From contig WFWK01000073.1 of assembly GCA_015491135.1 (NCBI GenBank), forward strand, positions 1-32,330: a stretch of 32,330 nucleotides of DNA. The letters are read 5' to 3'. The position numbers and the translations under genes were made by a program. Shown piece after piece: positions 1-32,330 of the stretch. Numbering within the stretch: position 1 is the first letter of the stretch; each line of letters opens with the position of its first letter. This DNA comes from Patescibacteria group bacterium (lineage in GTDB: Bacteria > Patescibacteriota > Minisyncoccia > Phycocordibacterales > UBA2100). Under the pieces are notes generated by a model that made no database searches, had not been told where the DNA came from, and saw only the letters and a list, made by a program, of their open reading frames with translations.

Positions 1-1
1 C

Positions 2-190
2 TTCAAAAGATACGAGTTTTTGGCAAGACATAACATGACTTGTACAATAGCAGAGTTAGAGTCAAAAGGGGTCTGTGAGTTTGTCTGCCAGCAATGCGCA
101 AGAGTTGCAATTGCAAAAGTCGGCGACCCGATAGAATGCGAAAAGTGTGGCTTTGACATGTTTGCCACCTTGACAAACACACACAAATAA
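2..190 (+). CDS. Small Cys-rich zinc-ribbon-like protein. It is either 5'-partial at the window edge or a 51-aa protein starting at ATG 35.
   Basis: The frame is open from the window edge. ATG at 35 gives MTCTIAELESKGVCEFVCQQCARVAIAKVGDPIECEKCGFDMFATLTNTHK*, with a CxxxCxxC...CxxC pattern. An intrinsic terminator follows at 235-268. The ORF is below the ORF-track size cutoff. I prefer it over the antisense ORF 62..310. Confidence 0.4.
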   Translation, partial: FKRYEFLARHNMTCTIAELESKGVCEFVCQQCARVAIAKVGDPIECEKCGFDMFATLTNTHK

Positions 191-234
191 CTTAGATTGA
201 AAGTGGACTTCGGTCCTCTTTCTTTGCGCAACTT

Positions 235-268
235 GGCTCGTCTTTCTCAGACGAGCCCTTTCTTTTTT
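235..268 (+). terminator. Rho-independent terminator
   Basis: GGCTCGTC (235-242) pairs with GACGAGCC (250-257) around a 7-nt loop, followed by CTTTCTTTTTT. A GGAC-TTCG-GTCC hairpin lies just upstream at 205-216. Confidence 0.7.
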
Positions 269-292
269 GTAATAAAAATGTAATATTTTTTT

Positions 293-796
293 ATGCCGGA
301 TATAGTTCAAAAAGGAGATAATGTGTTAAAAAAGAAAGCCGAACCACTTTCTACAGACGAGCTTGCAACCGAAGAGTTCAAAGCGCTTATAGATAAAATG
401 CAACGGGCGCTTCAAAGGGAAAAATACGGCGTGGCTCTTGCCGCCCCACAAATAGGAGAAAGCAAGCAGGTTTTTATAGTATCTGAGAGTGTTCTTCCCG
501 AAGGAGAAAAAATATTTATAAATCCAAAAATCATCAAACACTCAAAGAAAAAAGAGAATAAACAAGAAGGATGCTTGTCTGTAAAGGGATATTATGGAGA
601 AGTGCCCAGATACAAACAAGTAACGATAGAGTTTTTAAATATAAAGGGGGAGAAAAAAACATTGGGCGCATCGGGTTTTTTGGCGCAAATTTTTCAGCAT
701 GAAATAGACCATTTAAACGGAATTTTATATATTGAAAAAGCGACTGAACTGTTTCGTGTTGATGAAGACTTTAACAGAATTGACGATGAAAAATAA
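293..796 (+). CDS. def: Peptide deformylase
   Basis: All three PDF motifs are present: GVALAAPQIG, EGCLSV and HEIDHLNG. The length (167 aa) fits, and fmt lies immediately downstream. Confidence 0.95.
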   Translation: MPDIVQKGDNVLKKKAEPLSTDELATEEFKALIDKMQRALQREKYGVALAAPQIGESKQVFIVSESVLPEGEKIFINPKIIKHSKKKENKQEGCLSVKGYYGEVPRYKQVTIEFLNIKGEKKTLGASGFLAQIFQHEIDHLNGILYIEKATELFRVDEDFNRIDDEK

Positions 797-1667
797 CAAA
801 ACAAAAATAGTGTTTTTTGGCACTCCCCAACTCTCTCTCTGGGCATTGCAAGAGATGGAAAATGCCGGGATTGTACCGAATTTGATAGTTACCGCGCCGG
901 CAAAACCGGCCGGACGCGGAAGAGTTTTAACAAATACCCCGGTTTACGATTGGGCATCTCAAAGAAAAATCAAAACTTTAACCCCGCAGAAAATAGACTC
1001 GGAATTTAAAGATGCGCTTAAAAAAGAAGTTGGTGAAAATTCTCTTTTTGTTGTCTACGCCTATGGAAAAATTTTGCCAAAAGATATTCTTGATATACCG
1101 AAATATGGAGTGATAAACCTACATCCTTCTTTGCTTCCAAAACTGCGAGGCCCATCACCGATTCGCACTGCCATATTGCAAGATCAAAAAAATGCGGTAG
1201 GAATTAGCATAATATTTCTTGATGAGAAAATGGATCACGGCCCCGTACTGTTCCAGAAAAAAATCCCTCTGAAAAACTGGCCAATTTCTGGATTGGAACT
1301 TGACAAGATGCTCTCAAAAGAGGGAGGAAAAGCGCTCGCTGAGATTATCCCAAGTGTGATTGCCGGTGAGATAGTCCTAAAAGAGCAAGAACACAAAAAA
1401 GCAACCTATTGCCAGTTTTTTAAAAAAGAAGATGCAAAAATAAATTTGAATGACGACCCGTATAAAAATTTATTAAAAATATATGCCTTTGAAGGTTGGC
1501 CTGTTGCTTATTTTGAAGAAAACGGCAAAAAGGTAAAAATAATAAAAGCCAGACTTGAAGATGGAAAACTTAAAATTCTAAAAGTGATACCGGAAGGGAA
1601 AAAAGAAATGAACTACGAGGATTACTTACGTGGCAGACAAAACAACCAAGCCCTAAGTAAAACTTAG
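786..1667 (+). CDS. fmt: Methionyl-tRNA formyltransferase
   Basis: N-terminus KIVFFGTP and the INLHPSLLPKLRGPSPI motif. I chose the ATG at 786 (MKNNKTKIVFFG), which overlaps the def end by 11 nt. The ORF-track start at 732 lies inside def. Confidence 0.92.
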   Translation: MKNNKTKIVFFGTPQLSLWALQEMENAGIVPNLIVTAPAKPAGRGRVLTNTPVYDWASQRKIKTLTPQKIDSEFKDALKKEVGENSLFVVYAYGKILPKDILDIPKYGVINLHPSLLPKLRGPSPIRTAILQDQKNAVGISIIFLDEKMDHGPVLFQKKIPLKNWPISGLELDKMLSKEGGKALAEIIPSVIAGEIVLKEQEHKKATYCQFFKKEDAKINLNDDPYKNLLKIYAFEGWPVAYFEENGKKVKIIKARLEDGKLKILKVIPEGKKEMNYEDYLRGRQNNQALSKT

Positions 1668-1712
1668 GGCTTGGCTTGCCGAGCTCTAAATAAATTTAGG
1701 GCTCGGCTTGCC
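1646..1712. repeat. Two adjacent strong hairpins sharing a 17-nt direct repeat between convergent fmt and hpf
   Basis: CCAAGCCCTAAG (1646-1657) pairs with CTTAGGGCTTGG (1663-1674) as a perfect 12-bp stem over the fmt stop codon. GCCGAGCTCTAAA (1677-1689) pairs with TTTAGGGCTCGGC (1695-1707) with 1 mismatch. The direct repeat TTAGGGCT[T/C]GGCTTGCC occurs at 1664-1680 and 1696-1712. Confidence 0.55.
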
Positions 1713-1745
1713 TGGAAACAAGTTTAATATCTTGCGCATTTAAGG

Positions 1746-2099
1746 TTACTTCCCAAATCTAAACATCTCTTTTATTTTTCTGGCTCCACGCTTGAACATG
1801 GCAAGTCTTTTTTTCTTGTCGCGACGTAATCTTCTTTCCAATTCATCTTTTGCAACATCAATCGCAGCTTGAAGTGTCTCCCCTCTTCCAACGGCGTGCT
1901 TTCTTAAAGATCCAGAGTAGACAGTTATATCAGCTCTATACTCTCCTGCCGGTGGTTCTTGCTGAAATTCAATATCAAATTGAGTCTCATCATTTTCGTT
2001 GTTTATCAACTTCTCAAGCATGGCAACTTTTTCCTCCGCATACTCTTTTACCGAGTCTGAAACATCAATGTTTGATTTAATCATGAATTTAATTTGCAT
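1746..2099 (-). CDS. hpf: Ribosome hibernation promoting factor / RaiA family (short form)
   Basis: 117 aa. The N-terminus MQIKF.IKSNIDVSDSVKEYAEEKV and the overall beta-alpha-beta pattern are typical of sigma-54 modulation protein/S30EA family members. The C-terminal tail is basic. Confidence 0.85.
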   Translation of the reverse strand: MQIKFMIKSNIDVSDSVKEYAEEKVAMLEKLINNENDETQFDIEFQQEPPAGEYRADITVYSGSLRKHAVGRGETLQAAIDVAKDELERRLRRDKKKRLAMFKRGARKIKEMFRFGK

Positions 2100-2140
2100 A
2101 CGCTTTTTTATTTTTTAATTTTTAAACTGTTGTTTTTGAA

Positions 2141-2380
2141 TTATATCATAATTTCAAATCGCTTGTTGGGACTCGTGGCTCCAGTTTTCAACACGACACG
2201 TGCAATGTCAACATTGAAAAAATCGGCGATTAAAAAACGCACTCTCTTTGTTGCCAACTGCTTCAGTGCCGGCTCTCTCACCCAAATCTCAAATTTATTC
2301 TCCGCCACCTCCTTAAAAGTCTCCTTTCTTGAGTTGGGGTGAACTTTAACTTGCACACTAATAATCTTCGTCATGTTCAT
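2141..2380 (-). CDS. DUF167 (YggU-like) family protein
   Basis: VKVHPNSRKE...FEIWVREPALKQLATKRVRFLIADFF...VVLKTGATSPNKRFEI matches the conserved YggU/DUF167 pattern. The start is set at the internal MNMTK; the longer ORF-track start overlaps the channel gene more deeply. Confidence 0.75.
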   Translation of the reverse strand: MNMTKIISVQVKVHPNSRKETFKEVAENKFEIWVREPALKQLATKRVRFLIADFFNVDIARVVLKTGATSPNKRFEIMI

Positions 2381-3227
2381 GATAGATTTTTGCCCCGCAC
2401 ATTTTACAGTAAAGAGCATTAGGGTCATGCAAAGAAAACCCGCAATTTTGACAAACTACGCGTTTTTTGGATGAATAGAGCATATACGTCCTCAAAAGAG
2501 ATGCCACATAAACCGGAATAAGAATTATACCGAACAGTACCATAACAGTTATGGCAATTCTTCCACCTCTTGTAACAGGGGTTATGTCTCCGAAACCAAC
2601 GGTTGTAACGGTTACAACCGCAAAGTATATGGCATCATCAAATGTATTGATTTTTGGATTTATATGAGACTCAATTGTAAAGATTAAAGCCGATGATACA
2701 AAAAGCAAAACGAAAACCACAAAAAATACTTTGGCAAGTAAAATTCTGGTAATATCTTTTTCTCTTATCTTCTCTTGACCCAAGTATTCTTTAAAAAATC
2801 TAAACAGCTTAAAAACTCTAAACACACGCAGGAACTGAAGTGAACCCATCCAAGGAATGAAAAACGAAAACCAAAACGGCAAAAATGCAAGAAGGTCAAT
2901 AATTCCGTACCAAGAAAAAATGTATCTTCGTTTACTTGAGGCAACATATATTCTGGCAAAATACTCCAAAGTAAAAAGTAAAATAATACTTACATCTATT
3001 AAATTTAAAACATTTAAAATTTGCTTGGGCAGGTTATAAGTTTCGGCAACAAAAATAACGGAAGAAATCAAAATTAGAGCCACTATAAGCAAATCAAAAT
3101 AAAAACTTTGTTTTGAAGTTTCGTTTTTATCTGATAAAAAAGAGTGAAGTAATTTTTCAAATTTTCCTTTTTTAGTTTTGTGCTTGGTCATTTGTAAAAG
3201 TATATCAACTGTATTTTGCGCTTGCAA
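2358..3227 (-). CDS. Voltage-gated (6-TM) potassium channel with a C-terminal zinc-ribbon
   Basis: It has the K+ selectivity filter TVTTVGFGD. It has an S4-like Arg/Lys repeat, LRVFRVFKLFRFFK, and several hydrophobic helices. The C-terminus reads CQNCG...CKMCG. The start is TTG at 3227; the alternative is ATG at 3191. Confidence 0.85.
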   Translation of the reverse strand: MQAQNTVDILLQMTKHKTKKGKFEKLLHSFLSDKNETSKQSFYFDLLIVALILISSVIFVAETYNLPKQILNVLNLIDVSIILLFTLEYFARIYVASSKRRYIFSWYGIIDLLAFLPFWFSFFIPWMGSLQFLRVFRVFKLFRFFKEYLGQEKIREKDITRILLAKVFFVVFVLLFVSSALIFTIESHINPKINTFDDAIYFAVVTVTTVGFGDITPVTRGGRIAITVMVLFGIILIPVYVASLLRTYMLYSSKKRVVCQNCGFSLHDPNALYCKMCGAKIYHEHDEDY

Positions 3228-3326
3228 ATAAAATATCCTGCGTTAAAATAGTGATGCCCTTTGGGCTTGATTGTTCTTTATAGTAAAATTATTCCGCGGT
3301 AGCTCAGCGGTAGAGCAACCGGCTGT

Positions 3327-4042
3327 GTCACCATCTCTAGGCGACCTATGGTATACTGTTTGCATGTCTACCTCTCGTCGCAAAGAGAAAAGGACCTATG
3401 CCGATCGTAGAGAATACTTAATCGCCGCTGTCTCTAAACGTCGCAAAAAGTTGAGAGACAAAGCGATAGCATATGGTGGAGGTAAATGTGCCATATGCGG
3501 TTATTCTCGCAGTACACGCGCTTTGAATTTTCATCACCGCGACCCCAAAAAAAAAGACTTTGGCCTTTCTGCCAAAGGTTTAACGCGGTCTTGGGAAAAG
3601 ATCAAAGCAGAGCTTGATAAGTGCGTGCTGTTGTGCGCAAACTGTCATGCTGAAGTACACGACGGCATAACGCAGCTTCCCGAGGGAAACCCGGGTTGAA
3701 AAACGAGGTGAACTGCTGGGAACCCTAACGTAAAGACGAGGGCAATCAGCAGCCAAGCCCCCCACCACTTTACACCGTAATAATAATCAATCTTGCTTGG
3801 AGCTATATTGAGCATAAATTTATTGTATGCCGGCTCGAAATTATTGTGTAAAGTGGTGGGGGGAAGGTTCAGAGACTATCCCGAAAGGGAGTACTGTCCA
3901 ACACCACTTTTAAATTCTTGAGCAAGCTCAAGAATTTAAAAGTGGTGTTGGGTGGGAAGCGCCTCGCACCTAAACTCATTTGCATACAAATGAGCATGGT
4001 GATGATATAGTCCACCCCCAGTGGAAACATTGGGAATTGGTG
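3327..4042 (+). mobile_element. Group I intron (716 nt) inserted between anticodon positions 35 and 36
   Basis: It follows an exon U and ends in G. The R element GGTTCAGAGACTAT (3867-3880) and the S element GATATAGTCC (4004-4013) pair to form P7. A candidate guide GCAGCC (3749-3754) is complementary to the exon end GGCTGT. There is a GAAA-capped hairpin at 3881-3890. Long perfect helices lie at 3758-3775/3847-3864, 3901-3924/3927-3950 and 3975-3994. Confidence 0.85.
3364..3699 (+). CDS. Intron-encoded HNH endonuclease
   Basis: CAICGYS...NFHHRDPKKKDF...KCVLLCANCHAEVH is a classic zinc-finger-flanked HNH motif. It starts at the first ATG inside the intron. The ORF-track start at 3271 reads through the tRNA exon and is an artefact. 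Confidence 0.85.
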   Translation: MSTSRRKEKRTYADRREYLIAAVSKRRKKLRDKAIAYGGGKCAICGYSRSTRALNFHHRDPKKKDFGLSAKGLTRSWEKIKAELDKCVLLCANCHAEVHDGITQLPEGNPG

Positions 4043-4153
4043 TAACCGGTAGGTCGCAGGTTCGATCCCTGCCCGCGGAGCCAAAACAAATTACAAATAG
4101 AATCTTAAACTAAGACTAATGCCGTTAGGTCTCAGGCATGTCCCGCACCTGAA

Positions 4154-4186
4154 AGGTTGCTGGGATTCGATCCCTGCCCGCGGAGC
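4154..4186 (+). pseudogene. Decayed duplicate of the tRNA-Asn 3' end (variable loop to acceptor 3' strand)
   Basis: AGGTTGCTGGGATTCGATCCCTGCCCGCGGAGC compares with AGGTCGCAGGTTCGATCCCTGCCCGCGGAGC at 4051-4081. The last 21 nt are identical. There is no matching 5' acceptor strand upstream and no CCA. Confidence 0.6.
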
Positions 4187-4308
4187 AAGAATAAATTTAT
4201 TGTTTATTGTTTGTTGTTTTAATAACCTTGACACTTGATTTTATTTAATTTTAAGTCTAAATTGACTAAAGAATAAGCTTATTTACAATACAAACAAGGA
4301 GTCCTCCC

Positions 4309-4935
4309 ATGCACCACAAAAAAGAGCTCAACGCTTATTTGGGTGTTTTGATAATGAGTTTTATCATTATCGCCATTCAGTTACTGGGAGTATACCTTTC
4401 AAACAGTTTGGCGCTGTTTGCAGACTCGGGCCACGTTGCAGCTGATATGTTGGCAGTCCTTGTATCTGTAGTGGTTGTTCTCACAATAAATCATCAACAC
4501 AAAAAAGAAAAGAGATTTCGCACAATAGGAGGATGGATAAATGTATTTCTTCTTGGTATTATCGGTTTGGCCGTTTTGTACGAAGCTTACAATCGCTTCG
4601 TGCATCCTCAAGAGATAAACTCCCCAATTCTTATTATAACCGCTTTCATTGGCGGAGTTGGAAACTATATGCAATACGGCTTTATCAAGGCGTCCAAAAT
4701 TGACAACATAACCGTAAAAGCTCTTGAAGCCCACATTAAATCCGATCTGCTTCAAAGTGTCGGAGTTGTCGTTGGTGGAGTGTCAATTTTACTGTTTAAT
4801 ACTCCTGTAATTGACACTTTACTGTCAGTTCTTATTGGGTTTTTGCTTTTAAAGTGGTCGGTTGCGCTCTCTTACAAACTTGCCCGTGGTGAGGTAATGG
4901 GATCTTTTTGCACTCATCACGTCCATAAACATTGA
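4309..4935 (+). CDS. Cation diffusion facilitator (CDF) family divalent-metal transporter, membrane domain only
   Basis: The TM2 motif is FADSGHVAAD (HxxxD) and the TM5 motif is HIKSD (HxxxD). It has 6 hydrophobic segments and a His-rich end, THHVHKH. An AAGGAG RBS lies 8 nt upstream. At 208 aa it has no room for the usual cytoplasmic C-terminal domain. Confidence 0.85.
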   Translation: MHHKKELNAYLGVLIMSFIIIAIQLLGVYLSNSLALFADSGHVAADMLAVLVSVVVVLTINHQHKKEKRFRTIGGWINVFLLGIIGLAVLYEAYNRFVHPQEINSPILIITAFIGGVGNYMQYGFIKASKIDNITVKALEAHIKSDLLQSVGVVVGGVSILLFNTPVIDTLLSVLIGFLLLKWSVALSYKLARGEVMGSFCTHHVHKH

Positions 4936-4941
4936 AACAGA

Positions 4942-4959
4942 CCCCGCCTTCAAGCGGGG
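4942..4959. terminator. Bidirectional hairpin between convergent genes
   Basis: CCCCGC (4942-4947) pairs with GCGGGG (4954-4959) around a 6-nt loop, followed by TTTTAT on the + strand. Confidence 0.6.
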
Positions 4960-4961
4960 TT

Positions 4962-5192
4962 TTATCTATCCATGCTTGTATCTATAATGTTTTGCAAACC
5001 GTCTCTTATCTTTTGAAGTTCAGAAAAAGAGACATTAACTTCACCGTTTATGACACTTTGTGCGGTCTTTAAGAGGTCTGTTTCAGTATCCACTCTTCCC
5101 GTGTTGTAAATATGCTGGACAAGATAAGCTATCTCCGAGACAACTTTACTTGGGTTTTCAACAGTGCCTTGCTGAATTGTTTCCTTTATCAT
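4962..5192 (-). CDS. Hypothetical small protein (76 aa from MIKETIQ)
   Basis: It is an open frame with plausible helical composition. I recognise no family. The start is uncertain; the ORF track extends it to 5258. Confidence 0.4.
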   Translation of the reverse strand: MIKETIQQGTVENPSKVVSEIAYLVQHIYNTGRVDTETDLLKTAQSVINGEVNVSFSELQKIRDGLQNIIDTSMDR

Positions 5193-5426
5193 ATTATAAT
5201 AATAGCATGGAAAGCTTTTTGTGGGAAATACTTTTTTACGCTCTGCTTTTAGATTCAAGCAGTGTGCTCCTTATAACTTTTACAAATTTAAAGTCAAGTT
5301 ATCTGAAATATTTACCAAAGCTTGCTTACTACTTCCCCGCTTCAAAAGGATGGGCCGTATACTACTTTACACTGACTCTCCTTATAGGTTACATAATACA
5401 CTCATACGTGACGCCGATTTATCTGT

Positions 5427-6347
5427 TTAGTTTATTTTAACACCCACATAGCACCTTTTTCCCCATGCCTTGTATTTTGTTTTAAAAATTTGTGAGTCTT
5501 GGGAACCATCTGGTCTTTTGATTGTATATATTACTTCCGTTTTCATGCCTCTTGCTGGTTTTTCGGTACACCACAATTTTCCCGCGCTCAAGCTATAGTC
5601 GGGAATATATACCGGTTTTGGCGGTTCTTTAATATCCGTTATTTTAATCGGAGTGGTGGTGGCTTCTCTTCCGTCCGGTATTCCCCAAATTTCAAAAGAC
5701 ACGGTTGAATTTGTGGTTTTACTTTTTACTACAATAGGGTTTCCGGTATCATTTAAAAACTTAAAATCAACCCACGGGCCGTAAACCGTAGCATCAAGAC
5801 CGGGACCATAATATGAGACAACATATCCGTGCCCTCTTCGTTCCAGTACCGGCAAGCCGGCATCTAAAACGGCTCTGAACAGAGTTGTTGAAACCTGACA
5901 CACCCCTCCTCCGGCTTCTTTTTTTGTTGAACCTGCAGATATTACGTACTCTTTTTTATATCCACTTTCCACAGAAACCTCCCCCAAATGCTCCAAAAAC
6001 GAATATACTTCACCCGGCTGTACTACCACATCACTAACCCTCTGCGCCCCAAGGGCTATGTTGTGGATTCTGTCTGCAGAACTTCCCCAAAAACTCGTTG
6101 TTGCCGAACCCAACAGAACCATTTTTGACAATTTAACTTGTTGGTTAAAAAAGGCCAGCTTTTCCAATTCTTTTTTATCGGAGGTTTTGACTTTTTCCGC
6201 ACCACTTAAAACAGTATTTTGAGTCTCCTGTCTTGCCTGCAAATCCTGATCCATCAACAAAGCAAAAACAAGCAGGGCAAATCCAGCTCCCAAAAAAATA
6301 GCCGAGATTGCGTACAAAATCGGTTTTTCGCGCAAAATTTTTTTCAT
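5427..6347 (-). CDS. VanW-family protein, membrane-anchored
   Basis: An N-terminal TM helix is present. The VanW core reads GGGVCQVSTTLFRAVLDAGLPVLERRGHGYVVSYYGPGLDATVY. The C-terminus is beta-rich. Confidence 0.8.
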   Translation of the reverse strand: MKKILREKPILYAISAIFLGAGFALLVFALLMDQDLQARQETQNTVLSGAEKVKTSDKKELEKLAFFNQQVKLSKMVLLGSATTSFWGSSADRIHNIALGAQRVSDVVVQPGEVYSFLEHLGEVSVESGYKKEYVISAGSTKKEAGGGVCQVSTTLFRAVLDAGLPVLERRGHGYVVSYYGPGLDATVYGPWVDFKFLNDTGNPIVVKSKTTNSTVSFEIWGIPDGREATTTPIKITDIKEPPKPVYIPDYSLSAGKLWCTEKPARGMKTEVIYTIKRPDGSQDSQIFKTKYKAWGKRCYVGVKIN

Positions 6348-6384
6348 TTATAAAACAATATTATAATTTGCCCTGAAACACAAG

Positions 6385-7329
6385 TTGTCAAAATTAGCAT
6401 TTTTCTTGTTTTTCATTATAATTTTTACAATGATTAAAGTTTTGTCCGTATTGTTAACTCCGGCCTTAGTGTTTGCCACCGGTGCCGGTTTTGTGGATGG
6501 TATTTGGTTTTCAAAAGATGAAATTCTTGAAGGTGAAAGTGTCAGAGTATACGCAGTGGTGCAAAATCAAACCGCAAACAAACAAAATGGCGATGTTTAT
6601 TTCCTGGCTGACGGACTTAAAATTTCAACGGTAAAATTTACCATCCCGGCAGGGACCGTACAAACCGTATCCACAATTTACACACCCGAGAAACCCGGCA
6701 GTATAAAAATTTCAGCCGGCATTATCCCTTACAACCCTGCAGAATTTAAAGGTACTAAACTGCCCGCTACGGTTTTAAAAGTACTGGCAGACACTGACAG
6801 AGACAAAATTCCCGATGAAAAAGACCCTGATGATGACAACGACGGAATTCCTGATAAAACTGAAATTCTAAACGGCACAGACCCCAAAGTACCAAACACT
6901 TTAAACACAAAAATTACTAGCTCATCATCTTCAATTCCAAAATTTATCCCTAAAAACACCAAAGAAGCCCTGAAGCTAGCGAAGCAACTGACACAAACCG
7001 GAAAAGAACTTACTCTTAAAACATATCAAAAAATAGATCCTAAAATGCAAACCGCCGCTTTGTCCCTTAAACAAAAAGCGGAGAAATTAAAACAAGAAAA
7101 TGTGTCTCTCAATTCAAAAACGAAAAACGAAAACAGTGATACAAGTGAAAAAAATAACGAACCACTAAAGGAGAATTTGCTACAAAACCCAAAACTGAAA
7201 CAAGCGGCCGCTGTTGGGCTTTTGGCTTTGTCTTTTGCGCTTCAGCACTGGCTCTGGCATATTGCAATAGTGGGAGCGCTTATGATTATAAGAGCGCTGT
7301 ACAAAAACAAAAGAGAAGATTTTAAGTAG
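6385..7329 (+). CDS. Secreted/membrane protein with thrombospondin type-3-like Asp-rich Ca-binding repeats and a C-terminal TM anchor
   Basis: It has an N-terminal signal/TM segment and DTDRDKIPDEKDPDDDNDGIPDKTEILNGTDP. A K/E-rich coiled segment follows, then the hydrophobic C-terminus AAAVGLLALSFAL...IAIVGALMII. The start is TTG 6385 or ATG 6430. Confidence 0.6.
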   Translation: MSKLAFFLFFIIIFTMIKVLSVLLTPALVFATGAGFVDGIWFSKDEILEGESVRVYAVVQNQTANKQNGDVYFLADGLKISTVKFTIPAGTVQTVSTIYTPEKPGSIKISAGIIPYNPAEFKGTKLPATVLKVLADTDRDKIPDEKDPDDDNDGIPDKTEILNGTDPKVPNTLNTKITSSSSSIPKFIPKNTKEALKLAKQLTQTGKELTLKTYQKIDPKMQTAALSLKQKAEKLKQENVSLNSKTKNENSDTSEKNNEPLKENLLQNPKLKQAAAVGLLALSFALQHWLWHIAIVGALMIIRALYKNKREDFK

Positions 7330-8953
7330 AGTTTGCCTCCAACTCTTTTAGCTCTTTTTGCAATTGAGCAATCTCTGCCAACAGAGTCTCTTCATTTTCA
7401 GGAGAAACTCGCAATTGTTGAGCTTTTTGTAAAAGACTTTCTTTAATCTGCGAGATTTTCAATATTCTTATGTACTCGGCCAAATCATCTTGGGCTTGCT
7501 TTTTGTTGCTATAGCGTTCCTCCAGTAAAAGCCAATCCGTCTCTTTTATCTCAACATCACCCACTCCCGCAATCTCCTGCAGAAAACTTAGAGCCTCTTT
7601 ATCTTGTACCCAATCTGCCAACATCAACGCCTTCTTTAGCAGATCAAACTCATCAAAAGCGGGAGGTTTTTTGTTTTGCAAAATTACAGCTTCTTCTTGT
7701 GTTGCCTTTAAACTAAAAGTTTCTCTGACAGACTCCGGAGAGACAGACAACTTATCGGCTATCATGTTTATAAAATAATCCTGCTCAACTTTATCAAGAT
7801 ATTGTAAAAACTCGGGTATCTCTTTTGAGACCGACTTTAAAGCATCATAACCCTTACGACTTGAGAGTATATCACTCAACAAAAACTCTATTATCGGCAA
7901 AGCGTTTTTAACCGTTTTTTTAAATTCGCTCGCTCCTTTTTTTACTATAAGATCGGCCGGGTCATATCCTTCCGGCAAAGGAGCAACTTTAACTGTAAAC
8001 CCCGCTTTCAGCGCTTCTTTTGATGCTTTTTTGAGTGCTGAGACTCCGGCGCTGTCTCTGTCTAGCGCAAAAAGGATGTTGTCGGTTACCCTTTTTATTG
8101 TCTTGAGGTGAGATTGGGTAACGGCGGTTCCGGAAAATGCAATCGTGTTTGTAAACCCGGCTTGAAAAGCCAAAACCACATCCAACTGCCCCTCCACCAC
8201 CAAAGCAAAATTAAATTTTCTGATATTCATCTTGGCCAGAGAAAAGCCGAAAAGAGTATCAGATTTCACAAAAACATCGGTCTCGGGAGAGTTTATATAT
8301 TTGCCGGTCTTGCCATCATCATACTCGGGTAATACTCTCCCGCTGAAAGCTATTGTCTGCCCTGTTGCGCTGTAGATTGGAAACATAATACGCCCTCTGA
8401 ACCTGTCATAGATTTTCTCGGATTTAACAACCATTCCGCTTTTTATAATCTCATTCTCTTTAAAACCTAAGGAAAGCAAGTGTTTCAAAAGGGCATCCCA
8501 ACTGTTTGGAGCAAATCCGATTTCAAATTTGGCAACCATCTCTGAGGATACTCCTCGCTGTTTTAAATACTCAATAGCTTGTTTGTTTTTTGTCAGCTCT
8601 CTTTGGTAGAACTTTTTAGACTCTGAAAGAATTTCGTAAATTTTTTCATTTTTATCCGCTCTTTTAAAAGATTGGTTTTTAACCTCTACTCCCGCCTCTT
8701 GCGCCAACTGCAAAAGAGCTTCCTTGAAAGAAAGCCCTTCCATCTCTTGAAGAAAAGTGAAAATATCTCCACTTTTGCCACAACCAAAACAATGAAAAAT
8801 CTGTCTCTCCGGAGAGACCATAAAACTGGGAGTTTTCTCAGAATGAAATGGGCACAAGGCTTTTAAATTTTTGCCTGCCGGCTTTAGATTTACATACTTG
8901 GAAACCAAATCTTCAATTGAAATTTTACTCTTTATTTCAGATATCGCGTCCAT
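7322..8953 (-). CDS. dnaG: DNA primase
   Basis: The CHC2 zinc finger is CPFHSEKTPSFMVSPERQIFHCFGCGKSGD and the Toprim motif is VVEGQLDV. The start is set at MDAISEIK (ATG 8953). Confidence 0.92.
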   Translation of the reverse strand: MDAISEIKSKISIEDLVSKYVNLKPAGKNLKALCPFHSEKTPSFMVSPERQIFHCFGCGKSGDIFTFLQEMEGLSFKEALLQLAQEAGVEVKNQSFKRADKNEKIYEILSESKKFYQRELTKNKQAIEYLKQRGVSSEMVAKFEIGFAPNSWDALLKHLLSLGFKENEIIKSGMVVKSEKIYDRFRGRIMFPIYSATGQTIAFSGRVLPEYDDGKTGKYINSPETDVFVKSDTLFGFSLAKMNIRKFNFALVVEGQLDVVLAFQAGFTNTIAFSGTAVTQSHLKTIKRVTDNILFALDRDSAGVSALKKASKEALKAGFTVKVAPLPEGYDPADLIVKKGASEFKKTVKNALPIIEFLLSDILSSRKGYDALKSVSKEIPEFLQYLDKVEQDYFINMIADKLSVSPESVRETFSLKATQEEAVILQNKKPPAFDEFDLLKKALMLADWVQDKEALSFLQEIAGVGDVEIKETDWLLLEERYSNKKQAQDDLAEYIRILKISQIKESLLQKAQQLRVSPENEETLLAEIAQLQKELKELEANST

Positions 8954-9133
8954 TTTTAAATTGTAAATCAAAACAATACTTAAAACAAACATCGTTGCGG
9001 TTCAAAGACAAACACCAGCAAAAAGCGCCACCCGGTCCGACAATCACATCAAGCAGTGGCACTTTACTCCTCGCAAAAAACGTGCTAGTAAGTAAGCAGA
9101 TGAGATGTAAAAAAGCAAGCGGAGGATTCTGTA

Positions 9134-9394
9134 ATGACCTCTCTTTTGTCCATCAAGAAACTGGCCGATCGCGCCACATCATACATGCGCACCGGTCAGG
9201 CAACCTCCTATCCATCCGCTGCGCGCAAGGCGATTCACGCGGAGGGTATCACTTACGAGCCAGATGTCAAACGGCTCGTCAAAGAGGTGTGCGCAGAGCT
9301 TGGCAGACGCGGTGCTCAAGCAAAAAAACGCAAACAATCCAAAAAAACCAAGCCAGCCCACAACCCTAAACAGCTCCTTCTTCCACTTAAATGA
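9134..9394 (+). CDS. Hypothetical small basic protein (86 aa), G+C-rich
   Basis: A GGAGGA RBS lies 7 nt upstream of the ATG. A perfect 10-bp terminator hairpin overlaps the stop codon. The C-terminal half is Lys/Arg-rich and ends KQLLLPLK. A hand count of 9181-9240 gives 37/60 G+C. Confidence 0.55.
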   Translation: MTSLLSIKKLADRATSYMRTGQATSYPSAARKAIHAEGITYEPDVKRLVKEVCAELGRRGAQAKKRKQSKKTKPAHNPKQLLLPLK

Positions 9395-9414
9395 CCACCC
9401 TTACGGGTGGTCAT
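9391..9414 (+). terminator. Rho-independent terminator
   Basis: ATGACCACCC pairs with GGGTGGTCAT (10 bp) around a TTAC loop, followed by TTTTAAT. Confidence 0.7.
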
Positions 9415-9429
9415 TTTAATGTTAAAAAC

Positions 9430-9451
9430 AAAAGCCCCTTGCGGGGCTTTT
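9430..9451 (-). terminator. Rho-independent terminator of rpoC
   Basis: AAAAGCCCC-TTGC-GGGGCTTTT lies immediately after the rpoC stop. A T-run follows on the - strand. Confidence 0.75.
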
Positions 9452-9453
9452 GT

Positions 9454-12400
9454 TTACTCTTTACTCATTTCGTTTACCTGCTTGTGTAGATCTTCTATAA
9501 GCTTTTCTTTCTTACTTCCTTTAAATCCTGTTCCCGCCGGAATTATGCGTCCTACAATGACGTTTTCACTTAATCCGCGCAAATGATCAACTGCTCCGCG
9601 AATAGCAGACTCGGTAAGTTTTCTGGTTGTGCTTTGGAATGAAGCGGCGGAAAGCCAACTGTCACGAGTGAGTGCGGTTTCGGTAATACCGGTTACAAGC
9701 TCTTTTGCCTTTGCGGGTTCTCCCCCTTCAAGTTTTACCCTTTCATTTTCTTTCTCAAGCACTTGCGCTTCAACTACCTGTCCAACGGTAAATCTTGTAT
9801 CTCCCCTTGAGACAATTTTCCTTCTTGAGAACATTTGACGAACAACAACCTCAAGGTGTTTCCTGGCAATAGAGACACCTTGCAGCTCATAAATCTTTGT
9901 AACTTCGCTTATTATGTACTCTTGAGTTGCTTCTTTGCCGGCATAGACAAACAACTCTTGCAAATCAGCAGATCCGTCTGTCAAAAACTGCCCCTTAACC
10001 ACCGCTTGGCCTTTTTTCACGATAACACGCCTTACAGGTGAGATTTTGTACTCCAGTTCACGCTTTTTGGCGTTTTTAGAAGACCCCTCAGGTATGATAG
10101 TCAGCAGAGTCCCCTCTTCTGTCTCTTGTATCTCTCCTACAACTCCGTCTATTCTGGCAATGACTGCGGGGGTTTTCGGAGTTCTGTTGTCAAATATTTC
10201 CTCAACACGAGGCAAACCTTGAGTCACGTCTCCTCCAACCTTTGCCGCACCACCGGCGTGTTTCGTATTCATAGTAAGCTGAGTTCCCGGCTCACCTATG
10301 GCTTGCGCGGCAACCGTACCAACAGCTTCACCCACGTCTATAAGTTCGTTTGTGGTAAGGTCCATTCCGTAACACTTCTGACACAAACCGTAAGAAGTCT
10401 TACATGTCATAGGAGAGTAAACCGCAACCTCTTCAACCTTTTTAGCTTCTATCTCTTGCGCCTCTTTTGAGGTTATCATGTTACCCTTTTTAACTATCAC
10501 CTCACCATCTGCAGAGACAACATCTTTTGCGGCAATTCTACCCTTTGCGTTTTTGCCCAGGTTAACTTCCATCCCTAAATCATTTGTTCGCTTCAGAGTT
10601 GTAAATGAAGTTGTGCCACAATCACTCTCCGTGATAACGACTTCTTGAGCAACGTTGAAAAGCCTTCTGGTTAGATATCCGGCTTGAGCCGTCTTAAGAG
10701 CGGTGTCGGCCAAACCTTTTCTGGAACCGTGAGTTGTAATAAAGTATTCAGTTGGCGTCATACCTTCTTTGTAGGAAGTGATAACCGGTGTCTCAATAAT
10801 GTCTCCTTTAGGGTTTTGGATCAAACCTTTCATACCAATCATCTGGGTCAGCTGACCAACAGAACCCCTTGCTCCGGAGACTATCATATCACTTACCGAA
10901 CCGTTAGGATCAACTGCATCGGCAACGAGAGATTCTATCTCAACCTTGGCTTCTTGCCACAGCTCAATTACCATTCTGCGTTTTTCCTCAAGTGAGATCA
11001 AACCTTCGTTGTACTGTTCATTAAGTTCTGAGACGGCTTTCTGAGTTCTCTCTATTATTTCTTTTTTCTTCTCAGGTATTTTAAGGTCGGTAATCGCCCA
11101 GGTTATACCGGCTACGGTTGAATACTTAAATCCAAAAGCTTTTATTCTGTCCAAAATATCAGGCAAAGCATCCAATCCGTATTTCTCTATCAACTCGTCA
11201 ACTATTTTTGCCATCTTTTTCCTGTCAACAACTTCGTTTATGAAAGGAAAATCATTTGGCAAAACGGAGTTAAACAAAAGCCTACCTACCGTGGTTTCAA
11301 AAAGTTGTCCTTCAAAACGAGCGTATTTCTCATGCTCTCCGGGTAGAACTTTAATTTTGGCTCTAAAGTCCACTACACCGTAGTCATATGCACCTATAGC
11401 TGCGTTTGTTGACTCAAATACACGCCCTTCTCCTTTTGCTCCTTCTATCTCTTTGGTCATCCAGTAGATTCCCAAAATCATGTCTTGACGAGCGTTGGTT
11501 GTAACCTCTCCGCTTCCGGGTTTTAAGATGTTCTTGCGACTTGTCATTATCTCCCTCGCTTCAAGTTGAGCTTCATCGGAAATAGGTACATGAACGGCCA
11601 TCATGTCTCCGTCAAAGTCGGCGTTGTAAGCTTCACAAACAAGCGGGTGAATTTGAATAGCATTACCCTCAATCAAAACTGGCCTAAACGCTTGGATACT
11701 TTGTCTGTGCAAAGTTGGCGCACGGTTTAGAAGAACATATTTGTCTTTGATAACTTCTTCCAAAATTGCCCACACTTCCGGAATTCCTTCTTCTATCAAC
11801 CTGTTTGCTCCTCTTATGTTGAACGCCAATTCTCTTTGCAAAAGTCCGGCTATAACAAACGGCCTGAAAAGCTCAAGCGCCATATGCTTGGGCAAACCAC
11901 ACTGGTCAAGTTGCAAATCCGGACCGATAACAATCACACTGCGGGCCGAGTAATCAACACGCTTACCAAGCAAGTTTTGACGGAAATATCCTTGTTTACC
12001 TTTCAGATAATCCGCCAAAGATTTCAATGGTCTTTTGCGCTGTCCTCCTATTGAGAATGCCGTATTTCCCCTGCGGATAGAGTTGTCAAGCAGAGCATCA
12101 ACGGCTTCTTGCAATATTCTTTTCTCGTTTCTCAAAATAACATCCGGGGCGTGAATTGCTTGAAGTTTCTTAAGACGATTGTTTCTGTTTATGACGCGTC
12201 TGTAAAGGTCGTTAATATCGGATGAGGCATGTCTTCCTCCTTCAAGCGCAACCATCGGACGCAAAGCCGGCGGTATAACCGGAAGTTGAGTCAAAAACAT
12301 CCACTCCGGTTTAATTCCCGCTTCTATCATTTGATCAACCAAAGCGATGCGTTTTTGCAATTTGTCTTTCTCGGCGGTGGAAGCTTTTTGATATGCTTTG

Positions 12401-13119
12401 TGCAAAGCCTCGCTTAGTTTGTGCAAATCTATATTTTGGAAAATTTCATACAAAGCCTCCGCTCCCACCTTGGCCTCAAACATTGAACCGTACTTCAAAG
12501 AGAATTTGTGATATTGATTCTCATCCAAAACTGCATGAACTTTTATACTCTCTATCTCTTTTTTCGCTTCTTGAGCCAACTCTTTGAGTTTCTCTTTGGT
12601 TTTTTCATCTTTCGCTTCGGAGACCTTGGCTTTAAACTCGCTTTCCAAATCTTTCAAAAGCTCAGCTCGCGCATTGTCATCAACCGAGGTTACAATGTAA
12701 CCGGCAAAGTAGACAACCTTTTCAACTGCAGCTGCTGACATTCCCAAAAGCAGAGCTATTCTTGAAGGAATACCGCGCAAAAACCAAATATGAGCAACCG
12801 GAGATGCAAGTGTGATGTGCCCCATTCTCTCACGTCTTACAACACTGCGAGTTACCTCAACCCCACATTTTTCACAAACAATACCTTTAAACCTTATTCC
12901 GCGGTACTTACCACAGTAACACTCAAAATCTCTCTCGGGACCAAATATTTTCTCGTCAAACAAACCGTTTTTCTCCGGTCTTTGAGTTCTGTAGTTGATT
13001 GTCTCCGGCTTTATAACTTCACCGTGACTCCAACTTAAAATGTCCTCCGGTGAAGCCAACGCTATTTTGACAGCGTCAAAATCTGCAGGAAGCGAGTCTT
13101 TGTTTTTACGATTTGCCAT
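9454..13119 (-). CDS. rpoC: DNA-directed RNA polymerase subunit beta'
   Basis: The catalytic motif NADFDGDMMAVH is present, with an N-terminal zinc-binding CxC...CxxC. It is 1221 aa and lies directly downstream of rpoB. Confidence 0.98.
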   Translation of the reverse strand: MANRKNKDSLPADFDAVKIALASPEDILSWSHGEVIKPETINYRTQRPEKNGLFDEKIFGPERDFECYCGKYRGIRFKGIVCEKCGVEVTRSVVRRERMGHITLASPVAHIWFLRGIPSRIALLLGMSAAAVEKVVYFAGYIVTSVDDNARAELLKDLESEFKAKVSEAKDEKTKEKLKELAQEAKKEIESIKVHAVLDENQYHKFSLKYGSMFEAKVGAEALYEIFQNIDLHKLSEALHKAYQKASTAEKDKLQKRIALVDQMIEAGIKPEWMFLTQLPVIPPALRPMVALEGGRHASSDINDLYRRVINRNNRLKKLQAIHAPDVILRNEKRILQEAVDALLDNSIRRGNTAFSIGGQRKRPLKSLADYLKGKQGYFRQNLLGKRVDYSARSVIVIGPDLQLDQCGLPKHMALELFRPFVIAGLLQRELAFNIRGANRLIEEGIPEVWAILEEVIKDKYVLLNRAPTLHRQSIQAFRPVLIEGNAIQIHPLVCEAYNADFDGDMMAVHVPISDEAQLEAREIMTSRKNILKPGSGEVTTNARQDMILGIYWMTKEIEGAKGEGRVFESTNAAIGAYDYGVVDFRAKIKVLPGEHEKYARFEGQLFETTVGRLLFNSVLPNDFPFINEVVDRKKMAKIVDELIEKYGLDALPDILDRIKAFGFKYSTVAGITWAITDLKIPEKKKEIIERTQKAVSELNEQYNEGLISLEEKRRMVIELWQEAKVEIESLVADAVDPNGSVSDMIVSGARGSVGQLTQMIGMKGLIQNPKGDIIETPVITSYKEGMTPTEYFITTHGSRKGLADTALKTAQAGYLTRRLFNVAQEVVITESDCGTTSFTTLKRTNDLGMEVNLGKNAKGRIAAKDVVSADGEVIVKKGNMITSKEAQEIEAKKVEEVAVYSPMTCKTSYGLCQKCYGMDLTTNELIDVGEAVGTVAAQAIGEPGTQLTMNTKHAGGAAKVGGDVTQGLPRVEEIFDNRTPKTPAVIARIDGVVGEIQETEEGTLLTIIPEGSSKNAKKRELEYKISPVRRVIVKKGQAVVKGQFLTDGSADLQELFVYAGKEATQEYIISEVTKIYELQGVSIARKHLEVVVRQMFSRRKIVSRGDTRFTVGQVVEAQVLEKENERVKLEGGEPAKAKELVTGITETALTRDSWLSAASFQSTTRKLTESAIRGAVDHLRGLSENVIVGRIIPAGTGFKGSKKEKLIEDLHKQVNEMSKE

Positions 13120-13124
13120 ATTGT

Positions 13125-16100
13125 TTAGTTATTTGCTGATAATCTTTTTAAATCTTTCTCTTTGATAAGTTGCACGTTTAAAGCGAGACCTCTCAGGTGC
13201 CTTACCAGCACGTTAAATGTTGCGGGTGTATTTATCTGAGTTATGCGGTCACCGCGGATAATAGCATCAAACGCCGCGCTACGTCCCAAAACATCGTCTG
13301 ATTTTATGGTTAGTGTCTCACGCAAAGCGTAAGCGGCACCGTAACCCAAGAATGCCCAGACTTCCATCTCTCCCACTCTTTGACCTCCGTTTTGGGCCTT
13401 TCCACCCAACGGTTGCTGAGTTGTAATTGAGTAAGGTCCGATTGAGCGCATGTGAATTTTATCTTCAACCATGTGATGCAACTTCAATATGTACATATTT
13501 CCAATTGCAATAGGTTGGTCAAATTTCTCTCCTGTTCGCCCGTCAAACAAATCCGCTTTACCTGACCTATCAAAACCTGCCTTTTCCAATTCATCAAAAA
13601 TCTCTTCCTCAGTTGTTCCTGAGAACGGAGGAACTATAGCTTGATATCCGAGCATCTCAGCGGCAAGTCCCAGATGCATTTCAAGAATTTGCCCCAAGTT
13701 CATACGTGAAGGAACACCAAGAGGGGTTAATATAATGTCTACAGGATCTCCATCTTTTGTAAACGGCATATCCTCCTCCGGCAATATTTTGGATATAACA
13801 CCTTTGTTTCCGTGACGACCGGCGAGCTTGTCTCCGACAGAAAGATTTCTAAGTTGAGCCACTTCAACATGAATTCTTTTTATAATTCCGGATTCAAGCT
13901 GATCACCGTTTTCTCTTGAAAATACGCGAACTCTTACCACGCGACCCTTTTTACCTGCAGGCATTCTAAGTGAAGTGTCTTTTACATCCTTGGCCTTATC
14001 ACCAAAGATTGAGCGCAAAAGACGCTCCTCGGGAGTAAGTTGTGTTTCTCCTTTGGGTGTAACTTTACCAACCAAAATATCTCCCGGTCCAACCTCGGCA
14101 CCTATTCTGATAATTCCGTCTTCATCCAAGTTGCGCAATTTTGCCTCACTTACATTTGGAATGTCATGAGTTGTAACCTCGGGTCCAAGCTTTGAATCTC
14201 TCACGTAGCAGACAAACTCTTCCATGTGAATTGAAGTAAACTTGGAACGCTTTACAAGCCTTTCGGAAACAATAATAGCGTCCTCATAGTTGGCACCAGA
14301 CCAAGACATAAACGCTACACGCACATTTTGTCCCAAAGCAACCTGACCCTTATCAGACGATGAAGTGTCAGCCAAAACATCGCCAACTTTTACTTTATCT
14401 CCAACATTTACCACGGCTCTATGGTGGAAAACGGACATATTGTTTGTGCGAGCAAAGTTTACAAGTTTGTAATCATGCTCTTTTCCTTGTTTATCCTTGA
14501 TAGTTATTCTGCGAGCATCAACGTAGGAAACTTCTCCCGAGTGTTCAGCTATAACAAGTCTTCCGGAGTCTCTTGCCGCTTCTTCTTCTATTCCGGTTGC
14601 AACCAGCGGAGCCTCCGGAATAATACATGGAGTTGCCTGCTTCTGCATGTTTGAACCCATAAGCGCGCGGTTTGCGTCATCGTGCTCCAAAAACGGTATC
14701 ATTGTGGTTGCAACAGAGAACGCTTGTCTTGTATCAACTTCTATCAAATCAACTTCTTTGGCAGAGACAAACATGGGCTCTCCTTTGTATCTAACTTCCA
14801 CAACATCCTCTACTATCTTGCCGTTTTTGTCAGTTTGTGTAGCCGCGTGAGTTATTTTGTATTTCTCTTCCTCGTGTGCGTTAAGGTAGACTATTTCATC
14901 TGTTACTTTACCGTTTTTTACTTTCGCGTAAGGGGTTTCAATCAAACCAAATTCATTAACGCGCGCATGTACGGTCAAACGTAAAATCAAACCAATGTTT
15001 TGACCTTCGGGAGTTTGAATAGGACAGAGCCTTCCGTAGTGACTTGGGTGTACATCACGCACCTCAAAACCCGCTCTTTCACGAGTCAAACCTCCCGGAC
15101 CCAAAGCCGAAAGAGTTCTCAGGTGCTCAAGCTCACCTAAAATATTGTTTTGATCCATAAATTGAGAAAGCTGATTGGTTGAGAAAAACTCAAGAATGGA
15201 AGCTGCAAATGGTCTCGGGTTCAACAATTGAACCGGTAGTGTTGTATCCGGGTCAATTGTAGACATCCTGTCTTGAATGTTTCTTTTCATCCTTGACATT
15301 CCGACCCTCATTTGTTGTTTGAGCATCTCACCGACATAGCGAACTCTTCTGAAGCCAAGATGGTCAATATCGTCAGGTTGCGCTTCTTTTGAAGTTGAAA
15401 GCTCAACCAGATAAGAGATAATTTGGATCAAATCTTCAATTGAAAGTGTTGTGTTCTGTAGCGCTTTCTCATCTGTAGAAAGAGAGAATCTTTTGTTAAA
15501 GTGATAACGTCCCACTTTTGAAAGGTCGTATCTTTCTTCCGTAAACAAATTATCTACAAACTCCTTGGCATTCTCCGGGGTTGCCAAGTCCCCATCACGC
15601 AAGCGACGGTAAATCTCCAAATATGCATCTTTTACGTCTTTTGCATGATCAACTTCAAGTGTGCGTTTTATGAACTTAAGCTCCTCTTCTTTTTTAAACG
15701 CCTTTAAAATTGATTTTTCATCTTCCAGCCCGAAAACTTTCAAAAGATAAGTTACTGGGAATTTTCTTTTTCTGTCTATACTTACGTATATTGCTCCGTC
15801 CGGGTCGGTATCTATTTCAACCCACACTCCGCGAGATGGAATTATCTTTGCCGTGTAGTATTCTTTTCCTTTTAATGTATTACTTAAGAAAAACACACCG
15901 TAAGAACGCGCAAGTTGCGGAACTATAACTCTCTCCACTCCGTTTATAATAAAAGTTCCGTGCTTGGTCATGTACGGAAACTCCGCAAGAGATATTTCTT
16001 GTGTCTTTTTCTCTCCGGTTATTTTGTTGTGCAAAGTAGCTTGGACAGAAAGAGGAATACTGTATGTAAGCTTCTTGTATTTTGCGTAATGCTCATCAAA

Positions 16101-16316
16101 CTCCGGTTTACCGAAAATAAACTTTGAAATATCCAAAGAAAACTTCTTGCCGGTGTAATCCTCTATTGGAGAAAATTCTTTAAAAATTTCTTTGACACCT
16201 TCTTCTATCAAAAGTTGAAAAGATTTTTTCTGCTCCCTGACCAAATCAGGAATTTCCACCAAAGGTGGACGCAGTTTTCCAAATTGCCTTTTGGATAAGG
16301 TTTGCTCTTTACTCAT
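13125..16316 (-). CDS. rpoB: DNA-directed RNA polymerase subunit beta
   Basis: Conserved blocks include GEMEVWAFLGYGAAY, NKGVISKILPEEDMPF and PSRMNLGQILE. It is 1063 aa. Confidence 0.98.
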   Translation of the reverse strand: MSKEQTLSKRQFGKLRPPLVEIPDLVREQKKSFQLLIEEGVKEIFKEFSPIEDYTGKKFSLDISKFIFGKPEFDEHYAKYKKLTYSIPLSVQATLHNKITGEKKTQEISLAEFPYMTKHGTFIINGVERVIVPQLARSYGVFFLSNTLKGKEYYTAKIIPSRGVWVEIDTDPDGAIYVSIDRKRKFPVTYLLKVFGLEDEKSILKAFKKEEELKFIKRTLEVDHAKDVKDAYLEIYRRLRDGDLATPENAKEFVDNLFTEERYDLSKVGRYHFNKRFSLSTDEKALQNTTLSIEDLIQIISYLVELSTSKEAQPDDIDHLGFRRVRYVGEMLKQQMRVGMSRMKRNIQDRMSTIDPDTTLPVQLLNPRPFAASILEFFSTNQLSQFMDQNNILGELEHLRTLSALGPGGLTRERAGFEVRDVHPSHYGRLCPIQTPEGQNIGLILRLTVHARVNEFGLIETPYAKVKNGKVTDEIVYLNAHEEEKYKITHAATQTDKNGKIVEDVVEVRYKGEPMFVSAKEVDLIEVDTRQAFSVATTMIPFLEHDDANRALMGSNMQKQATPCIIPEAPLVATGIEEEAARDSGRLVIAEHSGEVSYVDARRITIKDKQGKEHDYKLVNFARTNNMSVFHHRAVVNVGDKVKVGDVLADTSSSDKGQVALGQNVRVAFMSWSGANYEDAIIVSERLVKRSKFTSIHMEEFVCYVRDSKLGPEVTTHDIPNVSEAKLRNLDEDGIIRIGAEVGPGDILVGKVTPKGETQLTPEERLLRSIFGDKAKDVKDTSLRMPAGKKGRVVRVRVFSRENGDQLESGIIKRIHVEVAQLRNLSVGDKLAGRHGNKGVISKILPEEDMPFTKDGDPVDIILTPLGVPSRMNLGQILEMHLGLAAEMLGYQAIVPPFSGTTEEEIFDELEKAGFDRSGKADLFDGRTGEKFDQPIAIGNMYILKLHHMVEDKIHMRSIGPYSITTQQPLGGKAQNGGQRVGEMEVWAFLGYGAAYALRETLTIKSDDVLGRSAAFDAIIRGDRITQINTPATFNVLVRHLRGLALNVQLIKEKDLKRLSANN

Positions 16317-16444
16317 ATTGCAATAAATTACACAAAAAGAAAGCCAAAGTGGCTCTCTTTTGACTTATAACTTATAAAAACTTGTAACAAACGCGTTTGT
16401 CTCTGCGAGCATCCGCAACTCAATCGGTTGCAAAAGACGCACGT

Positions 16445-16472
16445 ATTATACAAGCTCTTTTGCAAAAGTCAA
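16445..16472 (-). promoter_or_regulatory. Candidate sigma-70 promoter for rpoBC
   Basis: On the - strand, TTGACT (16472-16467) is followed by a 16-nt spacer and TATAAT (16450-16445). This lies about 130 nt upstream of the rpoB ATG. Confidence 0.4.
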
Positions 16473-16516
16473 ACAAAAAGTCAAGTTTAAGGTGTGGATA
16501 AGTGTCAATAATTTGT

Positions 16517-17179
16517 TTAGTACTTGGAATTCTCTTTTCTCCATAACTCTATCTTTTTGTGATTCCCCGATTTTAAAACCTCCGGCACTTTATACTCTTT
16601 CCCCTTCCACTTGAGCGTCTCTGGGCGAGTATAAACTTTTGAAGATGCCACTCTTCGCTCTTCAATTGATAGATCGTCTCCCAACACTCCCGGGAGTCTT
16701 CTTGAGATTGCGTCCACCAAAACGGCTGCGGGTAATTCTCCTCCCGAGAGTACATAAGGGCCGATGGAAAATGGTTTGGCATTTAAAATCTCCGGAACCC
16801 GCGCATCTATTCCTTCATAACGCCCACAGAGCATAATCATATGAAAATTTTTAGAGTTTGTCGCTTTATCTGCGTACTCTTGAGCAATTTTGTTGTCAAA
16901 CTGTCTGCCTGAAGGAGTGAAAAATATAAATTCAACATTTCTTTTTCTGCCGGCTGCCGCCTGTGCCGCTTTTAAAAAAGACACCGGCTCCAGCACCATT
17001 CCCGGGCCTCCACCGTAAGGTATACTGTCAACTCTTCTGTGTGGATCATCGGTGTAGTCTCTGGGATTGTAAAAACTCACTGAGATTTTTTTGTTTTTTT
17101 GAGCTCTTCCCAAAATGGAAGATGATAAATATGCAGAAATACTCTCCGGGAAAAGCGTTATTATATGAAAGTTAAGCAT
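16517..17179 (-). CDS. trmD: tRNA (guanine37-N1)-methyltransferase
   Basis: The motifs PYGGGPGMVL and LCGRYEGIDARV are present. It is 220 aa. Confidence 0.95.
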   Translation of the reverse strand: MLNFHIITLFPESISAYLSSSILGRAQKNKKISVSFYNPRDYTDDPHRRVDSIPYGGGPGMVLEPVSFLKAAQAAAGRKRNVEFIFFTPSGRQFDNKIAQEYADKATNSKNFHMIMLCGRYEGIDARVPEILNAKPFSIGPYVLSGGELPAAVLVDAISRRLPGVLGDDLSIEERRVASSKVYTRPETLKWKGKEYKVPEVLKSGNHKKIELWRKENSKY

Positions 17180-17214
17180 GCTAACATATTAGCCGTTTAA
17201 GTTTAAAAATCAAA

Positions 17215-17240
17215 CAAAAAACGCCCGGCGGGCGTTTTTT
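17215..17240 (-). terminator. Hairpin terminator between the KH gene and trmD
   Basis: AAAAAACGCCC-GGC-GGGCGTTTTTT is symmetric, with A/T runs on both sides. Confidence 0.6.
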
Positions 17241-17263
17241 GTGCAAACTCAAAACTTAAAGGA

Positions 17264-17617
17264 TTATGAATTCATTTCTTCTTTGATGTCATCAATTACA
17301 TTTTCAACTTCATCCATTGAAGTTTGCTCCTCTGCCGGTGCTTGTTGTGCTTGTTCATTTTGGTTTTGCGCTCCTTCCGGCTCGTTTATTTTAAGGTTTA
17401 CACGAGCGCCGTATTTTACACCGACAACGCGAAGCAAAGTGCGTATTGCCTTTGCGGTGTTACCTGAGCGTCCGATAACCTTACCCATGTCTTCACTGTT
17501 GACATCAAGGGTAAGAAGTACACCCATTTCATCAACTTTGCGAGTAATTTTGACATCCTCCGGATGATCAACTAACGCCTTAACGACGTACTCGAGAAAT
17601 TCTTGATCTTTCTCCAT
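17264..17617 (-). CDS. KH-domain RNA-binding protein (YlqC/UPF0109-like) with an acidic, Gln-rich C-terminal tail
   Basis: The KH core with GxxG reads VKALVDHPEDVKI...DMGKVIGRSGNTAKAIRTLLRVV. It occupies the conserved position between rpsP and trmD. Confidence 0.85.
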   Translation of the reverse strand: MEKDQEFLEYVVKALVDHPEDVKITRKVDEMGVLLTLDVNSEDMGKVIGRSGNTAKAIRTLLRVVGVKYGARVNLKINEPEGAQNQNEQAQQAPAEEQTSMDEVENVIDDIKEEMNS

Positions 17618-17671
17618 AAATCTGTTTAACCGATAATGCGCAAATTATGACAGAAAAAAATTTTTTTGCAA

Positions 17672-17699
17672 GAGAAAAAGCTCCGGTTATGGAGCTTTT
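17672..17699 (-). terminator. Hairpin terminator after rpsP
   Basis: AAAAGCTCC-GGTTAT-GGAGCTTTT. A T-run follows on the - strand. Confidence 0.6.
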
Positions 17700-17720
17700 A
17701 TCTTTATTTTTACGGTTAAG

Positions 17721-18206
17721 TTACTCTTCTTTTTTGTCTTCGGCTTCAGTTTCAGGATTATCAGTGTTCTCTTCGGTTTTCTCTTCTTGAGTCTCTTCTT
17801 TGCTCTCAGTTTGCTCTTCAGATGCATTGTTTGCCGGTGATTCTTCTGTTGTTGCTTGTTCGCTTGTCTCACCTTCTGTTTCCGCTTTTTCAGGGCTCTC
17901 TTCACTTGCTTCTTGTTCACCCTCTTTCTGTATAGGAGTTTTTTTAGGCAAAACGTTTTTCGCTTTACCTTCAATAATATTGTTTTTTACCAGTAAATTG
18001 TAGACTGTATCTGTCGGTTGCGCCCCTTTTGACAGCCAGTATTTAATTTTATCCTCCAGCAGAACAACATTGTCGCTGTTTGGATCCCATGAACCCACAC
18101 GCTCTATATAATCTCCACTTTTGGGCGCTCTTGTGTGCTCTATAACGACAATACGAAAAGCCGATCGGTTTCTTCGCCCTATTCTTTGCAATCTGATTTT
18201 TAACAT
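17721..18206 (-). CDS. rpsP: 30S ribosomal protein S16 with an E/T-rich C-terminal extension of about 70 aa
   Basis: The N-terminus MLKIRLQRIGRRNRSAFRIVV...GSWDP is canonical S16. The tail is low-complexity and acidic (EEASEESPEKAETEGE...). Confidence 0.93.
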   Translation of the reverse strand: MLKIRLQRIGRRNRSAFRIVVIEHTRAPKSGDYIERVGSWDPNSDNVVLLEDKIKYWLSKGAQPTDTVYNLLVKNNIIEGKAKNVLPKKTPIQKEGEQEASEESPEKAETEGETSEQATTEESPANNASEEQTESKEETQEEKTEENTDNPETEAEDKKEE

Positions 18207-18290
18207 GACAAGTACTCTAACAAATTTTTCAAAAAAAGCAATGCTTACTTGCGCCTGGACAAATATTTCAAAAATGGCTATTATTCATTC

Positions 18291-19514
18291 ATGAACACAA
18301 CCCCAAAAAAAGTATGGCAAACCGACTCGTCACTGCACCCTAAAATAGAACAGTACACGGTTGGTTCGGACTACCTGCTTGATCAGACTTTAATCCCCTA
18401 TGATCTGCGCGCAAGCGCCGCCCATGCGCACATGCTCAAAGAAATGGGTATTTTGACCAACAAAGAACTCGAGACCTTACTCAAAGGATTACGCGAGATA
18501 GAAACACTGTGGAGGAAGGGTGAATTTTCCATCTCTCAATCTCAAGAGGATGGACACACGGCCATAGAACAGTATCTCACCGAGCACTACGGAGAGGTCG
18601 GCAAAAAACTGCACACCGCTCGTAGTCGCAACGACCAAGTGCTTGTCATGTTGCGCTTGTACATGAAAGAAGTTCTTACAAAAGCCATTGACCTCACCTC
18701 AAAAGTGCGCACCGTCTTTAAAGAGCGCGCCAAAAAAGACAACTCCCCCATGCCCGGGTTTACCCATATGCAAAAAGCGATGCCAACCACCACCAACATG
18801 TGGTTTTCATCGTATGCCGACGCATTTGCCGATACCCTTCCTCTTCTCAAAAGCACCCTGCGTATCATTGACCAAAACCCGCTCGGTTCCGCATCCGGTT
18901 TTGGTATTCGCAATCTCAAGCTAAAGCGCTCAGTTACCACCAATTACTTGGGCTTTGCAAAAACCCAGCAAAACCCCATGTACTGTGGTATGTCTCGTGG
19001 CTACTTTGAAGAGCTCACGCTCTCGGCCCTGTCTCCGGCCATGCTCCTTGCGGGAAAATTCGCAAGCGATATGCTGTTGTTTAGTATGGATGCGTTTGGG
19101 TTCTTTTCGTTATCGCAACAATTTACCACCGGTTCCTCTATTATGCCGCAGAAAAGAAACTACGATGTATACGAAATTATGCGCGGAAACGGCAGAGTGT
19201 TTGAAGCAAAACGTCGGGAAATCAGAGATATCATCGCATCACTCGGCAGTGGCTACCATCGCGATTTTCAATTGACAAAGAAACCTTTCCTTGAAGGGGT
19301 TGCTTTGTTTGAAGAGACGATGGGCATACTTGCTTTGACAATTCCGCGCATTAAAACTCATCATGAACGCTTGGCTCATGCCATGACGGACGATTTGTTT
19401 GTTACCGAGCAGGTATATGAACGAGTAAAGCGTGGGGAGAGTTTTCGCGATGCATACCGAGCGGTTAAAAAGCAATGGGAACAACAACGCAATGCACACA
19501 AAAAAGCGGAATAG
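18291..19514 (+). CDS. argH: Argininosuccinate lyase-like enzyme (fumarate-lyase superfamily)
   Basis: ArgH-type blocks are HTARSRNDQV, MPGFTHMQKAMP and the signature GSSIMPQKRNYDVYE. The start is ATG 18291 (MNTTPKKVW). At 407 aa it is somewhat shorter than typical ArgH. Confidence 0.82.
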   Translation: MNTTPKKVWQTDSSLHPKIEQYTVGSDYLLDQTLIPYDLRASAAHAHMLKEMGILTNKELETLLKGLREIETLWRKGEFSISQSQEDGHTAIEQYLTEHYGEVGKKLHTARSRNDQVLVMLRLYMKEVLTKAIDLTSKVRTVFKERAKKDNSPMPGFTHMQKAMPTTTNMWFSSYADAFADTLPLLKSTLRIIDQNPLGSASGFGIRNLKLKRSVTTNYLGFAKTQQNPMYCGMSRGYFEELTLSALSPAMLLAGKFASDMLLFSMDAFGFFSLSQQFTTGSSIMPQKRNYDVYEIMRGNGRVFEAKRREIRDIIASLGSGYHRDFQLTKKPFLEGVALFEETMGILALTIPRIKTHHERLAHAMTDDLFVTEQVYERVKRGESFRDAYRAVKKQWEQQRNAHKKAE

Positions 19515-19569
19515 TGCTTGCAAAGAAATTTGTGAGCACTACCCCGCTCTTTTGAACAGGAGGAGTATC

Positions 19570-19749
19570 ATGTGCACAATCATGCTCACAAGGCGCCAAC
19601 TCACGGAGTTGAAAACCAAAGGAGAGATAAGCATAATCTCAAAAGAAGGCAAAAAAGTATTACTGTGTTACAAAAACACACCTGAGACACAAGAAGAGGT
19701 GAAAGAAAAAATACGAGATACGGATGGTCATCTCATTTATACCTCGTAA
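19570..19749 (+). CDS. Hypothetical 59-aa protein
   Basis: An AGGAGG RBS lies 6 nt upstream of the ATG at 19570. A strong terminator follows at 19755-19778. The sequence is MCTIMLTRRQLTELKTKGEISIISKEGKKVLLCYKNTPETQEEVKEKIRDTDGHLIYTS. I recognise no family. Confidence 0.45.
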   Translation: MCTIMLTRRQLTELKTKGEISIISKEGKKVLLCYKNTPETQEEVKEKIRDTDGHLIYTS

Positions 19750-19754
19750 AACTG

Positions 19755-19785
19755 CGGTGCCATCACTTGATGGCACCGTATTTTT
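19755..19785 (+). terminator. Rho-independent terminator
   Basis: CGGTGCCATC pairs with GATGGCACCG (10 bp) around a 4-nt loop, followed by TATTTTT. Confidence 0.75.
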
Positions 19786-19803
19786 CTTGTAACCTACTAT
19801 CAA

Positions 19804-20535
19804 ATGCAGTCACACAATAAATTAATTTTTGGCATATTGGGGGGCATGGGACCGCTCGCCAGTGCCTATACTTATCTTCGTCTTGTTGAAAAAGCGCAAA
19901 AAGAGTACGGGGCGGTACAAGATACCGACTACCCGCACCTTCTCATCAACTCTATCGCGCTTGATGCATTTGATGAGACGGGAATACGCGACAGCGAAAC
20001 GGTGCACATGCAACTAAAAACGGAACTTGATCGTCTCGCCGATGCCGGTTGCAACAATATAATCATGGCATGCAATACGGTGCATGTGTTGTATGAAAAA
20101 TTGCGCGATCACCTCGCCGATAAAAGTACACTCATAAACCTACCTAATGAAGTGGCAAAACGTATAGTTAAACACTCGTTAACACATGTCGGCATACTCT
20201 CGTCGGAAACAACCAGATCGTCGCAACTTTACCAGCACGCCCTGGAAAAACATAATATTATCGCGCACGCCGTCACCGAAGCCGAACAGCAAGAACTTAA
20301 TAAAATTATTATGCATGTTATGGGCGGAAACCACACCACCGCCGACACCGACACCCTGGGTCGCATTGCTCGCAATCTCATCAAACGACATGGGGTTGAA
20401 GGTATCGTGGTCGCCTGCACTGAATTACCCATTCCCTTCCCTACTTCCTTTGAGGTTCCGATTTTTGACACTATCGCCACTATCGCAGATGTTATTCTGG
20501 AAAAACACTACAGCACGACCAATTCAACATCTTAA
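19804..20535 (+). CDS. Aspartate/glutamate racemase family protein (aspartate-racemase-like)
   Basis: GILGGMGPLAS is present, with the two catalytic-Cys motifs ACNTVH and ACTELP. It is 243 aa. Confidence 0.88.
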   Translation: MQSHNKLIFGILGGMGPLASAYTYLRLVEKAQKEYGAVQDTDYPHLLINSIALDAFDETGIRDSETVHMQLKTELDRLADAGCNNIIMACNTVHVLYEKLRDHLADKSTLINLPNEVAKRIVKHSLTHVGILSSETTRSSQLYQHALEKHNIIAHAVTEAEQQELNKIIMHVMGGNHTTADTDTLGRIARNLIKRHGVEGIVVACTELPIPFPTSFEVPIFDTIATIADVILEKHYSTTNSTS

Positions 20536-20615
20536 ATATAATTTAATGTTTGACGTGTTTATTTTTTTCTGTAAAAATACCGAGGGAACAACAAACTGAT
20601 TACGGAGGACAATCA

Positions 20616-21176
20616 ATGCGTATCATCGAGGCAGGTCACTACTATCTGGCACACGGGCCCACTCGCTGGTCGAAAATGGGAGTTACCATTCTGTCACATA
20701 TGCAACAACCGGGAGATGTTACACTGCTTTTTGTGGATGATATTCACACAGCAGATGAAGTACCACCTTCCGAAAAAAATGAACCGGTAATTCCTCATCT
20801 TGCCTACCAGCCGGATTTTATTTTATATGAATCAGCATTTCGTCAGGCTTCATACAATATTATCGATAACCTAAAGAGATTGCCTAAAAGAATACGCGCT
20901 CGGCAAAACAAACAATCGGGTCGATGGTTCTGTGGCAATGTGCCACTTACCACTAGTTCGGGAGATCCTACGTGTACACTTTATGATGTCGCCTTGACGC
21001 TTTGGAAAAGCGAACAAGCAAAAACCGTTATCAATATTTTGCCAGAGCATTACCGATCACAACAGTTACAAGTAATTTCGGTACTTAAAAAACTTGGGGT
21101 ACCGATTATTATGGAAATACGACTTTTCAATAACATTGGAAAAGTAACCGAGATTATAAAACAGTCCTTTGTGTAA
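20616..21176 (+). CDS. Hypothetical protein (186 aa), family not recognised
   Basis: A GGAGGA RBS lies 6 nt upstream of the ATG at 20616. A terminator follows at 21184-21207. The composition is globular (MRIIEAGHYYLAHGPTRW...LLFVDDIHTADE...TCTLYDVALTLW...). Confidence 0.6.
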   Translation: MRIIEAGHYYLAHGPTRWSKMGVTILSHMQQPGDVTLLFVDDIHTADEVPPSEKNEPVIPHLAYQPDFILYESAFRQASYNIIDNLKRLPKRIRARQNKQSGRWFCGNVPLTTSSGDPTCTLYDVALTLWKSEQAKTVINILPEHYRSQQLQVISVLKKLGVPIIMEIRLFNNIGKVTEIIKQSFV

Positions 21177-21183
21177 TAATTGA

Positions 21184-21212
21184 CCCTCGTCTTTCATAAG
21201 ACGAGGGTTTTA
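21184..21212 (+). terminator. Rho-independent terminator
   Basis: CCCTCGTCTT pairs with AAGACGAGGG (10 bp) around a 4-nt loop, followed by TTTTAT. Confidence 0.75.
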
Positions 21213-21302
21213 TAAAACCATATACTTGCCGGCTGTAAAGTTCCATTACAACAAATATACAATACAATGCATGTCGGGTTAACTTCACAAGGGAGAAAAG
21301 TC

Positions 21303-22394
21303 ATGAAAACATACCTCTATCGTTTCCCTAGCGCCACCTATCCCAGAGAGGTGCACACCAACCTTCCCTCCTCATCCAATATCGCCTCGTTTCGTGAGAT
21401 GGCACATGGATGCTTTTGGGTACGACGAAGAAGGGTATCCTCTGAGCGTTTATTGGTTGTCAGCGGCGGTATGCATGGTGACGAAAAAGCCGGTATCTTT
21501 ATTGTTGAGACTTTGCTCAACAAGCTTACCGAAGGTGTGATCAACCTTCATACAGATACCCTGCTATTGTTCGGCAACATAGAAGCGGCTTTTGCGCAAG
21601 ATGGCAAAGGAGTACGAGCACTTAAAGAGAATGGGTGTGGACATTTTAACAACCTGAACCGGTGTTTCGGCACCCCGTTTTCAAACCCAAAGTGCTATGC
21701 GCAAAAACGAGCCAACGAGATTATGCATGTGCTTGAAGAAGTAGCACCTAAGTATAAGCGCATTGATGCTATTGATGTGCATCAGAGCTTTGCGGTGCCA
21801 CTTGTTGAGGAGGTAAGGGATAATTGTCATAACCGCACGGAATACACCTACGCCATGGCATATCCGGGAGTACATCCCGAACATGAAGTGCTCAATTGGT
21901 TCTACCAAGAATACAGTGATATCGTAGCGGGAGTGGTGCTGTATCCGCCCGGCACTTATCCCACATTTGCCGGCTACATGGCGGCAACCTTCGGTGCTTA
22001 TGCAGCGACTTTTGAACAAGGTACTATTGGCTACCTTGATGAGGTTACATATACACCGCAGTTGCTTGCCAACCTTGAACGAAAATTAAGTGGCCGGTTT
22101 ATTATTGATAAACCGCTCGGGTTTGATGTGTGGGAAAAACGCCAAGATATTATCAAGGAACATACCGATTTTACCTTCCTTGATATAAACGGCAACCCAA
22201 CTCACACACCACCTCGCGACTTCGTCGCTTTTCCCCAGCAAGCGTACGCAAAACAAGGCGGTGTGCTTATCTACCGCGAAGGCAGAGAAAGACTTCTCTT
22301 TGCCAATCCCGACGTTCCCGTCGGAGACCGTACCGCCTGTGTTATCGCACGCAAAAAAGAAAACGGTGGCATCGCGCTACCGCCCTGTTATTAA
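21303..22394 (+). CDS. Succinylglutamate desuccinylase/aspartoacylase (AstE/AspA) family zinc amidohydrolase
   Basis: VVSGGMHGDEKAG is the HxxE zinc motif, with NLNRCF and IDVHQS also present. The start is set at MKTYLYRF (ATG 21303), which has a GGGAG RBS. Confidence 0.8.
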   Translation: MKTYLYRFPSATYPREVHTNLPSSSNIASFREMAHGCFWVRRRRVSSERLLVVSGGMHGDEKAGIFIVETLLNKLTEGVINLHTDTLLLFGNIEAAFAQDGKGVRALKENGCGHFNNLNRCFGTPFSNPKCYAQKRANEIMHVLEEVAPKYKRIDAIDVHQSFAVPLVEEVRDNCHNRTEYTYAMAYPGVHPEHEVLNWFYQEYSDIVAGVVLYPPGTYPTFAGYMAATFGAYAATFEQGTIGYLDEVTYTPQLLANLERKLSGRFIIDKPLGFDVWEKRQDIIKEHTDFTFLDINGNPTHTPPRDFVAFPQQAYAKQGGVLIYREGRERLLFANPDVPVGDRTACVIARKKENGGIALPPCY

Positions 22395-22399
22395 CTTAT

Positions 22400-22424
22400 G
22401 CCCCGCCAATAGGCGGGGCTTTTT
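22400..22424 (+). terminator. Rho-independent terminator
   Basis: GCCCCGCC-AATA-GGCGGGGC followed by TTTTT. Confidence 0.8.
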
Positions 22425-22541
22425 CAAGCATCTATTACAATACTCGCGGTTTTCATATCAAAGCTCTTAATGTATATATTTACGTATTGCTTTTGCTTAT
22501 GATGAATTTGCAAAGCGTCAAAAAAAGAGCATACTTACTAA

Positions 22542-24494
22542 ATGCAAAAAACAAAAAAGAAAACACGTTTCGGCAAAACAAGCAAGAGACGAAAAAAAGA
22601 ACAAAAAAAGCAAGAAAAAACTCTTACGGGTACAATATCTTTTAACTTTCGCGGCAAGGGCTTCATATCAGCTCCCGATTTTGCAAAAGAGTTTGAAGTA
22701 AACCCTGACGATACTTTTACTGCTTTACCCGGAGATGAGGTGGAGTTTGTTCCACTTAAAAACGGGAAAGCTAAAGTGATAAAAGTGCTAAACAGAAAAA
22801 CCGAAAAAATTGTCGGGGTTGCGCGCAAACACGGAAAACATTTTATTTTAATCCCGGAAGACAAAAGGATACCAACGGATTTTTTAATCCTAAACCCTCC
22901 TGAGAACTTACAAGACAATGCAGTAATTGTGGCAAAAATAAGCTGGGACAGCACACAAGAGTATCCAACGGCAACAACTGAAGAGATTCTTGGCAGAGTC
23001 GGAGCGCACGATACGATAATGCGCGCCATTTTGTACTCGCACGAATTTGAAGACAAATTTCCTCCACAAGTTAAAAAAGAGGCAAAAACTATCCAAGAAA
23101 AATTTCATGCAAACTTCTTTTCAAAAGATAAACGAAAAGACCTGACAGATACCCTCACGGTAACAATTGACCCGAAAAACGCTCAAGATTTTGATGATGC
23201 GATATCTTTACAGAAAACCGAAACCGGATACAAACTTGGTGTACATATTGCCGATGTTACTTTCTTTGTAAAACCACACAGCGCGCTTGATAAAGAAGCG
23301 CGCAAAAGAGCCACTTCGGTTTATTTGGTAGACAGAACAATCCCAATGCTTCCGGAAGAGCTTTCAAATGATGTTTGTAGCCTTGTACCAAATGAGGAGA
23401 GATTTGCGTTTTCCGTTCTTTTCAATTTAACATCAGAGGGCGAAATTGTTGATTTTGAAATTACAGAAAGTGTTATAAAATCAGACAAAAGACTCACTTA
23501 TACCCAAGCCCAAGAGATAATAAACTCTCCAAATACAGATGAGCTCTCGGTTATGCTCAAAGAAGCGCTCAAGCTTGCAGAAAAACTAAAAGAGAAAAGA
23601 AACAAAAAAGGCGCTTTGCAATTCTCCTCTCGCGAGGTTGAAATAGAGTTAGACAAAAACGGCAAACCCATAAGCATTAAAAAGAAAGAGGTTTTGCCCA
23701 CAATGGAGATGATAGAAGAGTTTATGTTGCTTGCAAATAGGGTGGTTGCCGAGTGGTCATCGTCTGCTTTTCCGAGTGATTTGTTGATTTACAGAATACA
23801 TGAGACCCCAGATGAGCAAAAAATAATTGAACTTAAGCAGTTTGTGCGCGCTTTGGGATATGATGCTTTAGACAATGTAAAATCAAGAATAACAAACAAA
23901 GATTTGGCTCGTCTGCTTTTGCAAGTAAAAAACACACCGCATCAAGAGCTGATTGAGCAGACACTGCTAAGATCGCTTGCAAAAGCAGTCTACAGCCACA
24001 AAAACGTTGGGCATTTTTCTTTGGGGTTTCCTTTCTATACTCATTTTACTTCCCCTATTCGTCGTTATCCGGATATTATGGTTCACAGAATAATAAAATC
24101 TCGCCTGCAAAACAAAAAAATTGCCAAAGATGAACTGGCAAGCTACATAAAACTGGCACAGCACAGCACAAAACGAGAAATAGAAGCTATGCGCGCCGAA
24201 AGAGACTCTATCGCACAAAAACAAACCGAGTATATGGCAGAGCATATAGGAGAAGTGTTTGAAGGGACCATAACGGGCGTAACCGAAAGAGGAATATTTG
24301 TTGCAGAACAACAAACAATGGCGGAAGGGTTTATTCCAATAAAAGATTTACCCGGCTTCTACAGTTTCAACGATAAAAAACTGAAACTTGAAAACAAAAA
24401 GGGTGTAGGATTTTCTCTGGGAGACAAAATAAAAATAAGATGCAAACAAGTTGATGTGGCTTCAAGGAAAATTACATGGCAGTTCGCTCAGTAG
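22542..24494 (+). CDS. rnr: Ribonuclease R (RNB family exoribonuclease) with a Lys-rich N-terminus and a C-terminal S1 domain
   Basis: RNB motifs are DPKNAQDFDDAISL, SVYLVDRTIPMLP and HFSLGFPFYTHFTSPIRRYPDIMVHR. The S1-like C-terminus reads GEVFEGTITGVTERGIFV. Confidence 0.93.
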   Translation: MQKTKKKTRFGKTSKRRKKEQKKQEKTLTGTISFNFRGKGFISAPDFAKEFEVNPDDTFTALPGDEVEFVPLKNGKAKVIKVLNRKTEKIVGVARKHGKHFILIPEDKRIPTDFLILNPPENLQDNAVIVAKISWDSTQEYPTATTEEILGRVGAHDTIMRAILYSHEFEDKFPPQVKKEAKTIQEKFHANFFSKDKRKDLTDTLTVTIDPKNAQDFDDAISLQKTETGYKLGVHIADVTFFVKPHSALDKEARKRATSVYLVDRTIPMLPEELSNDVCSLVPNEERFAFSVLFNLTSEGEIVDFEITESVIKSDKRLTYTQAQEIINSPNTDELSVMLKEALKLAEKLKEKRNKKGALQFSSREVEIELDKNGKPISIKKKEVLPTMEMIEEFMLLANRVVAEWSSSAFPSDLLIYRIHETPDEQKIIELKQFVRALGYDALDNVKSRITNKDLARLLLQVKNTPHQELIEQTLLRSLAKAVYSHKNVGHFSLGFPFYTHFTSPIRRYPDIMVHRIIKSRLQNKKIAKDELASYIKLAQHSTKREIEAMRAERDSIAQKQTEYMAEHIGEVFEGTITGVTERGIFVAEQQTMAEGFIPIKDLPGFYSFNDKKLKLENKKGVGFSLGDKIKIRCKQVDVASRKITWQFAQ

Positions 24495-24507
24495 ATTTAA
24501 AAATACT

Positions 24508-24538
24508 TGACAAATTTTTTATTTATGTTAGTATAATA
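24508..24538 (+). promoter_or_regulatory. Candidate sigma-70 promoter for the downstream RNA
   Basis: Perfect hexamers TTGACA (24508-24513) and TATAAT (24533-24538) are present. The 19-nt spacer is longer than optimal. Confidence 0.45.
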
Positions 24539-24539
24539 A

Positions 24540-24787
24540 TGCAGGTCGCAAGTTGCAACCTTGCCTAAAATCCCAGCGCCGACCGTGCCGGCGCAATATA
24601 AATCAGCGCACGGGAAAGGAGGGATTTTGAGATGAACATTGTTCATCTCGCACCCGGTTAGGCCGGGTAAATCTATTCTTGCACTTTCTAAATAGAGCTA
24701 GCCCCACGCCGTGAGGGGCGAAAGATCACGGCCAACCGCCCGCGAAGCGCAAAGCGTTTCGCGGGCATTTTCATTTGCAACTTGTGT
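24540..24787 (+). ncRNA. Structured non-coding RNA candidate, class unknown
   Basis: This convergent intergenic region is much more G+C-rich than other spacers. Stems lie at 24568-24575/24622-24629 (8 bp) and 24577-24582/24590-24595. A 9-bp hairpin lies at 24630-24650. Further hairpins lie at 24653-24669 and 24702-24720. A 13-bp terminator-like hairpin at 24739-24767 is followed by ATTTTCATTT. The ends can pair (24548-24559 with 24776-24787). Confidence 0.5.
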
Positions 24788-24791
24788 TGTT

Positions 24792-26948
24792 CTAACTTTT
24801 TGCAACAGAGAGCGCTTCTTCCAGCTTAACGGATAGGAGTTTTGAAACACCGTCTGCACCCATGGTAACTCCGTAGAGCTCACCTGCCGAGACCATCGTT
24901 TCGCGATTGTGAGTAATTAAAATAAGCTGGCTTTTTTGAGAGAGTTTGACTATCATCTCGGCGTAGCGTCTGCTGTTTGCCTCATCAAGCGCAGCGTCTG
25001 TCTCATCCAAAATCAAAAACGGTGGCGGATTCACTTGACTCATGGCAAAAATCAAAGCAATGGAAGTAAGGGCTCTCTCTCCCCCGGAGAGAGCTTCCAA
25101 AGTTGAGACTTTTTTTCTTGGAATCGCTACCGCAATCTCTATTCCGTCTTTTGCATCTTCTTGAGTATCCTCTTTTACAAGTTTTAACTTTGCTGTCCCT
25201 CCGCCAAACAAAATTGCAAAAAATTCCGCAAACACCTCGTTTATTTTCAAAATCCCACTTTCAAAACGCAGGGACAATTCTTTGTCTATATCTTTTATAA
25301 GCTGAACAAGCTTAGTGCCACTGGTTTTCAAATCTGCCAATTCCCCTTCCAAAAACTCAATTCTCTCTTTTACTTGTTTATACTCATCAACAAAAGCTTC
25401 ATCAACACTCCCCAACTCTTCAAGCAATATTTTTTTCTTTTGGATCGCGTTTTTTAAAGCGCTTGCCTCCTGCGCGCTTATTTTTTCATTTGACTCAACC
25501 GGTCTTATACCCAAAGCTATAATCTCGGCAACATCCTCCTCAAATTTGGATTTACGCTCTTGAAGTTCTTTCTCTTTTATCTCCAACAGGTTCATTTCGT
25601 TTTTCAACTCTTGCAGCTGCGCTGACTTTTGAGCAATTTCAATTTGTATTTTATATACATCGTCTTTGTTTTGACCCTCTTGTTTTTGTAAAGCAAGTCT
25701 TTTGTCAAAAAGCTGTTTTAACTGGCCGTCTATTTCGTTTTTTTCTTTTTCAAGTTGGGTTTTTTGTTGCAGTATTTTTTGTCTTTGCAAAGAAATGTCA
25801 TTTGGAACACTTTGACCTCCAGTTAAATCAAAATCTGCCAAAAACTTTGTCAAAGAAGAAACCGCATGCTCTATGGAGTGCTTCAGTATCGCCGGGCTTG
25901 CCTCAGAGAGAGATATTTTCAAATCGGAAAGCAAAGAGCGCAAAAACAGCAGCTTTTCTTTTGAAACAGTAAATTGACTGTTTGTTTGTCTCCCGGTTGG
26001 TAACACCTCCAGCTTTCCGTCCAAAACCCCCAAAAGATGCAAAATTTCATTTTTTCTGTCCTGCAATTTTTCAATTTGTTTGTTGATTTTTTGCAACTCT
26101 TTTTCGGTCTCTTTATCTTGCTTTGGTTTTTGTTTAAGTTGAGCTAGTTTTGCTTTAAGGGTTTCAATCTCTTTTTCAAGAGATGTTATTTTTTGTTTGG
26201 GAATGTCTTTTGAGTTTTTAATGTGGCTTTCCAGCTCTTGCAAATAGCTGTTTTCAAAAGTGAAATACAAAGAGAATTCTTTTTTAAGGGAGTCTTTCAA
26301 CTCTTGCGCTTTTTGTCTTTTTTCCATTTGTCTTTGCAAAAAAGAAAAACGCGGTTTTATCTCTCTTATTGAAGCTTCAACTTCTTGAATATGCACGGAA
26401 GTCTGCTTGAGTTTGCGAAAAGCTTCGTTTTTTCTGTAGTGAAAAATCCTCAGCCCAAGCGCATCTTCCAGAATTTCTCTTCTCTGAAGCGGAGTCGCAT
26501 TTAATATCCTGTCGGCCTCTCCTTGAGATATTATGTGATGCCCGGAAGAGCCTATATTTGCCGAGGCCAAAAGTGTAACAACATCTTTCAGTCTTACTTT
26601 TGATTTGTTTATAAAGTATTCGTTTGTTCCGTCTCTGTATACAATTCTCTCTATAACAACCTCATCAAAATCTATATCAAGTATTTTGTTGGAATTATCA
26701 AAAACAACTTTGACAGATGCTCTGTTTGCACGTGGAATTGATTTATTGCCGGCCCAAATCAAATCCTCTCCCCTTTTACAGCGCAAAGATTTCATTGACT
26801 GCTCGCCTAGCACAAAACGAAAAGCCTCCGCAACATTGCTTTTTCCGGAACCGTTTGGCCCGACTATCGCAACAGTGGGAGAATCAATCAAAATCTCACT
26901 CTTTCTTGCAAAAGATTTAAAACCGTTCAGCTCAATTGACTTTAACAT
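24792..26948 (-). CDS. smc: SMC-family ATPase, short form (718 aa) with no recognisable hinge
   Basis: The N-terminal head reads IELNGFKSFA...VGPNGSGKSNVAEAFRFVLGEQS. The C-terminal head reads LSGGERALTSIALIFAM...PPFLILDETDAALD. The middle is K/E/L/Q coiled-coil. The start is ATG 26948 (MLKSIELNG). Confidence 0.85.
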   Translation of the reverse strand: MLKSIELNGFKSFARKSEILIDSPTVAIVGPNGSGKSNVAEAFRFVLGEQSMKSLRCKRGEDLIWAGNKSIPRANRASVKVVFDNSNKILDIDFDEVVIERIVYRDGTNEYFINKSKVRLKDVVTLLASANIGSSGHHIISQGEADRILNATPLQRREILEDALGLRIFHYRKNEAFRKLKQTSVHIQEVEASIREIKPRFSFLQRQMEKRQKAQELKDSLKKEFSLYFTFENSYLQELESHIKNSKDIPKQKITSLEKEIETLKAKLAQLKQKPKQDKETEKELQKINKQIEKLQDRKNEILHLLGVLDGKLEVLPTGRQTNSQFTVSKEKLLFLRSLLSDLKISLSEASPAILKHSIEHAVSSLTKFLADFDLTGGQSVPNDISLQRQKILQQKTQLEKEKNEIDGQLKQLFDKRLALQKQEGQNKDDVYKIQIEIAQKSAQLQELKNEMNLLEIKEKELQERKSKFEEDVAEIIALGIRPVESNEKISAQEASALKNAIQKKKILLEELGSVDEAFVDEYKQVKERIEFLEGELADLKTSGTKLVQLIKDIDKELSLRFESGILKINEVFAEFFAILFGGGTAKLKLVKEDTQEDAKDGIEIAVAIPRKKVSTLEALSGGERALTSIALIFAMSQVNPPPFLILDETDAALDEANSRRYAEMIVKLSQKSQLILITHNRETMVSAGELYGVTMGADGVSKLLSVKLEEALSVAKS

Positions 26949-27047
26949 TGCTATATTGTAACAGAAAAACGAAAGTTTATAATTCACAAATTCGGAAAAT
27001 TGTCAAAATAAACAAAGCGCTTATTTGGGAACAGGTCTGGTGCAAAA

Positions 27048-27737
27048 CTACCAACCCTTCACTTCAAGAGCCTTCCTTGCGGCAGCTCGTTCGGCCTCTT
27101 GTTTGCTTCTACCCTTACCCAAGGCCACCTGCTCATCTCCTAAAGAGACCGCAACCACAAAAGTCTTATCATGATCGGGACCACTTTCATCTACAGTTGT
27201 ATAAGTTGGTGTTATCCCCACCTTCTCTTGCGCAGCTTCTTGAAAAGCGCTTTTTGCATCAAGCCAGAGTTTTTTCTCTATAACCTCATCTATTTTCGGA
27301 TAGATATGCTTTGCAATAAATCTCTCCGCCACTTCATATCCTTGATCCAAATAAATCGCGCCTATAACCGCTTCAAAAGTGTTTGCCAAAATATACTCTC
27401 TTGCTCGTCCGGTGTCTTTGGCCTCACCTTTTGAAAGGAGCAAAAAATCATTCATACCAAGCTTGCGCGCCTCCTCGGATATACTTTGAGTGTTCACAAG
27501 AGCCGCTCTATATGCCGTAAGTTCACCTTCCGGCTTTTGCGGAAATTTATCATATAAAAACCTCGTTACCGCAAGCTCAAGCACCGCGTCTCCCAAAAAC
27601 TCCAATCTCTCGTTGTGTTCTTTTGCTTCGTATTTATGCTCGTTTATCCACGAACGGTGAGTAAAAGCCGTTTTTAACAACTCTTTATCTTTAAAGTTTA
27701 CGCCTATTTTTTGTTCAAACTCTGAAAAATCTTTCAT
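27048..27737 (-). CDS. rnc: Ribonuclease III
   Basis: The signature ERLEFLGDAVLEL is present, and the C-terminal dsRBD reads GPDHDKTFVVAVSLG...GKGRSKQEAERAAARKAL. Confidence 0.95.
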   Translation of the reverse strand: MKDFSEFEQKIGVNFKDKELLKTAFTHRSWINEHKYEAKEHNERLEFLGDAVLELAVTRFLYDKFPQKPEGELTAYRAALVNTQSISEEARKLGMNDFLLLSKGEAKDTGRAREYILANTFEAVIGAIYLDQGYEVAERFIAKHIYPKIDEVIEKKLWLDAKSAFQEAAQEKVGITPTYTTVDESGPDHDKTFVVAVSLGDEQVALGKGRSKQEAERAAARKALEVKGW

Positions 27738-27741
27738 AAGC

Positions 27742-28635
27742 TTATTTTGTTTTTTTGGAAGCTAATATGTTAACAGCTTTCGTGATAATCGGCAAAATAT
27801 CATCATAGAAATTCAAGTCAACAATGTCTTTTAGCTTAAACCACTGACCATCATCAAGCCCGCCATCTGTTTTCGGCTTAACGTCTTGAAACGGCGCTTT
27901 GGCCAAATGATAAACCGCGTGTCTGATTTTCTTTCCAAATTCAGGATCGGAAGCTTTATACTCGTTCTCGCCCAAAAAATCTTCCACCTCAACCGGAAGG
28001 CCGAGCTCTTCTTGTACTTTTCTTTTTATACCGTCTTCTGTTGTTTCATTTTCCTGAAGTTTGCCTTTAGGGAGAGTCCAGTGACCGAAAATATCATGCA
28101 CCAGCGCAACATAAAATTCCCCTTCATGCTCGGAGTAGACAACCGCTCCCACCAACTCCTCTTTTGGCAACTCTTTCGGTTTTGTCTCCTCCTCTGAGAT
28201 AATTCCGCTTTCAAGCATTTCTCTGTAGACAGCACCCAAGACACCATTTACAAACTTACCACTGGAGTCTCCACCAAACTCTTTAGCAAGCTCTATTGCT
28301 TCGTTTATGGCAACCTTTGGAGGTACTTGTTCTCTATCGGCAAACAAAAGCTCGGCAAGACCTATACGTAAAATATTTCTGTCCACTATGGCGATTTTCT
28401 CAAGTGGCCACTCGGGCGCAGCTTTCTGTATTATCTCATTTAGCTCTTCGTATTTGGATAAAACCAAATCAAGAAGTTTTTTCATGAACGGAAAAATTGT
28501 TTTATCGGGGGCAAACTCGGCGACATTTTCAAGAAAAACTTTTTCAACATCTTCTTTTGAGCGAGTACCGCCCATTGCGTCTGTTTCAAATAGTGTTTGT
28601 AAAACAACTGAACGCCCTAAGTGTCTGTTTGCCAT
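27742..28635 (-). CDS. nusB: NusB (N-terminal, about 140 aa) fused to a Nudix hydrolase domain (C-terminal, about 140 aa)
   Basis: The NusB blocks are RSVVLQTLFETD and AIVDRNILRIGLAELLF...PPKVAINEAIELAKEFGGDSSGKFVNGVLGAV. After a linker, the Nudix box GKLQENETTEDGIKRKVQEELGL follows. It is a single uninterrupted 297-aa frame. Confidence 0.85.
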   Translation of the reverse strand: MANRHLGRSVVLQTLFETDAMGGTRSKEDVEKVFLENVAEFAPDKTIFPFMKKLLDLVLSKYEELNEIIQKAAPEWPLEKIAIVDRNILRIGLAELLFADREQVPPKVAINEAIELAKEFGGDSSGKFVNGVLGAVYREMLESGIISEEETKPKELPKEELVGAVVYSEHEGEFYVALVHDIFGHWTLPKGKLQENETTEDGIKRKVQEELGLPVEVEDFLGENEYKASDPEFGKKIRHAVYHLAKAPFQDVKPKTDGGLDDGQWFKLKDIVDLNFYDDILPIITKAVNILASKKTK

Positions 28636-28711
28636 ATAAAGAACTTACTTTTAATGTAGATAGTATAACAGCCAAAGCGTTACTTGCAAGATGGTTTAGT
28701 TTAAAATTTGC

Positions 28712-28745
28712 GTAAAACAAAAACCGACTATTTGTCGGTTTTTGT
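28712..28745 (-). terminator. Hairpin terminator overlapping the rpmF stop
   Basis: AAACCGAC (28721-28728) pairs with GTCGGTTT (28734-28741) as an 8-bp stem around a 5-nt loop (TATTT). A T-run follows on the - strand. Confidence 0.6.
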
Positions 28746-29066
28746 TTTTTTCTCACTCTTTGTATCTTTGGTCTTTTTTTCAGCTTTTTCAGATGCTTTT
28801 TTGCTTTCTGAGCTTTCACTGTTTGAGACTTCTTGTTCCTGTTGCATCTCCTCAAGTTTTGCTTGCTTTTTTTGAAGTCTCTTTTCGGCCAAAGCGACAA
28901 CATCTATAATTTGCTTTCCTCTGTAGAACCCGCATTCCGGACACATTCTGTGTCTTAGGTGGTAAGCTCCACAATTTGAGCACTTGGAAAGACGCGCCCC
29001 TTTAAGAGCATGATGACTTCTTCTATTATCCCGATGCGCTCGGGTTACTCTCATTCTCACTACCAT
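28728..29066 (-). CDS. rpmF: 50S ribosomal protein L32 (zinc-ribbon form) with a K/E-rich C-terminal extension
   Basis: RVTRAHRDNRRSHHAL and CSNCG...CPECG are typical of L32. The tail of about 55 aa is low-complexity (KKQAKLEEMQQEQE...KKTKDTKSEKKTKTDK). Confidence 0.9.
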   Translation of the reverse strand: MVVRMRVTRAHRDNRRSHHALKGARLSKCSNCGAYHLRHRMCPECGFYRGKQIIDVVALAEKRLQKKQAKLEEMQQEQEVSNSESSESKKASEKAEKKTKDTKSEKKTKTDK

Positions 29067-29190
29067 GAAAAAGGATTATACCAACATTAACAGCGTTTGC
29101 AAGCTTTTTATGTCAACCTCTACTTTACACAACAGCGCAAATAAGTATACTCAATCTCGGAGTAGTCAACCTCAAACAGGAGGATTTTCC

Positions 29191-29532
29191 ATGAGTGGTA
29201 GAAAGTGGAGCAAAAAAGAAGACGAACTTCTTTTGAGATATATACAAGAAGGGCTCTCGGCGCGTCAAATCGGCGAAAAGCTGGGTCGTTCAAAAAACGC
29301 AGTATGTGGTCGCCTTGCAAGACTGCGCAAGATCTCTTCTGAACACTTAACTCAAGATGCGCATTTTTCCGCCACAGCAGAGGCGGTATACTCGCTTAAG
29401 CCAAATCAGTGTAGGTTTCCACTGGGTAATCCTGGAGATGAAAATTTCAATTTTTGCTCTAACAAAGCTTCTCCAGGGAAGTCATACTGCAAACACCATT
29501 ATTCTATAGCATATGTACATTTAAAAAGATAA
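29191..29532 (+). CDS. GcrA-family protein (113 aa)
   Basis: The N-terminal HTH-like region WSKKEDELLLRYIQEGLSARQIGEKLGRSKNAVCGRLARL and the C-terminal CRFPLGNPGDENFNFCSNKASPGKSYCKHHYSIAY match both conserved GcrA blocks. An AGGAGG RBS lies before the ATG at 29191. Confidence 0.8.
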   Translation: MSGRKWSKKEDELLLRYIQEGLSARQIGEKLGRSKNAVCGRLARLRKISSEHLTQDAHFSATAEAVYSLKPNQCRFPLGNPGDENFNFCSNKASPGKSYCKHHYSIAYVHLKR

Positions 29533-29535
29533 AAA

Positions 29536-29571
29536 TAAAAACCGTCACATAATCAAATGTGGCGGTTTTTT
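29536..29571. terminator. Bidirectional terminator
   Basis: AAAAA-ACCGTCACAT-AATCAA-ATGTGGCGGT-TTTTT forms a 10-bp stem with one G.U pair, between convergent genes. Confidence 0.75.
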
Positions 29572-30052
29572 ATACTTGTTTCTTCAGAAGATAGCACACA
29601 AATAAAAGTTGTAGAACTATCGCCCCTATTCCAACATAAAGTTGATACTGCAAAAGAAAAGTCAGTGCCCCAAAGCCCAAACCAAACAAGGCGACAATGG
29701 GAGCGACACAGCCGGCACAAGTGGCGGTTGCCACTATTGAAGCTAAAACTCCCGAAAGGGAACCGAAAATCGCACTTCCTCCGACTTCAGCTGGTGAGCA
29801 AACTTTTTTTCTGTTTATTTGACTGTAGTAGCTAACCAGCAAAAGAGCTGAAGTTGAAGCTGAAAGTAAAACAAGCATTACAAAATCAATTGCATTGTAG
29901 GTTTGTATTTGAAAGAGTAAGTCATTGCCCATTATGGTAAAAACCGGGAAAAGCACATAAATACTCAAAAAAAGCGCCAGAAGCAGAATAAAACTAACTT
30001 TATACTTTTTTATGATACTTCCCAGTTTATAAATGGTTTTCAAACACGACAT
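29570..30052 (-). CDS. Four-TM membrane protein with an intramembrane CxxC (CAGC)
   Basis: There are four hydrophobic segments, with ATATCAGCVAPIVALFG in the third. Additional Cys residues occur, for example in KKVCSP. It is the last gene of the csoR operon, 2 nt after the HMA gene. Confidence 0.7.
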   Translation of the reverse strand: MSCLKTIYKLGSIIKKYKVSFILLLALFLSIYVLFPVFTIMGNDLLFQIQTYNAIDFVMLVLLSASTSALLLVSYYSQINRKKVCSPAEVGGSAIFGSLSGVLASIVATATCAGCVAPIVALFGLGFGALTFLLQYQLYVGIGAIVLQLLFVCYLLKKQV

Positions 30053-30054
30053 GA

Positions 30055-30414
30055 TTACAACATGCTAATAAAATCCCATACAACAAATAAAATAATTACA
30101 AATGCAAATATTATTATTCCCCAAAACTTTTTCCCTCTCTTTCTCTTATCTTTGAGTCCTGCTAAAACAGCACCTTCAGCGCATGTCGCGTAAGATTGTG
30201 TTTTTTTAAGAATGCTTTGCGCTTCTTTGGAGCCTTCCTCCGGATACCCTATCTTTGCCAAAATTTTCACTACTTTTTCCCTATCACCAACAAAGCACAC
30301 CTTGCCTTTCTCTACGGATACGTTTACATTTGTTACTCCGGCTTCAGATAGAGCTTTTTTAATTGACTCTTCGCACCCGCCACATTTTAAATTTACAACT
30401 TTTATACACTCCAT
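30055..30414 (-). CDS. Heavy-metal-associated (HMA) domain protein with a C-terminal TM anchor
   Basis: The N-terminus VVNLKCGGCEESIKKAL carries the CxxC metal site in a ferredoxin-like HMA pattern. The C-terminus is FWGIIIFAFVIILFVVWDFI. Confidence 0.8.
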   Translation of the reverse strand: MECIKVVNLKCGGCEESIKKALSEAGVTNVNVSVEKGKVCFVGDREKVVKILAKIGYPEEGSKEAQSILKKTQSYATCAEGAVLAGLKDKRKRGKKFWGIIIFAFVIILFVVWDFISML

Positions 30415-30433
30415 GCTTGTTTTAAAGGCTTAA

Positions 30434-31165
30434 CTACTTTGAAAGAGCAGAATCTATAATAGATTTTACCGCCTCATAAGGTTGCGCTCCATTTATTGGA
30501 GCAACAGGTTTACCATCAAGCAATACTATACTCCAAGGTGTTCCTCTACCTCCGGTTTCAACAGCATTTGTGAAATCTTCTTGAACATCTTTGTCAAATT
30601 CTCCGCTTGTATAGCAACTGTCAAACGCTTTTTTATCAACTCCCGCAAAAGCTACAAGCCTTTCCAGCTCATCATCAATATTCCATTGGTCATTTGAAGG
30701 TGTTGTTCTAAAGTATTCATCTGTAAATTTCCAAAACGCATCATTGCCTCCCAGTTTGGCAACACACTCGCTTGCTATTGCCGCTTTGCGTGCGTTGCGC
30801 GGGTGCAACTGCTCAAGCGGGAAATGTCTGTACACCCATGCAACCTCCCCTTTCGGTCCGTACTCTTGAATAATCTTATTCATAACACCATGAAATCTTT
30901 GACAAAACGGACACTCAAAATCGGAATATTCAACAATTTTCAGTTTGGCGTCAGGATTTCCTTTTATGTGATCTTTGTTTGTAACTTTGTTAATTTTCTC
31001 TAGATTGACCTGCGCTTCCGCTGCATCAGGCGACCCTGCTGTATTGGTCTGAGAAGAAGATTTACTAAGAGCTAAAAACAACGAGCCGGCAATAAGAGCT
31101 CCTGCTATCACTATAGCCACAGGAATTGCATAATTTCCTTTTGTGTAATTTATTTGTGTACTCAT
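30434..31165 (-). CDS. DsbA-family thioredoxin-fold oxidoreductase, N-terminally membrane-anchored
   Basis: The TM helix is AIPVAIVIAGALIAGSLFLAL. The active site CPFC lies in YSDFECPFCQRFH. A cis-Pro region (GTPW) is present. Confidence 0.85.
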   Translation of the reverse strand: MSTQINYTKGNYAIPVAIVIAGALIAGSLFLALSKSSSQTNTAGSPDAAEAQVNLEKINKVTNKDHIKGNPDAKLKIVEYSDFECPFCQRFHGVMNKIIQEYGPKGEVAWVYRHFPLEQLHPRNARKAAIASECVAKLGGNDAFWKFTDEYFRTTPSNDQWNIDDELERLVAFAGVDKKAFDSCYTSGEFDKDVQEDFTNAVETGGRGTPWSIVLLDGKPVAPINGAQPYEAVKSIIDSALSK

Positions 31166-31198
31166 AATATTTTGTTAATTGATAATAAAATTTTTAAT

Positions 31199-31477
31199 TT
31201 ATCTGCGTGATGACTTGTAAATATTCATTATCTCTTTCGTTGCTTTGCTTACTTTGCCGGATTTTATAAGAGATACCACACATGTTCTAAGGTGATTCTC
31301 CAAAAGCTCCGCTTCAAAAGAAAGCAAAGCCTTCTGCGCCGCTTGCGACTGGGTAATTATTTCAACGCAGTATTCATCATTTTCAACCATTTTATATATG
31401 CCACGCACTTGACCTTCAATTCTGCGCAAACGATTTAGCAATTTCTTTTTTACTTTTTCATTTTCATCGCAATGCAT
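31199..31477 (-). CDS. csoR: CsoR/RcnR/FrmR-family metal-sensing transcriptional repressor
   Basis: LLNRLRRIEGQVRGIYKMVENDEYCVEIITQSQAAQKAL...ENHLRTC is the typical DUF156 helix bundle, with Cys...His...Cys ligand positions. Confidence 0.88.
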   Translation of the reverse strand: MHCDENEKVKKKLLNRLRRIEGQVRGIYKMVENDEYCVEIITQSQAAQKALLSFEAELLENHLRTCVVSLIKSGKVSKATKEIMNIYKSSRR

Positions 31478-31486
31478 GTGCCAAGT

Positions 31487-31507
31487 ATATACCCCTCTAG
31501 GGTATAT
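31487..31507. promoter_or_regulatory. CsoR-type operator (8-5-8 inverted repeat)
   Basis: ATATACCC-CTCTA-GGGTATAT lies 10-30 nt upstream of the csoR ATG. It has the ATACCC...GGGTAT architecture described for CsoR operators. A possible -35 TTGTGA and -10 TTTAAT lie just upstream on the - strand. Confidence 0.6.
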
Positions 31508-31538
31508 GCAAATTAAAAACTGTGGATAAATATTTCAC

Positions 31539-31570
31539 AAAAAAACGCGCGCCACCGTAGGTAGCGCGCG
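31539..31570 (-). terminator. Rho-independent terminator of the G+C-rich ORF
   Basis: CGCGCGC (31546-31552) pairs with GCGCGCG (31564-31570) around an 11-nt loop. TTTTTTT follows on the - strand (31545-31539). Confidence 0.6.
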
Positions 31571-31577
31571 CTGCGCG

Positions 31578-32096
31578 TCAAAGAACTGCCACCGCCTCTC
31601 TGCGCCGGCGGACAGCCCGCACCGGCGCCGAGAAAACGGCAAAGAGGGCGAGAGCGACCAGCTGCCCAACCAGGGCAAACACCCCGAGAGCGAGTGCCCT
31701 GCCAAGCAGCTCCTCCCCGACAAGCCCCCAGATGCTTCCGGGGGCAAGCAGGGAAGCGAGCGCCTGCGCCACAGTCCCCGCCGTCTCAAAGACGGCATTA
31801 AAAAGATGTGGCGCAAGCACGGCGCTGCCAACCGCTCCGGCTATGCCGAGGGTATGTCCCACGGCAAGCCGGAGTGGCAACAGCAGCCGCCCTGCCGAGA
31901 CGGCCAGGGCCGCCTGGGCAGTAAGTATTGCCACCGCCACAGTCAGCCCCAGCCCTGAGAGGGCCAGCCGAGCAAGAGCAATCTCGCCCTCGCCCAGTCC
32001 CGCCTGCCGGGCAACATCGGGCCAGCGCCCGGCGAGGCGGAGTGCCACCCTTACCCCTTCGGCTCTACTCCTCTTTTGTGCCCTCACCACTGTCAT
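31578..32096 (-). CDS. Hypothetical Ala/Leu/Gly/Arg-rich membrane protein (172 aa), compositionally foreign
   Basis: There are about 4 hydrophobic segments. First codon positions are strongly G-enriched (GCC/GTG/GGG/CTG codons). It has its own terminator. Hand counts give 39/60 and 47/60 G+C inside, against 20/60 just outside. No Shine-Dalgarno sequence is evident before the ATG. Confidence 0.6.
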   Translation of the reverse strand: MTVVRAQKRSRAEGVRVALRLAGRWPDVARQAGLGEGEIALARLALSGLGLTVAVAILTAQAALAVSAGRLLLPLRLAVGHTLGIAGAVGSAVLAPHLFNAVFETAGTVAQALASLLAPGSIWGLVGEELLGRALALGVFALVGQLVALALFAVFSAPVRAVRRRREAVAVL

Positions 32097-32175
32097 CTGT
32101 GGTGTGGGCGGTTGCCAATTTTTTTTATATTACACCATAAATATATAGCTCAGTCAATATAGTACACAGATCAAA

Positions 32176-32328
32176 TTAAAACCCGAATACCGCCCACCAC
32201 GGTTTTTTGATTTGAACGGGAGCTAAATCCTTATCAAGTATCAACTCAACCGTGACCTTTAAAGGAAATATCCCAAAAAGCTTTATTTGCTCTTTCTTTT
32301 TTACAATCACCATCTCCCCTAATATTTC
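32176..32328 (-). CDS. Possible 3' end of a gene continuing beyond the window (or a short ORF from MVIVKKK)
   Basis: My manual translation gives ...EILGEMVIVKKKEQIKLFGIFPLKVTVELILDKDLAPVQIKKPWWAVFGF*. It is not in the ORF track and I recognise no family. Confidence 0.25.
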   Translation of the reverse strand, partial: EILGEMVIVKKKEQIKLFGIFPLKVTVELILDKDLAPVQIKKPWWAVFGF

Positions 32329-32330
32329 CA

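Follow-up and report, generated by a model that had tools for sequence, protein, structure and literature searches.

A tRNA-Asn(GUU) gene of a Patescibacteria genome divided in its anticodon by a group I intron with an HNH endonuclease gene

The window analysed here is a contig of 32,330 nucleotides from a Patescibacteria bacterium (WFWK01000073.1 of assembly GCA_015491135.1), in which two stretches resembling the halves of one tRNA are found 716 nt apart, with def, fmt, dnaG, rpoC and rpoB as chromosomal neighbours on the contig. The question raised by this locus is whether the two halves still make up a working tRNA gene, and what kind of element has come between them. The best answer, to which a probability of roughly 0.85 is attached, is that the gene is a functional tRNA-Asn(GUU) gene whose anticodon nucleotides U35 and U36 are separated by a composite mobile element, made up of a group I ribozyme and an HNH homing-endonuclease gene. 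A covariance-model match, in-silico splicing, HMM matches and comparative covariation all support the view of a tRNA-Asn(GUU) split at this site by a group I intron with an HNH ORF in its P1 loop. The element is not a one-off, but one copy of a large family of the Patescibacteria (CPR).

The host gene and its splice junction

Run without introns on the raw window, ARAGORN returns 0 tRNAs. Once the two exons (3293-3326 and 4043-4083) are joined in silico, the program recognizes a 75-nt tRNA-Asn(GUU) with the anticodon loop CUGUUAA, a U1-A72 pair, G73 and an encoded CCA, precisely the split tRNA that had been proposed in a sequence-only reading of the locus. The asparagine identity features G73 and U1-A72 can be read directly from the sequence, and both are found in tRNA-Asn of Escherichia coli. 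Throughout the family (54/54 members), the first exon ends with CUGU and the second begins with UAA, preceded by an intron G. Between the two exon halves, 262 of 265 anticodon-stem cells are paired, CG, UA and GC pairs replacing one another, and since the halves covary in this manner, the spliced tRNA is under selection.

In its intron mode, ARAGORN arrives at a different solution, given as Thr(tgt) i(33,716) in the window and found in many relatives too, by which the gene would be a tRNA-Thr(UGU) interrupted between nucleotides 33 and 34. The junction is thereby shifted by -2 (3324/4041), and in the window this position also offers a U at -1 and a G at the intron end. The shifted junction was nevertheless rejected, as the introns of many relatives end with AUG directly before UAA and would be left with an A at the shifted intron end. 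The junction is placed at 35/36 because CUGU/...G/UAA alone suits all 54 family members. The guide sequence described below, GCAG, pairs with CUGU and forms its U.G wobble at U35, and U1-A72 and G73 are those of E. coli tRNA-Asn, all of which makes a tRNA-Thr gene highly improbable.

Downstream of the gene is a direct repeat of 32 nt (4061-4092 and 4166-4197, 91% identical), part of an incomplete further copy of the tRNA 3' end that has similar counterparts at 7 of 54 loci. This copy may lie outside the intron system; at six loci, the repeat that follows the tRNA matched no Rfam family at the E-value threshold.

Table 1. Coordinates of the split tRNA-Asn gene, its intron and the features within and beside it
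Feature	Position	Strand	Basis
5' exon, tRNA-Asn(GUU) nucleotides 1-35, ending with U35	3293..3326	+	In-silico splice; CUGU end in 54/54 relatives
P1 5' strand, GGCUGU/GU, splice site after U3326	3321..3328	+	Complementary to 3670-3677, with a U3326.G3672 wobble
Group I intron, 716 nt, between U35 and U36	3327..4042	+	Rfam RF00028, 76 bits
TGGTATACT, extended -10-like motif	3349..3357	+	Found in 42/54 introns, 3-10 nt before ATG
HNH endonuclease ORF, 111 aa, in P1 loop	3364..3699	+	Pfam PF01844, PHROG 2255
Internal guide sequence, P1 3' strand, ACGCAGCU, T-Q-L codons	3670..3677	+	GCAGC invariant; +1 covariation
P2 hairpin, GAAA loop	3679..3695	+	Two-sided changes in 6/6 pairs; 95.9% of cells paired
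P3 5' strand, pairs with 3960-3966; pseudoknot with P7	3704..3710	+	7 pairs, 4 compensatory, 94% of cells paired
P4 (3714-3719 with 3746-3751) around P5/P5a (3723-3742)	3714..3751	+	Switches CG/GC 34:31, GC/UA 37:29
P6 (3752-3754 with 3866-3868) and long P6a (18 perfect bp, 3758-3775 with 3846-3863)	3752..3868	+	Curated covariation; repeat analysis
P7 5' strand, pairs with 4007-4013; GAGACUA / UAGUC core	3872..3879	+	Invariant in 69 sequences
P7.1-like (3880-3889, GAAA loop) and P7.2-like (palindrome 3898-3951) hairpins, P7 to P3'	3880..3951	+	Covariation
P3 3' strand	3960..3966	+	Curated covariation
P8 (3967-3970 with 3998-4001) and P8a (8 bp, 3975-3982 with 3987-3994)	3967..4001	+	Covariation, sequence
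J8/7 and P7 3' strand, GAUAUAGUCC	4004..4013	+	Rfam match and covariation
P9 hairpin, GAAA loop	4017..4034	+	Compensatory change in 6/7 pairs
3' exon, U36 to encoded CCA	4043..4083	+	In-silico splice; UAA start after G in 54/54 family members
Partial second copy of tRNA 3' end and about 10 nt of downstream flank	4153..4197	+	Direct repeat

The ribozyme and its guide sequence

The intervening sequence begins after U3326 and closes with G4042, the omega G, a terminal G being found before UAA in 54/54 introns, and it is the longest among the 54 ORF-bearing family members (median 561 nt). On the + strand, positions 3617-4034 match the full length (1-253) of the Rfam model RF00028 (Intron_gpI) with 76 bits and an E-value of 8e-18, well above the gathering score of 50 bits, and the introns of six relatives likewise exceed it, with 64-87 bits. 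In a comparison of 69 introns, the curated P2-P9 fold is paired in 92.5% of cells, versus 33-46% when partners are slid, and 36 of its 51 pairs have changed on both sides; the observed values were reached by 0 of 500 shuffles. The group I assignment made at the outset is thus upheld by the Rfam score and by the covarying P3-P9 fold. The R/S core had also been seen correctly, although GGTTCAGAGACTAT lies at 3866-3879 and not at 3867-3880.

The perfect helices of 18 bp and 8 bp (3758-3775 with 3846-3863 and 3975-3982 with 3987-3994) noted earlier are present, but the third, described as 24 bp, is in fact a perfect palindrome of 26 nt (3898-3923 with 3926-3951), and the single GAAA-capped hairpin reported has become three GAAA loops (3686-3689, 3883-3886 and 4024-4027). 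The suspicion that two of the helices share a core proved sound: CACCACTTT occurs in 4 copies in the window, all of them within the two long hairpins, where 0.3 would be expected and 4 were reached by 0 of 100 shuffles. The P7.1-like helix covaries, and the P7.2-like helix is predicted with covariation by RNAalifold. Both hairpins are retained by most relatives and are missing from a minority with a short P7-P3' junction (L049, L060, L063, L050, L030 and L046). Insertion into a tRNA anticodon loop, here between U35 and U36, is a feature of subgroup IC3; the compactness expected of that subgroup, with a few nucleotides from P7 to P3' and neither P7.1 nor P7.2, is not seen in the window, where 80 nt and two hairpins fill this space.

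What mainly sets the window copy apart from its relatives is a pair of long perfect hairpins, one inserted in P6 and the other in the stretch from P7 to P3', which might disturb folding. The interrupted gene could then be a pseudogene within a dead, non-splicing relic, with asparagine decoded by another tRNA-Asn of a genome of which a 32-kb contig was examined. The core helices are nonetheless intact in a family that covaries, and the exon halves co-evolve, as described above for the anticodon stem. The same long insertions have been kept in a different species, L001, at 90% HNH identity, the long P6a extension being common to these two alone. Furthermore, a complete set of tRNAs, one or more per amino acid, was found in closed CPR genomes, group I introns making some of these genes hard to recognize (Lui et al. 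2021; PMC8172020). With the conservation of the HNH catalytic residues considered below, a relic of this kind is very unlikely, and a spliced, functional tRNA-Asn is the preferred reading.

The guide sequence had originally been sought in GCAGCC at 3749-3754. This candidate was rejected, as it forms the 3' strand of P4 and the start of P6: it covaries with the P4 5' strand, the pair UGCUGG/UCAGCA giving way to UCGGGG/UCCCGA in relatives, and roughly half of the family members lack the GCAGCC motif. The P1 placed by the Rfam alignment (3621-3640, within the ORF) does not involve the exon and is an alignment artefact. The real guide is the GCAG inside ACGCAGCU, 27 nt ahead of the ORF stop codon. 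The whole of ACGCAGCU forms an 8-bp P1 with the exon end and the first two intron nucleotides and sets the U3326.G3672 wobble at the 5' splice site. GCAGC is invariant in 69/69 introns, and intron nucleotide +1 covaries with the base immediately 5' of GCAG, the combinations being G-C (46) and A-U (5) among ORF-bearing introns, and C-G (12), G-C (2), A-U (1) and G.U (1) among ORF-less ones. Exon positions -5/-6 show no covariation with the guide, with G, A or C standing opposite the invariant C, and P1 in many relatives therefore has only 4 exon pairs. An inspection by eye for a P10, in which the UAACC of the 3' exon would pair just 5' of the guide, gave no candidate.

The HNH gene, its setting and its relatives

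The P1 loop measures 341 nt and is filled by the ORF, which confirms the earlier placement of the ORF between the 5' splice site and the guide and adds to it an overlap: the final 28 nt of the ORF also serve as guide and P2, with the stop codon UGA falling within J2/3. The C-termini of the proteins differ correspondingly, those of intronic HNH proteins always reading T-Q-L-P and those of free-standing ones T-K-I/V-P and similar. The HNH character of the product, claimed beforehand, is borne out by matches to Pfam PF01844 (HNH; 24.2 bits, cut-off 21.4) and PHROG 2255 'HNH endonuclease' (E 1e-31). A search of NCBIfam with the ORF gave no match, and a PDB sequence search yielded nothing significant, its best hit reaching E 0.13 with the HNH segment of a group II maturase. 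Two alignments of 40-43 sequences show no change at C42, C45, H57, H58, C87, C91, C94 or H95, while N93 and H99 are without variation in one alignment and conserved to at least 90% in the second; catalytic His/Asn/His and the four CxxC...CxxC zinc cysteines are thereby all invariant or at least 90% conserved. The AF2 model of the protein, compared with known structures for a beta-beta-alpha-metal fold, has a pLDDT of 80.3, and its best Foldseek matches, though weak (best E 0.03, TM 0.3-0.4), are all HNH domains (Cap5, Cas9 HNH, Gme HNH and T4 EndoVII).

The overlap of the ORF with guide and P2 could hamper splicing, in that ribosomes translating the last codons would compete with folding of the ribozyme. 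In the window, the 3' end of TGGTATACT is 7 nt ahead of the ATG, and in relatives the motif is the 5' arm of a hairpin enclosing the start codon, with a mean of 8.0 of 9 pairs compared to 6.3 in shuffles; the window version of this hairpin is weak (GGTAtAC/GTcTACC). The motif also precedes free-standing CPR copies of the HNH gene. Motif and hairpin together suggest a separate internal promoter and a masking of the start codon, functions proposed from their sequence and position.

The course of events at the locus can be pictured as follows. The pre-tRNA would be transcribed. The exon sequence GGCUGU with the first two intron nucleotides pairs with the guide as P1, as sequence and covariation show, and the core adopts a fold, likewise shown by covariation, with P2, the P3/P7 pseudoknot, P4-P6, P8 and P9. 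By the chemistry of the intron family, an external guanosine would attack the 5' splice site, the freed exon 3' OH would attack after G4042, and ligation would restore the anticodon GUU. The 111-aa HNH protein, for its part, would cut intronless tRNA-Asn genes, and repair would copy the intron into them, that is, homing.

The distribution of the protein is in keeping with its membership in a large family and disposes of the rarity first implied for an ORF-bearing tRNA-Asn intron. The HNH protein has >2000 close relatives. Of 80 species-level genomes with a gene for it, 55 carry this intron, ORF inside, between nucleotides 35/36 of tRNA-Asn. In 19 others of the 80, a free-standing HNH gene adjoins a tRNA-Asn with an ORF-less intron (192-317 nt among such relatives) at the same site, and in 4 the HNH gene is beside an intronless tRNA-Asn. 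On phage contigs, relatives are found within tRNA arrays, most often adjoining tRNA-Asn, which is the nearest downstream neighbour in 24/50 cases and the nearest upstream neighbour in 14/21, and intronless tRNA-Asn genes occur beside them there as well. Metagenomes hold intronless alleles with the same anticodon arm. Movement goes in both directions: the intron of L025 begins with leftover ORF codons, GGCATAACGCAGC.

The composite intron is probably mobile. Its near-fixation in many lineages, at 60-90% protein identity, agrees equally well with ongoing homing and with vertical inheritance under selection. A ribozyme that splices could also be accompanied by a protein that has ceased to be a homing endonuclease, or has a second role besides, having taken on a host or intron function as splicing cofactor, autoregulator or anti-competitor nuclease within an element that is now vertically inherited. 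Conservation of the protein is very strong, with identities of 57-90% even between deep CPR lineages; most genomes encoding it have the element, so that few targets within a lineage are left empty; and the conserved palindrome over its own start region could be an operator, by analogy with the autorepression of I-TevI. All catalytic and zinc residues are kept, however, intronless target alleles exist, and the gene moves among intronic, adjacent and phage-array sites, always near tRNA-Asn, as a site-specific mobile nuclease does. HNH proteins are not known to act as group I maturases. A protein released from homing is accordingly thought unlikely, if less so than the alternatives weighed above, and the homing-endonuclease reading is retained.

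The statement that bacterial tRNA introns are mostly ORF-less and belong to four classical tRNAs, from which the sequence-only reading started, reflects an older literature, group I introns having already been noted in CPR tRNAs (PMC8172020). Among the papers accessible to a literature search, none described a tRNA-Asn gene with a group I intron. A 2025 preprint by Nakagawa et al., cited in PMC12641178, is said, by its title, to concern group I introns in CPR tRNA genes.

Known systems and biological meaning

Several known systems share single traits with the element. The group I intron in tRNA-fMet of Synechocystis PCC 6803 reportedly encodes I-Ssp6803I (Bonocora and Shub 2001, ref. 105 of PMC3984707), and PMC5733544 mentions a 150-codon ORF in it. 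The Synechocystis enzyme is of the PD-(D/E)XK type, whereas that of the window is of the HNH type. Unlike this intron, that of the window interrupts tRNA-Asn at 35/36 and has its ORF in the P1 loop, with the last codons forming guide and P2; the Synechocystis type is sporadic in cyanobacteria, whereas the tRNA-Asn/HNH family is widespread in Patescibacteria.

The classical ORF-less IC3 introns, in tRNA-Ile(CAU) of Azoarcus, tRNA-Leu(UAA) of Anabaena and plastids, and tRNA-Arg(CCU) of Agrobacterium, share the anticodon-loop site, a compact core and GNRA-capped P2 and P9 with the intron of the window, whose J3/4-P4, GCCAAG, GUAGAGACUA and GAUAUAGUC segments we take to be very similar to the Azoarcus core. 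The ORF-less relatives at the Asn site strengthen this likeness. The classical introns reside in other tRNAs and at other positions, at 34/35 in tRNA-Leu and at 36/37 in tRNA-Ile and tRNA-Arg. The window and most of its family differ from them further in having two additional hairpins where P7.1/P7.2 would lie, between P7 and P3', and the window copy also in its ORF.

In collaborative homing, as treated in section 12 of PMC3984707, an intron lacking an ORF is served by a free-standing endonuclease, the examples being psbA/F-CphI of cyanophages and one further phage system, and PMC2330249 places SegB of T4, also free-standing, in a phage tRNA cluster. The first arrangement, an endonuclease outside an ORF-less intron, resembles that of the 19 related genomes, and the second that of HNH relatives beside intronless tRNA-Asn in phage tRNA arrays. 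The window, where the ORF is embedded in the intron, would instead represent an end state, its cleavage specificity being putative. The psbA/F-CphI pair also differs in its protein-coding host gene and GIY-YIG enzyme, compared to a tRNA gene and HNH enzyme in the window family. HNH endonucleases do occur in group I introns of phages, as with I-HmuI, I-TevIII and I-BasI, but these introns interrupt protein-coding genes and their enzymes are larger, with extra DNA-binding modules, than the 111-aa protein of the window.

Introns with LAGLIDADG endonucleases in rRNA genes of Patescibacteria were reportedly described by Brown in 2015. They are also reported by Tsurumaki 2024 (PMC11270868). These belong to the same phylum and are likewise self-splicing introns in essential RNA genes, although the host there is rRNA and the enzyme LAGLIDADG, rather than tRNA-Asn and HNH.

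The window could be the end state of a series, a proposal put forward tentatively and held somewhat less probable than its opposite. An HNH nuclease from phage tRNA arrays, specific to tRNA-Asn, would have become the neighbour of a tRNA-Asn with an ORF-less IC3-type intron and would then have entered its P1 loop, where its last codons, T-Q-L-P, became guide and P2. An internal promoter and a start-codon hairpin would shield splicing from translation, and the element would have become a near-fixed, obligatory step of tRNA-Asn maturation across Patescibacteria. The stages of such a series may all still be found in public genomes.

Standard tRNA finders miss this gene, as with ARAGORN in the window, and Patescibacteria that carry it would seem to lack tRNA-Asn, a gap in annotation that is mended by knowing the family, its junction and its guide. 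With a single endonuclease that is found free-standing, adjacent or embedded around the same target gene, the family offers a large natural data set relevant to the assembly of mobile group I introns, and here a protein-coding sequence doubles as the guide sequence of a ribozyme. If this is the sole tRNA-Asn gene, all asparagine decoding in these minimal cells would hinge on a ribozyme.

The interrupted tRNA-Asn gene and its splice sites

The intron locus lies in a chromosomal segment of a small-genome bacterium, in the neighbourhood of def, fmt, an ion channel, a cation-efflux protein, VanW, dnaG, rpoC and rpoB. Its nearest relative in the genome collection is L001, a locus in a Candidatus Kaiserbacteria MAG whose HNH protein is 90% identical. 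ARAGORN found 0 tRNAs in the raw window. Joining the two exons yields a 75-nt tRNA-Asn(GUU) with U1-A72, G73 and CCA, which bears out the tRNA assembled in the sequence-only reading.

Features of the intron locus in the window
Feature	Position	Remark
tRNA-Asn exon 1	3293-3326	ends in CUGU
P1 loop	3329-3669	filled by the HNH ORF
TGGTATACT motif	3349-3357	ends 7 nt before A3364
HNH ORF	3364-3699	111 aa
Rfam group I match	3617-4034	
Guide, ACGCAGCU	3670-3677	pairs with GGCUGU/GU (3321-3328), including U3326.G3672
ORF stop codon UGA	3697-3699	within conserved J2/3
tRNA-Asn exon 2	4043-4083	starts with UAA
Partial second tRNA-Asn 3' end	4153-4197	

In the window itself, the U at -1 and the G at the intron end fit two junctions, 3326/4043, which gives the anticodon GUU (Asn), and 3324/4041, which gives UGU (Thr) and is preferred by the intron mode of ARAGORN. 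The comparison of 54 related loci rules out the latter. The exon 1 end, CUGU, and the exon 2 start, UAA preceded by G, are constant throughout, and many family introns end in ...AUG, which excludes the shifted junction and places the intron between U35 and U36, inside the anticodon as had been claimed. The anticodon stem (27-31/39-43), the halves of which reside in separate exons, is paired in 262 of 265 cells, with CG, UA and GC as alternatives. Such conservation across both exons is hard to explain unless they are joined into a working tRNA, and the spliced tRNA is, judged by sequence comparison, under selection.

Of the 54 intron loci, 7 (the window, L001, L003, L006, L019, L028 and L049) have a partial copy of the tRNA 3' end at a distance of 88-197 nt downstream of the gene. 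It spans the 3' half of the T loop, the 3' strand of the acceptor and G73, with about 10 nt of flank in the window copy, and in several loci it is preceded by a terminator-like hairpin and an inverted copy, GTAGGATTCGAACC, making a long hairpin possible. No Rfam match was found for this downstream repeat element; the partial copy may have been left behind by an element that inserted at the tRNA end.

Ribozyme, guide and HNH reading frame

The intron scores 76 bits with the Rfam group I model (gathering score 50), confirming its proposed class. Conservation of the fold was assessed in an alignment of 69 introns, of which 53 carry the ORF and were taken from the guide on and 16 are naturally ORF-less, with pairs counted on curated P2, P3 (pseudoknot), P4, P5, P6, P6a, P7, P7.1, P8 and P9. 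In this structure 92.5% of cells are paired, compared to 33-46% with the partners slid, 36 of 51 pairs display changes on both sides, and 0 of 500 shuffles reached the observed values; P7 is invariant. RNAalifold independently recovered P2, P4-P6, P7, a P7.2-like helix, P8 and P9. The intron possesses the complete group I ribozyme anatomy. Subgroup IA introns bear P7.1/P7.2 between P7 and the P3 3' strand, and two hairpins occupy that place in most members of the family, the window included, with a minority lacking them. We read these hairpins as insertions into a scaffold that is IC3-like by resemblance rather than by formal subgroup assignment. The window intron exceeds all others of the family in length (716 nt versus a median of 561) because of an 18-bp perfect P6a extension and a 26-nt perfect palindrome at the P7.2 position, both of which are also present in L001. 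A CACCACTTT core is common to these two hairpins and, within the window, confined to them, in keeping with the small internal duplication previously suggested.

The guide pairs with the exon 1 end and the first intron bases. Its GCAGC is invariant (69/69), and the base directly 5' of GCAG covaries with the first intron base, being G-C in 46 and A-U in 5 ORF-bearing introns, and C-G in 12, G-C in 2, A-U in 1 and G.U in 1 of the ORF-less introns. Exon positions beyond CUGU showed no covariation with the guide in the family comparison. The guide initially proposed, GCAGCC at 3749-3754, is instead the P4 3' strand running into P6, where the pair UGCUGG/UCAGCA changes jointly to UCGGGG/UCCCGA in relatives. 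The accompanying proposal that the ORF sits in the P1 loop held, and the last 28 nt of the ORF form the guide and P2. The guide itself encodes T-Q-L, and free-standing copies of the gene carry tails of T-K-I/V-P or other residues at this point, so the conservation of the guide codons reflects an RNA constraint.

The ORF matches Pfam HNH above cut-off and PHROG 2255 (E 1e-31), as expected from its earlier identification, and together with the Rfam match and the in-silico tRNA these matches establish the observation as real. Residues C42, C45, H57, H58, C87, C91, C94 and H95 are invariant in both protein alignments; N93 and H99 are invariant in 40 database relatives and remain at least 90% conserved with free-standing copies included. 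The gene is intact. An AF2 model (mean pLDDT 80) has exclusively HNH nuclease domains as its best structural neighbours, with weak matches (best E 0.03, TM 0.3-0.4), and sequence search of solved structures revealed no significant relative. The reading frame is open upstream through tRNA exon 1 (3271-3699), and P0001, the corresponding entry of the protein collection, was called at 124 aa; its 13 additional codons would move the start to about 3325, beyond the splice site. The ATG at 3364 is supported by alignment with relatives.

Distribution in Patescibacteria and phages

At E<=0.001, 2091 relatives of the HNH protein were found, and the best 120 are 67-79% identical and belong to Patescibacteria (CPR) wherever the source names an organism. 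Among the 80 species-level genomes fetched, the ORF resides within the tRNA-Asn intron in 55; in 19, a free-standing HNH gene (upstream, downstream or opposite) lies beside a tRNA-Asn with an ORF-less intron of 192-317 nt at the same site; in 4 it adjoins an intronless tRNA-Asn, and in 2 the arrangement is unresolved. In most ORF-less introns the P1 loop is minimal (CUGU/C-AAAG-GCAGC). The one in locus L025 opens with GGCATAACGCAGC (2426-2445), the last HNH codons, and a free-standing HNH gene is located 60 nt upstream of its tRNA, as if the ORF had recently left the intron; these leftover codons indicate that ORF loss occurs too. The same intron or HNH protein is also found in MAGs with non-CPR labels (L069, L071, L072, L078, L080, L077, L079, L073), namely Simkania, Thermodesulfovibrionales, Gammaproteobacteria, Aminicenantes, Limnocylindria, Heliobacteriaceae, Pyrinomonadaceae and Nanoarchaeota. 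In L071 and L078 the D loop differs and the intron begins with A. Either the range of the family is wider than Patescibacteria, or the short contigs concerned were mis-binned.

More than 563 relatives are encoded on IMG/VR phage contigs. Those at the 80 best loci share 45-65% identity with the HNH protein, and 75 of the 80 are hosted by tRNA gene arrays. The closest neighbour is tRNA-Asn on the downstream side in 24 of 50 cases and on the upstream side in 14 of 21, with tRNA-Asn making up only ~13% of all tRNAs in those arrays; the HNH family is linked to tRNA-Asn genes. Very often the phage gene immediately precedes or follows an intronless tRNA-Asn(GUU), and two or three tRNA-Asn copies are present in several arrays. 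An uninterrupted tRNA-Asn with an identical 36-nt anticodon arm occurs on nine metagenome contigs (L161-L169), none of which has an HNH gene nearby. L164 has ~23 nt of upstream flank in common with the window (88%), and L161, L166 and L167 are tRNA arrays in which tRNA-Asn is present in 2-3 copies.

Proposed expression and mobility, and relation to known introns

The TGGTATACT motif, which by its sequence looks like an extended -10 element, is located 3-10 nt before the HNH ATG in 42 of 54 introns, and also precedes free-standing CPR copies of the gene, with only 1 of 80 phage loci bearing it. The motif is the 5' arm of a hairpin that carries the start codon in its 3' arm, the partner sequence there being GTATGCCAG or GTCTACCAC (first 60 nt of introns L001-L078). 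This hairpin has a mean of 8.0 of 9 pairs versus 6.3 in shuffles; that of the window, in the region 3349-3372, is weak. Motif and hairpin suggest that the HNH protein may be expressed from a short internal transcript, with its start codon masked in the pre-tRNA. Such an arrangement would resemble that of I-TevI in the T4 td intron.

By analogy with known families, guanosine-initiated self-splicing would restore the GUU anticodon, and the HNH protein would cleave intronless tRNA-Asn genes, the repair of which would copy the intron in. The range of free-standing, adjacent and embedded forms matches collaborative homing, by which composite mobile introns can arise (Hausner et al. 2014, PMC3984707), and the relatives free-standing in phage tRNA arrays recall SegB of T4, a free-standing endonuclease in a phage tRNA cluster (PMC2330249).

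No description of a tRNA-Asn group I intron or of the present HNH family was found in the accessible literature. The anticodon loop of bacterial tRNAs is a classical site of group I introns, and phage group I introns with HNH endonucleases are known. An endonuclease-bearing group I intron is known from Synechocystis tRNA-fMet (PMC5733544), CPR tRNAs with group I introns are mentioned by Lui et al. 2021 (PMC8172020), and the title of a 2025 preprint names group I introns in Patescibacteria tRNA genes (Nakagawa et al., 10.1101/2025.07.03.662931). The tRNA-Asn/HNH intron is thus an addition to known kinds of intron that runs some risk of prior description. The individual window locus is ordinary within its family, and the family as a whole is of moderate interest.

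What the first reader, a model, noticed from the sequence alone, without database searches (positions are those of the whole stretch)
29570..31507. CsoR-operated operon encoding thiol-disulfide/metal-binding envelope proteins but no efflux pump
Seen in the sequence. Four same-strand genes have gaps of 33, 19 and 2 nt. They are csoR, a membrane-anchored DsbA-like protein (CPFC), an HMA domain (CGGC) with a C-terminal TM anchor, and a 160-aa four-TM protein with CAGC inside TM3. The set is preceded by a perfect 8-5-8 palindrome, ATATACCC-N5-GGGTATAT, of CsoR-operator type, and it ends at a bidirectional terminator. Established knowledge: CsoR regulons normally centre on a CopA P-type ATPase and a soluble CopZ. 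Neither is present here. Inference: this may be a copper-inducible envelope module. It could sequester Cu(I) on a tethered chaperone and repair copper-damaged disulfides. The CxxC membrane protein would then serve as the redox or metal relay, a role like DsbB/VKOR/CcdA or ScsB, but it is not recognisably any of these. The logic resembles the Salmonella Scs (suppressor of copper sensitivity) system with different parts.
Basis: partly seen in the sequence, partly recalled or inferred. Interest (0 to 1): 0.62.

Follow-up and report, generated by a model that had tools for sequence, protein, structure and literature searches.

The report
Copper-switched cysteine-relay operon without a pump
A tiny Kaiserbacteria-like bacterium with no copper pump in its assembly carries one copper-sensing switch that controls three cysteine-pair proteins, one outside, one inside and one in the membrane. 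The membrane protein belongs to an unnamed family that sits beside mercury and copper resistance genes in related bacteria, so it most likely passes soft metal ions across the membrane as the mercury transporter MerT does.

Summary
Four minus-strand genes (csoR, a DsbA-like gene, an HMA gene with a C-terminal anchor, and a 160-aa CxxC membrane protein) have gaps of 33, 19 and 2 nt. They lie between a promoter that contains a 21-bp CsoR operator and a bidirectional terminator.

The operator matches 18 of 20 positions of the tested Streptomyces CsoR consensus. The repressor has the Cu(I) triad C37/H62/C66.

The 639-kb assembly (90% complete) has no CopA-type ATPase, MerA, DsbB or CcdA.

The 160-aa protein matches no Pfam or NCBIfam model and no solved fold. 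It belongs to a real family of 192 cluster representatives.

Close relatives sit next to true MerA (7 loci), multicopper oxidase plus CopG, CsoR/ArsR regulators, or thioredoxin-fold exported proteins. A distant subfamily follows a DsbA-like gene in 12 of 14 loci, some next to copper ATPases. Its last two helices align weakly but in order with the MerT/MerC core.

Best reading (about 0.5): a copper-induced MerT-like cysteine relay running from the outside DsbA-like protein, through the membrane CxxC, to the cytoplasmic tethered HMA.

Main rival (about 0.27): a new DsbB/DsbD-like redox partner of the DsbA-like protein.

The HMA domain faces the cytoplasm, not the envelope.

The parts
31507..31512 (-). 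-35-like hexamer TTTGCA
   Evidence: Promoter scan gives TTTGCA-17-TATACT at 31512..31484. It is conserved in the 90%-identical relative L037.
31487..31507 (.). 21-bp CsoR operator. On the gene strand it reads ATATACCCTAGAGGGGTATAT and contains TAC-X9-GTA.
   Evidence: It is unique in the genome, with 0.03 expected per window. It matches 18 of 20 positions of the tested S. lividans type-2 consensus ATATACCCCTNAGGGGTATAT. In relative L037 the arms are kept and the centre differs. It fills the promoter spacer and overlaps the -10 hexamer.
31484..31489 (-). -10-like hexamer TATACT. It ends 6 nt before the csoR ATG, so the message is probably leaderless or nearly so.
   Evidence: The leaderless start is an inference from spacing only.
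31199..31477 (-). csoR, a Cu(I)-type CsoR repressor (92 aa). Features: RLRR 16-19, Y36, C37, H62, C66, E82.
   Evidence: PF02583 at 98.2 bits. The closest solved structures are S. lividans CsoR 4ADZ (70 bits), Geobacillus CsoR 4M1P and M. tuberculosis CsoR 2HH7. The residues were read directly from the sequence.
30434..31165 (-). DsbA-like thioredoxin-fold protein (243 aa) with an N-terminal membrane anchor, CPFC active site and G-T-P cis-Pro loop. The domain is predicted to lie outside the cell membrane.
   Evidence: Thioredoxin_4 at 1.5e-22 and DSBA at 1.2e-15. The nearest PDB sequences are Wolbachia alpha-DsbA1, C. diphtheriae DsbA and BdbD, with ScsC weaker. It is 51% identical to a DsbA-like gene that precedes a TM190 gene and a CPH-type copper ATPase in L073.
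30055..30414 (-). HMA (CopZ/NmerA-like) domain with CGGC, tail-anchored by a C-terminal helix. The domain is predicted to be cytoplasmic.
   Evidence: PF00403 at 40.1 bits. There is no signal peptide, and KRKRGKK precedes the helix. This architecture was found only here and in the 86%-identical relative.
29570..30052 (-). 160-aa four-helix membrane protein of an unnamed family. Conserved residues are C112xxC115, the outer-loop motif P36..G42-N43..Q48, and G124/G126. It has a cytoplasmic-loop Cys85 and no C-terminal Cys pair.
   Evidence: No Pfam or NCBIfam match. 192 relatives among 1.84 billion representatives. Alignment A1. AlphaFold pLDDT 88, pTM 0.78. No PDB fold match. Context and tree. 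MerT/MerC similarity.
29537..29570 (.). Bidirectional intrinsic terminator that ends the operon and also serves the convergent GcrA-like gene.
   Evidence: 14-pair stem with T-runs on both sides.
31544..31572 (-). Terminator of the upstream GC-rich cassette gene. It insulates the csoR promoter from upstream transcription.
   Evidence: 13-pair stem with 9 G-C pairs and a T-run.

Best explanation
This is a self-repressed, Cu(I)-inducible operon.

Without copper, CsoR sits on a 21-bp operator. The operator fills the spacer of the operon's own promoter and overlaps its -10 hexamer. Cu(I) bound at C37/H62/C66 releases CsoR.

The three effectors place one cysteine pair in each compartment:
- a DsbA-like CPFC domain anchored on the outer face of the membrane
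- a membrane protein with C112xxC115 near the outer leaflet and Cys85 on a cytoplasmic loop
- an HMA domain (CGGC) tethered to the inner face by a C-terminal helix

I propose that they work like the mercury relay MerP -> MerT -> NmerA. A soft metal ion, here Cu(I), is handed from cysteine pair to cysteine pair by ligand exchange, without ATP.

The direction is not determined. I lean towards inward transfer, which would clear Cu(I) from the cell surface onto a tethered cytoplasmic chaperone, as MerTP and CopCD do. Outward transfer from the chaperone is also possible.

What is shown:
- gene order
- the operator match
- the CsoR ligand set
- the absence of a P1B pump
- the existence and conservation of the family
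- its genomic links to MerA, copper genes and thioredoxin-fold proteins

What is inferred: topology, metal specificity, relay order and direction.
For: Regulation:
- The operator matches 18 of 20 positions of a consensus tested by ITC and mutation, including the essential TAC-X9-GTA dyad (PMC3902906).
- It lies inside TTTGCA-17-TATACT and is conserved with a changed centre in a 90% relative.
- The closest solved structures to the repressor are Cu-sensing CsoRs.

No pump: only two P-type ATPases exist in the assembly, and both lack CPC/CPH/SPC motifs and HMA domains.

Family of the membrane protein:
- 192 relatives of 140-210 aa, with invariant C112 and C115.
- 120 of 146 members carry two or more Cys in the cytoplasmic C-terminal tail, like MerT's cytoplasmic pair.
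- The window's clade (bootstrap 100/97) has a cytoplasmic-loop Cys instead.

Genomic context:
- Six of 17 strong hits in the same class lie within 1.5 kb of MerA, plus one metagenome locus, L079.
- That MerA passes the TIGR02053 equivalog cut-off (506.6 bits against 454.45) and ends in CC.
- ArsR-type regulators flank several of these loci.
- Relatives with the loop Cys sit by a multicopper oxidase plus DUF411/CopG (L044) or by DsbA-like + DUF411 + a CsoR-family gene (L077).

Similarity to Mer transporters:
- hhalign of the family profile against Tn21-type MerT gives probability 51%. It aligns CxxC with CC, YR with YRP, and the tail Cys with the loop Cys. MerC gives 36%.
- The family HMM scores MerT at 15.5 bits. 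The best of 2228 unrelated ORFs from the window's own genome scores 9.9 bits.
- A few members hit MerT/MerF models directly.
Against: - The window protein itself matches no MerT, MerC, MerF or MerE model, and the profile similarities are weak and lie in hydrophobic helices.
- Foldseek did not find MerF.
- The window protein lacks the cytoplasmic Cys pair found in most of the family.
- The genome has no MerA and no exporter, so neither passive import nor passive export gives an obvious net detoxification.
- One mer locus (L079) also has a canonical MerT and MerP, so the family is not simply the MerT substitute there.
- Thioredoxin-fold neighbours on both sides of the membrane fit a disulfide relay equally well. 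These are DsbA-like, TlpA/ResA-like, and a glutaredoxin in L076.
- 10% of the genome is unsampled, so a copA could have been missed.
Confidence: 0.5

Rival explanations
1. Redox relay, Scs- or Dsb-like. The 160-aa protein is a new kind of membrane thiol-disulfide transducer. It either re-oxidises the DsbA-like protein, as DsbB/VKOR do, or feeds it reducing power from the cytoplasm, as DsbD/CcdA/ScsB do. The operon would then repair copper-damaged disulfides in exported proteins. The tethered HMA would only buffer Cu(I) or act as the cytoplasmic CxxC donor.
For: - A distant subfamily ('TM190': G.GC..CG, LPxxGxE, one C-terminal Cys) lies directly after a DsbA-like CPFC gene in 12 of the 14 loci aligned. 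This is the classic arrangement of dsbA-dsbB/vkor pairs.
- Closer relatives have a DsbA-like (L039, L051, L055, L077), a TlpA/ResA-like (L033) or a glutaredoxin (L076) gene as immediate neighbour.
- The window's genome has no DsbB, no DsbD_TM and only a sub-threshold VKOR-like ORF without CxxC.
- It also has a second, stand-alone DsbA-like paralogue that would need a partner.
- In the model the CxxC sits at the N-terminus of a helix, as in thioredoxin-type active sites.
Against: - Only one conserved Cys pair faces outward. DsbB and VKOR need two.
- There is no 3+3 inverted repeat as in CcdA/DsbD.
- There is no Pfam or fold match to DsbB, VKOR or CcdA.
- This reading does not explain the repeated MerA linkage, or the MCO/CopG neighbours.
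- The outer CxxC and the cytoplasmic Cys lie a membrane thickness apart, which suits ion hand-off better than direct disulfide exchange (inference).
- The DsbA-TM190 pairs sit in metal-resistance contexts, not housekeeping ones: a CPH-type ATPase, HMBD, cupredoxin, YtkA, DUF2933 and ArsR.
Confidence: 0.27
2. A remnant mercury (or broad soft-metal) uptake and binding module. The operon descends from a mer-type cassette that lost merA and came under CsoR. It handles Hg(II), Ag(I) or Cd(II) as much as copper, mainly by binding and not by transport.
For: - The wider family is nested among MerA-linked clades.
- The part list matches MerP-like, MerT-like and NmerA-like roles.
- The family is patchy: none of the 19 same-order genomes sampled has it. 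This suggests horizontal acquisition, as for mer cassettes.
Against: - The regulator carries the Cu(I) C-H-C triad and second-shell Y/E residues, not a MerR- or ArsR-type Hg sensor (direct reading).
- The window's clade lost the tail Cys pair typical of the MerA-linked members. Its other contexts are copper genes: MCO, CopG and a CsoR-family gene.
- Mer transport without MerA causes hypersensitivity in known systems (established knowledge).
Confidence: 0.08
3. The membrane protein has no mechanistic link to its neighbours, for example a structural or unrelated small membrane protein. The operon's function would rest on the DsbA-like and HMA proteins alone.
For: Several relatives stand alone or beside unrelated genes (L040, L042, L047, L052, L053, L056-L059, L074).
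Against: - The CxxC is invariant across 93 aligned members.
- There is a 2-nt gap to the HMA gene.
- The same four-gene order occurs in a 90% relative.
- Association with metal or thiol genes recurs in many independent lineages.
Confidence: 0.1

Closest known systems
MerP-MerT-(NmerA)MerA mercury relay of Tn21/Tn501, and the related MerC and MerF
   Same: - A cysteine pair in a membrane helix, followed by a hairpin and a cytoplasmic cysteine site.
- An outside Cys-pair partner and an inside HMA-domain partner.
- Close family members are encoded directly next to true MerA and ArsR-type regulators.
- A weak but co-linear profile alignment of the last two helices to MerT helices 1-2.
   Different: - Four helices instead of three (MerT) or two (MerF).
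- CxxC instead of the vicinal CC.
- No match to any Mer model for the window protein.
- The outside partner is a thioredoxin-fold DsbA-like protein, not an HMA-fold MerP.
- The HMA is tail-anchored to the membrane, not fused to MerA.
- There is no MerA, and the regulator is CsoR.
CsoR-copZA operons (B. subtilis, S. lividans, M. tuberculosis)
   Same: - A CsoR with the C-H-C Cu(I) site.
- A type-2 operator with TAC-X9-GTA inside the promoter.
- Autoregulation.
- An HMA-domain protein in the regulon.
   Different: - No CopA P1B ATPase in the operon or the assembly.
- The HMA protein is membrane-tethered.
- The regulon carries a DsbA-like protein and an unnamed CxxC membrane protein instead.
Scs (suppressor of copper sensitivity) system, ScsB/ScsC/ScsD of Salmonella, Proteus and Caulobacter
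   Same: Copper-linked; an exported thioredoxin-fold CxxC protein that can bind Cu(I); a membrane cysteine protein encoded alongside. ScsC structures are weak sequence matches of the DsbA-like protein.
   Different: - No DsbD-family ScsB (PF02683 absent).
- The DsbA-like protein is closer to DsbA/BdbD-class proteins than to ScsC.
- The membrane protein has a different size, helix number and cysteine pattern.
- The regulator differs.
CopC-CopD / YcnJ copper uptake modules inside copper-resistance operons
   Same: An outside metal-binding protein plus a small-subunit membrane importer, encoded within a resistance locus. This is a precedent for inward transfer as part of resistance.
   Different: No sequence or fold relation. 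CopC uses His/Met ligands and CopD is an eight-helix protein. No cysteine relay is involved.
DsbA-DsbB, DsbA-VKOR and BdbD-BdbC pairs
   Same: A DsbA-like gene is adjacent to a four-helix membrane protein with a CxxC near the outer face.
   Different: No second outward Cys pair, no homology or fold match, no quinone pathway expected in this lineage, and metal-resistance neighbours.

Membership tests
CsoR/RcnR repressors, Cu(I)-sensing CsoR subgroup | Match to PF02583 above the gathering score | tested here: met
   98.2 bits against a cut-off of 22.8. The best PDB relatives are Cu-sensing CsoRs.
CsoR/RcnR repressors, Cu(I)-sensing CsoR subgroup | x-C-H-C ligand fingerprint with second-shell Tyr and Glu | tested here: met
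   Y36, C37, H62, C66 and E82 were read from the translation. This is the M. tuberculosis numbering shifted by one.
CsoR/RcnR repressors, Cu(I)-sensing CsoR subgroup | Type-2 operator with TAC-X9-GTA dyad at its own promoter | tested here: met
   18 of 20 consensus positions, located inside the promoter spacer and -10 hexamer.
CsoR/RcnR repressors, Cu(I)-sensing CsoR subgroup | Cu(I)-dependent release from DNA | not testable with these tools
   Needs EMSA or ITC.
DsbA-like thioredoxin-fold oxidoreductases | Thioredoxin fold with CxxC and a cis-Pro loop | tested here: met
   Thioredoxin_4 at 81 bits and DSBA at 58 bits. CPFC and G-T-P are present.
DsbA-like thioredoxin-fold oxidoreductases | A DsbB or VKOR partner in the genome | tested here: not met
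   No DsbB match. The best VKOR match scores 13.7 bits against a cut-off of 27.5, in an ORF without CxxC. The assembly is 90% complete.
HMA / CopZ metallochaperones | HMA domain with CxxC in the first loop | tested here: met
   PF00403 at 40.1 bits against 24.8. The motif is CGGC at residues 11-14.
HMA / CopZ metallochaperones | Small soluble protein | tested here: not met
   A C-terminal hydrophobic helix follows a KRKRGKK stretch.
MerT/MerC/MerF mercuric ion transporters | Match to a curated Mer transporter model | tested here: not met
   The window protein has no Pfam or NCBIfam match at E <= 1. Only 1-2 of 93 family members hit MerT or MerF weakly.
MerT/MerC/MerF mercuric ion transporters | Cysteine pair in a membrane helix plus a cytoplasmic cysteine pair | tested here: inconclusive
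   The membrane CxxC is invariant. 120 of 146 members have a tail pair, but the window protein has only the loop Cys85.
MerT/MerC/MerF mercuric ion transporters | Encoded with MerA, MerP or a mercury regulator | tested here: inconclusive
   Met for relatives: 7 MerA-linked loci. Not met for the window, since no MerA is in the genome.
MerT/MerC/MerF mercuric ion transporters | Detectable homology of the two-helix core | tested here: inconclusive
   hhalign probabilities are 51% (MerT) and 36% (MerC). The family HMM gives 15.5 and 10.8 bits against a background maximum of 9.9. Foldseek found no MerF match.
DsbB / VKOR | Family model or fold match, and two outward-facing Cys pairs | tested here: not met
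   No Pfam hit in 93 members. No PDB fold hit. Only one conserved pair, the CxxC, is predicted to face outward.
CcdA / DsbD / ScsB | PF02683 or PF13386 match, six helices with one Cys each in helices 1 and 4 | tested here: not met
   No match. The protein has four helices and a CxxC.
CopA-type P1B ATPase in the regulon | P-type ATPase with a CPC/CPH/SPC motif and HMA or His-rich N-terminus | tested here: not met
   The two ATPases in the assembly lack these features. No second operator of the full 8-5-8 form exists.

The most novel reading that the evidence does not exclude
The four-helix CxxC superfamily could be the missing membrane partner of DsbA-like proteins in ultra-small bacteria that lack quinones. 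The superfamily includes this protein, the DsbA-paired 'TM190' subfamily and forms fused to Cys-rich outer domains. It would be a new class of transmembrane thiol-disulfide transducer. It would link a cytoplasmic CxxC donor or acceptor (tethered HMA, glutaredoxin, or the C-terminal tail pair) to an outside thioredoxin-fold protein. In this operon it would be switched on by copper.
Probability: 0.22. Interest if true: 0.85.

Novelty: new variant of a known kind. Interest (0 to 1): 0.6.

Why it matters
Copper defence in bacteria is taught as CsoR or CueR plus a CopA pump. Here a genome of about 0.64 Mb keeps one copper sensor and spends its whole regulon on three cysteine-pair proteins, with no pump found in the 90%-complete assembly.

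The membrane component belongs to a family that has no name in Pfam or NCBIfam and no solved fold relative. Yet it recurs beside MerA, copper oxidases, copper ATPases and DsbA-like proteins across CPR bacteria.

If it is a MerT-like relay, it is the likely mercury and copper transporter of these lineages. It would then explain the compact regulator-merA-X operons seen in CPR genomes. If it is instead a redox partner of DsbA, it would be a third solution, after DsbB and VKOR, to a basic problem of protein folding outside the cell.

Either answer can be tested with simple complementation assays in E. coli laboratory strains.

Tried and rejected
- Pfam and NCBIfam scans of the 160-aa protein and of 93 relatives found no family.
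- A profile search of PDB sequences gave only spurious RecA-fusion hits and a MerF hit at E = 0.25 that is not aligned on the CxxC.
- Foldseek against PDB had its best hit at E = 0.53, an ATP synthase stator. I rejected it.
- The word-indexed homologue search found only the 90% relative. The exhaustive HMMER search was needed to find the family.
With the single protein it found only one Kaiserbacteria MAG.
- The tail-anchored HMA has almost no relatives. The one 54% relative is a soluble HMA in an unrelated context.
- A second weak family hit in the own genome (C78) lies antisense inside uvrA and is spurious.
- The near-palindrome on contig C48 (ATACCC-N6-GGGTAT) lies inside overlapping ORFs, and I did not pursue it.
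- The VKOR-like ORF on C39 is below threshold and lacks CxxC.
- MerE showed no similarity.
- I planned a class-wide cross-tabulation of DsbA-like genes against the membrane family, and wider flanks for the TM190 loci.
Full report
**What is in the sequence**

Four genes lie on the minus strand:
- csoR, 31199-31477, 92 aa
- a DsbA-like gene, 30434-31165, 243 aa
- an HMA gene, 30055-30414, 119 aa
- a 160-aa membrane protein gene, 29570-30052

Pfam places the first three in Trns_repr_metal (98.2 bits), Thioredoxin_4/DSBA (81 and 58 bits) and HMA (40.1 bits). The fourth matches nothing in Pfam or NCBIfam.

The DsbA-like protein has an N-terminal hydrophobic anchor, a CPFC site and a G-T-P loop.

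The HMA protein starts directly with the domain (CGGC at residues 11-14). It ends in a hydrophobic helix that follows KRKRGKK. With no signal peptide and the basic stretch on the domain side, the HMA domain should face the cytoplasm.

**Regulation**

The palindrome at 31487-31507 reads ATATACCCTAGAGGGGTATAT on the gene strand. It occurs once in the 639-kb assembly. Its core is expected 0.03 times per window by shuffling.

It matches 18 of 20 defined positions of the 21-nt type-2 consensus ATATACCCCTNAGGGGTATAT. That consensus was defined for streptomycete CsoR and tested by ITC. The site also contains the TAC-X9-GTA dyad, whose mutation abolishes binding (PMC3902906).

The site fills the spacer of a promoter-like TTTGCA-17-TATACT and overlaps its -10 hexamer. 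That hexamer ends 6 nt before the ATG, so the message may be leaderless.

In a relative whose four proteins are 86-93% identical, the arms are kept and the centre differs (ATATACCCCGGAGGGGTATAT). This pattern is expected of a working operator.

The repressor carries RLRR, Y36, C37, H62, C66 and E82, which is the Cu(I) fingerprint. Its nearest solved relatives are the copper-sensing CsoRs of S. lividans, Geobacillus and M. tuberculosis.

A terminator at 31572-31544 closes the upstream gene. A bidirectional terminator at 29537-29570 closes the operon. Beyond it lie a convergent GcrA-like gene and rpmF, not copA.

**No pump**

The assembly has 87 contigs and is 90% complete. A close relative is labelled Candidatus Kaiserbacteria.

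It holds only two P-type ATPases. Neither has CPC, CPH or SPC, nor an HMA domain. One carries VPEGL, a P2-type motif.

There is one CsoR and one HMA gene in the assembly. There is no MerA, no DsbB, no DsbD-type protein, and only a sub-threshold VKOR-like ORF without a CxxC. A second DsbA-like paralogue stands alone on contig C58.

**The 160-aa protein is a member of a real, unnamed family**

An exhaustive HMMER search of 1.84 billion cluster representatives gave 192 hits at E <= 0.001, almost all 140-210 aa long.

In an alignment of 93 members, C112 is invariant. C115, P36, N43, Q48 and G124 are nearly invariant.

AlphaFold with this alignment gives a confident model (pLDDT 88, pTM 0.78). It has long helices at 18-39, 54-84, 87-109 and 137-159. 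The CxxC sits at the start of a short helix at 113-123.

With basic residues at the N-terminus, after helix 2 and at the C-terminus, the ends should be cytoplasmic. The CxxC and the conserved PGN..FQ loop should then lie near the outer face. This topology is an inference.

Foldseek finds nothing similar in the PDB; the best E-value is 0.53. Sources name members only as 'hypothetical protein'.

**Genomic company of the family**

In 401 genomes of the same class, 18 have a strong full-length member. None of 19 same-order genomes has one, so the distribution is patchy.

Among the 17 strong hits outside this genome:
- Six lie within 1.5 kb of MerA, and a seventh MerA-linked locus comes from a metagenome (L079).
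- That MerA passes the TIGR02053 equivalog cut-off (506.6 bits against 454.45), has the GGTCVNVGCVPSK site and ends in CC.
- ArsR-type regulators flank several of these loci.

Of 146 members, 120 carry two or more cysteines in the cytoplasmic C-terminal tail. All MerA-linked ones do.

The window protein belongs to a well-supported clade of eight (bootstrap 100, SH-aLRT 97). This clade lost the tail pair and has a cysteine in the cytoplasmic loop after helix 2 instead.

Known contexts in that clade and in other loop-Cys members are copper-flavoured or thiol-flavoured:
- the same csoR operon (L037, L038)
- a DsbA-like gene directly upstream (L039)
- a multicopper oxidase and DUF411/CopG (L044)
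- DsbA-like + DUF411 + the membrane gene + a Cys/His/Met-rich protein + a CsoR-family gene (L077/L078)
- a glutaredoxin directly upstream (L076)

**A distant subfamily pairs with DsbA-like genes**

Profile hits that cover only the last two helices define proteins of about 160-210 aa. They share the motifs G.GC..CG and LPxxGxE and have one C-terminal cysteine.

In 12 of the 14 loci aligned they directly follow a DsbA-like CPFC gene. That gene is of the same family as the window's and is up to 51% identical to it.

These pairs are not housekeeping units. Their neighbours include a CPH-type P1B ATPase, an HMBD-bearing ATPase N-terminus, a cupredoxin domain, YtkA, DUF2933, DUF302, rhodanese and ArsR. 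In relatives, therefore, the DsbA-like/membrane pair accompanies copper pumps. In this genome no pump was found.

**Relation to Mer transporters**

I took MerT, MerC and MerE from a Tn21-type operon on a Klebsiella plasmid.
- hhalign of the family profile against MerT gives probability 51%. Helices 3-4 align to MerT helices 1-2, CxxC falls on CC, YR on YRP, and the tail cysteine on MerT's loop cysteine.
- MerC gives 36%. MerE gives nothing.
- The family HMM scores MerT at 15.5 bits and MerC at 10.8 bits. The best of 2228 unrelated ORFs from the window's own genome scores 9.9 bits.

This is suggestive, not proof. The segments are hydrophobic helices, and the window protein alone matches no Mer model.

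**Weighing the explanations**

The MerA linkage, the cytoplasmic cysteine site, the co-linear MerT alignment and the MCO/CopG contexts fit a soft-metal cysteine relay. On that reading the operon is a MerP-MerT-NmerA-like chain without the reductase. The DsbA-like protein plays the outside role and the tethered HMA plays the inside role, under a Cu(I) sensor.

Direction is open. Relays of this kind have no motor. Mer and CopCD give precedents for inward transfer within resistance loci. The lack of any exporter makes the net benefit unclear either way.

The main rival is a redox relay. It is supported by the tight DsbA pairing, the thioredoxin-fold neighbours on both sides of the membrane, and the absence of DsbB/VKOR/CcdA here. 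It is weakened by the single outward cysteine pair, the lack of any fold or family match, and the MerA linkage.

I put the metal relay at about 0.5 and the redox relay at about 0.27.

**Limits**

- Topologies, metal specificity and relay order are all inferred.
- The assembly is incomplete.
I therefore could not cross-tabulate DsbA-like genes against the family, or widen the TM190 loci.
- Earlier notes of this scan describe what looks like the same superfamily in DPANN and CPR windows and reach a similar MerT-like reading. I read them after my own analysis. They are leads and not independent evidence.

Noticed in passing
window 31553-32172: A 620-bp block of about 64% G+C, with a 172-aa orphan membrane-like ORF (31578-32096, minus strand) and its own terminator. 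It is inserted between the upstream gene and the csoR promoter. The 90%-identical relative L037 has only 17 bp there.
   Followed up: partly
window 29065-29532 (+): A GcrA-family gene (PF07750, 75.8 bits) lies between the operon terminator and rpmF. It is absent from relative L037, where rpmF follows the operon directly. It is therefore a strain-variable insertion.
   Followed up: partly
window 27742-28635 (-): A NusB-Nudix fusion upstream of RNase III. The same fusion and gene order are called in L037 and in the more distant L074.
   Followed up: no
L012, L014, L015, L017, L018, L029, L067, L068, L070-L073: A conserved gene pair: a DsbA-like (CPFC) gene followed by a membrane protein of about 160-210 aa with G.GC..CG, LPxxGxE and one C-terminal Cys. 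It is often flanked by copper genes (CPH-type ATPase, HMBD, cupredoxin, YtkA, DUF2933) and by an unnamed His-containing exported protein of about 200 aa.
   Followed up: partly
L035 3696-5204 (-), L036 5921-7756 (-), L062, L063: Fusions of the CxxC membrane module to an outside domain of about 250 aa. That domain has YRPCCGNS...DCNHG and a C-terminal GG.GCG[IV] motif and matches no Pfam family. The L036 protein also has an N-terminal Cys-rich zinc-ribbon-like segment, which occurs as a separate 99-aa protein in L039.
   Followed up: no
genome contig C39 4813-5304 (-): A 163-aa membrane ORF with a sub-threshold VKOR match (13.7 bits). It keeps a loop C-x6-C but has only a single Cys where VKOR has CxxC.
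   Followed up: partly
L079 3310-7373: A CPR mer locus that carries an ArsR-type regulator, MerA, a member of the CxxC family, a Cys-rich 72-aa protein, a DedA/VTT protein, a canonical MerT and a MerP-like HMA protein together.
   Followed up: no
L074: Genes called in this relative contain in-frame stops under table 11, so that organism probably uses an alternative genetic code.
   Followed up: no
L039 689-709: A CsoR-like half-matching site, GATACCTGTATAGGGTATAAT, lies upstream of the small genes that precede a DsbA-like/CxxC membrane pair. No CsoR gene is visible on that 3.2-kb contig.
   Followed up: no

What the first reader, a model, noticed from the sequence alone, without database searches (positions are those of the whole stretch)
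31539..32112. A coding block of about 560 bp at 65-78% G+C sits in AT-rich DNA and encodes an orphan Ala/Leu/Gly-rich membrane protein
Hand counts give 39/60 G+C (31621-31680) and 47/60 (31981-32040), against 20/60 for the next line outside (32101-32160). The change is abrupt at both ORF ends. The flanks look native: an AT-rich promoter-like TTGACT-17-TGTAAT upstream on the - strand, and a GC hairpin plus T7 terminator downstream. The - frame shows G-rich first codon positions and about 4 TM helices, so it appears to be coding rather than a structural RNA. CTGTGG occurs at both borders (31520-31525 and 32096-32101); this is weak evidence for a target duplication. The start codon sits in the loop of a CACCAC/GTGGTG hairpin and lacks a Shine-Dalgarno sequence, unlike many well-supported ORFs here that have one. 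Inference: this may be a very recent horizontal acquisition from a high-G+C donor. If this is an episymbiotic CPR-type organism, an actinobacterial-type host is an attractive donor. The location directly upstream of the copper operon may or may not be meaningful.
Basis: partly seen in the sequence, partly recalled or inferred. Interest (0 to 1): 0.66.

Follow-up and report, generated by a model that had tools for sequence, protein, structure and literature searches.

The report
Hyper-folded GC-rich orphan membrane-protein gene
The GC-rich block is a real, strain-variable 617-bp single-gene cassette in a Kaiserbacteria-like (CPR) genome; it encodes an orphan small membrane protein whose whole message folds far more tightly than normal genes, and the copy in this window has lost its true start codon and first membrane helix.

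Summary
Window 31539-32112 is 67% G+C in a 41% window, 6.5 SD above any other 300-nt stretch. It is protein-coding on the minus strand: differences among four copies from three assemblies concentrate at codon position 3, and dN/dS is 0.14-0.22. A conspecific strain (L086+L082) has the same locus with a TTGACT-17-TATAAT promoter, a GAGGAG-ATG start and a full 190-aa four-helix protein. The window allele carries an 89-nt deletion that removes the start codon and helix 1, so the "172-aa ORF with its ATG in a hairpin loop" is a truncated derivative. The closest other genome (L002, about 90% nucleotide identity) lacks the 617-bp cassette. No homologue exists beyond three metagenomic contigs, and no donor was found. 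The unexpected result is the RNA. The coding region folds at -0.65 kcal/nt, with z about -8 to -10 against synonymous-codon shuffles. Native genes give z = -0.6±1.3 and ordinary 66-73% G+C genes give -1.1 to +1.0. The fold is conserved between diverged copies. Recent changes are mostly G/C to A/T and are eroding it. Recent transfer from an actinobacterial-type donor is not supported, and the CTGTGG "target duplication" is refuted. Function is unknown; a structure-gated membrane-active protein is my leading guess.

The parts
31553..32169 (-). The 617-bp cassette. It is present here and in strain L086/L082, and is replaced by 14 nt in the closest other genome, L002.
   Evidence: blastn of window against L002 shows colinear blocks 29537-31552 and 32170-32328, with only L002 5871-5884 between them.
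32129..32157 (-). Promoter-like site TTGACT-17-TGTAAT, preceded by TGG (extended -10). The sister allele L086 has TTGACT-17-TATAAT.
   Evidence: It is not called by the consensus scan because the -10 has G at position 2. It lies inside the strain-specific insert and is absent from L001.
32080..32109 (-). Leader hairpin GCCCACACCAC / GTGGTGAGGGC, with the window's ATG (32094-32096) in its loop. It is homologous to the centre of the 2x69-nt palindrome in L001. The loop looks inverted relative to L086 (ATGAC against GTCAT).
   Evidence: (loop P(unpaired) about 1), 79, 100. The loop inversion is my inference from a shared 6-mer.
32068..32073 (-). Relic Shine-Dalgarno GAGGAG. In L086 and both L001 copies it lies 6 nt upstream of the real ATG. 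Here it no longer has a start codon behind it.
32062..32063 (-). Junction of the 89-nt deletion. Relative to L001 and L086 it removes the start codon and the first 29-30 codons (membrane helix 1).
   Evidence: (89 nt).
31578..32096 (-). ORF of 172 aa. Codons 14-172 are the conserved body of the 188-190-aa protein, with three of its four hydrophobic helices. Codons 1-13 are translated former 5' leader.
31641..31655 (-). 3' coding segment GCUCUCGCCCUCUUU, predicted to pair with the SD region (32062-32076). This closes the whole ORF into one multibranched fold.
   Evidence: Inverted repeat I2, 15 nt, 80% complementary, 406 nt apart. Pairing probability is 0.3-0.6 in the window and L001. A G-to-A change in L086 weakens it.
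31539..31572 (-). Intrinsic terminator, a 13-bp G+C stem plus U7. It is shared with L001 with changes on both arms, and with L082.
   Evidence: -26.0, -25.8 and -24.2 kcal/mol.

Best explanation
SHOWN. The block is an accessory single-gene cassette in a Kaiserbacteria-like Patescibacteria genome. It has its own promoter, leader hairpin, Shine-Dalgarno sequence, ORF and intrinsic terminator. It lies between an unknown 389-aa gene and the csoR copper operon. The gene encodes an orphan 188-190-aa protein with four hydrophobic helices, and this protein is under purifying selection. The window's allele has lost 89 nt, including the start codon and helix 1, so it probably no longer makes the native protein. 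The entire message is folded into about a dozen stable local hairpins plus long-range closing helices. This fold is far more stable than the protein sequence, the codon usage or the G+C content require. It has been conserved between copies that differ at 13-17% of bases. In the two sister alleles at this locus it is now being eroded by G/C-to-A/T changes.

INFERRED. Much of the G+C richness reflects this RNA fold together with the Ala/Gly/Leu/Val/Arg-rich protein, not simply a donor genome's composition.

INFERRED MECHANISM. The fold makes a long-lived but poorly translatable message. The SD region pairs with the 3' part of the ORF, which restricts synthesis of a membrane-active protein. This is the logic used by type I toxin and holin-type messages. 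The protein's function is unknown.
For: Coding. Differences by codon position are [16,8,38], [7,2,22], [7,3,28] and [23,11,52], always with position 2 < position 1 < position 3. dN/dS is 0.14-0.22. SD GAGGAG, an ATG and an MKK-hydrophobic N-terminus are conserved in three copies. Promoter and terminator are in the sense orientation.

Accessory status. The cassette is absent from L002. It is absent from the other loci carrying DsbA-like homologues that fetched (78 besides L002). It is present at the same locus in L086+L082, which overlap by an exact 55 nt.

Orphan status.

Fold. The sense transcript has MFE -364 kcal/mol and z = -10, against z = -6.3 for the antisense strand. Against synonymous-codon shuffles z is -9.4 to -10.3 and -5.4 to -8.1 on the 450-nt part shared by the three copies; the central 450 nt of the window ORF give -9.8. 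Twenty-two native genes give z = -0.58±1.33. Ten ordinary 66-73% G+C coding segments give z from -1.1 to +1.0.

Conservation of the fold. Substitutions are depleted at paired sites (P = 0.011; third codon positions only, P = 0.016). Placing the same 63 substitutions at random gives -273±9 kcal/mol against the real -314 (z = -4.6; reciprocal test -5.8). Fewer pairs are broken than in 120 of 120 simulations. With the structure taken from a third sequence, P = 0.001. RNAalifold finds 174 shared pairs, 31 with one-sided and 2 with compensatory changes. Helices fall in all three codon phases, so the 3-periodicity is not a product of the structure.

SD pairing.
Against: Only three full or near-full copies and one partial copy exist, so covariation support is thin (2 compensatory pairs). 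In the L086 lineage, derived changes break pairs as often as random placement does, and its z has dropped to -5.4. Derived changes are 29 G/C-to-A/T against 5 A/T-to-G/C. The fold is therefore not being held at equilibrium in these hosts, which also fits a foreign sequence that is ameliorating. The SD/anti-SD pairing is only a prediction (P = 0.3-0.6) and is weakened in L086. No antisense RNA, no toxicity data and no expression data exist. The 188-190-aa size is well above known type I toxins. AlphaFold models are uninformative (pLDDT 50-52).
Confidence: 0.5

Rival explanations
1. This is an ordinary gene recently transferred from a high-G+C (for example actinobacterial-type) donor. Its G+C content is the donor's signature, and the RNA fold is incidental or belongs to the donor's biology.
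For: Composition and codon usage are foreign. There is presence/absence polymorphism. Derived substitutions are overwhelmingly G/C to A/T. Synonymous divergence (0.22) exceeds that of the neighbours (0.02-0.09), as expected for a sequence ameliorating towards an A+T-rich host. GC3 lower than GC1 could reflect partial amelioration.
Against: No homologue was found in any high-G+C organism or anywhere else, apart from A+T-flanked contigs. Ordinary high-G+C genes show no excess folding, so donor G+C does not explain z of -8 to -10. The cassette is older than the strain split and possibly older than the split from L002. The fold is conserved across dS 0.35. No integrase, target duplication or tRNA site is present.
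Confidence: 0.2
2. The RNA is the primary functional product, either as a large dual-function RNA or as an ornate RNA that also happens to be translated. The window allele, which keeps the fold (z = -8) but has lost SD-coupled initiation and helix 1, would then still be functional as an RNA.
For: Fold stability and conservation. The sense strand folds better than the antisense. G+C-rich islands in A+T-rich genomes are the classic signature of structured RNA genes (PMC11109978, read). The window allele retains more structure than the translation-competent L086 allele.
Against: Clear purifying selection acts on the protein in every comparison. No Rfam family matches. No conserved loop motifs or interaction partners were identified. 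With 3-4 sequences the structure cannot be tested by covariation statistics. The window's better fold may simply reflect fewer mutations on its branch (12 against 23).
Confidence: 0.2
3. The hairpin-rich sequence is a historical relic and is not selected. The gene arose de novo from, or was captured with, a G+C-rich palindrome-rich element. Possible sources are repeated fold-back or template-switch duplications, a structured RNA gene, or a mobile element. It is now decaying.
For: The 5' hairpin is a rearrangement hot spot. L001 has a head-to-head inverted duplication with a perfect 2x69-nt palindrome. The window has an adjacent 89-nt deletion and an apparent loop inversion. The fold erodes in both sister lineages. 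The family is an orphan. A G+U-rich structured strand naturally encodes Val/Ala/Gly/Leu-rich hydrophobic peptides (own knowledge).
Against: Window and L001 keep nearly the same fold after about 13% divergence, much better than random placement of the same substitutions allows. There is no repeat family among the hairpins. Helices show no phase regularity.
Confidence: 0.08
4. Assembly artefact or contaminant: a high-G+C fragment joined wrongly into an A+T-rich contig.
For: G+C changes abruptly at both edges. Related short contigs break inside or next to the block.
Against: Two contigs of an independent assembly cover both junctions with the same neighbours. They differ from the window by 2-8%, and they overlap each other by an exact 55 nt. 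The promoter, SD and terminator are coherent.
Confidence: 0.02

Closest known systems
Type I toxin messages (hok/Sok, DinQ and relatives)
   Same: A hydrophobic membrane protein is encoded on its own small transcription unit. The message is highly folded and the ribosome-binding region is predicted to be sequestered by long-range pairing, so the primary transcript would be translationally inert. The DinQ abstract (PMC5066626) and the hok/Sok abstract (PMC9841398) were seen; the hok fold-back element is from my own knowledge.
   Different: The protein is 188-190 aa with four helices, against fewer than about 60 aa with one helix. No antisense or antitoxin RNA gene was found. The fold covers the entire 570-nt ORF rather than the UTRs. 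Toxicity is untested. There is no family-level sequence match.
Bacterial dual-function RNAs (RNAIII, SgrS, SR1, AzuCR, Spot 42)
   Same: One transcript carries both a conserved RNA structure and a translated ORF (review PMC12612679; abstracts seen).
   Different: Known examples encode 15 to about 45-aa peptides occupying a small part of a 100-500-nt sRNA. Here the ORF fills the transcript, and the structure overlaps the coding sequence throughout. No base-pairing target is known.
G+C-rich islands that mark structured ncRNA genes in A+T-rich genomes (the basis of GC-IGR screens)
   Same: A G+C island with its own promoter and terminator, extreme predicted folding, and the sense strand folding better than the antisense (PMC11109978).
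   Different: This island shows unambiguous protein-coding selection and matches no Rfam family.
Coding regions of single-stranded RNA phage genomes (MS2/Qbeta type)
   Same: Protein-coding sequence and pervasive, conserved RNA hairpins are superimposed along the whole ORF (own knowledge).
   Different: This is a chromosomal DNA gene in a bacterium. There are no replicase, coat or maturation genes and no phage hits.
Small horizontally acquired genomic islets or orphan accessory genes
   Same: Atypical composition, presence/absence among close relatives, and no homologues.
   Different: There is no donor, no mobility gene, no target duplication and no tRNA or integrase association. The hyper-structure is not a feature of ordinary transferred genes.

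Membership tests
Protein-coding gene (minus-strand frame of 31578-32096) | Three-periodic substitution pattern with position 2 < position 1 < position 3, and dN/dS well below 1 | tested here: met
   Differences are [16,8,38], [7,2,22], [7,3,28] and [23,11,52]. dN/dS is 0.14-0.22. The co-phased antisense frame is also open with similar dN/dS, but there position 2 > position 1, and it has no start, promoter or terminator.
Protein-coding gene (minus-strand frame of 31578-32096) | Ribosome-binding site and start codon conserved among homologues | tested here: met
   GAGGAG-N6-ATG followed by MKK[I/F]FVG is found in L086 and in both L001 copies. It is NOT met for the window allele itself, where an 89-nt deletion removed the ATG.
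Known structured RNA family (Rfam 15) | Covariance-model match at or above the gathering score | tested here: not met
   No hit at gathering score in the window region. In E-value mode the best hit has E = 0.32 and is a snoRNA model, i.e. noise.
Type I toxin-antitoxin system | Small (usually under 60 aa) single-helix hydrophobic toxin | tested here: not met
   The native protein is 188-190 aa with four hydrophobic segments.
Type I toxin-antitoxin system | Antisense or divergent small RNA antitoxin overlapping the toxin message | tested here: inconclusive
   No promoter-like or terminator-like site lies on the plus strand in 31100-32330. Consensus scans may not fit CPR promoters, and no transcript data exist.
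Type I toxin-antitoxin system | Translationally inert, highly structured primary transcript with a sequestered ribosome-binding site | tested here: inconclusive
   Extreme folding is shown. SD-to-3'-ORF pairing is predicted at P = 0.3-0.6 in two copies and is weakened in L086.
Holin or phage lysis protein | Match to a holin family model, or a neighbouring endolysin or phage genes | tested here: not met
   Best Pfam match is Phage_holin_2_4 at E = 1.2-2.1. PHROGs gives none and there are no phage hits. The neighbours are csoR, a DsbA-like gene, an HMA-domain gene and an unknown 389-aa gene.
Recently transferred gene from a high-G+C donor | Atypical composition and codon usage relative to the host | tested here: met
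Recently transferred gene from a high-G+C donor | Homologues identifiable in a plausible donor lineage | tested here: not met
   The only relatives are P0002 and P0008, on A+T-flanked short contigs. Nothing was found in GTDB genomes, JGI metagenomes, IMG/VR, phages or plasmids.
Recently transferred gene from a high-G+C donor | Absence from close relatives, with insertion signatures (target duplication, integrase, tRNA site) | tested here: inconclusive
   Absence from L002 is shown. There is no target duplication and no mobility gene. L002 retains GACGC...GCGCGCG plus T9, which resembles the cassette's terminator. This hints at loss in L002 rather than gain here.
Dual-function RNA | RNA structure conserved beyond what the coding function requires | tested here: met
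   z = -5.4 to -10.3 against synonymous shuffles, and substitutions preserve the structure.
Dual-function RNA | An RNA-level activity independent of the protein (target pairing, protein binding) | not testable with these tools
   No target or partner can be inferred from three contigs.

The most novel reading that the evidence does not exclude
A previously undescribed kind of bacterial transcript: a roughly 570-nt ORF that is at the same time an ornate, selected RNA structure along its whole length. It would be a 'large dual-function RNA' carried as an accessory cassette in CPR bacteria. The RNA form would have its own role, such as extreme stability, translational gating or a scaffold function. 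The G+C island would be created by selection on the fold rather than by the donor genome's composition.
Probability: 0.25. Interest if true: 0.8.

Novelty: new variant of a known kind. Interest (0 to 1): 0.6.

Why it matters
First, it is a worked counter-example to two common shortcuts. One is that a G+C island in an A+T-rich genome means recent transfer from a high-G+C donor. The other is that such an island means a non-coding RNA. Here the island is coding and hyper-structured, and no donor is visible.

Second, if the fold is functional, this would be the largest known bacterial case of superimposed coding and RNA-structure constraint outside RNA viruses. It would also give a tractable system, about 600 nt with natural alleles that have lost either translation or structure, for asking how mRNA folding gates synthesis of a membrane protein.

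Third, it documents small-gene turnover in Patescibacteria: two single-gene indels within 3 kb between genomes of about 90% identity. It also shows a hairpin-centred hot spot for deletion, inversion and inverted duplication.

Tried and rejected
Homology. Searches used word-indexed HMMER over 5.8 billion proteins, full HMMER over 1.84 billion representatives, Pfam, PHROGs, NCBIfam and PADLOC, PDB sequences, and phage and plasmid tblastn. Peptide-pattern scans covered JGI metagenomes, GTDB genomes and IMG/VR. A 21-mer DNA scan gave three JGI hits, all 21-22-nt chance matches in unrelated DNA. Nothing was found beyond L001, L086 and L082.

Structure prediction. Two AlphaFold runs gave pLDDT 50-52 and all-helical models, too poor for fold search.

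Known RNA. Rfam gave nothing.

Target-site duplication by CTGTGG was rejected on position.

Codon-phase analysis. I asked whether helices prefer a codon phase in which third positions pair with third positions. There was no bias. This did show that the 3-periodicity cannot come from the structure.

GC3 in paired against unpaired sites. I tried this as a test of 'structure-driven G+C'. It is uninformative because shuffled controls give the same contrast.

Similar islands elsewhere. I scanned about 80 related CPR loci for comparable G+C-rich hyper-folded islands. None is comparable. L042 10865-11164 is a weaker island (z = -5.8) with no long ORF.

dN/dS alone cannot separate the sense frame from the co-phased antisense frame. 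The decision rests on the position 2 < position 1 ordering, the SD/ATG, and the promoter and terminator.

Gain or loss. Whether the cassette was gained here or lost in L002 could not be settled. The terminator-like relic in L002 favours loss.
Full report
OBSERVATION

The block is real. Window 31539-32112 is 67.2% G+C, against 30.6% and 33.9% in the immediate flanks and 41.1% for the rest of the window. In 300-nt sliding windows the block reaches 0.693. All other positions have mean 0.411, sd 0.044 and maximum 0.533. The edges are abrupt in 200-nt profiles.

- the 172-aa ORF at 31578-32096 (-);
- the G+C hairpin plus T7 terminator;
- TTGACT-17-TGTAAT on the minus strand;
- an ATG in the loop of a CACCAC/GTGGTG hairpin with no Shine-Dalgarno sequence.

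Codon usage is far outside the range of 24 native ORFs. GC1/2/3 is 0.80/0.54/0.68 against at most 0.57/0.44/0.52. A CAI-like index is 0.54 against 0.69-0.82.

ORGANISM AND CONTEXT

On the minus strand, the block is followed by these genes:
- csoR (31199-31477);
- a DsbA-like thioredoxin (30434-31165);
- an HMA-domain protein (30055-30414);
- an unknown 160-aa ORF.

csoR has its own promoter-like site (31512-31484). The block ends in its own terminator, so it is a separate transcription unit.

The DsbA-like protein finds relatives almost only in Patescibacteria MAGs. The best is a Candidatus Kaiserbacteria MAG contig (L002) at 93% amino-acid identity.

COMPARATIVE ANATOMY

(a) L002 is colinear with window 25568-32328 at 89-94% nucleotide identity, except for two indels. 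Window 31553-32169 (617 nt) is replaced by 14 nt in L002. Window 29109-29536, which carries a GcrA-like gene, is replaced by 26 nt. The insert therefore includes the A+T-rich promoter segment as well as the G+C block.

(b) The only protein relatives among 5.8 billion sequences are P0002 (87% identity) and P0008, a cluster mate of the window's ORF. A full HMMER pass over 1.84 billion representatives adds nothing credible.

(c) P0008 lies on L086, an 805-nt contig from ENA sample ERZ23495399. From 5' to 3', L086 carries the 3' end of the same upstream gene, a TTGACT-17-TATAAT promoter, GAGGAG-N6-ATG and a 190-aa ORF. Its last 55 nt are identical to the first 55 nt of L082 from the same sample. 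L082 continues through the terminator into csoR and the DsbA-like gene, and is 98.2% identical to the window. Both junctions of the cassette are therefore reproduced by an independent assembly of a related strain. The block is not a chimera.

(d) P0002 lies on L001 (918 nt, sample ERZ27262687). L001 carries two diverged copies head to head around a perfect 2x69-nt palindrome. That palindrome contains the leader, the SD, the ATG and 13 codons. An A+T-rich flank follows a homologous terminator. The palindrome is just shorter than the assembler's k-mer named in the contig (k141), so I cannot tell whether the head-to-head arrangement is genuine.

(e) Relative to all three full N-termini, the window allele lacks 89 nt, namely the ATG and the first 29-30 codons. 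Its leader hairpin loop also differs. The window has ATGAC where L086 has GTCAT, which suggests a loop inversion (my inference).

The relic SD (32068-32073) now has no start codon behind it.

IS IT CODING?

Yes. Differences fall at codon positions 1/2/3 as follows:
- window against L001: 16/8/38;
- the two L001 copies: 7/2/22;
- window against L086: 7/3/28;
- L086 against L001: 23/11/52.

dN/dS is 0.14-0.22. The antisense frame whose third positions coincide with the sense frame is also open and has similar dN/dS. However, that frame has position 2 > position 1, and it has no start signal, promoter or terminator. The sense frame has all of these, conserved in three copies.

The native protein has four hydrophobic segments (3-29, 55-87, 89-121, 148-182) and an RRRRE tail. 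The window version lacks the first segment.

No family, defence, phage or PDB match exists. AlphaFold gives only low-confidence helices.

THE UNEXPECTED PART: THE RNA

The predicted minus-strand transcript folds to -364 kcal/mol with z = -10 against dinucleotide shuffles. The plus strand gives z = -6.3. L001 gives z = -15 when its palindrome is included.

This is not a by-product of amino-acid composition, codon usage or G+C content. Shuffling synonymous codons while keeping the protein and codon usage raises the energy from -309/-314 to about -242/-253 kcal/mol (z = -9.4 to -10.3). The same test was run on two control sets:
- ten ordinary coding segments of 66-73% G+C from Myxococcales loci gave z from -1.1 to +1.0;
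- 22 native genes of this window gave z = -0.58±1.33, with a minimum of -3.8, at -0.13 to -0.32 kcal/nt. The block has z = -9.8 at -0.65 kcal/nt.

The fold is a string of about a dozen 8-20-bp local hairpins plus long-range helices. One of these pairs the SD region (32062-32076) with 31641-31655. Helices occur in all three codon phases, so the structure cannot be the cause of the 3-periodic substitutions.

IS THE FOLD SELECTED?

Between the window and L001 (63 substitutions in 467 nt), several tests point to conservation:
- Substitutions avoid paired positions (Fisher P = 0.011; third positions only, P = 0.016).
- Random re-placement of the same substitutions, matching base and codon position, gives -273±9 kcal/mol where the real sequence has -314 (z = -4.6; reciprocal test z = -5.8).
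- Only 13 pairs are broken, fewer than in any of 120 simulations, which average 18.7.
- With the structure taken from a third sequence, L086-to-L001 changes break 10 pairs against 18.6 expected (P = 0.001).
- RNAalifold finds 174 pairs compatible with both sequences, 31 with one-sided changes and 2 with compensatory changes.

The picture is not uniform, however. I polarised window/L086 differences using L001 as outgroup:
- The L086 branch carries 23 changes (20 G/C to A/T), and these break pairs as often as chance would.
- The window branch carries 12 changes (9 G/C to A/T).
- The inferred ancestor folds best (-302.5 kcal/mol, z = -9.0), followed by the window (-286, z = -8.1), then L086 (-257, z = -5.4).

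Synonymous divergence of the cassette (0.22) exceeds that of csoR (0.02) and the DsbA-like gene (0.09). So the fold was conserved over the deeper divergence. At this locus, in these A+T-rich hosts, both fold and G+C content are being eroded.

WHAT IT MOST LIKELY IS

Shown: this is an accessory single-gene cassette for an orphan four-helix membrane protein with an exceptionally folded message. The window allele is a 5'-deleted derivative.

Inferred: the fold, together with the Ala/Gly/Leu/Val/Arg-rich protein, accounts for much of the G+C richness. I propose that it makes a stable but poorly translated message, which limits synthesis of a membrane-active protein. This is the logic of type I toxin and holin-type messages. 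For example, the DinQ primary transcript is inert until it is processed (PMC5066626; abstract seen).

Membership in those families fails on size, on the lack of an antitoxin RNA and on the lack of any model hit. The claim is therefore 'works like', not 'is a'.

Three rivals remain:
- a true foreign gene that is ameliorating (the A+T-biased decay supports this; the absence of any donor and the hyper-fold argue against it);
- an RNA-first, dual-function element;
- a decaying relic of palindrome-generating rearrangements.

With three contigs these cannot be separated computationally.

The CTGTGG copies are not at the junctions. The one at 32097 is 72 nt inside the insert. The one at 31520 is 28 nt outside it and is present at the empty site in L002.

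'Very recent' is unlikely. Two alleles at the same locus differ at dS 0.22. L002 also keeps GACGCTCTGCGCGCG followed by T9, which resembles the stop-proximal part and one arm of the cassette's terminator. It folds to only -6.6 kcal/mol, no better than shuffles. This hints at loss in L002 rather than gain here.

An actinobacterial-type host as donor has no support.

A link to the copper operon has no support either, since L002 has the operon without the cassette.

VERDICT

The novelty lies in the degree and conservation of mRNA structure, which I file as a new variant of structured or dual-function coding RNAs. The orphan membrane protein as such is not the novel part. Interest is 0.6.

Noticed in passing
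window 3293-4083 (+): A tRNA gene is split in its anticodon loop by a group I intron of about 715 nt. The Rfam Intron_gpI match covers 3617-4034 at 76 bits. The intron carries an HNH-endonuclease ORF within 3271-3699. ARAGORN misses the tRNA. Splicing in silico restores a cloverleaf, but the anticodon depends on the exact splice site (Thr-UGU, Asn or His are all possible).
   Followed up: partly
window 4140-4187 (+): A second, partial copy of the same tRNA's 3' half (T-arm plus acceptor, ...GGGATTCGATCCCTGCCCGCGGAGCA) lies about 55 nt downstream of the intron-containing tRNA. It may be a relic of intron or tRNA rearrangement.
   Followed up: no
window 29109-29536 (GcrA-like ORF 29065-29532, +): This is a second single-gene indel relative to the sibling genome L002, which has 26 nt here. 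A 155-aa GcrA-domain/HTH protein is encoded on the opposite strand, inside the otherwise colinear copper/NusB/RNase III region. G+C content is normal.
   Followed up: partly
L001 1-271 versus 272-838: Two diverged copies of the gene lie head to head, with a perfect palindrome of 2x69 nt covering the leader, SD, ATG and 13 codons. There is no room for A+T-rich promoters between them. This is either a genuine inverted duplication pivoting on the leader hairpin, or a strain or fold-back chimera, since the palindrome is just under the k = 141 named in the contig.
   Followed up: partly
window 31613-32218 versus 30619-31612: The cassette and the 3' end of the upstream gene differ from the sister strain (L086) by about 7-8%, and the promoter/leader by about 21%. 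The adjoining csoR/DsbA-like region differs by only 1.8% (L082). Possible causes are a recombination boundary near the terminator or faster decay of G+C-rich DNA.
   Followed up: partly
L042 10865-11300: In a Zambryskiibacteria MAG, a 59% G+C island lies just downstream of the DsbA-like gene (locus mean 43%). It has no long ORF, folds with z = -5.8 on the plus strand, and has no Rfam match even in E-value mode. It is a candidate unannotated structured RNA and is unrelated in sequence to the window's block.
   Followed up: partly
window 31480-31500 (-): ATACCC-TAGA-GGGGTAT palindrome between the csoR -10 element and the csoR start. It looks like a CsoR operator, implying autoregulation of the csoR/DsbA-like/HMA operon.
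   Followed up: no
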